Assembly (NCBI RefSeq): GCF_018977255.1
Contig: NW_024704742.1
Location: 23,934,001-23,998,000 of the forward strand
Source: Callorhinchus milii
Lineage: Eukaryota
Length of the DNA stretch: 64,000 nucleotides
Direction of reading: 5' to 3'
Position 1 is the stretch's first letter. Every line of letters starts with the position of its first letter. Shown piece after piece: positions 1 through 64,000 of this stretch. A model generated the notes under the pieces. It made no database searches, was not told the DNA's origin, and was given only the letters and a program-made list of their open reading frames with translations. A program made the position numbers and the translations under genes.

Positions 1-944
1 ATGAATTCATATCTACATAGATGATCCATTCACAACCCAAGGCCACAGCTGAACCTTCGGATCAAGATCTCATTGTTATATCTGAGGAGAAGGCAACAAT
101 GAGGAACACGAATTTAACGCCTCAATTTACATGCAAATCCAATTACCCTTTATTGGTGAGTTTCAGCTGGAAAAGGGCTGCTTTCTGGTTTCAAAATGTA
201 ATAATTATTATTATTATTATCATCCTGCAGAAAGCAGACAGGTCCTGTGAATTCCAAAACTCCAGAGGCTGAAATGTCTCATTGTCTTAGCCTTAAAACT
301 ATCATCTGAAAATTTAAGTTGGAACTAGTTTTTCACAGTTCTTTAGTGCCTAGGTAGTTCAGCCAGAGCAGCAGCTGGGTGCTAAATTAATCTAAAGACC
401 ACAGGGTTTGTGGAGATAAAAAATCAACCACTTATGATCAGTATCCAGAAATAGTGCACAGGTGTGGATGTTGGATAAAGGCAGGATCAGGCTTGCGTGT
501 GACGCCCCTCAATCAAATATTCTGCCGATACCACTGTCAATCTCAAACAACAAAAGCTTGCATTTGTATTGCGCCCTTCAGCTTGGTGAACGTCTCAGAG
601 CGTTTCACAGTGATGGGATTCGAGGTAGGCTATGAAGGAGGGTAAGGTGTAAAGTGACCAAAAGTGTTGTCGAAGAGGTAGATTTTAATGTGGGAACAGA
701 GACAGAGAGTTCCAGAGGCTGAATGATTAAATGATATGTGCTTGGGAGAGGTACTGGAGGTTCTATGGACCAATAATACAGTGGAAAAGAACAGAGTCAA
801 ACAACTTCAGGAGAGGGGAAAATTGGTGAGGGAGTGATTCAAATATAAAAGCATTGTTAACGGGCAAAGTGTTCTCCAAAGTGTTATATTTTATATAGTG
901 CCTTTCACGTCGCATGGTCATCTCAAACCATTTCACAGAATATA

Positions 945-1293
945 ATCTTTGAGACGTCTCAAGGCACTTCACAGAATCTACTGTAAAGTGTAGTGGCTGT
1001 ATACTTTGTGGGTGAAATGTGGCAGCCAATTGCGCACAGCAGTGTCCCACACACAGTCCTGCATTGAGTGACCAAATTATTATTTGTTTCTTTTATATAT
1101 TTTTTTAAAAAAGGGATTATTATCCCCAGAAAAGTGATCCGCCAATCGACTAACAACTGGGTTCCTACTTACTGCTAAATAAACAGAGGCGTGTAGAGTA
1201 AGGAAACTTGCCTAAGGTTTCGCCCTGCCAGGAATCAAACCTGGATCCTTTCGCTTGCAAGGTAAGCACTCTAACCACTATGCTACAGGACTC
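945..1293 (-). mobile_element. SINE family A (long variant) nested in a family B SINE
   Basis: Head GAGTCCTGTAGCATAGTGGTTAGAG at 1293; carries the extra internal segment; AATATA at both flanks (939-944/1297-1302). Confidence 0.8.
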
Positions 1294-1652
1294 TGAAATA
1301 TACTGTAAATTGTAGTGACTGAGTATTTTGTAGGCAAACACAGCAAACAACGTGCATTACAGCTATGTCCTACAACAGCCACATAACGAATGACCAATTT
1401 TATTGGGGGGATTGTTGGCCAAGGCGCTGGAAGAAACTCCCTTCTCTTTTTGAACAGTGCCATGGAATCTTTAACGTTCACTTGAACAGGCATACAGCAC
1501 TTCAGTTTAACATCTCATCTAAAGGACAGCACTTCCAATGCTGCAGTGTACCCCCAGCGCTGGAGAGTCAGCCTCGACAATGAATTCCAAGTTTGAACCC
1601 ACCGCTTTCTATTTCAAAGGTTAGACAGCTTCCAACTGAGCCAGGCTGACAC
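1294..1652 (-). mobile_element. Older tRNA-derived SINE (family B, DeuSINE/SacSINE1-like); its tail lies at ~888-944
   Basis: Head TGTCAGCCTGGCTCAGTTGG; body GACGTTAAAGATTCCATGGCACTGTTCAAAAAGAGAAGGGAGTTTC resembles the Deu domain. Confidence 0.75.
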
Positions 1653-2257
1653 TCCGGCAAGCTTGGTCAGTATTAGAGTTGAGTGACGAGTGTAGTTAGT
1701 ATTAAGGTCACATTTAGTATTAAGGTCGCATCAGCATTAAAGTTTGTCAGATTTGTAGACAGAGCCTTACCCAAGTAGATATGATGGGCATCAGGATAAT
1801 ACTGGTGTAACACTAATCACATCAAAGTAATAAATTGTAATGGATTCTAGTCTAACATTTCCCATCTCTGACCACGAGAAGCCAGGAAACGTGGCTCTTG
1901 GGAGATGAAATCATAAAACCGATAACCTACCATTTGAAAGCTTCATTCTGCTGAGTTTGTGGTTCTCATGATAAAGTGGTCATTACCTTTAGATTTTCTC
2001 ATTGCTCTTCGAGAAAAGTAGCTTGTAATATAATTCTGAGTGGAAAAGATTCCAGTTATGGTGTTTGTCTAAATTGATCGACCTTGTTTTATTTCCGCCT
2101 CGTTTTGGGAAATTTCTATTGCTTGATTTTTTTTGCACCAATTCCTAGCTCTTGAGGATTCCTCTGTCAGCTCTTTCCATAAAATAATCATAATCATTAC
2201 ATTTGGTACAGTATCTTTCACATCAGGAATCACATCTATTAAATCTCTTCTTAATCT

Positions 2258-2654
2258 TCTCCTTGGAGCAGAGAAGGTTAAGAGGAGACTTAATGGAAGT
2301 TTTAAAAATTCTGAGGGGATTTAAAAGGGTGAATAAGGAGAAACTATTTCCACTGGCGGGTGGGTTGGTAACCCGAGGACACTGATTTAAAATAATTGTT
2401 TCAGAAAAAGGGGAGGTGAGGAGAAATTTTTCACACAAGTTGTTCGGATCTGGAATGCATTGCCTGAAGGGTGGTGGAAGCCGATTTGATAACAACTTTT
2501 AAGAGAGAGTAGATAATTATTTGGGGAGGACAAGTTTGCAGGGCTATGGAGAGAGAGCAGGGGATTGATTTGAATAGCTCTTTTAAAAGAGCCGGCACAG
2601 ACATGATGGGCCGAATGGCCTCCTTCTGTGCAGTATAATTCTATGATTCTATGA
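2258..2654 (+). mobile_element. CR1 LINE 3' fragment
   Basis: SLEQRRLRGDLMEVLKIL; (TTCTATGA)2 tail. Confidence 0.9.
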
Positions 2655-3030
2655 GGAAGATGTCCCATAGCGCTTAACAGGATATATTGTAAAGTGCAAT
2701 CATTGTGTGTTTTGTGGGTCAACAGTCAATTTGCACATAATAATGTCACACAAACGGCCATGGAGTTAGTGACCATTATTATTTGGGGAATTGTTGGTCA
2801 GGATACCGACAGAAACTCTCTTCAAAAAGTGTCATGGAATCTTTAACGTCCTCCTGAACGGACAGACAGAACCTCAGTTTAACATCTCATATGAAGGCTG
2901 CATCTCCAGCAATGCAGCACACCCCCAGCACTGCAATGTAGTGTCATCTTAGACTATATTAGTTCCAAGTCCCAATGTGGGGCTTGAACCCACAAACTTC
3001 TGACTCAAGAGGTGAGAGCCTGGCTGACAC
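2655..3030 (-). mobile_element. SINE family B, split by a CR1 insertion (tail at ~2183-2230)
   Basis: Aligns by eye with the 1294, 7881 and 36015 copies. Confidence 0.75.
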
Positions 3031-5506
3031 AAGTGGGCCATGCTGGTCAGGTTAAGGAGCTTATATTACCATGTTGTGCAAAATGCGTTTGAAATTATTT
3101 TAAAACCTTGGTACAAGCTCTACAGATGACCTGGTGGGTTTATGTCCTGCATAACCAATAGAAATAAGTTGCACAGAAGATGGATTACTGATCTGTGCTG
3201 GTATAATTGTACAGGAGTTGTATTTCACTTTAGTATCACTGGGCTGGTGGAGGGGAATTTATTACAATACAATTGCAATAAAATTCACAATTATGAAGCG
3301 TCTTTCATTTCAGGAGATATCTCAAAGCACTTCAGAGAGCTGGATGGACACTGGAGCTGGGGGCTGGAGCTAATGGGGTGGGTGCAGAGGAGAAAGATGA
3401 TTGAAATCATGGTCAAAGACGTATGATTTGAGACATACCTTGAAAGAAGGGAAGGTGCGAGTCAGAGAGACTCCGGGAGTTCCAGAGAGCGGGGGTTGAA
3501 CAGCTGAAAGTCCTCCTGTCGATGGTGAGGCGGACAGGGTGGGAGACATGGAACAGGAGACATAGTAAGACATTCAAGTGTTATTATTAGTGGTCTTTAT
3601 TGGCAAGTGTGTGTGTGTGGATGTCTGGTGAGAGCGGTATTGGACTGGAGTGTGTTGCTCCCTGTGGTTACATAGCTTCCTAACACTCGCTGACTGGGCT
3701 CACACAGGAGGAATATCTATTGCTGAGGTATCAGATGAAAGCCAGCATCCAATCTAGCCCAGCATGAGTCAGAGAGTTGCGGGTGGAAATGAAGAGGATA
3801 AAGTAATTCCGTTTGAAAGCTCAGATATTCAGTTAAACATTTTTGGAGCTGAATACTTGATACAGTCTGGAATGAATGCCAGATCCTCTAAGAAGGTATG
3901 GGTTGGTGAAAGGAAAATGAGAAAGTTGCATAAAAGTGTGACACTGTAGTTCCTGGGTAAGACAAACAGGAATAAAAGTGGATCAATCTAAGCATGAACA
4001 TACAGTTTATATTTTACTAGCATACATTATTCTATTTATTCATAAGAGTATAACAAAGCATGAAAAGAGAACAGTTCGTCCATTCTACAGCCATGGAAAA
4101 CACTATCACAGAGTTCAACAACAACAAATTGCATTTATGTAGAACCTTTCACGTCGGAAGGACATCCCAAATCGCCACCCAGACTTGGACTGCGTTTCGC
4201 CACATGTATCAATACTTATGAAACCCAGGAATAGCAATCATACATCTCAGAATATTCACTTACCCACCAGTCCCCCGCCCCTACCCCCACCCACATCTCC
4301 AACATACAACTTTGCCCCGTCCACTCTAGACACAGCAGTAACAAATATTTGTTCGAAAATCTTTTAAATTATTTCACATATATTTTTAGCTTACATTTGC
4401 TTTTTGTATAAGCTGTTTGCATGACAGTAATTTTTTAAATGGCTCGAAAACTCTGGCATTAAAAGTACATTTTCAGCATTTTGACATGCTGTTTGAGTGA
4501 CAGCCTTTTATTACTGATTGATATCAGAATTTCTTCACATTGCTGCAATAATAATATATTTAAAAACACATACTGTTTTAGTTTTTGCAAGAGAACAGCA
4601 AAACATATCCAACATAGCAATGCCAATAATTACTGCGTGTATGGCTGTAAGTGGATAGGACCAAGGACCTGTTTTCTCCCTTCAATCCTGATCAATCTGA
4701 GCATAAATGATGTTTCAATCATGGTCATTGTAGCAAACTCACAAGAGTATTTCCATTGAGAACAATAGTCAATAAAGCTTGGGATTGATATTCGGAAGCA
4801 CCATGGCTCTCTTGCTGCCTGGTTCCTTTTCTGCAGCTGTTTCATGTATTCATTTCACGACATTCAACCAGCATAGGTCAAAGGAATGCACACTTCATTT
4901 ACATAGGAGGGCTGAGAGGAAACTTGATACTAGAGGCTTTTATCTTGGGGGCAATACTGACTTACTGTTTGAGATTAAACCACGGATCTCGATTCTTTCC
5001 TTTTCCATCATTAAAATTGTAAACATACCAATGTGATAACACGACAGTACATCCAGTCAATAGCATGACAGCAACACTGTACAGCAAAATATTACAAGTG
5101 ATAATTATGCAAATAGCAATCATCATAACATTAGGATTAAAACACTGACACAGGTGAAGCTAAGGTCACCGCATGAATATAATCAGTAGCAACTAGGATC
5201 AGCTCGAAACAGGCAAGAACCATAATAAGTAAGGGTGAAGCGATTTGCCATGTCTGTTTGCTAAATAGCTGAAAGCTCCAGTCAAATGCAATGGTCATCA
5301 AGATTGTAGAACCCCTGTCAGATTATAAGTGCAAGAGTGCAGAATGGGAGACCGCTCTCTGCAAACATTTGGATAAAGGACAAACAGAGCGAGGATGTGG
5401 CAACCAATTCTCCAATTACCACTGAGCAGTGTATGCTAGCATCTGCCCACTCGTACCAGTGGAGAATGAACAGGGAGCACAAATACCATAGATTGTTGCA
5501 CAACCT

Positions 5507-5820
5507 GTGGAGTCCTGTAGCTCAGTGGTTAGAGCACTCGCTTTGCAAGTGAGAGACCCGAGTTCAATTCCAGGCACCTTGGGCAAGTTTCCTTACTCCA
5601 CACAGAGCCTAATAATAATCCCTCCAAAAAAAAAAATAATAAATTGGTCATTTTTCAATCGACGACTGTCTGTGGGACATTGCTGTGCGCAATTGGCTGC
5701 CGCGTTCGCCCACAAATATACAGTCAATTCACTTTACAGTGTGTTCTGTGAAGCGCTTTGGGACATCCTCCCGACGTGAAAAGCGCTATATCAAATGCAA
5801 GGATTATTAGTATTATTATA
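5507..5820 (+). mobile_element. Young tRNA-derived SINE (family A, short variant), near full length
   Basis: Head GGAGTCCTGTAGCTCAGTGGTTAGAGC (A box) and GAGTTCAATTCC (B box); L2-type tail GTGAAAAGCGCTATATCAAATGCAAGG(ATT)n; possible TSD AACCT (5502-5506/5820-5824); near-identical to copies at 10743 and 28320. Confidence 0.9.
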
Positions 5821-7880
5821 ACCTCCTCTCCTATTCCTCCAACAATTCTCCCAGCATCTATTTATATAATAATAAATAACAATAATGTGACCCGATAGTG
5901 CAAGTGGCAATTAGAATCCAATTCACCAGCTGATGTGAAGTTGCTGTTGCTTTTTTAAATTTGACAGCTTCTTATAGGCACTAGATAAGTGCAGGAGAGG
6001 GAGAACCCCTTATGAGCATTCCTCCCACAAAATACAGTTAATTCACTTTACAGTATATTCTATGAAGCACTTTCAGACATCTCGTGATAAGGTGCTATAG
6101 CAAACGCAAGGATCATTATTATTATAACCTGAGCACAGAGCTACGTGACTGCGATGGGCTCATCACCCATCCTCTGGAAGGGATAGCACCAGTCACAGAG
6201 CCTCAACTTCACACAAACAGATGTTCATCATAATGCTTGCATTTTATATAGCACCTTTCACATCACAAAAAACATCTCAAAGCGCTTCACAGGATTTAAG
6301 TGTATTGATGGGTATTTTATTGGCAATTGTGGCAACCAATTTGTGCACAGCAATGTTCCATTAATAACTATGAAGTGAATAACCAATTTTATCTGGGAGA
6401 TTTTTCACCAGGACACCAGGAGAAATTCCCTTTACTTTTCAAATAATGCCATGGGATCTTTAGTGTCCACCCAAATGACTGTTAGAAGCAGTGAGTCTTG
6501 TTTGCACCCCTTCCAGTCTGTTAAATGTAATGAGCCTGGTCTGCCTCTTTAAGGCAGCTGCTGCTTTTCTCTGTGCCCCTAACCTCTCTGCCTCTATCCC
6601 TCTGCCTCACACTCGCTCTATCTCTTTTTAAATCCCACCTTAAAACTCACAGCTTTGACATCATCTGTGGTCACCTCCTCCTCCTCCCTCAGTAGCCGAC
6701 CCTACAACTGTAAAGTGTTCCGAGGTGTTATCCTAAGACCAGTTAAGGTTATATAAGAGCAAGTTGGTGTAGTTGTGTCAACAAACTGCTTGGCTCATAA
6801 ACCAAGCCCGTCTCTGTGCGTGTTCAGTGTCTGTCTTGTCCATTACCCTCGAGGTTACAAAAGGAAACAGAGAGAAACCACATCAGCAGTAATGTTTCAC
6901 AGTAGTGGGCATAAAAAGAGTTAAAGGTATTATGTAGTAATCAGGGCACCAGCCCAGAAGCCTTGATGTAGAGCCTCCACTTGTCTTAGTGTTTTGAACT
7001 CAAGATCCCTAAGGTGAGACTTGTAATCTTCTCCTTAATGATTTTTGATTAATAATCAAGCGCTCTGAATCACTACACCACATGAAGGGTGCTATAAAAT
7101 TGCAATTGTTGATTGTTAATCAAATAAATTCAACTCCTATAAAAAATGTCCAATAAAAATACTACAATTAAAAGGGAGGATAAACCCTCCTGTTTATGTT
7201 GTCAACGTGCTGTGCCCACCAAAGCCTCCTGTCTGCGAACAGACCCATTCAGCTGAGAGGATGCAGCATTGTAACCGAAAGAGACAGGAATGCCAGATTC
7301 TCACAAGATCAGGAAGGCAAGTCTCCATCGCCGGAGGATGACACAGGGGCAAATGCTCAGGGATCTGAGCTTTACAGGACATGAAGAGGGTTTGTTTACA
7401 CAGTTAACCATAGTTCACAATCAAATGTAACAAATCTTTCCGGAGAAAAGGAAGGATCAGAGGCTACAGATTCAAAGAACTCTGCTTCCCTCACTGTGGT
7501 TTTCTCAACCTTGAAACCAAACCCAGGGCGGGGGCGGGGAGGGGGGAACTTGGCAAAGGCATCTTTAGAGAAACTTAAGTCCTTAATCCTCCACCTCCTC
7601 TGCTTTGCAAGATGGAAGGTGGATTAGACATCATAACAATTGAATAATAAAAACTTATTCCTGCCACACAGCTAGATCCTGTCAACCCAAACAGCACCTG
7701 AGGACATTAAGATTCAGCTGTCTGCAGTTTTATGAGATGCAAACATTCCCTAAACAGAAGACAACCTGTGAATCACAATATTTCCTTGTTCACCTCTGTG
7801 CTGAGATTACAGAATGAATATGGTACCAAATCCTCAGGCAATGCGCCTGCAATCCACAGATAAACTGGTCTGCGACCCTG

Positions 7881-8320
7881 TAATATAATAATAATTCTTG
7901 CATTTGGTATAACGCCTTTCACGTTGGGAAGACAGCCCAAAGCGCTTCACAGGATTTACTGTGAAGTGGAGAGAGTGTGTATTTATTGGTGAATATGCCC
8001 GCTAATTTGCGCACAGCAATGTCCCAGAAACAGCCATAAAGTGAGTGACCAATTTCTTTTTTATTTTGAAGAATTGTTGGCCAGGATACCAGGAGAAACT
8101 CCCTTCTCTTTTTGAATCGTGCCATGGGATCTTTAACATCCACTTGAACAGGCAGAGGGGACCTCAGTTTAACATCTCATCCGAAGGACAGCACCTTTGA
8201 CAATGGCAACACACCTCAGCATTGGAGTGTCAGCTTAGAATATATGAGTTCAAGTCCCGATGTGGAGCTTGAACCCACAACCTTCTGTCTCTGGAGGTGA
8301 GGGTGTTACACAAATGACAC
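7881..8320 (-). mobile_element. SINE family B, near full length
   Basis: GGTTGTGGGTTCAAGCTCCAC B-box region, Deu-like body, L2-type tail. Confidence 0.8.
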
Positions 8321-10742
8321 ACAAATGGTAATTTGCCAAATGTATTGGGATGAACAATAAGCATTGTATCACGTACGCCTCATAAGAGTTTTAGGTACGC
8401 AAAACCTGCCATCTGGTCACATGAGGAACAAACTGGGTGGGAAGAAAAATATTTTCTCATAAACAATCCTGTACACAGACAGGGCAAAGAATTTGTGCAT
8501 CACTCTCAGCAGGTTTGAGTGGGCGAGTAGTTGATTGACGATGAAAGGGAAAATGCCATTAGTGCCTGAAGAGAACTGATGTATGTGGTAGCTGACCTCC
8601 AAACCACTAATGTCAGGAATGGAGCTAAACCATATATAGGGCTAACTTTATCTCCCTAAGTAGAGGAAATAACCTGAGATTAATACAATTTGTTCAGAGC
8701 ATCGTATTAGGAATAAAGGTTTTAAATTCTATAGATACATGAAGTTGTTTTCAACTGAAATCAAAACGTAATTATCAACAACAACAGTGAAAGACTTGAT
8801 CTGCATCTAGGGGGCTACCAAAGGTTCCTCAATACGTCCCCAGGGTGATGTGCTGAACCAGATTATCAGTCAACTAAATGCCTATGATAAACTGGCCTAG
8901 AGAGGGTACACTTGACCCTCATCATCAGGGTGCTTTTTAATACAGTTGTAAGATGACAACAGGAATATCCTTTAGGAAGTTCAATGTGAAGAGTCCTTCC
9001 TTTAAGAGGGGTTATCATTTCCTCCTTCAGGTTAAGGAATAAATCCAGAATCCTAAATATGGTTGGCATTGCTGCAGCAATTACTGCAGCACTAAGTACA
9101 GAGATCTCTTACAGAATACTGTGGGGAATGCATCCAACTTTCCTGCACTACGTTACTCATATTGGCCCAGCATCACTTCACGGGAGCTCTCAAGGACTAT
9201 ATGAACTGGCTGAAAGCCCATTTGAGCTTAGAAGCCAAGCTGACTTTAAAGCAGACTGGGTTACACAATCCCTTTTCTTGTCCCTCTCACAGTCTTGTGT
9301 TAACAGATTAGACCAACAGTATTTCTTCCAGTTTAGCCTTTACCTGGGATGCCTTCTTTTTCATAGAGGCAATTATATTGACACATAGGAACATTGTGTG
9401 ATCAGAAACTCATTTGTGCTGTGTGGAAAACATTTAATGCTTATTCGCTGAATGTATTTTTACATTTATATGCAAACAACAAAATTCATGCCCACAGTCA
9501 AATTCCCCTTTTTGCCATTTGTGGAGGGAAAAGAGATTCTACCTAGAAAAAAAGAACTTGTATTTTTACAGTTTCTGTAATAATAATAATCCTTGCATTT
9601 GTTATAGTGCTTTATCATGCCATTGAGATCAACTTTAAATGAATTAAATTGAAGCGCCTCCACCCATTTCACGGGTTATTACTGTTAAGTATAGTACCTG
9701 TATTTCTAGATAGACAACTCGTTGAGGGATTTTAGAACAGTTCAAAGCCTTGATTATCTATGCTGAAACTTAGTTACGCAAACACAAGGATTGGAATCAG
9801 ACATACCCTTAGCCTACGGAGGCCCACACCCTCCTCGTCCTGATCCCCACACTCAATCGTCTATCTGAACCCTGACAAAATTGTTGTTTTCTCCCACAGG
9901 CGAGAGACCATGTGTTAAAGCTGTTGATGCAATTAACAGCGGAACTGATTAGCTGTACATTTCCAATGCTAGGAATGTTATACATAGCATAATGAATAGG
10001 CAGGAAGTCAGGAACACAATTGAAAGCTTCAGCAGACATCATAAACCTCAAGAGGTTCCAGCGGCTCTCTTACAAAAACTATAAATTTAACTATATTAGA
10101 ATTTTGACAGATGAATAGCATACAAAAAATGTTTACATGCTAAGCACTTGGGGGATCTTGGGCAGTGTGCTCAGTTCTTACGACCGTGATGTAGTCTTCA
10201 CACCAACAACATAGAGAAACAACCGACTATGATAACATAACTGCAGCAAACACTGAAAACAATGGGCTTCAAATGCAGATTGAAATTCACTTAGCCCCTG
10301 CTTGCTTGCTGGACAAACAGGAACTTTGTGTTGTGACTAGCAGTGTGAGAGTTAACCTCCCACTGAACTGCTTCTGTGGCGCTGATGCCTTGGATGAAAA
10401 AGAAGCGGAGGAAAGAGAAAACCGACTGTGAAATAAAACATAGCTTTTATAGGATAGTATTAAAACTGCCTTCTTCACTCATGCAGGCATATGTGATCCA
10501 GACACATTGCCTAGATCACCCTGCATGCGTTCAGTCCAGCCACATGAAGTGACCTAGCTCAGTCAGAATAATTGCTGCTTCCTACCTATACCAGAATGAA
10601 GACGCTAAATCAGTCTGTGTGAGAGTCACGCTCACCTCTCATAAGTCTGTTCTCTCATCCTTGATTACGTCAAACACAGCCCACTCTCCATTTTATGCAT
10701 CTTACACGCTGGTGACAGTTGATTACGGACAGCAATGTACAT

Positions 10743-11004
10743 TTCAATTTCCAGGCAGGGCGAAACCTTGGGCAAGTTTCCTTACTCCACACAGAGCCTA
10801 ATAATAATCCCTCCAAAACAAAAAACAATAATAAATTGGTCATTTTCAATCTACGACTGTTTGTGGGACATTGCTGTGCGCAATTGGCTGTGGCGTTCGC
10901 CCACAAATATACAGTCAATTCACTTTACAGTCTATTCTGTGAAGCGCTTTGGGACATCCTCCCGACGTGCTATATCAAATGCAAGGATTATTATTATTAT
11001 TATT
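10743..11004 (+). mobile_element. SINE family A, 5'-truncated young copy
   Basis: Near-identical to 5566-5820; (ATT)n tail. Confidence 0.9.
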
Positions 11005-14000
11005 AGTAAAGGTCCCGATGTTTGAAGCAAAACCAAATAAAATTACCCATTTAGCAGAGTGACATTAAGGATTTTTTTAATTATTATTTATTTGTTTTCT
11101 GCAAATAAAGCAGAGTGACCTTTTTCCACTGTGCATTTTATTTCATCCTGCATCAAGGCTGTTTCTTTCTGCGTTAAACTAAAACCACATCTAAAGGCTA
11201 TAGTTAGCATAAAACCTTCTGGTTGCCATGGATGCAATCCACCAGACAGGGCTGCTCAGTATTCTCTCTACTCAAGAGGTTTTGCCTTATTTAAGTGGTT
11301 CGGAATTTTGTGGTGCGATCCAGATTTTGTTGTCAGGCGGTGGGGGTGGAATGGTTGCGTTTAACAAAAGGTGGACTGAGGTATATATGAATCACCAGTG
11401 TTTTGCACAGTGTTGGAAACCTTGGATCTAAACATGATGATGAAAACCAAAAGGGGAGCAGTTGATTGCATTATGCGCCCGAGCCAAGTTCACAGAGGAG
11501 CTGAGCACAAACAACGACATGTGGGCACTGTCTCCTGTTCCATGCTGTTATTTTTATCTGGTTTCCTATGCAGACTGATTGTTTCAGATAGCTGCATTAC
11601 ACCGCCACGAACAATGGACAAGCCTGCTCTTTATAAACAGGAAATATTGTCAAAACAAATGCAACACAGTGTTGGCCGCAACACAGCAGTGTTGTTCCTT
11701 TCAATACTAACCTCCTTTTTCGTGCTTCAAGAGTTCATTGTTCACTTTCTGGTATTTGTTATAGCATGGGAGGTTTAAATTGCTGTTTGCACGAGCTACT
11801 TACTTTCAATCCATGTGTGGATTTTTTTAAAAATACATTTGTATTTATAAAGTGGAAAATAGTTAATCTTTCCCCACCCCTTCTCATCGAACAATCCATT
11901 CCCATTGTCACAGTAATAATAATACTTTTGATATAGCACCTCAGCACTTGAAATATCTCAAAGCTTGTTGGATTACTTTGAAGTTCAGTGGCGGTTGATA
12001 CGCAGGCAAATGCAGCAGCTAATCTACCCCAGCAACATACTGCAGCAATGAGATGAATGAAAAATTAATCTGGCTTCTTGAGAAGATGCCTGGGAGCTTG
12101 CCGGGTGCTGGTTGCTCCAGTGCTTCAAAATAGGGAAAATCTCTTGGATTTTCCTGGAAAATCTCCAGCTTTGGAACATTCCACCTCCAAAACATAGATG
12201 GTATAAAAATGTCAAATGTTGTTAACTGTGATGTGGGCCTAATTAACAATCTTTCTTAAGGGGAGAAATTCCGTGTTGTGCAAATGGCAATTACTTTTAA
12301 TAATCATAAACACATCACGTCAATATACAGGAACTCTTTTGATGTGATCAGCCAGCTGTCTGACACCCAAGGCCATGCTTAAGAGTATCCAAACCAAACT
12401 ACTAAGAGTTCCATTTATGTATGGAAATTTCCCCTTGCACTCTCTCCTTGAAGGGACGTATTCTGCTCACCTAATTCTGGAAAGTATTAGGCACAGACTG
12501 GCAAGAGACAAGGCTTGGGGACCCCAGAGTACGTATTGATATGCTAAATCATTTAACAAGCAATCCTGTTAAAAATACTGCAGTGTTAAGGCTATTTCTG
12601 GGATGACATGCCAGGCTTCACAGCTTGTAAAGTCTGCCCTTCATGTATACAGTCAAGGTGTCTTTGTGCCCATCGACTGAGTTTTCAATAAAGACTCAAA
12701 TGTTTTTTCTGATAAAAAAAAGCATCACAATAGGGGGGTCTAGTGAAGAACCAAACCAAACCAACTGGTTGGGATTTTAAGCTAAAGAGGGAAATGTACA
12801 TTTGGCTGCCTAGTTTTGCACACAAAACACAGTCAATCCACTTTACAATATATTACATGAAGCGCTTTGTTGCATCTCAACAATGTGATAAGGCGCTATA
12901 TGAATTGTAAAGACTATTATCATTATCATTTAGTTGGCTCCTTTGCCGGTCTTTGGTGTAGATTAGAGGAGGGTGGAATGAGCCTGCTTTCTGGTACCTA
13001 CCGAAAGTCACTTACAGAGAGTGTTTGAAGAAGCCCAGGAGTCCATTGCGGCTGTTTTATTGGCTGTCAACAATGTCTTTAAAAATAGGTTTCATATAGT
13101 CTACATGAAATAACAGGAATTTATCAAGTAAGCAGAAAAAAGATCTATAAAACATGTGTCATATTTACAATCCATTTACAGGTTTCAACCAGTGTACTGT
13201 ATCATCATATGCTGAAATTCTTGAGCAGTGGCTCTCAAGAAATATTGAACCCTTTTGTAAAAAGTTCAAGATTGGTTTCCAGGTAGGATTCATTCGCATT
13301 TCTTTCAGTAACAAAATCGGCAACATTCCACACAGGTAAAATTCCAGATAAAGTGAAGTACTTGGCCAGAAATTTTCAATTTATCAACCTGTCCATCTGT
13401 ATTTCAACTTAACCATCACTGTGCACAAAGTGGTTGACACATTTGCCTGCAAGATACACAGTCACCACAACAGTTCGTATTTATATAACGCCCTTCACGT
13501 AGGATAGCGTCTCGGAGCACACGGTACAGTAAATCTTGTGAGGCACTTTGGGATGTCGTATTGACGTGAAAGGCGCTATAACAAATGCAAGGATTATAAT
13601 TATTGTTATCTGCATCAATTTCTGGATGCTTGTTCTGAGTTTAAGCTGTTTTTCAATGTGTGATGACAGGAGCGGTTTTAGTGTGGAAGAAGAGAAATGA
13701 GAAGCAGATTTGGCTAGCAACATTTTGGAGAAACACAGAGCTTGTATTTTCATTGCACCTTATCGCATTGAAATGTTTCAAAACGCTTCACAGGTAATCA
13801 TAGTCAAACATAGTTACTGCTTTTTATAGGCAAGCACCTAAGTCATATATGTGCAGGGAGGTCCCAAAACAGCAATGAGGTTCCTAGTAATGTGGAGAAT
13901 TGCTGGCTAGAAGACAGCAGAGAAACTCTCTCCTCTTTTCAAATAGTGTTGTGAGCTTATTAACATCCACCTGACACAGGAGCAATGGGAAGTCATTTTG

Positions 14001-14344
14001 CATTTGGCTGCTTCCCAAAAGAGCAACCAACAATTATGTGAGAAAAAGGCAGTTCAGTATACTCCAGTGTTCTTACTACAACTTTTTTCTGAACCATCAA
14101 AACCCTTTAATGCTTACTGAAGTGAATGGTGAAAGCTGGAGCCCTCATATATCTGTCTCCCATTCAGCTGTATTGCAGCCTTGCAGTGTCAAATTCATCA
14201 CAGAAATCTCTCTCCACATTTAACCCACTTCATTGCCCATTGGCCACCCCATGGAGAAGTGCCTCGTGTCCTTGATCTCCTGTTCTTTGATAAATCACTG
14301 AATTGAATTCACTAAAAACAAAGCAGAAAATCACTAAATAAATA

Positions 14345-14742
14345 CATTTGATCAAATTCAAGATTCTCATGTTCAAATCTTTCCACGGCCTCACCCCACA
14401 CTACGTCTGTGGCCTCCTACAACCCTGCTGCCCCGCCCACTCCCTTTGCTCAGTGAACACGGCCTGTGTCATGTCCGCCTGCCCGTCCACTCCACCATCA
14501 GCGGGTAGGCTTTCAGTCATTCTGCCCCTGCTCTCTGCAAGTCCATCCTGGAGTCCCTCGAACTCACTAATTTCCCTTCTGCTCCACTTTCAAAGCCCCC
14601 CTTCAAAATGTTCCTCTTTGACCAGGCATTTGGTCAGCCTTCCCATCTTCAGCTCCCCACCCCACCCACCTCGGGTGCCTCATCAGCCATGTGCATTGAG
14701 ACATCCTCACGACGTGAAAGGAGCTTTATATACGTGAATTGT
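14345..14742 (+). mobile_element. L2 LINE 3' fragment
   Basis: IKFKILMFKSFHGLTPHY motif and L2-type tail; further L2 3' remnants at ~545-800(-), 3290-3575(-), 6530-6770(+), 19120-19340(-), 24100-24340(+), 25660-25870(+), 27560-27900(+). Confidence 0.75.
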
Positions 14743-15420
14743 ATCACAGAGCGTTCCAGTGATGTGGCACCTTATGAGCCTCTCATCACAGTCTGCATAG
14801 ACCCACACTCAGACCTAGGGAGAGTATGTGAAAGAGTAGCTGCCGTTACTCTCTGTATATTTGACTATGTACGCCTACATGTTCCCTTGCCTTTCCTTCC
14901 TTTCTTTAAACTCTGAAACTGAGATTAAAAAAGGGATTTTTTTTTATGAAGAGGTGATATATAAATGACATTTAAATTAGAAAAAATTGGATGAGAAGGG
15001 AGAACCATGCGAGTTTGGACAGGAAAATAAGATTATTGAGTGAATGATCATTTTGAAGCTCTGTTTTAACAATTAATTGCGAGCGGAGGATTTAAAGTGC
15101 ATTCTGGTTTTGACTAAAAATAGCATTACGTGGGAAGATACTTGAGGGGTCTAGTGTTATTCAACAGGAGGAGTTGTATCTCCTTCACTTCGCTATCCTT
15201 CCTGCTTCCCTTCTCCCAAGGAGACAACAGTGTTACTGTCTAGTACAGTATGGCAGATGTGCAACTAATGACAAAATTGTATCAGTCACCGTTTCAATAT
15301 GTTAAGCAAATAAGGAGATAAACTCTCTGCATTTAGTGAGACTCCAGAGTTTGGCTGCTTAAAGGGCCGGTGTCGTCATGGTAACATTGTGTCGCATGGT
15401 TACGTGGAGCAGAGGCAGCA

Positions 15421-15590
15421 ATAATAATAATAATCCTTGCATTTGATATAGCGCCTCATCACGTTTGAGACATCTCACAGAACATCCTGTAAAGTGAATT
15501 GACCCCGTGCTTCGTGGGCGAAACACGGCAGCCAATTGCGCACAGCAGTGTCCCACAAACAGTTGTGGATTGAATGACCACATTTGTTTT
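15421..15590 (-). mobile_element. SINE 3' fragment (shared A/B body and tail)
   Basis: Same body and tail motifs; similar fragments at ~16170-16320, 16622-16730, 26137-26255, 26473-26650, 40283-40450, 58225-58332. Confidence 0.8.
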
Positions 15591-15604
15591 CAATGACAAG
15601 ACAA

Positions 15605-15797
15605 GCAACAAAGAAATGTTACTGAAACAAAAAGAGAGAGAGCTGGGAAAACTCAGCAGGCCAGGCAGCAGCTATGAAGAAAGGAAAGTGAGTCAACGTT
15701 TCAGGTCCACGACCCTTCGTCAGAACCTGCTGAGTTTACCCAGCGACCTCTGTTTTTGTTTCAAGTTTCCAGCATTGGCAGTATTTTGTGTTTTGTT
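15605..15797. mobile_element. Penelope-like-element-derived hairpin repeat (shark-type) with hammerhead motif
   Basis: 38-bp imperfect inverted arms (15623-15660/15726-15763) around CTGACGA...GAAACGTT on the minus strand. Confidence 0.65.
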
Positions 15798-17086
15798 CAA
15801 AGAAACATTACTGTTTATTCCTACATACTTGAGGGTTACAAATCTATTATTTGTAAATAAAAGGAAAAATTAGTAGTTCAGTCAAAGCAGCTCACTTTGC
15901 TCCCATAGAAGCGGGTGATGCAGGCAGGACCTGCCCCACGACTGAGCTGCTGAACTCAGACACGGTCACCATAAGATGTTGCTGAGCGCAGTCCACATGC
16001 CTCCCCATGAGGAAACAAAAGTTTCCCTAAGTCACTCTTGCACTTTTCCTAGCAGCCACCTCAAAATAGCACTGATCAAGGCTTCAGAGCAGGTCAGCTC
16101 CCTCCTGCCTTGTACAGGAGTCAGGCAGAAACACACATTTTCTGTCTTACAATACAATACATCCAATCTTTAACAAAGTGCTTTTCATTGCAGGAGGACG
16201 TCTCGGAACGCTTTGCAGAATTCACTGTTAAGTGTAGCGACTGTATTTTGTAGGTGAGCGTGGCAGCCAATTTGCACTCAGCAACGTCCCACAAACAGTC
16301 ATGAAGTGAATGACCAATTCTATCTAGGGGGATCCAAAAAGGAAAAAAAGCAGTTCCAATGTTTTGCCCCAATTGGAAGGTATTTCCCTTAAATAATTGT
16401 CTAGTAGTTAATCAGAGGCCTGAAATTTATCATAGTCTTAGCCTTAAGCCAATTTGTCCTAAACATTTAAGGTGATGCAGAATCTGGGGGGAAAAAGAAA
16501 CTGGTTTTGAAATTAAGACTGAATTGAAGAAACGTCCAAAATTCTGCACAGTCATAAATTTTAACAGAATGGCTTTAAGACTAAGAACATAAGAAAGTTC
16601 AGACCACAGATCTCCAACCAATGATAATAATAATCCTTGCATTTGATATAGCGCCTTATCTTTGAGACGACTCAAAGTGCTTCACAGAATATACTGTAAA
16701 GTGAATTGACTGTATATTTTCTGGGCGAAACCAATAAGTTAGTGAAGAATTCCAATGGCTCCGTCAGTGCCCTAAGACCAAATAAAGCAGCTTCACTGAG
16801 TCTCATCAACCAGCTCAGTGCAGCTCACACCTGGGAACATATAGCTCTGCACTGCGTCGCAGAGTCCCTAATCATTCAGAGAGTCTTGCAGTGTCAGCCT
16901 TAACTGTGCAATTTCTACACCTCAAGGAACTGGATACTGTTTTTTGCAGAAGCAAACAAGAGCACGACACAATGCTCTGATTTTCAGAATTCCCCCACAG
17001 CTGCCCCCACCCTCAACCCTGCAGCAACTTCCACTGACAACTCCCAAGCTGCCTGAAGCAACTGTGTAACATGTCTAAGCAAATGA

Positions 17087-17842
17087 CAGTAGAAACCCAG
17101 TTTGCGGTCACCTCGGTAATGCAGCCACCTCACAATTACGGCACGTTTTCACAGTCTCTTTCATTGTCCATGTTAAAGATCGGCTGCCTGCTTCAGTAAA
17201 CCGGGCACCTCACTATTCAGGGCAACGGTCATTGATTGCGGTCGCTACAGCGTCAGCGCCCTCCTCCGCTTCAAACACCGTACAAACAACCCCCGCCCCC
17301 CACACTACTAACCTGTACACAGTGTGCTAGGTCTCGGGCTTCTCATGCTGTTTCCTCAATGCTGTTACTGTGACCGGAGTGGGCTCTGGTTGCGTACGTG
17401 TGACGCGGGGAGCGTTGGGATCGCGGAAGCTGCACGAGCGGAAAATCGACTTTGCCCGGCGCCCGCGGCCTAACCTGAGCTCCTGCGGCCAATTCTTGGT
17501 AAGTGCTGTAAACATGCCACTACGGAAGGAGTTGTCCTGACGTGAGAGAGTGAACTTAATCAAACACAGTGGGGGCAGCAGTCAGACAGTTAGCTGCGAT
17601 CTGTGGCATTGACCAACACAAGTTGGATGCCTTCTGAAAAGGAAGGCTGAATACATGACAGCTTTTGTTTTAAATGTGACAATGCCTTTATTTTAATGAG
17701 ATCCCCCCTGCCTATTACCAATGCCCTTAACATTACATCAGTTGACCTGAATCACCCGATCCGTTTCAGTAATCAGGTCACCTCATTAAGTAGGTCACTT
17801 TTGCCCAGTCACTTGAGTGACTGGATTAGTGGGGTTCTACTG
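17087..17842. mobile_element. Non-autonomous pogo/Tigger-like (Tc1/mariner superfamily) DNA transposon relic
   Basis: TIRs CAGTAGAAACCC (17087-17098) and GGGGTTCTACTG (17831-17842), 11/12 match; TA on the right flank (GA on the left); subterminal GGTCACCTC repeats at both ends. Confidence 0.7.
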
Positions 17843-20456
17843 TAATCTTCACAGAAATCTTCCTCATCTATTGCTGTGGCCCATTTCCTTAAGGCATTTG
17901 TAAGTAAAATACCTGTGTTTTGAGGTGAGGTGGCTACCAGACTTTCTGTCGCTTTACAAAAAATGAAATTGATCTCACATCATTCTGCAAGTCGCACTGA
18001 CTTGAATGCACAGTGGCTGATGGATACTGGTGATCTTGAAATTTCCCTCAGGACTTGCTGCTGTCATATTTGTTTCATTGATTCTTCTGACATGCACTGT
18101 TTTCAAAGGTTTAGACTTGATAAGCAGATCTTTATGACCTGTGTGAGGAGTTAACAGAGAACTTGGAATGTCACAAATTATACACTGTAGGCCCAGTGAT
18201 GGGGACTGCGGAGCTCACCTTGTCTGGTACTAGCATTTTACAATCCCTCCAGAACAATTGTAGGGCATCGGGCACTCAGCAAACACTTTACTCAAGAGGG
18301 CGTAAGATTAGATCAGCTTCCCAACATTCCCTCCCCAGGAACTGAAAATCCTGGAGGGATTTTATGCTATTGTTGCATTTCCCAATATCAGTGACACTAC
18401 AATGCTCTCTGGAACCCAGCAGTAGCTGTTCAGATCACTTGTCACAGACAAGTCCTCCAATCTATCACACTTCAGCTGCTGGCATCTTTCTTGTATGTTT
18501 TTCACGGAAAAAGATTACGACATTGCTAAACTATGTATGATTTAATCACAACAAACGTCTTTCACGTACGATGAATGTCTTAAAGAATTTCACAATGATG
18601 GTGGGGATCAAAGAGCACGGAGGAAGGAATAGGGTTGACACTGACCTAGCCCCCCTTTTTTTAAAAAAACTGCTTTCCGTTTACCAGTACACAAAAAATT
18701 TAATGCGCCTTTTTTGAGCAAATCACCTGTTAATGTCGCAATTCGCGTTTTCATTCAAATCTCAGTTCTGACGATTCATGCAATTACTATCTATTCAAGC
18801 ACACTGAAGTTCCCTTGGTCTAATGAGCAGCTTGAATAGATACAAATTGCATCCATTCAAACTGCACATAATCGATCCTGTAGTGTAGAAGAAAATAAGT
18901 CGGAAAGACCTGAGCAGAGGGCCTGATGGGCTCCGGGTGCTTTTCATGTCGATGGCAGCTTTTTTTGCGTCTCAGAGGTGGTAAACCCCAGGAGGGAACG
19001 AAGAGGACATTAAGGGTGTCTGATACATGTGGAAACCCATCACCACGCTTAAGAGTATCCAAACCAAACTGAGAATTCCATGCATCTCATCTACACATGG
19101 AAATCCCAGAGATGTTTATTCAAAGCACAGTCAGAAATAGGTTTTTAGGATGGTTTTAAATGCAGGGAAAGAAGGCCCAAGGCAAAAGGATTTTGAGTGA
19201 AGAGTTCCAGAGAGCAGGCGTATAGTAGATGAAGGCTTGGCAACCAATAGTGGGATAGGGAGAGTGAGGAAACAGTGAGCAGAGGTTATGGCAGGGAAAT
19301 ATAGCTGAATAGATCACATATTGTAATGAATGAGACATCAAACCAGAGGTCTTGAACTAAACGTTGTATATATACATACCTCACTACCCTGTCTTCAAGA
19401 TCACAAGGCACCATGATTTAGATGTGTGTTTAGGCAAAGCTAAAACATCAGAGGTGAGAAATTCAACCAGGGACTAAATTTACTCCATGTAGGGCTTTAG
19501 AGCGTACAGAATTTAACCAAATGTCGAATTAATTTTGAAGACGGTTCTTTGAAGATGGTTTGCTGTAGATCTTAAAGGAAACTTACAGCAAAACAGTTTT
19601 GAAATGAAGGCTGTATTTAACAATTTGCTAAGTCTTGGACGCTGCACAATGCTGGGAAAATAGAGTAGATCTAGACCCAGGTGGAATTTCTCCAAAGTTA
19701 TTGTTCTACTCTGAATCAATAAATAACTGTGTTGACAAGGGTTGGATGTGTCAGAAAATTCTTTGTAATAATTGAGGACAGATGATCAAACCAAACAAAA
19801 CTCACTGCTGTCTGCAGTCTGACAGATGGGGTGTTCTTGAACAAATATAATCTATTTTTCAAACACCTCCAATAAGAAATACCCACTCTTGGAAACAAAC
19901 TGCATCCATATGAAGCAATAACTACAGAATTGAAGGCAATAGTCTCTTTGTCATATTTCGATTCACAGGACATCACTGGGCATTAATGTTTTAGAATTAT
20001 CCGTCAAGGTTTGCGTAGTCCAATATTTAGATATCTTTGAAGAATGTTAGTAAGGCCCTCAATGTTATGTGTTTAAACAAGTAACTGAAGGACAACATCA
20101 GTGCAATGTCTCTTGCCCATAAACACTCAATATAGCTTGACAGACTTCAGTTGCAGCTTAACAAATTCAGTAACAATATGTATGCAGGAGCTGAAGGTGC
20201 AGTAAATCTCTGGGAGGTTTTACAAGTGGATAGTGCACAACTGTTATACATTTAATACTTTTGCTTGCTTCAACGTTCTTACAGTTGATGCTTATAGGTA
20301 GAACCTTGTCCAATATGAACAGAAGCTCAGCTCCTTCTAATGCTTTACTCTTGTAGCATTATATGAATACTGCTGTGTACCAGAAGGCTAAAACTGGTAC
20401 ATGACGCATTGCCTCTCGTGTGATGTCAGTCTATTCTATTTACTGTACAGTTAGTT

Positions 20457-20706
20457 GGGTGACCATATTTGTAAACCAAATCCAGGTCACACATATCCAC
20501 ACAAAAAAAAATGAAATCACCACAATTCCTGAGAAGTGGAGAAGGCTGTTGGATTAATGGCTGTATTTCCCAAATGAGTGTATCTGTTTTAGAATTTTAT
20601 TGTTATTGCTCAGTTTGTTGCTGAACTCAAGACAGGACAGATTTAGCCCCAGGGACACAATACCTCATCAGGCTGTCCCCGGAAATCGGAGATGTATGGT
20701 CACCTT
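20457..20706. mobile_element. hAT (Blackjack-like) MITE relic
   Basis: Perfect 10-bp TIR GGTGACCATA (20458-20467) / TATGGTCACC (20695-20704); no TSD preserved. Confidence 0.6.
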
Positions 20707-22603
20707 GCTGGGCAGCAACTTCGGCCTATCTTGCTCTCATACTCCTGGTCTCCTCCTCAAGCTTCGCTCTCCATCAAGAACTCAAGCTTCTCCAGAAACA
20801 GCTTCCTGAAAGAATCCTCTGCACCAACCCTCAGGGAACTAATATCCTAGATAAAGATCAAAGAATGCTTTCCACATGTTCCCAATTAACACAGGAGCAA
20901 GGTGTGGATGGCACGTTACACATGAAGGCAGGATGTACAAAATCCGAGGTGAATACACACGTCCCTCCACAGAGAGATATAAACAATTTATCAAAAGGCT
21001 TCTTGTTAATTGCTTCAGAATCTTTACATCTATTCAAGGAAAGGAATCACAGGGAAGCACATATAAACAAATCAATAAATCTATCTGCTACTTAGACCAA
21101 AGACATCATTTGAACATTAGAAAGCCTGACCTTTTAGATCAAAGAACCAAGGGTTTCTGCCTTGTCACCACTATCTATTGTTGAAGGGTGAGCAGTGCAT
21201 TGAAGGTGCTGAAACGTGCTGGGATACAGGATGTTTCAGCACCTTCAGTCACAATAGCCTTGTGGTACTTTTGCAAGTGGAAATCCTTCACGATTGAGCT
21301 TGAACAGTGTACGTCAACTCTTAGGATCTGCACAGCTGACCCGGCTTGTCCTGACCAAATGTACATTCTATCTTTAAGGGGACCAACCCTTTAACTAAGG
21401 TTTACTCAGCCCCCCCCATCCCCTTTCCCCTATGGGGTCCCTGGAATCCCAATCTGAAACATAAAGACAGGACCCGCATTTGCTTGCAGCCAAACGCTGA
21501 GGAGTACCTGATAACAACAGGATTTCAGGCAAAAGACAGGAAATACTGAAGTCACGTAATGTCTCACGAGTCCCCAGGCAAGGTCAGCTAAGTGAGCACA
21601 GTGCAGGGATAAAGCTGAGGCCTTTTCTGGTCTGTGTGACTGTATAACTCCAGCATGACAGCCTTGACACTGCTCCTGTCTCTCTAGTCAATTCCCAGAG
21701 AGAATTTTCCCTGAGCTGCCTGGATGTCTGTTTTGGCGGCTGCAGTGAGCTTGTCTCGGAGGTGATTGCGTAATGCCATTTGCAGCTACGGGATGTCAGT
21801 GGCAGGGTTGCGGTAAGAAGATACAGTCCAAGGCAAGCTTACAGAGCAATTGTGGGTGACAGAGGATGTTGTGTCCAGAATGTTGACACTATCTGATGGC
21901 TACATGGATCAAAGACAGTGCTGCACAGGTCTGTGGTGCAGGACGATGTCTTCTCAAAATACAGAGCAGAGCTCAACACTTCTCAGCTCCATCTCATCTT
22001 CAGCCCATCCCATCTATCTTCCTCGCTTCTTTCGGTACCTACCATCCACCTAGTGAGGGACGAAACCTGCGTTTGTCAGATGTCAAACAACCAGCTAGTG
22101 ATTATCCTCCTTGGGGAGTAGTGGTGAGGGTCTCCTTGAAGCTGAACTGGCTCCCAGGTGACATGTTTGGCAACGAATTGTCAGAACCGAGCCAGCCCTC
22201 TGTGGCAGTCTCAATAGACCAGTTCCTGAGCCAGGTGGGTCCGCAGTATTCCAGGGCACTGCTGATGACAGCCTGACTCATTGGGTGGGGGGGGGGGGGG
22301 ACTCGGAAGAGCAGACCAGGACTGGGTGCAGGGAATCATCTCACTCAGCTCCTGTTAACTCTCCAAGCCAAAGCCTTAATGGGTTAGGATGGTTCTAGCT
22401 GGACGACAATGGGAAAGCTTGCCAGACAACACTCTCAATGGCAAGTTACGTGGTGTTAACTGATTAGACTCCAGCAGTTACCCCAACGCACACTCTGGGC
22501 TCCCAAGCCTTGACTCTTGCCAACCTGCGCCTAATATTTTCCAAAATTAGGTAAGCAGGATGTGTCCCTCCAGGGAGAGAGTGCCATTCCATTCCAATAA
22601 CAT

Positions 22604-22972
22604 AGAGTCCTGTAGCTTAGTAGTTAGAGCACTTGCCTCGCAAGTGAGGGGACCTGGGTTTGATTCCCGGCAGGGCAAAACATTAGACATGTTTCTTTAT
22701 TCCATGTACCTCCGTTTATCTAGCAGTAAATAGGAACATGTTTGCTAGTTGATTGAGGGTTCACTTTCTGAGGTTAATAATCCCTCCCCCCAAAAAATTT
22801 GGTCACTTCAATCCACAACTGTTTATGGGATACTACTGTGCACAATTGGCTGCTGTATTTCGCCTACAACATACACAGTCAATTCACTTTACAGTATATT
22901 CCGTGAAGCACTTTGAAATGTCTAGAAGACGTAAAAAGCACTATATCAAATGCAAGGATTATATTATTATTA
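22604..22972 (+). mobile_element. SINE family A (long variant)
   Basis: GAGTCCTGTAGCTTAGTAGTTAGAGCAC head, shared body, CAAATGCAAGGATTAT tail. Confidence 0.85.
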
Positions 22973-23647
22973 TAGAAAGCATGCAAGAAGGCACATAGGG
23001 AGAGAACGGAATCAGGCTTGATATAGATGCACTTCCCCCACCCCTTCATATGAACAGTATGACAATACTGTCTGAGATCACACGTGAAGATTGGCGACTT
23101 GGGTGAGATTTCAGGTGATGACTAGCCCCAAGGAATCTTACCTAGAAAACATTCGCACCTTCAGGAGAGGAGGGTAGAAAAACAGAAGAGGGGGAAGAAT
23201 ATTATCTGAATTATTCAAATATTCGAATAAAAATATCAAAGACCTTTGAAAAAAACAACTCAGCATGTTTTATGTAAAAGAATGAACTTTAGCCACGTAT
23301 GTACCCTGTTATATATGGATTTCCACTGTGTATTCAAATGGTGTTTCACATTTTCAGCAGGTTGAAGGCTTGATTCACATAAAATATATATGGGGTCTGA
23401 AAATGAGAAATCACAAATGGATTTTGTTGGATTAATTGCCGTGGTTTATGAATATCGGACTAGGAGATTTATGGGGAGATCCACAAACAGCGAGTCACAA
23501 GTCCCAGGCTGGCAAAATCCAGAATAAGGCAAGAGAGCAAAATGCCATTTTGGAAATCTCACAACCCAGTATTAGCAAAGGATAAACTGTATCTAATGTG
23601 TTCTTGCAATATGTAACCCTATACAGGGAGAAGTAGGTGTACCTTCT

Positions 23648-23950
23648 AATAATAATTCTTGAATTTGATATAGCGCCTTATCACATCGTTGAGACATCTC
23701 AAAGTGCTTCACAGAATATTATTGTAATGTGAATTGACTGTGGTTTGGTAGTTTGGTAGACAAAACATGGCAGCAAGTGCACACAGCAGTGTCCCACAAA
23801 CAGTCATGGAGTTAGTGACTACACATTTTTTGAGGGGTTTCTTACCCTCAGAAAGCAATCCACCAATTGGCTAACAACTGGGATCCCACTTACTGCTAGG
23901 TAAACAGAAAGAGACATGTGGAGTAAGGAAACTTGCCTAAGGTTTCACCT
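23648..23950 (-). mobile_element. SINE family A (long variant), 5'-truncated
   Basis: Shared body and tail plus AGGCAAGTTTCCTTACTCCAC. Confidence 0.8.
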
Positions 23951-26900
23951 TGCAATAAGCATGTTATTATTTAATACCTACCACATTTATCTACAAAATA
24001 CAGTCATTGCACTTTATAGTTCTAGATATTACGTGAAGTGTTTGAGAGATGTCCTCCAAATGTTAAAGGCATAATATCTAGTGTAAGGGTTACTATTATC
24101 TAACCATCCCTGCCGTCTGCATGCCACCACAGCAGCTGAGCCTTCAGGTTCTATGCTCCTAACCCCTGGAACTCCCTCCCGTCTCACCTTCTCTCTATTT
24201 GTCTCACCTTCTCTCTATCGGTCTCTAAGTCCTGCTTTAAATGCTATCTCTTCACCTGTGCAAGGGTCTCCTCCTCCCCCTTGCTCGGCATCTGTTCAGC
24301 ACTCTGAGATATTACCCTACATGAAGAGCATTGCATAGGTGCAAGCGCTGCTGCTACTGACTGGTCTGCCCTCACAACTCCTGCCGATAAGCCAGGCTGG
24401 TTGGGCTGTTACCAGCAGTGACCTGGAATACTGCAGACCTACTGGATCAGGAACGGGTCTACCTAGACCACCACAGAGGGCTGGCTTGATTCCGATATGC
24501 CATTGCTAAACATGTCACCTAGTTGCCAGTTCACCGCCAAGGAGGATAGAAAACTCCATCACTAGAACAAGTAGCAATGCTGTGTTTTAAAATAGAAGTC
24601 CCACTCATGAGCTGACGCAGTTTGATTTGTTATTGTTATTTTTTCCTCTTTTAAAAGCTGCAGGCCTGAGCACATAAAAAGCAATGAAGCCCCTAATCAT
24701 CGCTTGCACTAAGAATGTTCTCTTTGCTTTGTTTACAATCAGACTGTCAAGTACCAGCAGCAGCAGAGTGGACAAATCAATTCCCATCACTTTGAACTTA
24801 GCCTGTGGCAATGTAGCTGATGTAATGAGATAATATGCAAGTGTAGACAGAGTGATCAAAACTGGTAGGGTCTACTCTGATACTTACTCAATGGCCACTG
24901 CTTTCTGTGTCAGATACCCTCTTCCATTCACAAAGCAGCTGCCAGCCTGGCTTATGATTGATGGAATATGTTTAAGCTCATATAACTGGTTTGGTTATAT
25001 TTTACATTTTGGTGTAACATGCAGTTTAAACTTGGGTCACACTCTCTTTCCATCACAATTGTCCTAATAAAGGATAAGGGGAGGGGGGAAGGGGCTAATC
25101 ATCACTTCCAGAGAAACAACATAGGAACAGGAAGAGGCTATTTGGTTCATTGAGCCCGTTCTGCCTGACGATTAGATCAGGGGATTGTTTAATTGTATTA
25201 GCCAGCCTTTTCTCTGTATCCCTTAATAGCTTCACTTTCCAAGCAGCTCTTACCTCCTGGGGCACGAGAGTGAGATCCACACAAGAAAATATAAAGTCAT
25301 TCAATGTGCAGACTTGCAATCTAAAATTTGGACCAGTGAATATTGTTTCATGTGGGAGGAGGTTCTTGCACAAGGAAGCGGAGAGGTTTGAAAGAATGTC
25401 TTCTCCTAGAGGGTTGTCAGTGTTTTGTGGAACAAATGATTTTCCAGGGATGGCTGTCAGACCAGAGTGGTTTGCATTTTGAAAAAGATTTAGAACAGCC
25501 ATATGCCGAAGAAGAGTATTAGAGGGTGAATGGGAGTAGCAGGGAACTGAGATTAGAATGGATGGCTTCTTGCAGGAGCATATACTGGTATGAAAAAATG
25601 GCCCTATTGGCCACCTAGCATGTTATAATATTCTGTAGTTCGATGGTGTGTTAGGGAGATGCCTATTACCAATTCTGGAACTCTGCCTCAATTCCTCCGA
25701 CTAGCCTTCCTTTGCCTGTCTTCAGAGTACATCTACAGACCTTTGTCTTTGACTGTGCCTATGGTCACCTCCCCTTACTCCCCAACTTGGCATTCAAGCT
25801 CCATGACTAATAAGCGCTCAGAGACACTACCCCACATGAAGGGTGCTATATAAATGCAAATTGTTGTTGTTGATGTGGGTCACATCACTGTCCTTTTAAC
25901 TGCAGGAACAACATTTTATTATTTTTGGGGGCTAAGATTAATGTAGTTACAGCACAAAACCTGGATTTGTGCTGCAAATCTTTGACTATTGGGAATGAAC
26001 CATAAGGAGGCTTGGTGGGCTGAATGAACCATTCCTTTTCCTTATGCAGATGGTCTAGATAGCAGTGTCATCAAATAATCAGGTGCAGATTCCTTGGCCA
26101 GGACCTAATCTCCACTTATTACAGTACAGGTAACAAATAATAATAATCCTTGCATTTGATATAGTGTCTTCTCACATCGTTGAGAAGTTTCAAAGCGCTT
26201 CACAGAATATAGTGTAAAGTGGATTAACAGTGACTGTATATTTTGTGAGCGAAATACAACAAAGAATGAAATAGAAAGTGTTGCTAAAGGGTTCAGCTCT
26301 TCAGCATGGAGGGAGCTGGATGGATTCACTCACAGATGTTGCATCTGCAGTAAATCTGTGACGCTCCTCACACAAGTTAATATTCATGCGCTACGTCACA
26401 TTTAGCCTGTAGTGAATGTTAAGTGGAAAAATGTCTTCATTTATCATACTTTAGAATGGCAAAACCTGGATATAATAATAGTCCTTGCATTTGATATAGC
26501 GCCTTATCCCATCGTTGAGATGTTTCAAAACGTTTCACAGAACATATTGTAAAGTGGATTGACTTGGTAATTTATGGATGAAACACAGCATAGCGATTGC
26601 ACACCCCAGTGTCCCACAAATGGTTGTGGATTGAGCGACTAATTTTTTTTGTATAACATAAAAACTCTGCACTGTTACAAGGTATAGAAAGTAATGGTAC
26701 AGCCAGAGAAATCTCCAAACCAACCACCCACTGACTGAAATTCCATTCTAGACACAAGAGAAAGGCTCTGAGCTCCACACATTGTCAACAAGATGAGAGT
26801 GATTGGTGCAGTATTGATGTTCCGGCACTAAAAGACTCAGTGAGTAGGTACACACTCGAGCAGCTGAAGATGCTGAGAGCAGAGCATAGCTTTCCTGCAC

Positions 26901-28200
26901 TAACCGTTTCACCACATGGGCAACTTGAATCCACTATTACACTGATTGTATGTACGTACATAAATCCCCCGATTCAGAATCTTGTACCTGAAAGCGAATA
27001 GAAGAGCAGGATGATTTTATAAGCTTTTCCTTTATTCTTTTCCTCTTCCGAACCTTGTGCTGTGCTCCTGATGCCCTCTGATCTCTTGCTTCAGCATCTA
27101 TTCTTCACGAGTGAGTCTCAGCTGCTGGTGTTACCTGGTGATATGGCCATGGTTGCATCTCAACCAAGTTAGCTGCTGCCTCCATACGTGTACACTTTCC
27201 AGCTGGATAGAGATCAGGAGCAGGAATCCATCTGATATTCCCCACAGGCCAATTTTACCATCCCACACCCCTTCCCACAATCCACCCATAGTGCTGCAGC
27301 AGCTGAGATAAGCTAAATCTCCATGTTGCAGTGAATAAAACTCAGGAAAATCTTGGCCCAGTTCCACACCAGGCAATGGCTTCACGAACTGAGGCCTCAG
27401 GAGAGCTTGCTTCATTCTTAAGATTTATAAGATATAAAATTCTAATGAATATTTTGCTTCCTTTTGTACTAATATGTTCTGTGCCATTTTTTTCTCATTG
27501 ATCTTCCTCCAATTACCTGTCAACCTATCCTTTTCAATCGAGTTGGTACCAAAACATCCCCCACCCTGCCTGCCCCCACCATCAGCGGTCAGTCTTTCAG
27601 CCTCTCCGTCCCCACCATTTGGAACTCCATCCCATAGTCCCTACGCCTCGCCTCCTCCCTTGCCTTGAGACGCATTCCGGCGTGGAGGGCGCTATATAAA
27701 TCCAAGTTGTTGTTTTGTTGTTGCCTACTTCAAGGCCTGACTCAAGACCTTCCTCTTCGACTGCACCTTCAGTCACCCTCATACCCATACCCTCCACACC
27801 CTCTTGATTCCAACCACCAGTTTGGGGGCAAATCTTGACTGTCCGATGCCTTGGGATGTCCTCCCGACGTGAAAGGTGCTATACAAATGTAATTTGTTGT
27901 TGGCGTTGTTGGGTGAAGCAGGCTGCATCCCCTCTCAAGGCCAACATAGTTCTGGCTTCTGCCAACAGGAGTCAACTTGTGAAAGGGATAAGGCAGATGT
28001 CATCAAGATTCGACTATCCTCCAATGTGGACATCACCAGAAGTCAAGGATGTCTGGAACAGCCCAGTTCTGGGGCAGTCCCTGCTAGCGTAATGGGTAGT
28101 TGTAGCTTACAGACCAGGAGCTGGTTCAAACCCTTGTTGTGCTGAGTTTGCTGGTCTCAGCCGGGGCTACATACAACTACAATAACAATTATAACAACAA

Positions 28201-29473
28201 GGCATATTAATGATCTGGACTTGGGATTAGAGAGCACTATTTCCAAGTTTGCAGATGATATAAAGTTAGGTAGGGTAGTAAATAGTGAGGAGGACTGTAA
28301 CCAACTGCAAGCAGACATAATAATAATAATCCTTGCATTTGATATAGCGCTTTTCACGTCGGGAGGACGTCCCAAAGCGCTTCATAGAACACACTGTAAA
28401 GTGAATTGACTGTATATTTGTGGGCGAACGCCGCAGCCAATTGCGCACAGCAATGTCCCACAAACAGTCGTGGATTGAAAATGACCAATTTATTATTGTT
28501 TTGTTTTTTTGGAGTGATTATTATTAGGCGTGTGGAGTAAGGAAACTTGCCCAAGGTTTCGCCCTGCCTGGAATTGAACTCAGGTCTCTCACTTGCAAAG
28601 CGAGTGCTCTAACCACTGAGCTACAGGACTCCTGACATACACACATGTGGCAGATGAATATCAATGTGGATAAGTGTGAGGTGATACACTTAGGTAGGAA
28701 AAATGATAGGAGGCAATATAGACTTGGTAGCTCAATCTTAAGGGGGGTGAACGTACAGAGAGATCTGGGTGTTCAAGTAAGCGAATCATTAAAGGTAGCG
28801 AGGCAGGTAGATAAGGCAGTAAAAAAGGCATTTGGTGTACTGAGCTTTATTAGTAGGGGCATAGAGTATAAGAGTAGGGAGGTTATGGTTAATCTATACA
28901 CTGGTTAGGCCTCAGCTGGAGCACTGCATCCAGGTTCTGGACACCTTACTTCAGGAAGGACATTAAGGCACTGGAAAGGGTGCAGAGGAGATTCACGAGA
29001 ATGATACCAGGAATGGGGAACCTTAGCTATGAGGACAGGCTGGAGAAGTTAGGACTTTTCCCATTAGAGCAGAGAAGGTTACGCGGGGACCTGATCGAGG
29101 TCTTCAAGATCATGAAAGGTTTCGACAGGCGAGATGGGGAAAAGCTGTTTCCGCTGGTAAGTGTGTCTGTGACCCATGGTCACAGTCTTAAGATATCTAC
29201 CAAAAGAAGTAAAGGGGAGGTTAGAAGAAATTGTTTCACTCAGCGAGTTGTTCGAATTTGGAATGATCTGCCTGAAAGGACAGTGAAGTCCGATTCGATA
29301 ACAGCTTTTAAGAGAGAACTGAATAGGTATCTGGGGAAGACGGGTTTGCAGGGTTATGGGGAGAAAGCTGGTGATTGAGGTTAGTGAAAGTGACTTGCTC
29401 TGTCAAAGAGCCGGCACAGAATCAGTGGGCCGAATGGCCTCTTTCTGTGCCGTAACATTCTATGAATCTATGA
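28201..29473 (+). mobile_element. CR1 LINE, 5'-truncated, frameshifted ORF2 (RT C-terminus), interrupted by a SINE
   Basis: Peptides ISKFADDIKLG, WQMNINVDKCEVIHLG, QRDLGVQV, LEQRRLRGDLIEVFKIMKG, FTQRVVRIWNDLP; TTCTATGAATCTATGA tail. Confidence 0.93.
28320..28633 (-). mobile_element. SINE family A, full-length young copy inserted in a CR1
   Basis: Reverse complement of the 5507 copy; flanked by GACATA direct repeats (28314-28319/28634-28639). Confidence 0.92.
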
Positions 29474-31126
29474 AAACAACTTGCTTGAAAATATCATGCT
29501 CTCCACGCAGGGTTGCATCTCGGAGCATTGATAGAGAGGTTAAATTGGTCCTGGTCTTTCCAGGGTCAAGGAAGGGAAAACCAGCCAAGGCTCCTGGTCC
29601 ATCTCAGGCCCCTCGATCGGTTGTGAATGGCAATGCGAGTGGGAGAGGTCATTGTTCAGCCGTGATACCCTCTGCAGAGTTACCTGTTAATAGTTACGGC
29701 TGAGGTTCATGCATGAACATTAGTTACTTGGGTGGGGTACCAGAGGCTACCAATGCCTGTGGAACTGCACACTAGCAAGAGGAGGCCAGGCCCAGAGAGA
29801 CAAATGCCGGTGGAATGAAAACTGGAGAGAAGTGAAAGGAGGATCACTTTGCTGAGAGTCAAGTGCTGTATTGCTACACCCACCCCCCTGTTCCTCGCAC
29901 AGTTCTGTCCTTTTCCCTCCAGCTGGAGAGGCCATGGAAAACTGCACCGAAGCTTCCATTAAGCGAGCCTCTCCATGCTGAGCTAGGAGGAAGGCAAGCG
30001 CGGCACAGGGCAAGTCGGACAGAACGTACAACGAGAGACAACACATTCGAGAGGTCCTGCCGAGAAACACTGAATACTCATCATGCAAGGCAGTGGGCTT
30101 GTAGCTCTACCCCTCACTGTGATCCAAAACAAACGTCTTAAAGTATTTCACAGAAATACAGAGTCCTGCAGCGAGTGTTTGAATCAATAAATTAATAAAT
30201 CAATAGATAAACAAACAAAATGTTGGAGTAAACAAAAATAACAGCAGTGACTTCATGTCCTTATGTCTTCAAATTCTATACCCCTGGTTATGTGTTAATG
30301 CCAATTAGATTAGGAGTCCAGACTAAAAAGATGGATTTCATTAGCTGTGAACATTGACAGCTGTACAGCCTCAGATTTCTTTATTGTCTCACATCGAAGC
30401 TCCAGCTGGGAAGCCAACGGGATCCCAGGCAGCAACAAAATATAAGGAAATTCATAACCAAATTGCAATAGCTGACTCAAGGTCCTGGTGCTGCCCGATA
30501 CAAGGTAGGACTTGAACCCATTATTAAGTGGATTCCGCCCAGTTAATTATTGCTTCAATGCAGAACTGGCTTCTTTTAGTGCTGTGATCTTTGGAGACAT
30601 TTTGTTTTACAGTTTACAGTAACATACATGATGTAATGTATAAGGGAATAGAGGGCTTGTGTGAAATATGAACACCGGCACACTTCATTGGGCTGAATGG
30701 CCTATTTCTGTGCTGTAAAGTTCTATGTAATTCCCTGAAATGTGTTCTTTTTGTATTTGGCGTATCTTGACTCATTGCTGTCTGGTGAAAATGGACGAGC
30801 ATCACAATTGATTTGGGAAACATACAGCCATGCTCAAAGCAATCAATGTCTTTATTCCTCAACTTGTCGAGGTGATGTGTGTAAAACAATTCAGTGCTAT
30901 CAATGATCTGGCTTTCCTCCATTAATCACCAAGAATTCAGCTTACTTCATTGAAAATCATTCAAATCACACCTCCCTAATATACTTAGCAATTCAGACAT
31001 GGAAAAGTATGCCTTTGTCACACCCTTCCTTTCACTCTACAAATATACTGAATGGAGCAGTCCTAAGGGCTCATCATCAACTTCGACTCATAAGGTCTTT
31101 AACGTAGGATGATATCACAATGTTGG

Positions 31127-31390
31127 CAATAATAATAATGGTTATAATAATAATCCTTGCATTTGATATAGCGCCTTATCACATCTTCAAGACGTCTCAA
31201 AGCGCTTCACAGAATATACTGTAAAATGAAGTGACTGTATATTTAATCATTAAATATTCCTACTTACTGCTAGGTAAACAGAGGCATGTGGAGTAAGGAA
31301 ATTTTCCCAACATTTCACCCGCTGGGAATTGAACCTATGTCTCTTGCTTGTGAGGCAAGTGCTCTAACCACTGAGCTACAGGACTCCACA
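31127..31390 (-). mobile_element. SINE family A with internal deletion
   Basis: Intact head (TGTGGAGTCCTGTAGCTCAGTGG) and tail; middle missing. Confidence 0.85.
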
Positions 31391-32574
31391 CATAGTATAA
31401 TCCTTGCATTTATTTTATCATCAAAACATGTCAAAGGGCTTTACTGTAATTAATATTAAATTTAGCGACTTTATTTGAGGCAAACACAGCAGCCAATTTG
31501 TGCACAGCAATGTCCAAAAAATAGTTAGAAGGTGAATTATCAATTTATCTGGCTCATCAATCTTCACTGGCTGCAAAACCTGGCTCCACCACAACTCTCA
31601 CGTATGCACTCAAGTGTCAGTGTAGGTGTTGGGTTAAGACAGCGTTAAACTTGGCAATGGTGCCCCATCAACCAGGTAGCTTCCTGGCACTGACATTTAA
31701 GAAGTTTGGCCACTTGGATGAGGTAGCAGAGTGCTGGTGGAGTTGTTAGTCAGTGAGAGTCAGCGCCTTCAGGAAAGGAAGGTGACACTTGGAAGGGAAA
31801 ATAAAAGTGAAAGAGGATTTTCACTTGGAAACAATACTGTGATACATCACAGCACAGGATCAGGTCTCTCAATTACCCTGCGCTGCTCACAGGCCTGATG
31901 AACATTCTGCTTTTTGGGCATGAAAGGTTTGCATATGCGAGGGAGTGCCATTTGAGTACAACCTTGCACTGATATCATGGTCTCTGAGGCCATATATCCT
32001 GTAACATTTTACATGTTAATCTATGGCACAAAAGAGACCTTAGTTTGAACCACCAGCACTGAAACAGGTTATTTGGGAGGAGCAGTGAATCAGCGAGTCA
32101 GAGCTCAAGCATGGGAAGAAAGTGTGGGCTGGTTCTGAGCTCCAGCAAACGTATAGCTGCCAAACTCAAGCACACTGCTGCAGAAAAGCACCCAGCAAAG
32201 GGCAGGTGTGAGGGGAAAGGCAGATGACCGCCTCATTTGCCTGCAACAAGATTCACAGTAATTACTTGCGAAATGCTTGGAGATGCTTTGATGAGATTGA
32301 GTGCCATAAAAATGCAACTTACTTACTGTGTCGCTGCCAGTTGGCTGTGGGCTAAGTGGAACAGAAGCCTGGGGGCCAGTTATAAATCTCTCTGCTGTTG
32401 TCAGTGCTTGGATTGGGATAGCTTAAAAAGAGGAGACAAAATACTTTGAAATCTGAAAAGAGAAAGGAGAAGGATGTTTTCCTTGCAAAGCTCCATGCAT
32501 GTTGTCTCATTAAAGCCCTTTGGGGTAACCGATGTGCAGTGAAGTATGATGAAAGAGGAGGAGAGAAGATTGAA

Positions 32575-32940
32575 TGCCAAAGAATGTTACAGCACAAAAA
32601 CAGGCCATTCGACCCAACTAGACCATGCTGGTGTTGACATTCCACACAAGCCTCCACCTCCCCTATTCCCCTCACCCATTCTGCTCAATTCCTTTCTCAC
32701 TCACGTATGCATCAAGATTACGCTTAAATACATGGATGCTTTCTGCTTCCACCACAGCTTGCAGTCGTGGGTTCCACTTTCTCAGCACCCCCTGTGAAAA
32801 GAGGTTCCTCCTAAACTCCCTTTTAGATCTGTTAGTTGCTATCTTATAATTAGCTCCCCTCTCTCCCTCCCCGTTTTAGACTCACCAACAAGTGAAAGAG
32901 CCTATTAATATCCACCTTGTTGAATTGAATCCTTTCATAA
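32575..32940 (-). mobile_element. Degenerate CR1 3' fragment
   Basis: Reverse complement of GGGTCGAATGGCCTGTTTTTGTGCTGTAACATTC 3' end; other decayed CR1 ends at ~25120-25640, 30630-30730, 35265-35340, 39690-39815, 51540-51680. Confidence 0.7.
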
Positions 32941-34029
32941 TTTTGTACACTTGGAAACCTTATAGCTTGACTTCTACCCCCAAGTTCCTCATCCCAGAAA
33001 AGAGTCCAGTGACACCTTTATTTCCATCAGAGAGAGGCAGGGGCAGGAGGGGAGAAAACAAGAAGCAATAGAGTCTAGTCTATTCCAATTACTAGGGAGG
33101 AGAAAAATATGTTCTCCGGCTGTCTCCTTAAAGGTATTCAGAAAAGGTTTCAACCAAGCAGATCAAACTGATTCACCAGTGGACTTCTCCACTGACAAGT
33201 GACAGGTCTCTTATTAAAACCCAGTGTTAAAAACTCCTAAGATTATATCATCAAGATTAAGTTGCTTCCCTGGTTTTAAATGAACCATTCAACTGGATGA
33301 TGCAATGTGTCTAACAGATAATAGGAAGATCATTGGCGTCAGACATTCGTTTTGTGTGTACACTAGGCTTGAGTAAGACTGCAGAGATTAGTGGGCATAG
33401 TCATAACATAAAAACAGATCTTATCTATTAACTTTAACTTGGCCTCATTACTTCATATACACTTTTACCTTTCAACTGCAACTGAGCGTAACCTGGCAAA
33501 GAAATTCAATTTGCAACCATGCAATAATCCAGTTGAGTGGGTGCTGGGGAAGTGAGATATAATTAATGAATACTGTATGAATGTAATATATTCCCTGGTT
33601 TAACTTTTTTTTAATAATGGATTCCATATTAGTCATTTATCAAAATAATAGGATATTACGATTTTTTTTGTTAGGTTTCTGCTGTTATTGAATCATTTTT
33701 AGTTTGAGCCTCGTCTCCAGCTCCCATGGTCCCTTTTGATCTAACGGGGAAATGAGGAGGAACCAAGAGGATAGACGACCAGACGTGAGTTGACGTTTTC
33801 ACAGACTGGTCGTGAGAAGGGACCACATGAAACCACCACACCACTTTGTCAGTCTGTAAAAGGAAACAATTCTGTGGTCATGAATCCTGGCTGATAATGG
33901 TCTCACTCAAGGGTTCTGCTTCCATTTTGCTTTTTTCTAGTAGTTGCTGCAAGACACGCGATCAAACTCTTAGGTTGGATCCTCCAAAGGCTCAGCACAT
34001 TTAATTAGTGAGTCGTGGAGCTATACAGA

Positions 34030-34265
34030 ATGACTAAGTCCCAGGTTCAATCCCTGGTCTACGCTGAGTTAGGCAATCGTATCCACAGCATCTGTAGAGG
34101 CACTACAGTTGGCCTCAGAGTTCAGGGTTGGGGAGAGGAGAATCAGGCAAGGTTCCCACTCTTGATCACCGAATAGTGTGGACCTCAGGTGACAACAAGA
34201 CTGATCTTGACTGCAAAATCTCCACCAGCATTCACACCTCCAACTGATCCTATATGGCCACTTAT
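34030..34265 (+). mobile_element. Ancient SINE-like repeat (family C, unnamed)
   Basis: GGTTCAATCCCTGGTCTACGCTGAGTTAG (B-box-like) and GGAGAATCAGGCAAGGTTCC motifs shared with 28123-28170 and 29535-29760. Confidence 0.5.
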
Positions 34266-36014
34266 AATAATCCTCATAATAAACTGCAATAATCCTTGCA
34301 ATTGATATAGTGTCTATATGTCAAAATATCTCAAAGCACTTCACAAGTATCTGCATTTGTGGATAATTGCAGCAGCCAATTTGCACACAGTATATCCCAC
34401 ATTGGCCATGTGGCCATGAGGTGAACGATCAATTTATCTAGAGGATTGTCAGCCAGGACTCTTGGAGAAACTGTCTTCTCTTTTCAGATAGTGCTATGGG
34501 GTGTTTGCCATCCACCTGATGAACAGGCAGGCAGGTCTCAGCCAAAGGAACAGCACCTTAGACAATGTATCACTCCACCTGATATTGCAGTGGACTATCA
34601 CCTTAGATGTAGAACTTCAGTGAAATATCTCCAGGAGAAAAAAAACATTAGGAGAGGAGAGGAAATTGGCGAGAAGGAAAGATCTATATTATGGGACTTA
34701 TAAGGGGTTTATGTTTTTTCTGAAAATATTTGCTCTTTATTTCCTGAAGGCATTGACAAATTCTATAACTGTTGGCCACAGCCTGCTGCCTTTCCAGTGT
34801 GATCATTCGTTCTGTATGACCCCGAAAGTTAGAAGATTCAGTGTTTAACCAAGAGGAAATATTGCATCGAGGCTTGATCTCATCCACACACAGGCAACAG
34901 AGAATCAATCCATAGAGCTGGATCGGAAGTAGGAACGTTGGCTGGTCCCTCCCTCCTCACATGAGTTAATCACCCCAGTGTTTCACAAGAACAAAGAAAC
35001 TATTATGAAAGGTGGATTCTGTGCAGCTGATACAGGTGAGGTGGGTTGGGTAACCTTGACAGGTGGACACTGTGTTTGAACGACAAGAAACCTATTAAAG
35101 AAAAAAATACACCAGCTTTCAGCTTCCTGTGGCACATTTACACCACAAATAGTTTTAAGTGATTACATTTTACAACACAAAACATCCTGGAATATCTGTC
35201 AAATCCTCATTTCTCTGAGTGAAAGGTAATGCACACAGCTTGGTTTTGCCATAGACGACATCAAGGACTAGTCGGGCCGAATTGCCTGATTCCATGCGTA
35301 TCATTCTAAGTAATTCTGTATCATTCTAAGCAATTCTCTATACATGATTTGTTTTATCAAAGTCATTTTGTCAAACAAGAAAAATTAGAGGCCCCAAATT
35401 TCACATGATCATTTGTGTAAACTGCAAATTGTATTTTACAAATTGATAATTAAAACAAAAAAAGACAAGAATGTCTTCAAAATTCAAATTGGGTAAAAGT
35501 TTATTTTAAAAATTTTATCTTAATTTGGAAGCTGTTTTTTCACAGGTCATTTTAAGCACTGCACAGAACTGGCTTCTGAATAAAGGCAGAAGAATGATCT
35601 GAAATTGTAAGACAATGAATAATCTTAAAGCTAAGAAGGTGGGAGATTTGGGCCCAAAAGTATTTTATAATGAAATTTCACTATTCACAAGTGACGAGTG
35701 TGAGAGAGACGATGAGTGTTAAAAGGAGAAGGTATCTCATTTAGAAGACACGCATCAAAAGTCAACTGAAGGACTATTATTTAAAAATAGTGTGAACAAA
35801 GCATAGCACTCATCCTGGGTGGAGTTCAGAGCAGCAGCAAGCATAGACTTGCGACAGTTTGAATGGTTACCAAAGATATAAAGAAAACTTAGATGCGTGT
35901 GCAGATAGCAGGCAAAAGATTTAGTTTCAGAAAACATCCAAACTAACTCATTCTATGAGTTATAGAACCTGACGAAATAAATTTACACCATTTTTGTTTA
36001 GATTATTTATCATT

Positions 36015-36411
36015 AAATAATCTTTGCAATTGATATAGCACATTATTATGTTGTTAAAATGTCTCAAAGTCCTTCACAGAATTTTAAGTGTAGTGACTGG
36101 ATATTTTATAGGTGAACATGGCAACCAATTTGAGGACACTACACAAAGTACATAAAGTGAATGAACAATTTTATCTGGCCAGAAACTCGCTTCACTTTTC
36201 AAATAAGCCAATGGGTCTTTAAGTTCCACCTGAATATGCAGATGGGACCTTGGTTTAACGTCTCATCCGAAGGAAAGCACCTCTGATAGTGATGGGTAAT
36301 CCCCATCACCGCAATGGAGTGTCAGCCTAGACTGAGCTCCTGATGTGGGGCTTGAACCCACAATCATCTGACTCAGAGGTGAGAGTGCTACTAACTGAGC
36401 CGGGCTGACAC
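36015..36411 (-). mobile_element. SINE family B, near full length
   Basis: Head TGTCAGCCCGGCTCAGTTAGTAGCACTCTCACCTCTGAGTCAG. Confidence 0.8.
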
Positions 36412-38552
36412 ACTTATTAAACAGTTCAGGAAACAATAGAGAACCATTTTTGAACCTTAGCTTATTTTATAATAATAAATCTTCCCTTTTGATACAGCGT
36501 CTCAAAGTATTTCACAGGTAATTGTCTGGTATTGTGACTGTGCATTTTAAGGGTGAGACTCGTCTAGTGTTTCCACAGAGTCAAGAGCTGGAGAGTGGGA
36601 TTGTTTTTTTGAGCAGCATTTTACAAAATGTTCCTGCAGTAAGAGCAGCAAACAGCATCACCGTGTACAAAATGTGATTTGCTGGGGTCAAGAGCACTTT
36701 TGTATTGTATGGCAGCCACGTGTTTAATATCAATGTGGCAACAGGTTCTGTAGGTAGGAAACAGGGAATCAAAAGCAAATCTGCGTTAAAGACATACCAG
36801 AAATCTGTAACAGTAAAGAAATGGGCAACATATTGTAAAGAGAACTTCACGCTGCATTTGGCCAGTAGCATCTGACCTGGGAGTACTAGATGGAACCATT
36901 GGCTATAAAATGTGGTAATGTGTTCCGGTATTTAGCACTGACATCTCAAGCTTTAATCACATAAATTCACCCAGAAATTTACACTAACAACAGTACGTGA
37001 CAGTACAATTGTAACTCAAAACCCATCAGATTGTTGACCAACATGACCTCTTAGAAGCCTGAGCAGTTCACAAGTGCCCTCGAAAACACCAGAGATGTGG
37101 AGATTAAAGAACCTTAAAACGCATTTAAAATGAAAGAAGAACCCTTGAAACGTTTAGCTTGAAGAATCTATGAGATACAATACCACCAGCTATCTGTATC
37201 AGGGTAACTAACAAATATTTCCTGGCACCCATAAGCCCTTCCTCAGGCAGGGAGATCAAGTTTGAGTCTCGTAAGAGTCAAATCTCTATGCTGACCAGGA
37301 ATCCAGTGAGCTGAATGTGAGATGTCATGTGCACATTCTTCTGACTGCTTATCGGACCGATTGCCTCAAGCTGTGTAACTGGAATGGTTGAAGTTGCAAG
37401 AGTTGCCACCACTGAAAGCCGTCAGCCCGGTCCAGAGAGCACTTTGTACTTGGGACAACTTCCTTGAATGACATTATGAGGTCTGAGGTTGAACAGGCTC
37501 TGCAGGCAAATGCTTTACACTTTGAACTTCTCAAGAATGATTTTCTGACAGTTCTGCCTGGGTGGCCTTTGTTTTGGAACGAGAAATACCAAAATGTTGA
37601 CATTGTTCCATTCACAAATCCGTGAAACTGTCTGAGGGAGCTTAACAACCTTGGTGGTGGGGCGGGGGGGCGCAGAAGAGGATGGAATTGATACTGCTAC
37701 ACTGCCTTGTCATACTCTTGCTTGATGGATTCCAATACAGTGACCTCCTACCAACCCCCCTCGGAATTCAAACCTAGCCAAACCGAGCCCGAAACTTAAC
37801 AATTATTATTATTATTTCACCCTATTCTGCTCTTAATACTTGACATACTTTATAAGTGGTGCCTTTTTGGAACTGTTCTTCTATATTGTCATTTAAGCTG
37901 TTCATTTTGACTTCCCAAATACATCTCTAGTTTTCTTTCATCGCCATTGTCCTCTTGGCCATTATTGATTTAATTAAATCCTCACTATTCAATCAGGCCC
38001 TCACAAGTCCTGGGTTGGGTTGACCTTTCCCTATAGCCAACAGAGTTTCAAAAAGGTATCACAGGTTCTTCCCTGCATTCAGTTGCTGTCTGTTGTCCCC
38101 ACTGACATTTCCTGTGCGTTCAATACTTACTCCCAAGCAAAGGTTTCTCAATGCAAGTAAACTGGACTATGAACTCATTTGGTAAATAGTAACTGTACCG
38201 CTGATAAAAAACTGTTTGATAACACATATGAAGAAATGTTTAGCTTAGACAAATGTACACTAATAATGCAAAAACTATATGACGACAGAGTCAGTCAGGC
38301 CTGTAGACACGCAGAGTCTTATGAAGGTGCCATAGCCTCCAAGATACAAATACTTAGAAGCTAATACAATCACAATCCAAAGATGCCTATACACACAGAC
38401 AAATAGATTCAAAACCATTTAGGGCGATGTGGTGCCTATCCAATCTCCAAAAGAACCAAATAACAGAAGCGTTCTGCCTAGACCTGTTCCAGTTGCTTCA
38501 CATTAATATCCCTCACAATCATCCTTGCAAAGTTACCCAATACGTGCAACAA

Positions 38553-38980
38553 TGTCAGCCTGGCTCAGCTGGTAGGGAGCACTCTCGCCTCCGAGTCAGA
38601 AGGTTGTGTGTTGAAGGCCCATGTCAGGATTTTGAACTCATATCGTCAAAGCTGACATTCCAATTGCAGCGCTAGGGGTGAGCGAACTGACCGGCCTTCA
38701 GAAAAGACTTAAACCAAGGTCCCATCAACCTGTTCAGGTAGATGTTACTAGATCCCATGACCCTAATTCTAAAAGAGAAGGGAGTTTCTCCCAGTGTCCC
38801 GGCTAACACTCAGATAAAATTAGTCATTCACTTCATGGCTGTTTGTGGTACATTACTGCGTGCAAATTGTCTGCCAGGTTCGGAAAAAAAAAAAATATCC
38901 AATTTATAATAAATCCTGTGAAGTGCTTTGAGATGTTCTCGTGACGTGAAATATTCTATATCAAATGCCAGGATTAGTAT
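38553..38980 (+). mobile_element. SINE family B, degenerate full length
   Basis: Head TGTCAGCCTGGCTCAGCTGGTAG; shared body and tail. More decayed copies at ~6230-6470, 13735-13980, 34290-34610, 43120-43380. Confidence 0.75.
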
Positions 38981-40744
38981 AAAAGCCCAGAATGAACAAC
39001 AAAAACTACTAAAGGACAGGGTTGGTCTCACTCTCTTGAACTGCCATTAGCAATAGATGGCACCAACATAGACTCTCATGGTTTCTACCGACAATCCCCA
39101 CACCCCCCACCCCGGGCAGGATTAAACAGGCCAGTTGGCATCACAACCCTGCCTGTATTTTAATGCTGGCAAATTATTACTTATTTCAGTCTTTGTGGAC
39201 TATCCGACTAATTTTAAAAGTTTATTGCGACTTTCACAATGTAGGATGTGGCTGTGTGGGGTGGTTTCAAATCATGTCATTGTTGATGGCTCCATTAGAC
39301 TATCAACTGAGCTAAGACCATCTCTTATTAACCTGAAAATCATACACTTCCTCTTGGAGCCAACCAACTGGGACTAAGTGTTCTGGCTGCTCATAATTCT
39401 GGAAACATTCATATCCTCCTACAAAGATTATCAAGCTAGTTTTGTTGGGATACACATTTACTACAAATTGATCTAGAAAATACATGCACAACAAAATGCA
39501 CCTGGGAGAGATCAGGAAAGAAAGCTATATGACGACAAATGGAATAAGTAGTTAAGTGTAGTTAAGAATAAGTACGAGTCTCTTCCATCAACAAACTGAA
39601 AGGAGAATAATTATAAGCCACGCATAAGAAACACCACTCCACTTTTATGAGTGGAGCCTTCAAATGAGTCAGCAATGATGCTTGAAAAACAAGCACAATG
39701 TATAGGGAGTGAACAGCAGACTGGGATTTGTTTTGGTGGCTCATGTAAAGAAAAGTACCATGGCAGACTTGAACTGAAAAGCCTGGTTTGTGCTGTAACA
39801 TTTTACGATCCTATGAAAAGCTACATGCAGGGAATTGGGATCAGTTTACCCACTGGATTTGAATGGTCTCCTATGTGCCATTGTGTGATCCTATGATTGG
39901 TCTGAATGGAGTAATTGTGATGCAAGGCGTTAACCTTCTGAATCCATCCCAAAATTCACGTGTAGTCAGTGTCCTCCTACACGGAATCAGCACAATACCA
40001 GGTCCTGGTTTTAAAGCAACTCAGATAGAAGTCAGCAATTCTTGCTAATATTAGTGAAATTGCCTGTTGTTGGAGTTCTGCGTGCTGTGGGAGGGGAAGA
40101 GTAAACGTCTGGGTGCAAAATTCAAGTTTCTCTCATGAGTAACAGGAGGAAAAATGTTTTTGACTTTTATTATATTTCATAATCTACAACTTTTAAAACA
40201 AATTTTTAAAACTGTTTCATTGCTCCTTTCCCAAAATAAGTAGCTATTGCATCTTATTGAGGTCAGCCCGGAAAAGGCTACATAATAATCCTTGCATTTG
40301 ATGTAGCGTCTTTTCACATTGTCAACACATTTCAAAGAGCTTCTCAAGAATATACTGTATTTTGTGCGTGAACTTGACAACCAATTTGCATACAGCAGTG
40401 TCCTACAGCCACGGAGTGACTAACCTATTTTATTGGGGGCATTGCTGACCAGGACTTAAATCCTTGTGAAGTCTGTGTTGAACAGAATCACTTAGAATAT
40501 GTTATTGCTGACAATATTTTGGTGTACATGCAGCTGCATTTTCTTTTGAATAAAATACATACTTGAACCTTATAAGAGCTCATCAGCTCATTGCCATGTC
40601 ACAAATACCAAATGAACTAAAATCTATTTAGAAAAAAAAGCGCTTTGTCGCACCCATCTGCATTGCAGGTTGAACAATAAGAAAGTTAATGTGATGTGCA
40701 CTGAAAGTGTCAATTCAACGAGAAACTAACACACACACAAGTTG

Positions 40745-42281
40745 TTTCAAATGAAAAAGCACATTTTATTGCACTTAAGTTATAAGAAAATAAAAATTCT
40801 AAGTGAATCAAACCATAGACACAATCCCTTTAAGGTTTCTCCATCACATCAGGCAGTTACATACTGTAAAGTAAAACACCTGAAATCTGATTTTTTTTAA
40901 AACCAGACTATAAATTAACAAGAAAATAAAAAGAAAACAGAAGTATCTAACTCAAGATTGTTTAGTATACAGTGTTAAACCACTTTCACAGTTCATGTTG
41001 AGTTGTGGCTCTTGAATAATTAGGCAAACAATTTGGCTGTTCTTGCCTGTGCTGCTTTCAGTACAAAACGCTTGGTTTCGTTGTCAGTAGCTCACAGCAA
41101 TAACTGTAACAGTTGGATATTTCAATACTGTTTTCACTAAGACTGACCAGCAATTATATCTCTCATCTGTATGTATGTGTTCGCTTTTGAATTTTTTTTT
41201 GTTTTCTTGCACTGTCAGTAATCTTAATTGTATTTTTGTTTGTTCCACCGTAGTCCTCACAATGAAATTCCCCACAACAGAGGCTGAAAGAGCTCCCATC
41301 TAAAGGAATGTGTTTAACTTCATTCTGAAACAAAAAAACATTCCAATGTAGCACATAACACTTCTCTATTTCCTTCTTCCAAGCACTCACACTCTGCCGT
41401 TCTGCATCTCCTTTCTTCTTCCAGCCTCTCAGAGGCACAGTTGGCTCAAGTTTCAGTGGCAAATGCCTTTTTTNAAAACTCAAAATAATCCAGACCAGAT
41501 CAAATTTAGAACTGGAGTCTGGATATGAAACGTCACAATAGAAGACTTAGCAGCAAGTTATTTGGCCACTGGGAATACAGTACAGGGATGGGATAACTTT
41601 TAACAAGCTCAAAGACCCATTTCAATACCAGCCTTGAGAACTCTTCCAGCTTTTGAATTCTTAAGTATTCAGATCACTCGGGATAGTTTGCCTCTGAAGA
41701 ACTACATAAGCCTCATTAAAAAGAATCTGGAAGCAGTAGTGAATAAATAGAGAAATACATGTTAATACTGTGACCGATTGTTGGCAACATTAGGCTTTTT
41801 TTATATATATATATTTTATATATATAAATTGTACAAAATTCACAGTAAGGTTCCAAATATTGAAACCTGGAAGGACAAAACTGAGGCAGACATAACCCAA
41901 GTCTTTAAGAGAACCAGTTCTTGGCCCTGTTAAGCAGCTTGTTTAAAACATAAGTTTTCAAATAATTTTTTTATGCCTTGCTGCTGAGAGTTGGCTGCTG
42001 ATAATCATTAAAAAAATAATAATTGCACTAGGCTTTTGTATCGCAAGTCTTTCTGTGCAAAGCTGCCCAGAGTCAAAAGGGAAGTCAGATATAACACGAC
42101 ATCCGACCAAGTCAGATTCTGTCAGTTATAATGTGTCATCCCTTACTCCCTTTCCCAGCAATCTGTAGGTCTCTGCGTCTTCATCGTGCAGCCTGTTGCC
42201 CCGAGCCAACATCGTGCACCCACCAACACCAGGCGGTTTACACTGACTTAACACAGTTAGACAAATTCCTATTCCACTCCT
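40745..42281 (-). other. FBXW7: FBXW7 3' UTR (~1.5 kb), AU-rich with no recognisable interspersed repeats
   Basis: Follows the stop codon; lacks the SINE/LINE fragments found elsewhere; many miRNA seed matches; ends at a poly(A) signal. Confidence 0.8.
40765..40770 (-). terminator. Polyadenylation signal AATAAA of FBXW7
   Basis: Minus strand AAGTGCAATAAAATGTGC followed by a T-rich and (TG)n downstream element at ~40729-40760. Confidence 0.75.
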
Positions 42282-42550
42282 TCACTTCATGTCCACGTCG
42301 AAGTCCAGAACAAGCAGCTTTGTTTCCTCAGTCCCATTTCTGCTTCCCACTGCGCAAACAAGCTTTGTGTTCGATGCTCTAATTCGCCACACAACGCCTC
42401 CACTGCCCCCACTTTCCAGTGTAACCAAATTCCGAATGAACTCGCCCGTTTTCAAGTCCCACAGCTTGACAGTCCCATCATCTGAGCTAGTTATCACAAA
42501 GTTCTTGTTGAACTGCAGGCAAGTCACAGCACTCTGATGCTTGTTCGGCC
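42282..42550 (-). CDS. FBXW7: FBXW7 last coding exon (GPNKHQSAVTCLQF...LLVLDFDVDMK*)
   Basis: 269 nt to TGA at 42284-42282; TAG acceptor; C-terminus matches vertebrate FBXW7. Confidence 0.97.
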
Positions 42551-43380
42551 CTAGTGAGGAAATCAAATGAGATTATTAATCACCCAAATGTTCCCCAAAA
42601 AGCAACACATCATTTTACATCATCATCTGAGAGACTACAGAAGAGGCTCAATTGGGCAATTCTTTAGGAGATCAAGTTAGATACATGGAATTTATCTAAT
42701 TAGCTGTTGATTTTTACATATATATATATATTAATATAAATATATATTACACAGGATGGCCAAAAAGTCATTATAACTACGCTATTATCTAAAAAAAACA
42801 TCATTTCTTTAAGACTTATTAGGCATTATAATGGTATTATGACTTTTTGATCACACTGTAAATATGCATATATGTGTGTACACAAATTATTTTTGAGGGG
42901 TTTTGAATAACATCTTTAACATATTTAGTCATTTGTAAATAAACCTCACTACATTTCCTAATCAATAGGCAGCAATGAATGGAGATTCTTTTGTGAATCA
43001 TGCTGAACACTGCATGCCTCCAAACCCAATACAAAATGCTTTCCTTCACTGTTCCTTTGTGTTATTCTAACTTAAATGATTGGGTTTCCAAAATCCATGC
43101 TTGAGTGCTTTACCCCAATAAATAATAATTGTTGCAACTGAAATATAGCCCATAATGTTGAGATGTTGTAAAGAGCTTTGCAGGAAATTGCCCTGAAGGA
43201 TAGTGGGTATGTATTTGAAGTCATCTTGCACACAGTAATGATCACAAACAGCTAAGAAGCGAATGACTAATCTGGAGAATATTGGTCAGTACATCAGAAC
43301 GAAACTTCATTTTAGAAATAGTGTCACAGGTCTTTAATGTTCACCCGATCAAGCCTCGGGTTAGTCTCACCCAAAGGATG

Positions 43381-44262
43381 ACAACAATAAAATTACATTT
43401 GTATAGTGCCTTTCAATAGCTAATTCAATCATTAAATGCTCCTACAGAATTGGGAGGAGGTCCCAAGGCACTGGACAGTCAGTGTTTCGGTCCCGAGCTG
43501 GGGGTCAGGATTGGGGAGGGTGGAAGGCAGGGAGGGAGGGAAGCGGGGTGATCGAAAGCACGGTCGAAGAGGAGGGTCTTGAGATGGGTCTTGAAGGAGG
43601 CAAGGGAGGGGGGGAGGCGGAGGGACTGTGGGATGGAGTTCCAGAGGGTAGGCGCAGAGTGGCAGAAGGCCTGCCCGCTAATGGTGAGGGGGGTGAGGTG
43701 GGGGACGTGAAGCAGGCTGGAACCCACTGAGCGGAGGGAGCGGGCAGGATGGTAGAGGGTTAGGAGGTCTCAGAGCAAGGTCATGGAGGGCTTTGAAGGT
43801 GAGGACTAGGATCATGAACTGTATCCTCTGTGTGATGGGAAGCCAGTGGAGTTGGGCGAGGATGGGGGTGATAGGGTCACGGAGCCTGGCGCGGGAGAGG
43901 ACACGGGTTGCAGAGTTCTGGATGATCTGCAGCCTAAGGAGGAAAGAGCTGGGGAGGCCGACAAGCAAGGAGTTTGCATAGTCAAGCCTTGATGTTATGA
44001 ATGAGTATATGAGGGTTTCAGCGGCCTGTGGTGCGAGACAGTGGCAAAGCTGGGCGATGTTGCAGAGATGGGGAAAAGCAGAATAGATCATGGTACAGAT
44101 TTGGGGCAGAAAGGATAGTTGAGAGTAAAACAAGACACCAAGGTTCCGGATTGGAGTGTGTAACCATGGACGGTGATGCTGTCAGCGCCTGAGGTGAGGA
44201 GGCACTGACGGGAGCCAATCAGGAGGGCCTCGGTCTTGTTGACGTTCAACTGAAGAAAGTTA
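43381..44262 (-). mobile_element. L2 LINE 3' fragment in the last FBXW7 intron
   Basis: AETLIYSFITSRLDYANSLLVGLP...QNSATRVL...ITPILAQLHWLPITQRIQF and AFCHSAPTLWNSIP...FKTHLKTLLF are L2 ORF2 C-terminal motifs; GTT-like tail. Confidence 0.9.
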
Positions 44263-45276
44263 ACACTGCACTGTCAGCACACCTGGTTCTGCACTGAAGT
44301 ATCAACCTCGACACGCTTGCTACTGAAGTGCATTCTTCAACTGCCTCTCTGATAATTACGGTGAGGTTGCTTCAAGGGTTATTCAAACGCATCTCTTTTC
44401 CCATCTCTACACATGGTGTTGGGTTCAACATACTAATTCTCCACTGCTGAGTTTAGCATTTCAAGCAGGCAAATTTAAAAACTGAGGCCTCTGTGAAACA
44501 CGTTATTGTCTCCAAAGATGGCAGAGGTGAACATGCATAAACAGGGAGAGTAAACTAGAGAACAAATGCTCCTTGCTATCGGGTGTAGTGTATCCATCGA
44601 GCACTCAGTTTTACTTAACTAAGCGTGAAAAGAAAATCACTGCTAGTGAGATTGAACCATTATTGCAATCACAAATCTACATTCCTGACTTCCCATTGCC
44701 ACTTTGAAAGCTTGCATGTATTGCAGAATTTTAGTTTATGATACATTAGCAATATAAAGAATTACTATCCAGAACATTTTGCCATCATACAGCTATTTAG
44801 AGATTACACTTGTAGTAAAATGTCCTGATTATCTTTTTTAAAAAGTAGGAACATAGTGAAAGAGCTGAGGTTTAGAGGGTAGGACAACACTAAGACTGAA
44901 AAGTGCAGCAGAGATGCAAGTCAAAGAGAAGTGATCAGGATACACCAAGCTTGGGTTTTAAAAGCCTGCAGATAGAATGAGGAAGGGACAAGTGAGAAAA
45001 ATACAGAATTCCAGTTAATATCCCTAAATATTGAATCTAATCAAAATGGAAGTTGCTTTTTCCTTGCACATGTATGACCGTGGATGGAGGTTGTGCTAAA
45101 TTACTATGATGCTTTGAAATTGGACCTGGGAAGTTTAACCATCAAAATGTGTTCCAAATAATCAGCATCAAGTAATATATTATACAAGCTTGGGTAAAGT
45201 GACTTCAGTTCATCAAGCCTTGGCCTTCTAAATACAGGTTTGCTGTAGAAAAAAATATGAGCTTTTTCAAACTCAC

Positions 45277-45487
45277 CTTGTAACGTTTGTAAACACTGTC
45301 CTGTTTTGATGTCCCAGATTTTTACTGTGGAATCTGCATTTCCAGAGACTAGGATATTGTCCTTGAGTTCCATTCCACTTGTTAATGACTGGTGTCCTGT
45401 TAACGTGTGAATACAATTCCCAGTTTCCACATCCCATACACGAATAGAGGTATCAAGTGAACCACTTACTACATGGATACCATCAAA
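45277..45487 (-). CDS. FBXW7: FBXW7 exon 10, WD40 ([25 protein letters not shown]...GQCLQTLQ)
   Basis: 211 nt; TAG acceptor; donor G|GTGAGT. Confidence 0.97.
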
Positions 45488-46295
45488 CTAAGGGTAGAGG
45501 GAGGAGGAAAAACACAGAAAATTTCCTTTTAGCCTTGTGCATTTCTAAATTATTCTCTCAGTTGCAGTTTTACTAGTATCAGAACAGGCAACAGTAAAAT
45601 TCACTGGCATGATTTAGACACTGTGTTTAACCAATGCTGGATTTCATAATGTGTACAGCAAAGCACCTTGCGGTTTCCACCTACCAGTTACATTAGAACA
45701 GTCTAATCAATCTGCATTCCTTTAACTGCTAGATTTCTCATTGCAACTCATTAAATAGCTAATTCAATCATTAAATGCTCCTACAGATTTTGATTTTTTT
45801 CTTCTTCTGGTTTTATTTCATTAGTTGAGAGACTTAAAACAGCATATTTAATGATAGTATTAAATAGGTATGGTATTCATGCCTCAAACCACAATAAATG
45901 AAATAGGATCTATTTCAGCTCTGTGCAATGGTGAATACAAGCACAGCTTTAATTGATACCTGTACCGGTACATTGCAAAAGTAGTTCTGAAAAGATTCCT
46001 GGTACACTTTGAGATCTAAAAAGAAGCCGCTTGTCTAATCATCTGTCACTATTTGCTGCCTACTGTTGTGCAATCTTCAATAAATTGAAGAGCAACTGGC
46101 AGGGTATTCAACCACCACTTTCCACTCTCTTCTTCCCTAATTGAGTGCAAGGTTTGCTGAATGTTCATCGGAACAGAACATTTTCTCACTAACGAAATCA
46201 ACCAGTGAAACTAAGTTTCAAATTTTATTTTCAAAATGAAATCAGACTGATAGGTTTTAAAAACAGGATTCCGATTCAACACTCCATTTGCTTAC

Positions 46296-46521
46296 CTGCA
46301 ATGAATAGACCCGATTGGTGTGTCCCTGTAGTGTATGTAGACAGGTTTCCGTTTCTGGGTCCCACACCTTAACCATGAAATCATACGCTCCACTGACAAC
46401 TCTTCGGCCATCGTATTGGACACATCGCACTGCTGCTACGTGACCCATTAACACATGTAAACACTGTCCTGATTCAATGTCCCAGACACGAAGAGTAGCA
46501 TCTCTAGACCCGCTCACAACC
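46296..46521 (-). CDS. FBXW7: FBXW7 exon 9, WD40 ([20 protein letters not shown]...[10 protein letters not shown])
   Basis: 226 nt; TAG acceptor; donor CAG|GTAAGC; R479 and R505 equivalents intact. Confidence 0.97.
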
Positions 46522-46698
46522 CTACAATAACATAAAGACAAGCGTCATAGAAACAGGGGCACAATAGGAAAAAGCAGCCTTTGAAACAACACAAATCTCT
46601 CCCACCTTAACTGCTTCAAATTATAAGTTAACGTTTAGTGTAGACACTTCCTCCCAATTTTCAAGAATTTATCATTTCAATAAAAAGCAGAGACTTAC

Positions 46699-46880
46699 CT
46701 GTTTTCATGGAGGTGCATGCAGCGCACAGTCGAGGTATGGCCATATAGTGTGTGAATACATTCCCCAGAATCAGCATTCCAAACTTTCAATGTTCGGTCT
46801 GTTGATCCACTGATGATGATATTGCCCCTCATTTGGGATGACCAGACACCACCCGTATGTCCTACTAATGTCCTTAAACA
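46699..46880 (-). CDS. FBXW7: FBXW7 exon 8, WD40 ([61 protein letters not shown])
   Basis: 182 nt; CAG acceptor; donor AG|GTAAGT; contains the R465-equivalent (STVRCM). Confidence 0.96.
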
Positions 46881-49800
46881 CTGAAAACGCAGGATAAAAT
46901 AGTATTAGCAAATTATGAAATGAGTGCTTGCAACCACAGAAATATCAGTGTAACGATGCACCATCAATCCATATCAAATTAATTTTAAATCAAAAGCACT
47001 TACATTCAGAGTTACTTTTCAGTAACTGCATGATTGCTTGAGTGAGTCAGCAGTTGAAGGGGATGAACACTTAAAAGCCCATTGAAAGTACGATGAGAGT
47101 GTCAAATTTCCACTCACTTGAACCAACTTGGCATGATGTACTTTCACATCTGGAAACTGCACTTAAATCTATGCCAGGCTGATGCAAGTGACTTTACTGA
47201 CTGCAACCTCTTAATTGTCTCATATGAACTGAGTTTGGGCACTTTCCACTCAGCTCCACGAAGGGGTAAGATTGCAGCACACAACCCTTCATTTGGAATT
47301 CTTGTTCAATGGCCACAGGATAGCAATTGTGGTAAATGGAAAACACTGCATTATTGCAATGGGGGGTGGGGGGAGGAAGAGAGAAAGGTGCTCTTTCAAG
47401 GATAGGGCAAAGTCAAGGAAACTTTACTTAACATTTTGCCTGATCTGAAAGTGATAAATGCTGTCACCGGGTGCATGAAATGGGAGTACATTTCCCAAGA
47501 GCAACAGCTTATTTAATGAGCAAACACGGGTCGTGTGCTGGTGAGAGAGGAAACATGCTTGCAAAAAGTACAAGATTCCTTAACAAAGCACATTCCACAA
47601 AGTTCTCAAAGCTGATGTCATGAAAGGCCTCAAATATCTCAGCTAAGTAAGGTATGAACCAATTTATGACCGGTTTAAGATAGGAAATCTCTGCATGAAT
47701 TTCCTTTAGAAAGTAAGGGATTTGAAATCCCTTAGAATGCTCTTATCTCAAAAGGTCAGTCATTCAGGTAAAAGGTGTTTTGAGAGCGATTATATGCCTC
47801 ACATATTTTAACTACATTGCTCTTGAGGAAAGGAATTTAGGTTGAGCATTTTACAAAGACAAGGCAACTCTGAATGACAATTATTTTGATATCCTTCAAT
47901 AATAAATTCAAGCCATTTGAAACAGAAAGGCAGAAAATGTTCCCACAGTATAAAAACATTCATTCAGAACTCGATATACAAAACACATTGGATTCTGGAA
48001 AGGAAATGTGATCTCTGCTGCAGGCAGTTTTCTCCAATATGGTTTCTCTACCTACTGATGAATGCATTTGCAGTGAGAAAAGGAAAGTCTCTGCAGGGAA
48101 ATGATACTATGCTGTTTATTTAATCTCATACCAAGAAACATTCAGACAGCCAGAATGATTCCATTCATCCACCTGACTAATCTTTTAAACACTGGGATTT
48201 TTAAAAGTCACAAATATCAGAATTACATTATAACCTCAGACATTACAACCAAGTGAAATCCCACTCTCTCCTCAATTCACACCTATTACTCAGAGCAAAA
48301 AGAACCCAAAGCCATTGTCACAGTGCTACGTTTTACTATTTCTGCCAAAACATTCGGAAGTGAGAAGCTCCAATAAAACATTGTGTGACATTCAGATTAA
48401 TATTGCTGCATTTCTGTAGATTTGTTAGTTTGTTCAGTTTAGAAAATGCATAACATGTACAGTGAGTGCAACCTCATGATAATGCGCCTCAATATAACTC
48501 AGATTTGCTCATAAAAAAACCCTCAAAAAAAAAATGTGTAGGCATCCAATTTGCTTCAAAATGCTGCCTAGCCCTTCGTGTGATAAAGAATGGCTGATTT
48601 CCTGGGCATCAGGTTGCTGCTGATACCAGCTCTGATGGTGAAAGCATGATATGGAAAACCGATTTTTAAATAAAAGTATGAGAAGCTGGCTAGTGTTTTG
48701 AAACAAGCTGGAGTTCTGCGAGCGCGTGTAGTGAATGTGGAAGTGCTGGCCTTGTTATAGCACTGGTTGGGATTTTATGGACCCCACCACTGGGTCGTAA
48801 TGGAGCTGCACGTATTAGGAACATCATAGGAAATGTATCATTACACTCGAGGAAATGACATTGAATTCCAGGCTGCTGCTTACATATTGGATAATTTCAC
48901 CTCTGCGAAGCAGCACATCAGAGGAGTTTGATAAAAGATTACTGTACATTCCTGCTGCACAGCTCTGACATGCAGCATTTGTGGCATTCAAAAAATGTCG
49001 GGCCAGGTCACGTGGGTCAATATCCAATGCAGCACAGAACCCCAAAGCTAACATGTGGAGTTAGTTACAATGATAGGAAACGTCTGCTCTAATGCTCAGT
49101 CAAAGTGTACTAAAATAGATTATTTTTTTACCATATTCCAGAGATCGGAGATATCGCTAACATAAGAAACCTACATTTTAGTCTATTTTTAATCTTGCAG
49201 ACATTCATCAAGTGATAACCACATGAAGCTAGAAGAGACTTCTACCATCAGAGGTTTCCACTGGCGGCAGCAGCAGGCCACTTACAAGGTGGCTGCATTA
49301 CATTGCTCAATTCCTTACGTGATTCAAATTAGAAATGTAGTTTGGAGTGGACGACACTTCCATTAAAATCCTCTCCATGTTACACTGTAAACTTCAAAGA
49401 GGTGAATCATAAGAGTACTAATGATAGAAATCATAGTAATTTCAGGTCGGGGAAAGCCACTTGCCCATGTGTATGCTAGCTCCTCAGTAAAGCTATTACC
49501 TAAATCTAATTTCCCTACAGACCCACAATAAACAAAATATGTCTTTCTGTCCTGGAGCATAAAAAAGACAGAGCTTGCTCGCCTGATCAATGCTGACCAG
49601 CAATCAAACACGGGGTGTGCATGTTGGCACTTTCAGATGTTATCAGTAATTAACTGTGTAGGTTGAACCTCTGGTGTCAGTCCACCTGTTTGCTTCACCG
49701 CTTTGAAGTTTACAGTTTAACATTGAGACGATTTCCAGTTTTTTTTTAGATAGCACGCTTTCGTAATTCACGATTTTTCTCTGAAGCATTCCTTCCCACA

Positions 49801-50419
49801 GCCCTCTGCCTTCTCATTTAGTTCATAATGTGCAGAACATAAAAATCAAGTATTCCTTTTTATGGGTCTTCAGTGAGATGTTTGGTTTTAAAAATACATT
49901 ACCCTCCTTTGCATTTTTTAATTATTTCATCTGAATGACTTGTTCTTTCACACAATGTCAATTTTATTGTAGCAGGCAAGAGTTCTGATCTCAAATCACT
50001 GCCTGCACAGGGACTGCCAATTTCACATTTTCAATTTAGGAAAGAGATCTGAAAGCATGAGGGGTACAGTAGTCCGACCGAGGGACTTTCACAGCAACCA
50101 ATACAGCAAAGCCGCCTCTGCTAACTTCCACAGGCGTTGCTTTGGATTTATTTTTAATCCCAAGAGTAGTTCAGCATTTTATGGACTTGTTCGCCAGATT
50201 AGAAACTGCTGAAGACAAATGTGCTTTTGCTCACCTACGCCTTTCCTTTTGGCAGAAAGGGTGTGGACTCGAAACAGCAGGGGCCAGGAACTGGAACATT
50301 TTTCATGTCACCCATTCTATTTTTAAACATTTTTGTTTTTCTGAACAATAATTCCTCCCGACAAATTGCTGGACTTGAAAATTCCTGGACAGGAAGTGAG
50401 TGAAATTAAAGGAACTCAC

Positions 50420-50533
50420 CTTTCCTGTAACTGCCGACCATACTTTCAGAGTGTTGTCATCAGACCCACTGACAATTCGGTTACCACAGAACTGCAGGCA
50501 CGTGATCACGTGATCATCATGACCTTTCAGCAC
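50420..50533 (-). CDS. FBXW7: FBXW7 exon 7, first WD40 repeat (VLKGHDDHVITCLQFCGNRIVSGSDDNTLKVWSAVTGK)
   Basis: 114 nt; CAGCAG acceptor; donor AAG|GTGAGT. Confidence 0.96.
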
Positions 50534-50833
50534 CTGCTGAGAGAGAACATCCGACACTGTACATGAAACTCACGTCAAGTTACCATCCTTCACCTGATAG
50601 AACCAAGGAAGGTCACATTTAAAAAATATATAATATCCATAATATCCAAACTGCCTCAACGGCACTAACTGGAGCTTTTTATTTAAGTCTGTTCTCTTTC
50701 AGCCCGTGGTTCCAAGCTTAATGCGCCAGAACTAGAAATGAATCCTTTACATATCTTTCAGTATTGTTCTACAAACTGGCAATCCCAACAAGTTCCTAAA
50801 ATTTCGGCTTCTGAATCCCTTTTCAGACGGTAC

Positions 50834-50970
50834 CTTGGGCGTTTTTAGATCTCCGCAACGCCAGTTAGTGTCTATTCTGTGCTGTCGAATGTAGGCGCTT
50901 TTCCAAGGGCTGTGAGCAAAACCTGGTTTGACCACTTTCCTCCTTTTGATGTATACAGGTTCATCAATTC
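50834..50970 (-). CDS. FBXW7: FBXW7 exon 6, linker (GIDEPVYIKRRKVVKPGFAHSPWKSAYIRQHRIDTNWRCGDLKTPK)
   Basis: 137 nt; T-rich CAG acceptor; donor AAG|GTACCG. Confidence 0.95.
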
Positions 50971-51198
50971 CTGCAAAAAAAAATGCATGCAGTTGCACAC
51001 CAAATTCCCAGAAAGCATTAAAATAAAACTTGCAGTAATGTTTGACTTTAAGAATAGTTTTTAAATATAAAACCTTGGGAACAGTATTAGAGTTGACTTC
51101 ATTCAATCTAGTTTTCCCCCCAATATTCACGACCGCCTACGTGATGCATATTCTAATGTATTACAAAAAGGTGCATGTAGTTAATACCATACCCTTAC

Positions 51199-51322
51199 CT
51201 TCCTCTTTGCACTTTTCTCTCCAAAGCAGGTTATCTTCAGCCAGTATCCTCCAGTAGCGGCAGGTTTGGGCTGCTTGCAGCAGGTCCTTAGGCTCCAGGA
51301 ATGAGAGAACATACAGCGCCAG
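51199..51322 (-). CDS. FBXW7: FBXW7 exon 5, F-box (LALYVLSFLEPKDLLQAAQTCRYWRILAEDNLLWREKCKEE)
   Basis: 124 nt; TAG acceptor; donor G|GTAAGG. Confidence 0.96.
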
Positions 51323-51965
51323 CTACGATGCAGAAAAATTGCAAAAATGAATGCTGTTAGTGCATTTGTACAATGGTAAGAACATTTTAAAAAGCCCTTT
51401 AGCACAAATATAAACTGAACAAAAGCAGTGACTCTAAATCAGGGTGGTACTTGCTTCCACCCCCCCACCCCATCCCTCATGCAATAGGCAATGAGAATGG
51501 AATTTTTGTCACTGTTGCTAGTGCAGCTAAGAGCATAACACCGTTTAAAAGAAATCAGCTAAGTATTTGAAGGGGAATAATGAAAAATAATGCAAGCAGG
51601 AATTGGAAGTATTGTACATAGATCCAATGGCAGAGTCAACACAAGAATTGGCTCAATAGCTTCCTTCTGTGTAATATTGATTCAAAGCAGTGTAAAGAAT
51701 CATCCATTTTGTCATGGACCCTCACACAAATGGAATTAACTCAACTTTCAAAAGCCAATGGTGCACGTTTGTGTGAACAACTTCATAAGCAATTTTATTC
51801 TATGTGTATCACAGAGCCTTATTTTAGAAAGATAATTACAATTTTTTTTAAAGCTTTGCTTATCGCTTGTTAACACGCAATGTGCTAAACTGCCAGCGCT
51901 GCATAAAACAGCTGCAAGGAAACCTTTTAATTCTGGACATATTTTCATCATTCAGAAAACCTCAC

Positions 51966-52100
51966 CTCTTTTGGGAGAAGTGATATAAAATCTCGCTGGA
52001 ACTGGGGTTCAATAACTTGCATCATGTGTTTCACTTGCGTTGGTTCGCAGCTGTCAATTAATTCATCTAATGCAAGTAATCTTTCTGGTCCGCTCCAACT
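51966..52100 (-). CDS. FBXW7: FBXW7 exon 4, dimerisation domain and start of F-box (SWSGPERLLALDELIDSCEPTQVKHMMQVIEPQFQRDFISLLPKE)
   Basis: 135 nt; TAG acceptor; donor GAG|GTGAGG. Confidence 0.96.
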
Positions 52101-55029
52101 CTAGATATCAAAGAAACAACACAGAAGTTTAGTGAGATTTTAGTGAAGGTCCAAATGCTAATATTCAACACATTTAACACTGGAGTTGGAAGGACAGTCT
52201 TAGTTTTGTGAAACATAAGCAGATTTCCAGTCCTGGGGCTCAGTGTGACACAGGAGAGCATTATTTTATAAGTAACCGGGAATCAAAGTGTCAGTTGGGA
52301 AAAGACTTTGAAACGGAATAAGAGTATTGCGGAGTAGGACAAGCTTTGCAATTCATGTTGCGCTTAGATTTAAGAAATCCGTGAAGTCCACAGGCATAAA
52401 GAGTTGGGTGTGTACAGAGACAATTAGCAAAGAGGGAGTGCCATTTCTTTATTCTTTGTCCACTTCATGGCTGTTTAGAGGTTGTTACTGTATGCAAACT
52501 GCCTGCTGCTTCCGCGTATAAATACACAGTTGCTACACTTCACACCAAGTAATGTAGGCCACTTTATGTTGCTTCCCAAGTCACTGGGGTCTGCTACCTA
52601 TTGTATAAATTGTTATAGGTGGAATTGCAGTTGTCCTTAATTATATACTGAACAAGCCGAGAATCTTGTGAAGCACTTTGAGATATTTCAACAAAGTGAA
52701 AAGGTGCAATATCAAATGCACTATTATTAAATAATTACCTTTTCAATGCTTGTTAGGTACATAATTGAGGAAAGGGGGGGGGGGAAGGACATCTTAAAGC
52801 ACTTTGTAAGGATTAACTGTAAAGTGTAGTGACTCTGTACTTTGTAGGCGAATTTAACGAGGTAAGAATGTCACTTTCATTACTAGAACAGGCGAGGCAA
52901 TAACATGGCGTTCTCGGAATAGTGCCCCAGCAGAAGGGGCTGATAAAAGGAGTCCTGCACTTTCAGAACAGGGGGAAGGGATCAAATTGCTTTAAGAAAA
53001 CACAAATAGGCTGAATTTTTTTTTAAAAGACAGCGCAATGCCAGCATGAAGGATTATAGCTGCATTACCTAATGTCAAAACCCCCAAAGTCTCTGGGGGA
53101 AGGGGAAAGTTATTGTGCCAGTCAGTGAGAAGGCCAATATTTCCCTAACGCATCCCTTACATTATTGTGCAGATTTCCAGCAACAGTGGCCATGGAGGAT
53201 GACACAGAATAAAGAAAAATACTTGGCTATTATTTAACCTCTGGTGTATTTTCTTATACTTATTTTTGTATTTGTCCTGTTCCATGTGATTTTTTTTTAA
53301 GTGTGTATTTCTTTATCTCCATTTCCTTTCCACTTTTGAAACAATTTTTTTTTCATGGTTTTGTCCCAGAACTCGTCATAGTACAAAATATTTATTAAAC
53401 TCGGTGTAATTTCATTGGGGTTCACAGTCAAGGCAATTCTAACATTTTAGCAAATTCTTCCATCTGATCAGTTGTCTGAATTTCTAAGAACATTTTTAGT
53501 CTGTCAGAAAGATTCTAATGAGGCTAATAACCAACCAAAGTAATCCTCTCCATCCGTGGATTATTGACATAAAAGTAGAATGGCAGAAGATTCATTTTTC
53601 CTCCTGGAACAGGTCACAAATTTAATCAATTTATCCTTCTGTATCTCTGGCTTACTGTGTGCTCATGTTTTATGCACAGTAGTCAAATCTTTAAGAGACA
53701 GATTTTAAAATGACCTTTATAGCCTCCATCTCAAACCAATCCAAATCTAATCTAGTCTCATTTTGAGACTAGATTTCTCTCATGAAGCTCCACGTAAAAA
53801 TATAGACACCCACATGAATTGCACAACTTATTTTCTTTGGTATGACATTGTGACTATTTTGAAAATGACGAGGGTTTTATTCCTGGTTTGAAAAAGGAAT
53901 AATTTTGCCCTAATCATTTCCCTCCGCTTTCCTCTCTGTAGCTCCAGTTATTTGGAAGTATCTGAGTCATGGACTTCTGATGGTTAACTTCCATGCAGCT
54001 TAGCTTCCTGACTGACAAGAAATCATTGCCACAGCTCTGATGACCTCTTTGCATAATTTTAAGATGATGGTGTGCTCCAGTAAATTTAGTTGCTTGGCTG
54101 AGAAAGCGATAAAACCTCACAATAGGATGAGAGTAAATATAAGCTCATGTTTTTTTATTCTGATCCTTTGGCTTGAAATTCCAAGATCCAAAGTTAAGAG
54201 GATGCTTATTTTCATTTCTTATTATTTACTAAGTTTATCATCTGAATCAGTCCTAGTGTACTGAGATCACTAGTTGATTTCAAGTTTTATGTGAAATTAA
54301 AACATTCTAAGAAGATCATTGCAGACTTAACGTAACATCTTACTTAAGATTAAAAAACAAGGATACAGATCCACTACAGACCAATTTTGTGCACGAATGT
54401 GTAAACAGCAGAATGTGTAAAATAAATTGAAGATGAGGATCTGGACAGATCCACAAACTCACAATTGTGCCATTTCACACAATCCATGTGAGAATACTGA
54501 TGGTCAGGTCTTTTTAGAAAATCATTAAACCTGTGTTTCCAAGAACATTTTAGAGGATACTGTTTTTAAGTGAGTCTTACAGAATCAAAACCAATCATTA
54601 CAAAGGATTGAGAATAACCATGAATACCATAGTTTTGACTGAGGTCGTCTTTTCTATTCAGATCCCTTAGGATCCATGTTCCCATGGCACCAGGCTTTTA
54701 TTTACTGTAGGAATAGAAAGCATTTGTGGCCCAGACTACAAGGTGCATCTGACATGCCTGATCTGCTGTTACCTGGAATGGGACTGTGTGTAGATGGAAA
54801 ATTAGCAAAACAATGATACTGACAGTTGGTTGGGTGAGATAATGAAGATACCCTTTTCGAAAACAAATTCCCAAATCCCAAAGGTATGTCCACCCACTGG
54901 TATCTTGAGTTCTCCACACCCACTCAATTTCAAAACTTCTGTTCAACACAAACATTCTGTTCTGAATAAACATGCTTGAAATGTTAACCTAACTTTTCCC
55001 TTCAGATTTCATCAACTAGTTGGCATTTC

Positions 55030-55540
55030 CTGGGGAATGGTCGTTGGAATAACCAAATTTGGATGTGATGAAGGTGTGGATGAGGGCTTCAGCATCCTGG
55101 AACAAAAGGTAGTGGCAGAGATGCAGTGGAAATGAGAGAAAGTCGAGGCAGTGAGTGCCCAGATGGAGAGATTGAACGACGAACAAAACATTGAAGTCCT
55201 ATGCGGGCTCTGAGGTGGAGTGAACATTTGTGCAGGTTGTTGTGGTCAGTGCCCGAGGTGAGAAGGCGAAAGGAGGCAAGCAGGAAAGCCTCGGTCTTGT
55301 TGACATTGAACTGCAAAAAGATTGAATTCATTCAGAAACAAGAAAAGGACAGAACCGTGGAGGTAGACCGGGGCGGAGAGATGGTGGAGAAGGACAGGCT
55401 GGTCAATAGTGTTTATGGTGGCAGAAAGGAGAACAAGGCAACGGGAGAACCAGTCGCAGATGGAAAGAATGTTATTGGTGATTAACCAGGGCAGAATATG
55501 GATTAAAGGACGTGAAGAGGGAGCAGTGGGAGAAGACACC
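55030..55540 (-). mobile_element. Degenerate L2 ORF2 fragment in an FBXW7 intron
   Basis: LVLLSATINTIDQPVLLHHL and FLQFNVNKTEAFL motifs; shares GCCTCGGTCTTGTTGAC.TT.AACTG with ~44227-44252. Confidence 0.75.
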
Positions 55541-56666
55541 CTCCTGTACCTGGCCCGATTATGTGAATCTTGGCAAGTAATTCAATGGCCAGCCAAGCTG
55601 ATCCCATCTTTCCCAAACGCATTGCACAGAAATCCTAACATGGCCACTTCCAGGTTATAAAGTACCCACCTAATCGTACCTACTCAGAAAGCCAGCATAT
55701 AAAAAAATAAATTAAAATGACTTCTTTATGAGTGTCCACTTCTACTCTGAATTCATTTGAATGTCCTTTCAAGGACAATGTTTTTGTTTTTGCCCTTTTT
55801 CTCCCTCTTCTCCTGTAGGTGCTGACTCATGCGTAGATAAATAATCCTTACATCTGATATTTGATACAATGCCTTTTACGTCAGGAGAATGTCTCAAAGC
55901 ACTTCTTGGAATATACTGTAAAACGTAGTGGCTGGATTTTGTAGGTAAGCAAGACGGTTCCAAGGACCCTGATTATTCCCTGCTGTGCAGCATCTCAAAT
56001 AAAATTGCACAGAACTGTAAAACTGCTTCAAGCACGTGAATTTGAATGCAGCAAACAAATTTACTAAGATGGTTTGGAGTGCATTCAGAAAATAAGGGTC
56101 TGTGTTGCACATCACAAAAACAGCTTCACCAAATGACAGGAAATAGAGACGTGCTATACAGAATACTGCATTTGCCCTGAATCTTATCCTGTGTCATCAG
56201 GGAGCAGTTTGTTTTTGATAATTGCTTGAAGCCTGGCTCCATTGAAGCAATAGAGACACGGTACATTGTTTTACCTCAGATGTCAGCTTCGTTATCAGCA
56301 AAGGCAGGGGAGGACAATTTTCAAGTCAACCCAGAAACAAATATCTCAATGCAAATAAAGCCTACTATTCTTTAAAAATCTGTGTAGAGTCGCAAGAACA
56401 CAGAAACCTATTTAAAGGCATTCATAAGAATGCATCAACTCTTGACCGCCAGTACTTTTGTGCTCCTAAGACACATGAAAATAGCATGCTACAGGACTGG
56501 CAAATGTTATCCTTTATTAAATCTGTTGTTAACCAATGCAGTCGAAAACAAAGCATGTGTAGCAACCAAATACAGATACAGGTGTTTTGTGACATGGGCA
56601 CGACCCACCTTCAGGATGCCTCCATGCAATGACTCTACCAGATTATGCCAGGAAAATGCTTCTCAC

Positions 56667-56808
56667 CTGAAAAGTTCTCAGCCAGTCCTGGAGTTCTGGA
56701 GGAGGCTGGACCGATGTGATCCGGCGCCGCTGCTGCCCTTGCCCATTTGCAGCTCTCAGGTCCCCAAAGGTGGTTGGTGTTGCTGAACATGGAACTAGCC
56801 CTGGCGTG
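56667..56808 (-). CDS. FBXW7: FBXW7 exon 3 (TPGLVPCSATPTTFGDLRAANGQGQQRRRITSVQPPPELQDWLRTFQ)
   Basis: 142 nt; CAGCAG acceptor; donor CAG|GTGAGA. Confidence 0.95.
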
Positions 56809-59356
56809 CTGCTGACAAAAGGTGGAATAAGTCAAATACAAACTTTCACTACATGAACTGTTAACATTCACAAGTCGATGACCACTGCCACCTGGGACAA
56901 GTGGATCTTGGGAGTTGTAGAAGACAAAGTCTAATTCTTTGCTTCATTTTCACATATGAAACAAAAGCTGCTCGCTTTCATACGGCAGAAAAATCAAAGA
57001 GCATTGCTTCCATGATCAGTTGTCGTTCAATACGCCTTGAAGCCTTTAGGATTATGTGGTACTAAGAAATGGTGGAATGCAATTCAATCCTTAACAATAT
57101 CGAATTCCTATCTCATTTTGAGAAATCACCAAGCAAAATCCACAAGGGTATGGGGGAAGGGAATCAGAATGATGTCAGAAAGAATTGTCTCTGGATCACT
57201 GTTGGATGCTTCTGGTAGCTGTTTAGAGCATCACTGATGGAGGTTTCAGACCAGGGGCAAGATGAGCGTCTGTAATGCAGGAAAAAATATTCTGATGGCA
57301 AATATCTTATAAAGTAATACCCACAAATCCAATCTGACAACTGCATCAACTGAACAGCAGGTGAACTGATAGGATGCAATTGATCATAACACTACATTTC
57401 CAACAGTAGCTGTCAAGTGAATATAGTCTCAATACTAAAGATGTAAACAAGACAAAAATATTTTGTTTTAAAAAGTTATTTTCTGATGGGAACATATGGC
57501 TCTATAGAAATCTAGGTTATTTTGGAATAAAGTGTCAAGACACAGATCATAACTGTGAGTTAGTAAAAATTGATAATTGATTTAAAAAAATCAGAATGCT
57601 GAAAACTCATTTTCGTTCCTAGAATTGAATTGGAACAGTTCAGCAGCCTTCCCACTACAAATCACAATGTCAAAGTCTTTAAAATCATCTCTAGGTCTTC
57701 TCCGATGTACTCAGATGTCTTACAAATTATAAGGATCCTTTGAGCGTGCTTAGTCAAGCATGCTCTCTGCAGCTCTGATCAGCGTGATGACCAGCAGTGA
57801 AGGGGTGGAGCAGCTCAGAACAGTCATCACACCCACATCCGAGCAAGCCTGTCAGCTATTCTGATGGAGAATCCTGCTGAATACACATACTGTGATTAAA
57901 GTGAACTGCCTTAATCTAGTTTTTAATAACATGATACACAAGGGGTGTGCATGGCTGTGAGGGCACATTCTTCAGTGAACTACTCTACAGTACTTACAGA
58001 CACACCAATCTGAAGTTATGTTCCAGAGCACCATGGGGCAAGCATGAGAAACATGCAAATATCAACCAGGCTACTTAAAATTTGCTTTTTGAGTAGCCTT
58101 TTGGGTAGTGCATTAACTTGATTCTTTAAACTGGACCAATGCAAATGGGTTTGAAACTGTTTTCAGTTTATATTCAAAATTGCCTTTTTTTTGTGCAAAA
58201 AAAATAGATAAACAGCATTACAAGTTTTGCCCACAAAATACAGTCACTATAATTTACAGTACATCTTGTGAAGTACTTTGAGATATCAGTGATGTGATAA
58301 GGTGCTATATTAAATGCAAGGATTATCATTATACCAAAGAAAAAAATGGATTTAAGCAGCTGGAAATTATCAAAAATAGCCTTCCTTAACAGCTTCCAAA
58401 AATTGGTATTTTGTTAATATACTGTACTAAATCTCGGTTATAACTTATCACATTTACAGCTCGTTACACTAAATGGATAGAATGTGTTTACGCAGTGCCA
58501 CACATCACAGAATGTTATGTCACTGTACAAGAAATCCAAATTTTGTTTTTATTCAACACTAGGCAATTCAAAGAAACATTTTCGGGGGTGGGGAAGAGAA
58601 TTTAAATAAAAGACTGATAATCACAAAATGCAAGAAAAACAGTCATATGAATGAATCAAAAAGGAACATGGCATGGTAACTCACGAAGGTCCCACACATC
58701 CATTTTGTGCTGCAATATCATATCTTGCCAATGCTGCTCTGCCACGTATTGAGCGTTCAATTAATGCTTTACAGTGAAGTGTCTTATCTTTAAGTACATG
58801 GCAGCTGAGGACATGGTTGATGATAATGTTAACACTTTAGCAAATCATTTTTTTTGCCAATAATGAAACCTTTATTACGAACTATGGAAACAGAAGCGAT
58901 GAAAACAATTTCCCATGAGGCCTGGTCTCAAGTCTATCAGTTAGGATCAGTTGCCATGTCAGTGGTAGCTGCTTGTTAACTGATGTGAAGGATTCTACCC
59001 TGTGGCCTGCACTGCCAGATTATAATTGGACAAAAATTAGTCCGATTTCCATGCTCAGGATTCTATGCCAAAAATCTGCCACTTTTCAGCCCTCTGTATA
59101 TGCCAACAAGAAGCACAGACAAAGTGCGAGACTGAGGGAATAATAACAAGCAAACAAATAATTGGGCTACGTACTTATTTGTGTCAATGAGAAAAAAATC
59201 CTCTTTAAGACTCAAAGCTGTCATGAGATTCTGTCCAATTCACCCCCCCCCCCCCCACCATCCGCACCCAAACAGGAAACATTGTAATTTACATAGCAGG
59301 ATGGAAAACCTTCTTCTGGCCTGAAATAACTATTGCCTCTAAAATGTTGGTTTTAC

Positions 59357-59439
59357 CTTTTGTACTCTGAGCCTTTGCAAGGTTTCTTCCCTGAAGAGAA
59401 AGACCGGACCTCGGGGCCAGGGTCCAATTTTCTCTTCAT
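59357..59439 (-). CDS. FBXW7: FBXW7 shared exon 2 (MKRKLDPGPEVRSFSSGKKPCKGSEYK-S)
   Basis: 83 nt; polypyrimidine tract + CAG acceptor; donor AG|GTAAAA. Confidence 0.95.
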
Positions 59440-61284
59440 CTGAAAAGAGAAAAAAAACAAAAGATCACTTTTTAAAAAAAATAACATTGATCTTTGATTT
59501 ATATACACAACCAAAGTTCATTCCTAGCTAAATCTTTGTAGCAGCAAATAAATCTAAGCTGATTTGGAGTTTAGGTGGTATCATACTAACTGGTTTCATA
59601 AGCAGTAGCTACTCCTGCTGCATACTAAGCAAACCATCTTTTGCGTGGATTAAGTGTTTGAGAACCATGGTAGCATTTCTGAAAATATTCATTGATGTTT
59701 TTATATTCATTGATACTAAAATACATGTGGACATGACTGTTTTTTTGCATCTACTGCCTTTACAGTTCTATTCATAACAGCTTCAGCATTGCATATCATA
59801 CTTGTACGTATTACATGATTAACATCAAAGCTGGTCCTTCAAAGAAAAATCATTACTCATAGGATCAGATAAAACAGCGGGCAACCTGAGAAACTGGACT
59901 GAATAAATTATTTTCATGGATTTTTTGCATATTAAACTAAGGAAAATTTTATTTTAGATATTTTACAAGTAAAGCACACTATTTAGCACCCAGTGTAAAT
60001 GCAAACATCTAAACATGCAGTGCATCTCATCTCAAGTAACATCGATCTGGAAAAAAGTTTCAAGCAGATTCATAAAAAGTCACAGTTAAATATTAATACT
60101 ATACTGTACAGATCTAGGCTCAAAAACACAATTGTAAAATAACCATATTTTTAAAATACACAATCAAGAGATTCTATAGCTGAGCCCCGCTGTTCAGTAC
60201 ATCTCAGGAACTGAAAGCTTTATTATTAAAGGATTTGTAATGTTTAAAATGGGTTTAATTGAGCATCTAACGTGTCAGTTTTCCAGTATAAATTAACTTA
60301 CTGAATTAGTTCTGCTTTTTCTCATTGACTCACAAAAATGCTAAGATAACCTTTAGTGGATCATATTGTACCCTGAGAATCTAAGCCAAGATAAAGCGGT
60401 CTTTATGGAAATTTACTGTATTCAATAATTTTATACCCACACCTGATGTCAGATCAAGTCATATATGATACGAAGACAGATTCAAATGTCAGTACGGCAG
60501 CAAATCATTCCATCAACCCAAAGCGGAATATATATGACAGTGTCAGCCAAAATACCATTATTTTGGATCATCAGTAAGATGGATCACATTACTATAGAAT
60601 ATTAAATATCCCGGTCATTTACATTCCTTTGTCTAAGAGCCTTGTAATGTTTAGCCTCTGCCTCTTAATCTTATCAGGAGTACTGTTAATTTCAATGATC
60701 ATAATCAAGAGGTGGGGGGGGGGGAGGGAAAAGTGGTAGAAGTGGCCATTGCAATCATGGATTTTACATAGCAAAATGTATTGACGTTGCTGGGACGTTG
60801 GGACCACCCTAATTAAAATCCAGCGAGCGAATTTCTGCAGCAGAAACATCTATTTGGTAGTTGATAACCCTCTGTAACGTATGCACCGAATGGGGACAGC
60901 TTAGAAATGCTTTCTGCTTCTGCGATCCGAGTGACCCTTTGGGGGGAGGGGGGGGGGGGGGGGGGTCCTGGTGCACTGTTGTTACAGGGAGACCCCGGAG
61001 TGAATTCTCTCCCCCTCTCTACACTCCAGATGAGACTAAATCTAATCGGCAGCGTGTGTCTGGTGGAGCTTTACACCGAGCAAAGACGTGGGTGCCATTC
61101 ATTTCTGAGGACAACAAGGGTGGAGAGTGATTTCACCAGCATCCTCTCCAACCCCCCCCCACCCCCCCACTGCCCCAAACTGTCGTGGAATCTAACCCCT
61201 GTTATTTGCTGAGCTGCGACACATTTTTGGGAGCTGCTGTGATTGCCGATCAACCTGTGGAGTCACAGGTTGATCAACTACAAC

Positions 61285-61383
61285 TGTTCTGTTCCGTGAA
61301 GCGCTTTGGGACGTCCTCCCGACGTGAAAAGCGCGATATCAAATGCAAGGATTATTATTATTATTATTATTATTATTACTACT
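61285..61383 (+). mobile_element. SINE family A 3' tail fragment with long (ATT)n
   Basis: GTGAAGCGCTTTGGGACGTCCTCCCGACGTGAAAAGCGCGATATCAAATGCAAGG(ATT)n. Confidence 0.85.
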
Positions 61384-61820
61384 TTAAGCGCACACTGCAG
61401 GCACCTCGACCACAGGGACACGAAGCCTCAGTCACACATTGGGGATGGAGGAGGGAGGAGGAGGAGGAAGAAAATCAACTGCATCATTTTGGTACAAGGT
61501 TAATGTCACTCTGGAACTACCATCATCACATCACACGCCTCTCTCTCTCTCTCTCTCTCCTCTCTCTCTATGTGATGTGCTTCTGCGCTCAAAAAATCGC
61601 CCCTTTTTGGGGGGGGAAAGGGGTGGGGGGGGTGTCCACTGTAGTGGAGATCGGCAAACCCGCGTCTATACATGTAACATAACAATAATAATAATAATAA
61701 TAAAACATAATCCATCCACGCACTCCTCTGCTGTGCTCTTAAACAAATTAAATTAGCCGCAGCCCCGAGCTAACAGGTAGCACTGAGCAAAACATGATCG
61801 TTTGGCTTCGGTTTCTAAAA

Positions 61821-62379
61821 CACACACAGTCACACACACACACACACAGACACACACACACACACAGACACACACACACAGACAGACACACACACAGACA
61901 CACACAGACACACACACACACACACACAGACACACACACACACAGACACACACACACACAGACACACACACACAGACAGACCCACACACAGACACACACA
62001 GACACAGACACACACACACACAGACACACACACACAGACAGACACACACACAGACACACACAGACACAGACACACACACACACAGACACACACACACAGA
62101 CACACACACACACACACAGACACACACACACACACACACACACAGACAGACACACACACACAGACACACACACACACAGACACACACACACACAGACAGA
62201 CAGACACACACACACACACACACACACAGAGACACACACAGACACACACACACAGAGACACACACACACCAGACACACACACACAGACAGACACACACAG
62301 ACACACACACACACACACAGACAGACACACACACACAGAGACACACAGACACACACACACACACAGAGACACAGACACA
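61821..62379. repeat. Long compound (CA)n/(CAGA) microsatellite
   Basis: ~560 bp seen directly; source of the spurious THTH/VCVC ORFs. Confidence 0.98.
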
Positions 62380-62640
62380 GCACCATGAGCAGGCAGCACA
62401 GTGAAGCCAGTGTTGCTGCGCTCGCCTCCCACATCGATCCACGGCATCAGAGCCCCTGAAAGCCACAGCAACCGGGGGGGGGGGGGGGGGGGGGGGGGGG
62501 TCTGATCCCATCTCACCCCATCTGAAAGTCCAGCTGAACCGAGGCAGCCCCGAGCCCCGAGCCCGAGCCCCGGGGGTGGGGGATAGGTGGGGGTTGCAAA
62601 TCGCCGCCCCCGGTGTCGGCGGCTGCGGGTGTGCACTTAC

Positions 62641-62679
62641 TTTAAAAAAGATCATTTTTAAAGTGCCGTAGAAGCCCAT
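62641..62679 (-). CDS. FBXW7: FBXW7 beta-type first exon, coding part ([13 protein letters not shown])
   Basis: Matches the C-terminal end of the FBXW7-beta-specific exon (human [13 protein letters not shown]); strong Kozak context AAGATGG; donor AAA|GTAAGT at 62640-62635; in-frame upstream TGA at 62791-62793. Confidence 0.9.
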
Positions 62680-62773
62680 CTTTCCCGCTGCGCTGCTCTC
62701 AGTTCCCCGCCCGCTCGGCTGATCGCTGCTGACAGTGGGTCCCTCCAGGTGAGTCCTGCGCCGGCCCCGCTGG

Positions 62774-62793
62774 GGACATGCTCGGGCACGTCA
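62774..62793. promoter_or_regulatory. Candidate p53 response element (GGACATGCTC GGGCACGTCA, no spacer)
   Basis: One perfect RRRCWWGYYY half-site plus an adjacent 8/10 half-site; FBXW7-beta is a known p53 target in mammals. Confidence 0.7.
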
Positions 62794-63052
62794 AGCAATC
62801 GGGGAGAGGAGGCGCCTGGTGTGTCCGCGCAGCCCCACAGACCCCCTCCGCCCTCACCCCCACAGCCCGGAGAGCCTCAGACAGTCATCCACCAGTGCTG
62901 CAGGGAGGGGAGGGAGAGGGGAGGGAGGGGAGGGAGGGGAGGAGGGGAGGGAGGGGGAGCCAGGAAACCCTGCCTCGCCAGAGTCTCCAATGAACAGATT
63001 CCTCTCTGTCTGGCAGATGGATCAAATTACACTGCACTCCACCCCCTGCCTT

Positions 63053-63182
63053 GTGTGTGAGTGTGTGTGTGATGTGTGTGTGTGATGTGAGTGTGTGTGT
63101 GATGTGAGTGTGTGTGTGATGTGAGTGTGTGTGTGTGATGTGAGTGTGTGTGTGTGATGTGAGTGTGAGTGTGTGTGTGTGT
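63053..63182. repeat. (GT)n microsatellite with periodic GAT/GAG interruptions
   Basis: Seen directly. Confidence 0.95.
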
Positions 63183-63639
63183 AAAAAACACAGCAATGGC
63201 ACAGTCCAGTTCCCAACAATGTGAGCTGCACATCAATTAGACGAACAAAGCCCCGGGGAGCAAAAGGGGTAACCAAACGGAGGAAGTAACACAGCCCCGA
63301 TTCGTACGATTTAATCCAACCCCCACCCCCCCACCACACACACACACACACACCCCTTAAAAGAAAAGTGCTTGTATGTTGCGTGCGGGAGGAATGTTTG
63401 GAATCGGTAAAGGGGACGTGAGATCTGGTCTCGTTCGTCAGAAGGCGACAAGAATTCCCCCCCTTTCCTCTTCTCTACGTTGCTTCTGATGCGGTTGAGA
63501 AGGAGACACTGCAAATGAAGGCTGTTTTTGTGTGTGTGTGTTGTGTGTGTGTGTGTGTGTTGCCTCTGTTGGTTCGAGCTTCTGATAGAATTGCATCTGC
63601 TTTGCTTCATTGCAAATAACAGGCAGGTGGTATGTATGT

Positions 63640-64000
63640 GGGAGAGAGATGGAGAGAGAGGGAGAGAGATGGAGAGAGGGGAGGGAGAGAGATGGAGGGA
63701 GGGAGGGAGAGAGATGGAGAGAGGGAGGGAGAGAGATGGAGAGAGGGAGGGAGAGAGATGGAGGGAGGGAGGGAGGGAGGGAGAGAGTGATGGAGAGAGG
63801 GAGGGGGAGAGAGATAGAGGGAGCGAGAGAGAGATAGAGAGAGAGGGAGAGAGAGGATGGAGGGAGGGGAGGGAGGGAGGGATATGGAGAGAGGGAGGGA
63901 GGGAGAGAGATGGAGGGAGGGAGAGAGATGGAGAGAGGGAGGAGGGAGTGAGAGAGAGAGAGGGAGTGAGATGGAGGGAGGGAGGGAGAGAGAGGGAGGG
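63640..64000. repeat. Polypurine (GA/GGGA/GATG) low-complexity tract
   Basis: Seen directly; runs to the window end. Confidence 0.95.

What the first reader, a model, noticed from the sequence alone, without database searches (positions are those of the whole stretch)
62774..62793. Zero-spacer p53 response element in the FBXW7-beta first exon, possibly conserved across jawed vertebrates
Seen: GGACATGCTC|GGGCACGTCA, a perfect RRRCWWGYYY half-site abutting an 8/10 half-site, ~100 nt 5' of the MGFYG start. Established: mammalian FBXW7-beta (hCDC4b) is a direct p53 target with a binding site in exon 1b. Inference: read on the minus strand these bases spell L-T-C-P-S-M-S, matching the recalled human beta peptide L-T-C-L-S-M-S. 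This is the best-matching block upstream of MGFYG even though it is out of frame here, so the constraint is probably on DNA (p53 binding) rather than protein. That would date the p53->FBXW7-beta link to the gnathostome ancestor.
Basis: partly seen in the sequence, partly recalled or inferred. Interest (0 to 1): 0.75.

Follow-up and report, generated by a model that had tools for sequence, protein, structure and literature searches.

The report
Shark copy of human p53 switch
A shark-like fish carries, at the start of its FBXW7 tumour-suppressor gene, a 20-letter p53 docking site that matches the known human one at 19 of 20 letters, so this already known damage switch is at least as old as jawed vertebrates.

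Summary
The 20-mer is real and is the ortholog of the known human FBXW7-beta p53 element. It matches a published human site at 19 of 20 bases. The one change (A/G) keeps the consensus but swaps Leu for Pro. Position and orientation match: its ATG lies 100 nt before the MGFYG start here and 117 nt before it in amniotes. The human site lies under a p63 ChIP peak, and published p53 peak offsets agree with it. The motif alone is not rare in 64 kb; orthology carries the case. DNA-level constraint is favoured: the element is out of frame here, holds an in-frame stop, and keeps all six free third-codon bases. Limits: no binding or expression data for this fish. Three related species are only bounded (at least 16-17 of 20). 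No frog, teleost or lamprey DNA was obtained, and two waterfowl models hint at decay. The link is known in mammals and zebrafish, and fly archipelago is also a p53 target, so the date is a minimum. New angle: the amniote membrane-anchored N-terminus seems to have grown over this older element.

The parts
62774..62793 (.). Zero-spacer p53-family response element, ortholog of the human FBXW7-beta site
   Evidence: 19/20 identical; the only difference, base 11, is R in both
62774..62783 (.). Perfect half-site (10/10, CATG core), identical to human
62784..62793 (.). 8/10 half-site (CACG core, last base A); both off-consensus bases shared with human
62791..62793 (-). TGA stop in the FBXW7 reading frame, inside the element; no in-frame ATG between it and 62679
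62699..62779 (-). Out-of-frame upstream ORF, 26 codons, opened by the ATG in the element's CATG core (A at -3); ends 19 nt before the main ATG; real only if the transcript includes it
   Evidence: transcript extent not shown
62641..62679 (-). Coding part of the FBXW7-beta first exon ([13 protein letters not shown]), followed by a GTAAGT donor at 62640-62635
   Evidence: identical to shark and skate beta N-termini
62629..62794 (-). Block alignable in three other unnamed species (runs X8, X9, X10); ends at the outer edge of the element
   Evidence: 17-18 other letters, 6 gap letters; 14 differences listed, all in 62686-62764
62401..63000 (.). GC-rich, CpG-retaining region typical of a promoter or first exon
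   Evidence: GC 0.66, CpG obs/exp 0.58-0.65 against 0.38-0.46 at 60001-61200
62787..62793 (-). TGACGTG word formed by the two off-consensus bases (bZIP-like; label recalled, function untested)
   Evidence: 6 copies in the window; broken by the rat and lacertid lizard residues
59359..59439 (-). First shared FBXW7 exon (MKRKLD...)
42285..56810 (-). Remaining FBXW7 coding exons (F-box, WD40 repeats), intact frames
   Evidence: 531 of 536 residues identical to P0212

Best explanation
This is the orthologous p53-family response element of the FBXW7-beta promoter/first exon in a cartilaginous fish, inherited from the last common ancestor of jawed vertebrates and kept by selection on the DNA. Most likely mechanism: after DNA damage or other stress, a p53 tetramer binds the two abutting half-sites near the beta start, raises beta transcription, and more SCF-FBXW7 degrades cyclin E, MYC and Notch to help arrest the cycle. 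Shown here: the sequence, its gene context, and its identity and position relative to the human site. Shown by others: binding near this site and induction in human, binding near the Fbxw7 start and induction in mouse, p53-dependent induction in zebrafish. Inferred: binding and induction in this fish, and that the element lies inside the transcript as in mammals.
For: 19/20 identity to the human site; the null reaches this in 2 of 2,000,000 draws. Same orientation, and its ATG lies 100 nt versus 117 nt before MGFYG. The human site is a 'primary p53+p63RE' under a peak seen in 16 p63 datasets. Human FBXW7 has p53 peaks in 20 of 28 datasets and mouse in 9 of 9; 19 of the 20 human offsets lie at -209 to -383 (median -303), while the element lies at -318 to -338 from the start implied. 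Out of frame and holding an in-frame stop here. All six free third-codon bases are identical (p about 0.001-0.03 under three neutral settings), and the single change is non-synonymous but consensus-neutral. The three residue changes seen in non-avian amniotes (P/L, T/A, L/P) map to R-to-R, Y-to-Y and an already off-consensus base. Zebrafish fbxw7 rises after irradiation (log2FC 0.97) but not in p53-null fish (-0.19). All three p53-family genes are reported for a cartilaginous fish (PMC4743058).
Against: No binding, reporter or expression data for any cartilaginous fish. The motif alone is common at 64 kb scale. In three related species 3-4 mismatches are unplaced and could fall in the element; in the worst case for X9/X10 (3) it is no better conserved than its flank (p 0.52), and the three share the same listed differences, so they count as one lineage. 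Two waterfowl models read P-P-V-P-S-M-S and P-P-R-P-S-M-S, implying a weakened second half-site if the models are right. The reference start for the p53 offsets was not checked. In non-avian amniotes the 37 residues after the element are as conserved as the element.
Confidence: 0.82

Rival explanations
1. The site is an orthologous p53-family element, but the factor that keeps it in this lineage is p63 or p73 (epithelial or neural expression of beta), not stress-induced p53.
For: The human site is classed p53+p63 and lies under a peak in 16 p63 datasets; all three paralogs are reported for a cartilaginous fish; beta is described as brain-enriched.
Against: Induction depends on p53 in zebrafish and mouse; p53 peaks in 20 of 28 human and 9 of 9 mouse datasets. 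The two roles are not exclusive.
Confidence: 0.1
2. The conservation is translational: the ATG in the CATG core opens a conserved upstream ORF (or, in amniotes, part of the protein), and the p53 likeness rides along.
For: Good start context (A at -3); the uORF stop is kept and both deletions fall just after it in runs X8-X10; birds start beta at this ATG (11 of 99 beta sequences); the amniote peptide downstream is nearly invariant.
Against: 14 of the 20 bases lie upstream of the ATG yet 13 of them match human; the uORF shows 6 non-synonymous versus 4 synonymous codon changes in X8-X10; the uORF peptide matches the amniote peptide poorly after M-S. It may be a second role rather than the cause.
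Confidence: 0.04
3. Passive retention: slow sequence evolution in sharks has preserved a 5' region as a whole, without selection on these 20 bases.
For: Short remnants match elsewhere (G-T-E-S; C-Q); the block aligns at about 86-89% among related species.
Against: The 79 nt next to the element already carry 14 substitutions and 6 gap letters between related species, and the alignment stops at the element's outer edge, whereas human and shark differ at 1 of 20.
Confidence: 0.03
4. Chance or convergent motif unrelated to the human site.
For: Similar-quality motifs appear in 27-93% of shuffled windows.
Against: Shared off-consensus bases, position, orientation and 19/20 identity (2 of 2,000,000).
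Confidence: 0.01

Closest known systems
Human FBXW7-beta (hCDC4b) exon 1b p53 response element, hg19 chr4:153273772-153273791 (PMC4470028 supplement; PMC7735755 supplement)
   Same: 19 of 20 bases, zero spacer, the same two off-consensus bases, same orientation, similar distance to MGFYG.
   Different: Base 11 is G here and A in human. Here it is non-coding for FBXW7 (out of frame, in-frame stop); in mammals, crocodilians, turtles and lizards it also encodes part of the beta N-terminus. Function here untested. Whether it is the very site mapped by Kimura 2003 was not checked (paper not held).
Zebrafish fbxw7 as a p53-induced gene (PMC12145846)
   Same: p53-dependent induction and a role in p53-dependent arrest outside mammals.
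   Different: Gene-level RNA data and crispants; the passages and supplement rows I saw give no element or isoform.
Drosophila archipelago p53 response element (PMC2828916)
   Same: Direct p53 activation of the FBXW7 ortholog, leading to cyclin E degradation.
   Different: 21 bp with a 1-nt spacer, upstream of the transcription start; no evidence that it is homologous to this element.

Membership tests
Canonical p53 response element | Two RRRCWWGYYY half-sites with intact C and G cores | tested here: met
   10/10 and 8/10; four core bases intact
Canonical p53 response element | No spacer (functional sites are mostly spacerless, PMC5511239) | tested here: met
Canonical p53 response element | Lies near a transcription start | tested here: inconclusive
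Canonical p53 response element | Bound by p53 and drives p53-dependent transcription in this organism | not testable with these tools
   needs EMSA, reporter, ChIP or RNA data
Ortholog of the human FBXW7-beta element | Same gene and same first exon | tested here: met
   FBXW7 exons and MGFYG exon
Ortholog of the human FBXW7-beta element | Sequence identity beyond what the consensus forces | tested here: met
   19/20; null 2 of 2,000,000
Ortholog of the human FBXW7-beta element | Same position and orientation relative to MGFYG | tested here: met
   100 nt versus 117 nt
Ortholog of the human FBXW7-beta element | Human site lies under p53-family ChIP peaks | tested here: met
   p63 peak with coordinates; p53 offsets consistent, reference start unchecked
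Pan-gnathostome conserved element | Present in other chondrichthyans | tested here: inconclusive
   three unnamed related species align through it with 3-4 unplaced mismatches
Pan-gnathostome conserved element | Present in amphibians, lobe-finned and ray-finned fish | not testable with these tools
   their beta proteins start at MGFYG, so proteins carry no trace; DNA scans found nothing
Pan-gnathostome conserved element | Present in birds | tested here: inconclusive
   M-S of the first half-site kept; two waterfowl models imply a changed second half
Dual-coding element (codons plus binding site) | In frame with the protein | tested here: not met
   out of frame here; met in 24 of 99 beta sequences, all non-avian amniotes

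The most novel reading that the evidence does not exclude
The p53 element is older than the protein it encodes in mammals. In the ancestral state (sharks, skates, coelacanth, lungfish, frogs, most teleost models) beta starts at MGFYG, lacks the hydrophobic anchor, and the element sits in the 5' region, where in this shark its CATG core opens a short out-of-frame ORF. On the amniote stem the frame was fused and extended through the element, creating the membrane-anchored beta isoform; birds then dropped the anchor and start at the element's own ATG. p53 would thus induce a differently located FBXW7 in different vertebrates from one unchanged switch.
Probability: 0.55. Interest if true: 0.6.

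Novelty: new member of a known kind. Interest (0 to 1): 0.4.

Why it matters
p53 elements turn over fast: only 508 mouse peaks overlap the 7,635 human peaks (PMC6755996). A site kept at 19 of 20 bases between human and a shark, suboptimal bases included, marks FBXW7-beta as part of the oldest core of direct p53 targets. That fits zebrafish data that fbxw7 helps p53-dependent arrest. It gives a ready oligo-level test in shark or skate cells and asks why the weaker half-site was never optimised. It does not reveal a new pathway.

Tried and rejected
Protein search with the 50-residue in-frame stretch gave no hit at E up to 0.1; a last-exon search and a beta N-terminus search worked instead. No genome is held for this window. 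Pattern scans for the MGFYG exon in metagenome and prokaryote genome collections found 0 matches, so no orthologous vertebrate DNA was obtained. No RNA holder was listed, and the guessed-RNA run X5 laid 0 contigs, so there is no evidence on expression or on the start site. Kimura 2003, Sionov 2013 and two other papers were not held. A search for p53 with CACG methylation found 0 papers; the idea that a methylated CACG core mimics CATG is recalled only. An overlapping bZIP word (TGACGTG) was considered as the reason for the shared off-consensus bases; rat and lacertid residues break it, so it is kept only as a weak lead. A killifish paralog model has R-A-R upstream of MGFYG: too short to use. 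Alpha and gamma first exons are not in the window. Earlier scan findings: none returned.

Full report
Observation. The 20-mer GGACATGCTC|GGGCACGTCA is at 62774-62793. It scores 10/10 and 8/10 against RRRCWWGYYY with no spacer and intact cores, and is the only 2-mismatch site among 23 matches with up to 3 mismatches (21.7 expected). On its own it is not rare: shuffled windows hold a site this good in 27-93% of 150 shuffles, depending on the criterion. In the 300 nt before the start codon the rate is 17-79 of 20,000, for a region chosen after the fact.

Gene and organism. FBXW7 runs on the minus strand: first coding piece 62679-62641 with a GTAAGT donor, shared exon from 59439, last exon ending at 42285. 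Over 11 exon stretches compared one by one, the window matches shark proteins at 528-531 of 536 residues, skates at 524, and coelacanth, lungfish, frog, bat, chicken and teleosts at 499-512 (12 proteins tested). It is a cartilaginous fish, closest to sharks among those tested; no holocephalan was in that comparison. The element lies in a GC-rich, CpG-retaining stretch. The FBXW7 frame has a stop at 62793-62791, inside the element, and no ATG until 62679. The ATG in the element's core is 100 nt upstream, out of frame, and opens 26 codons ending at 62699.

Orthology to the human site. The PMC4470028 supplement lists the human FBXW7 element at hg19 chr4:153273772-153273791, spacer 0, two mismatches, grade 4. 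It differs from the window only at base 11 (A for G, both purines), and both off-consensus bases are shared. Random consensus-like sites with two mismatches reach 19/20 in 2 of 2,000,000 draws, and nothing else in the window exceeds 14/20. The PMC7735755 supplement lists the same site as a primary p53+p63 element under a peak in 16 p63 datasets, next to the NM_018315 start. The PMC6755996 supplements give p53 peaks at FBXW7 in 20 of 28 human and 9 of 9 mouse datasets. Nineteen of the 20 human offsets lie between -209 and -383, median -303, and the element is at -318 to -338 from the start implied; I did not check that both tables use the same start. In amniote proteins the element's Met lies 39 codons (117 nt) before MGFYG, against 100 nt here.

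DNA or protein constraint. For DNA: the element is non-coding for FBXW7 here. Fourteen bases lie upstream of even the uORF start, and 13 of them match human. All six free third-codon bases match (p 0.001-0.03 under three neutral settings). The single change is Leu/Pro but consensus-neutral. The residue changes in non-avian amniotes map to R-to-R, Y-to-Y and an off-consensus base. The element is the only 6-of-6 block between the window and the amniote extension; windows wholly downstream reach 2-4 of 6. Against: within non-avian amniotes the 37 residues after the element are as conserved as the element (9 distinct sequences), so that group alone does not single it out.

Other species. Contigs of three unnamed species (runs X8, X9, X10) align over 62629-62794 and stop at the element's outer edge; two run on with unlike sequence and the third ends there. 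Fourteen differences are listed, all in 62686-62764, but totals are 17-18, and differences near alignment ends are not listed. The element is therefore at least 16-17 of 20 identical there; at worst this is no better than the flank. The three share the same listed differences and count as one lineage. Of 99 beta-type sequences retrieved (with redundant models), 24 carry [T/A]-C-[P/L]-S-M-S in frame (mammals, crocodilians, turtles, lizards), 11 bird sequences have the M-S start region (9 begin at it, 2 waterfowl models run further upstream), 59 start at MGFYG (sharks, skates, coelacanth, lungfish, frogs, teleosts, one starling model), and 5 are other. The two waterfowl models imply a weakened second half-site, if they are right. 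No frog, teleost or lamprey DNA was obtained, and there is no RNA evidence for this fish.

Mechanism. Most likely (0.82) a p53 tetramer binds the two half-sites near the beta start after stress and raises FBXW7-beta, which degrades cyclin E, MYC and Notch and helps arrest the cycle. Sequence and orthology are shown here; binding near the beta start is shown by others in human and mouse; zebrafish fbxw7 rises after irradiation (log2FC 0.97) but not without p53 (-0.19). Binding and induction in this fish are inferred. Rivals: p63/p73 as the main reader (0.10), uORF-driven conservation (0.04), passive retention (0.03), chance (0.01).

Dating. The element is at least as old as the split between cartilaginous and bony fish (roughly 420-450 million years, recalled). 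The link itself may be older or may have arisen twice: fly archipelago is a direct p53 target through a 21-bp site with a 1-nt spacer.

Boldest reading. A hydrophobic segment (19-residue mean 2.2-2.6) is present in the bat, crocodile, tortoise and lizard N-termini tested and absent from the two birds, shark and coelacanth tested. Beta is described as having a unique transmembrane domain. By parsimony, the amniote anchor arose by reading through an older 5' region and its p53 element, and birds later started at the element's own ATG. This rests on annotated gene models and one genomic sequence (0.55).

Novelty and literature. The human element and the link are known; this is a new member of a known kind. 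Searches (listings) showed no paper on this element in cartilaginous fish, but the library lacks most subscription papers and I had no genome-browser conservation tracks, where it may be plainly visible. Seen as passages plus supplement rows: PMC4470028, PMC6755996, PMC12145846. Supplement rows only: PMC7735755. Passages only: PMC2828916, PMC10474666, PMC5511239, PMC3198437, PMC3046450, PMC5084658, PMC4743058, PMC10111352. Not seen, known only through citations: Kimura 2003, Mao 2004, Matsumoto 2006 and 2011, Sionov 2013, Lane 2011. One large PMC6755996 supplement could not be read and two files were cut; they may bear on mouse-human peak overlap. Interest 0.4.

Noticed in passing
window 62699-62779 (-): Out-of-frame 26-codon ORF from the element's ATG; in runs X8-X10 the stop is kept and both deletions (5 + 1 nt) fall just after it, but 6 of 10 changed codons are non-synonymous.
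   Followed up: partly
window 62723-62752 (-): The differences listed for X8-X10 move this stretch, read in the uORF frame, towards the amniote and bird peptide around L-P-E-K-G-L-Y-C-Q-R-L, suggesting a second, weaker conserved block. It holds a TGACAG word on the + strand (TALE-homeodomain-like; label recalled).
   Followed up: partly
window 62787-62793 (-): The two off-consensus bases shared with human complete TGACGTG and keep a CpG that one deamination would turn into the ideal CATG core; rat and lacertid residues break the word.
   Followed up: partly
proteins P0163, P0164: Goose and duck models read P-P-R-P-S-M-S and P-P-V-P-S-M-S, hinting that waterfowl kept only one good half-site, or that the models are wrong.
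   Followed up: no
proteins P0127, P0129-P0143, P0238-P0251: Teleosts have a second fbxw7-like gene that also keeps the MGFYG first exon; whether both copies kept the element is open.
   Followed up: no
window 62747-62755 (+): CAG|GTGAGT, a strong splice-donor word on the antisense strand; three of its bases differ in X8-X10, so it is not conserved.
   Followed up: partly
window 61820-62380 and 63620-64000: Long (CA)n-type and GA-rich simple repeats flank the beta first exon.
   Followed up: no
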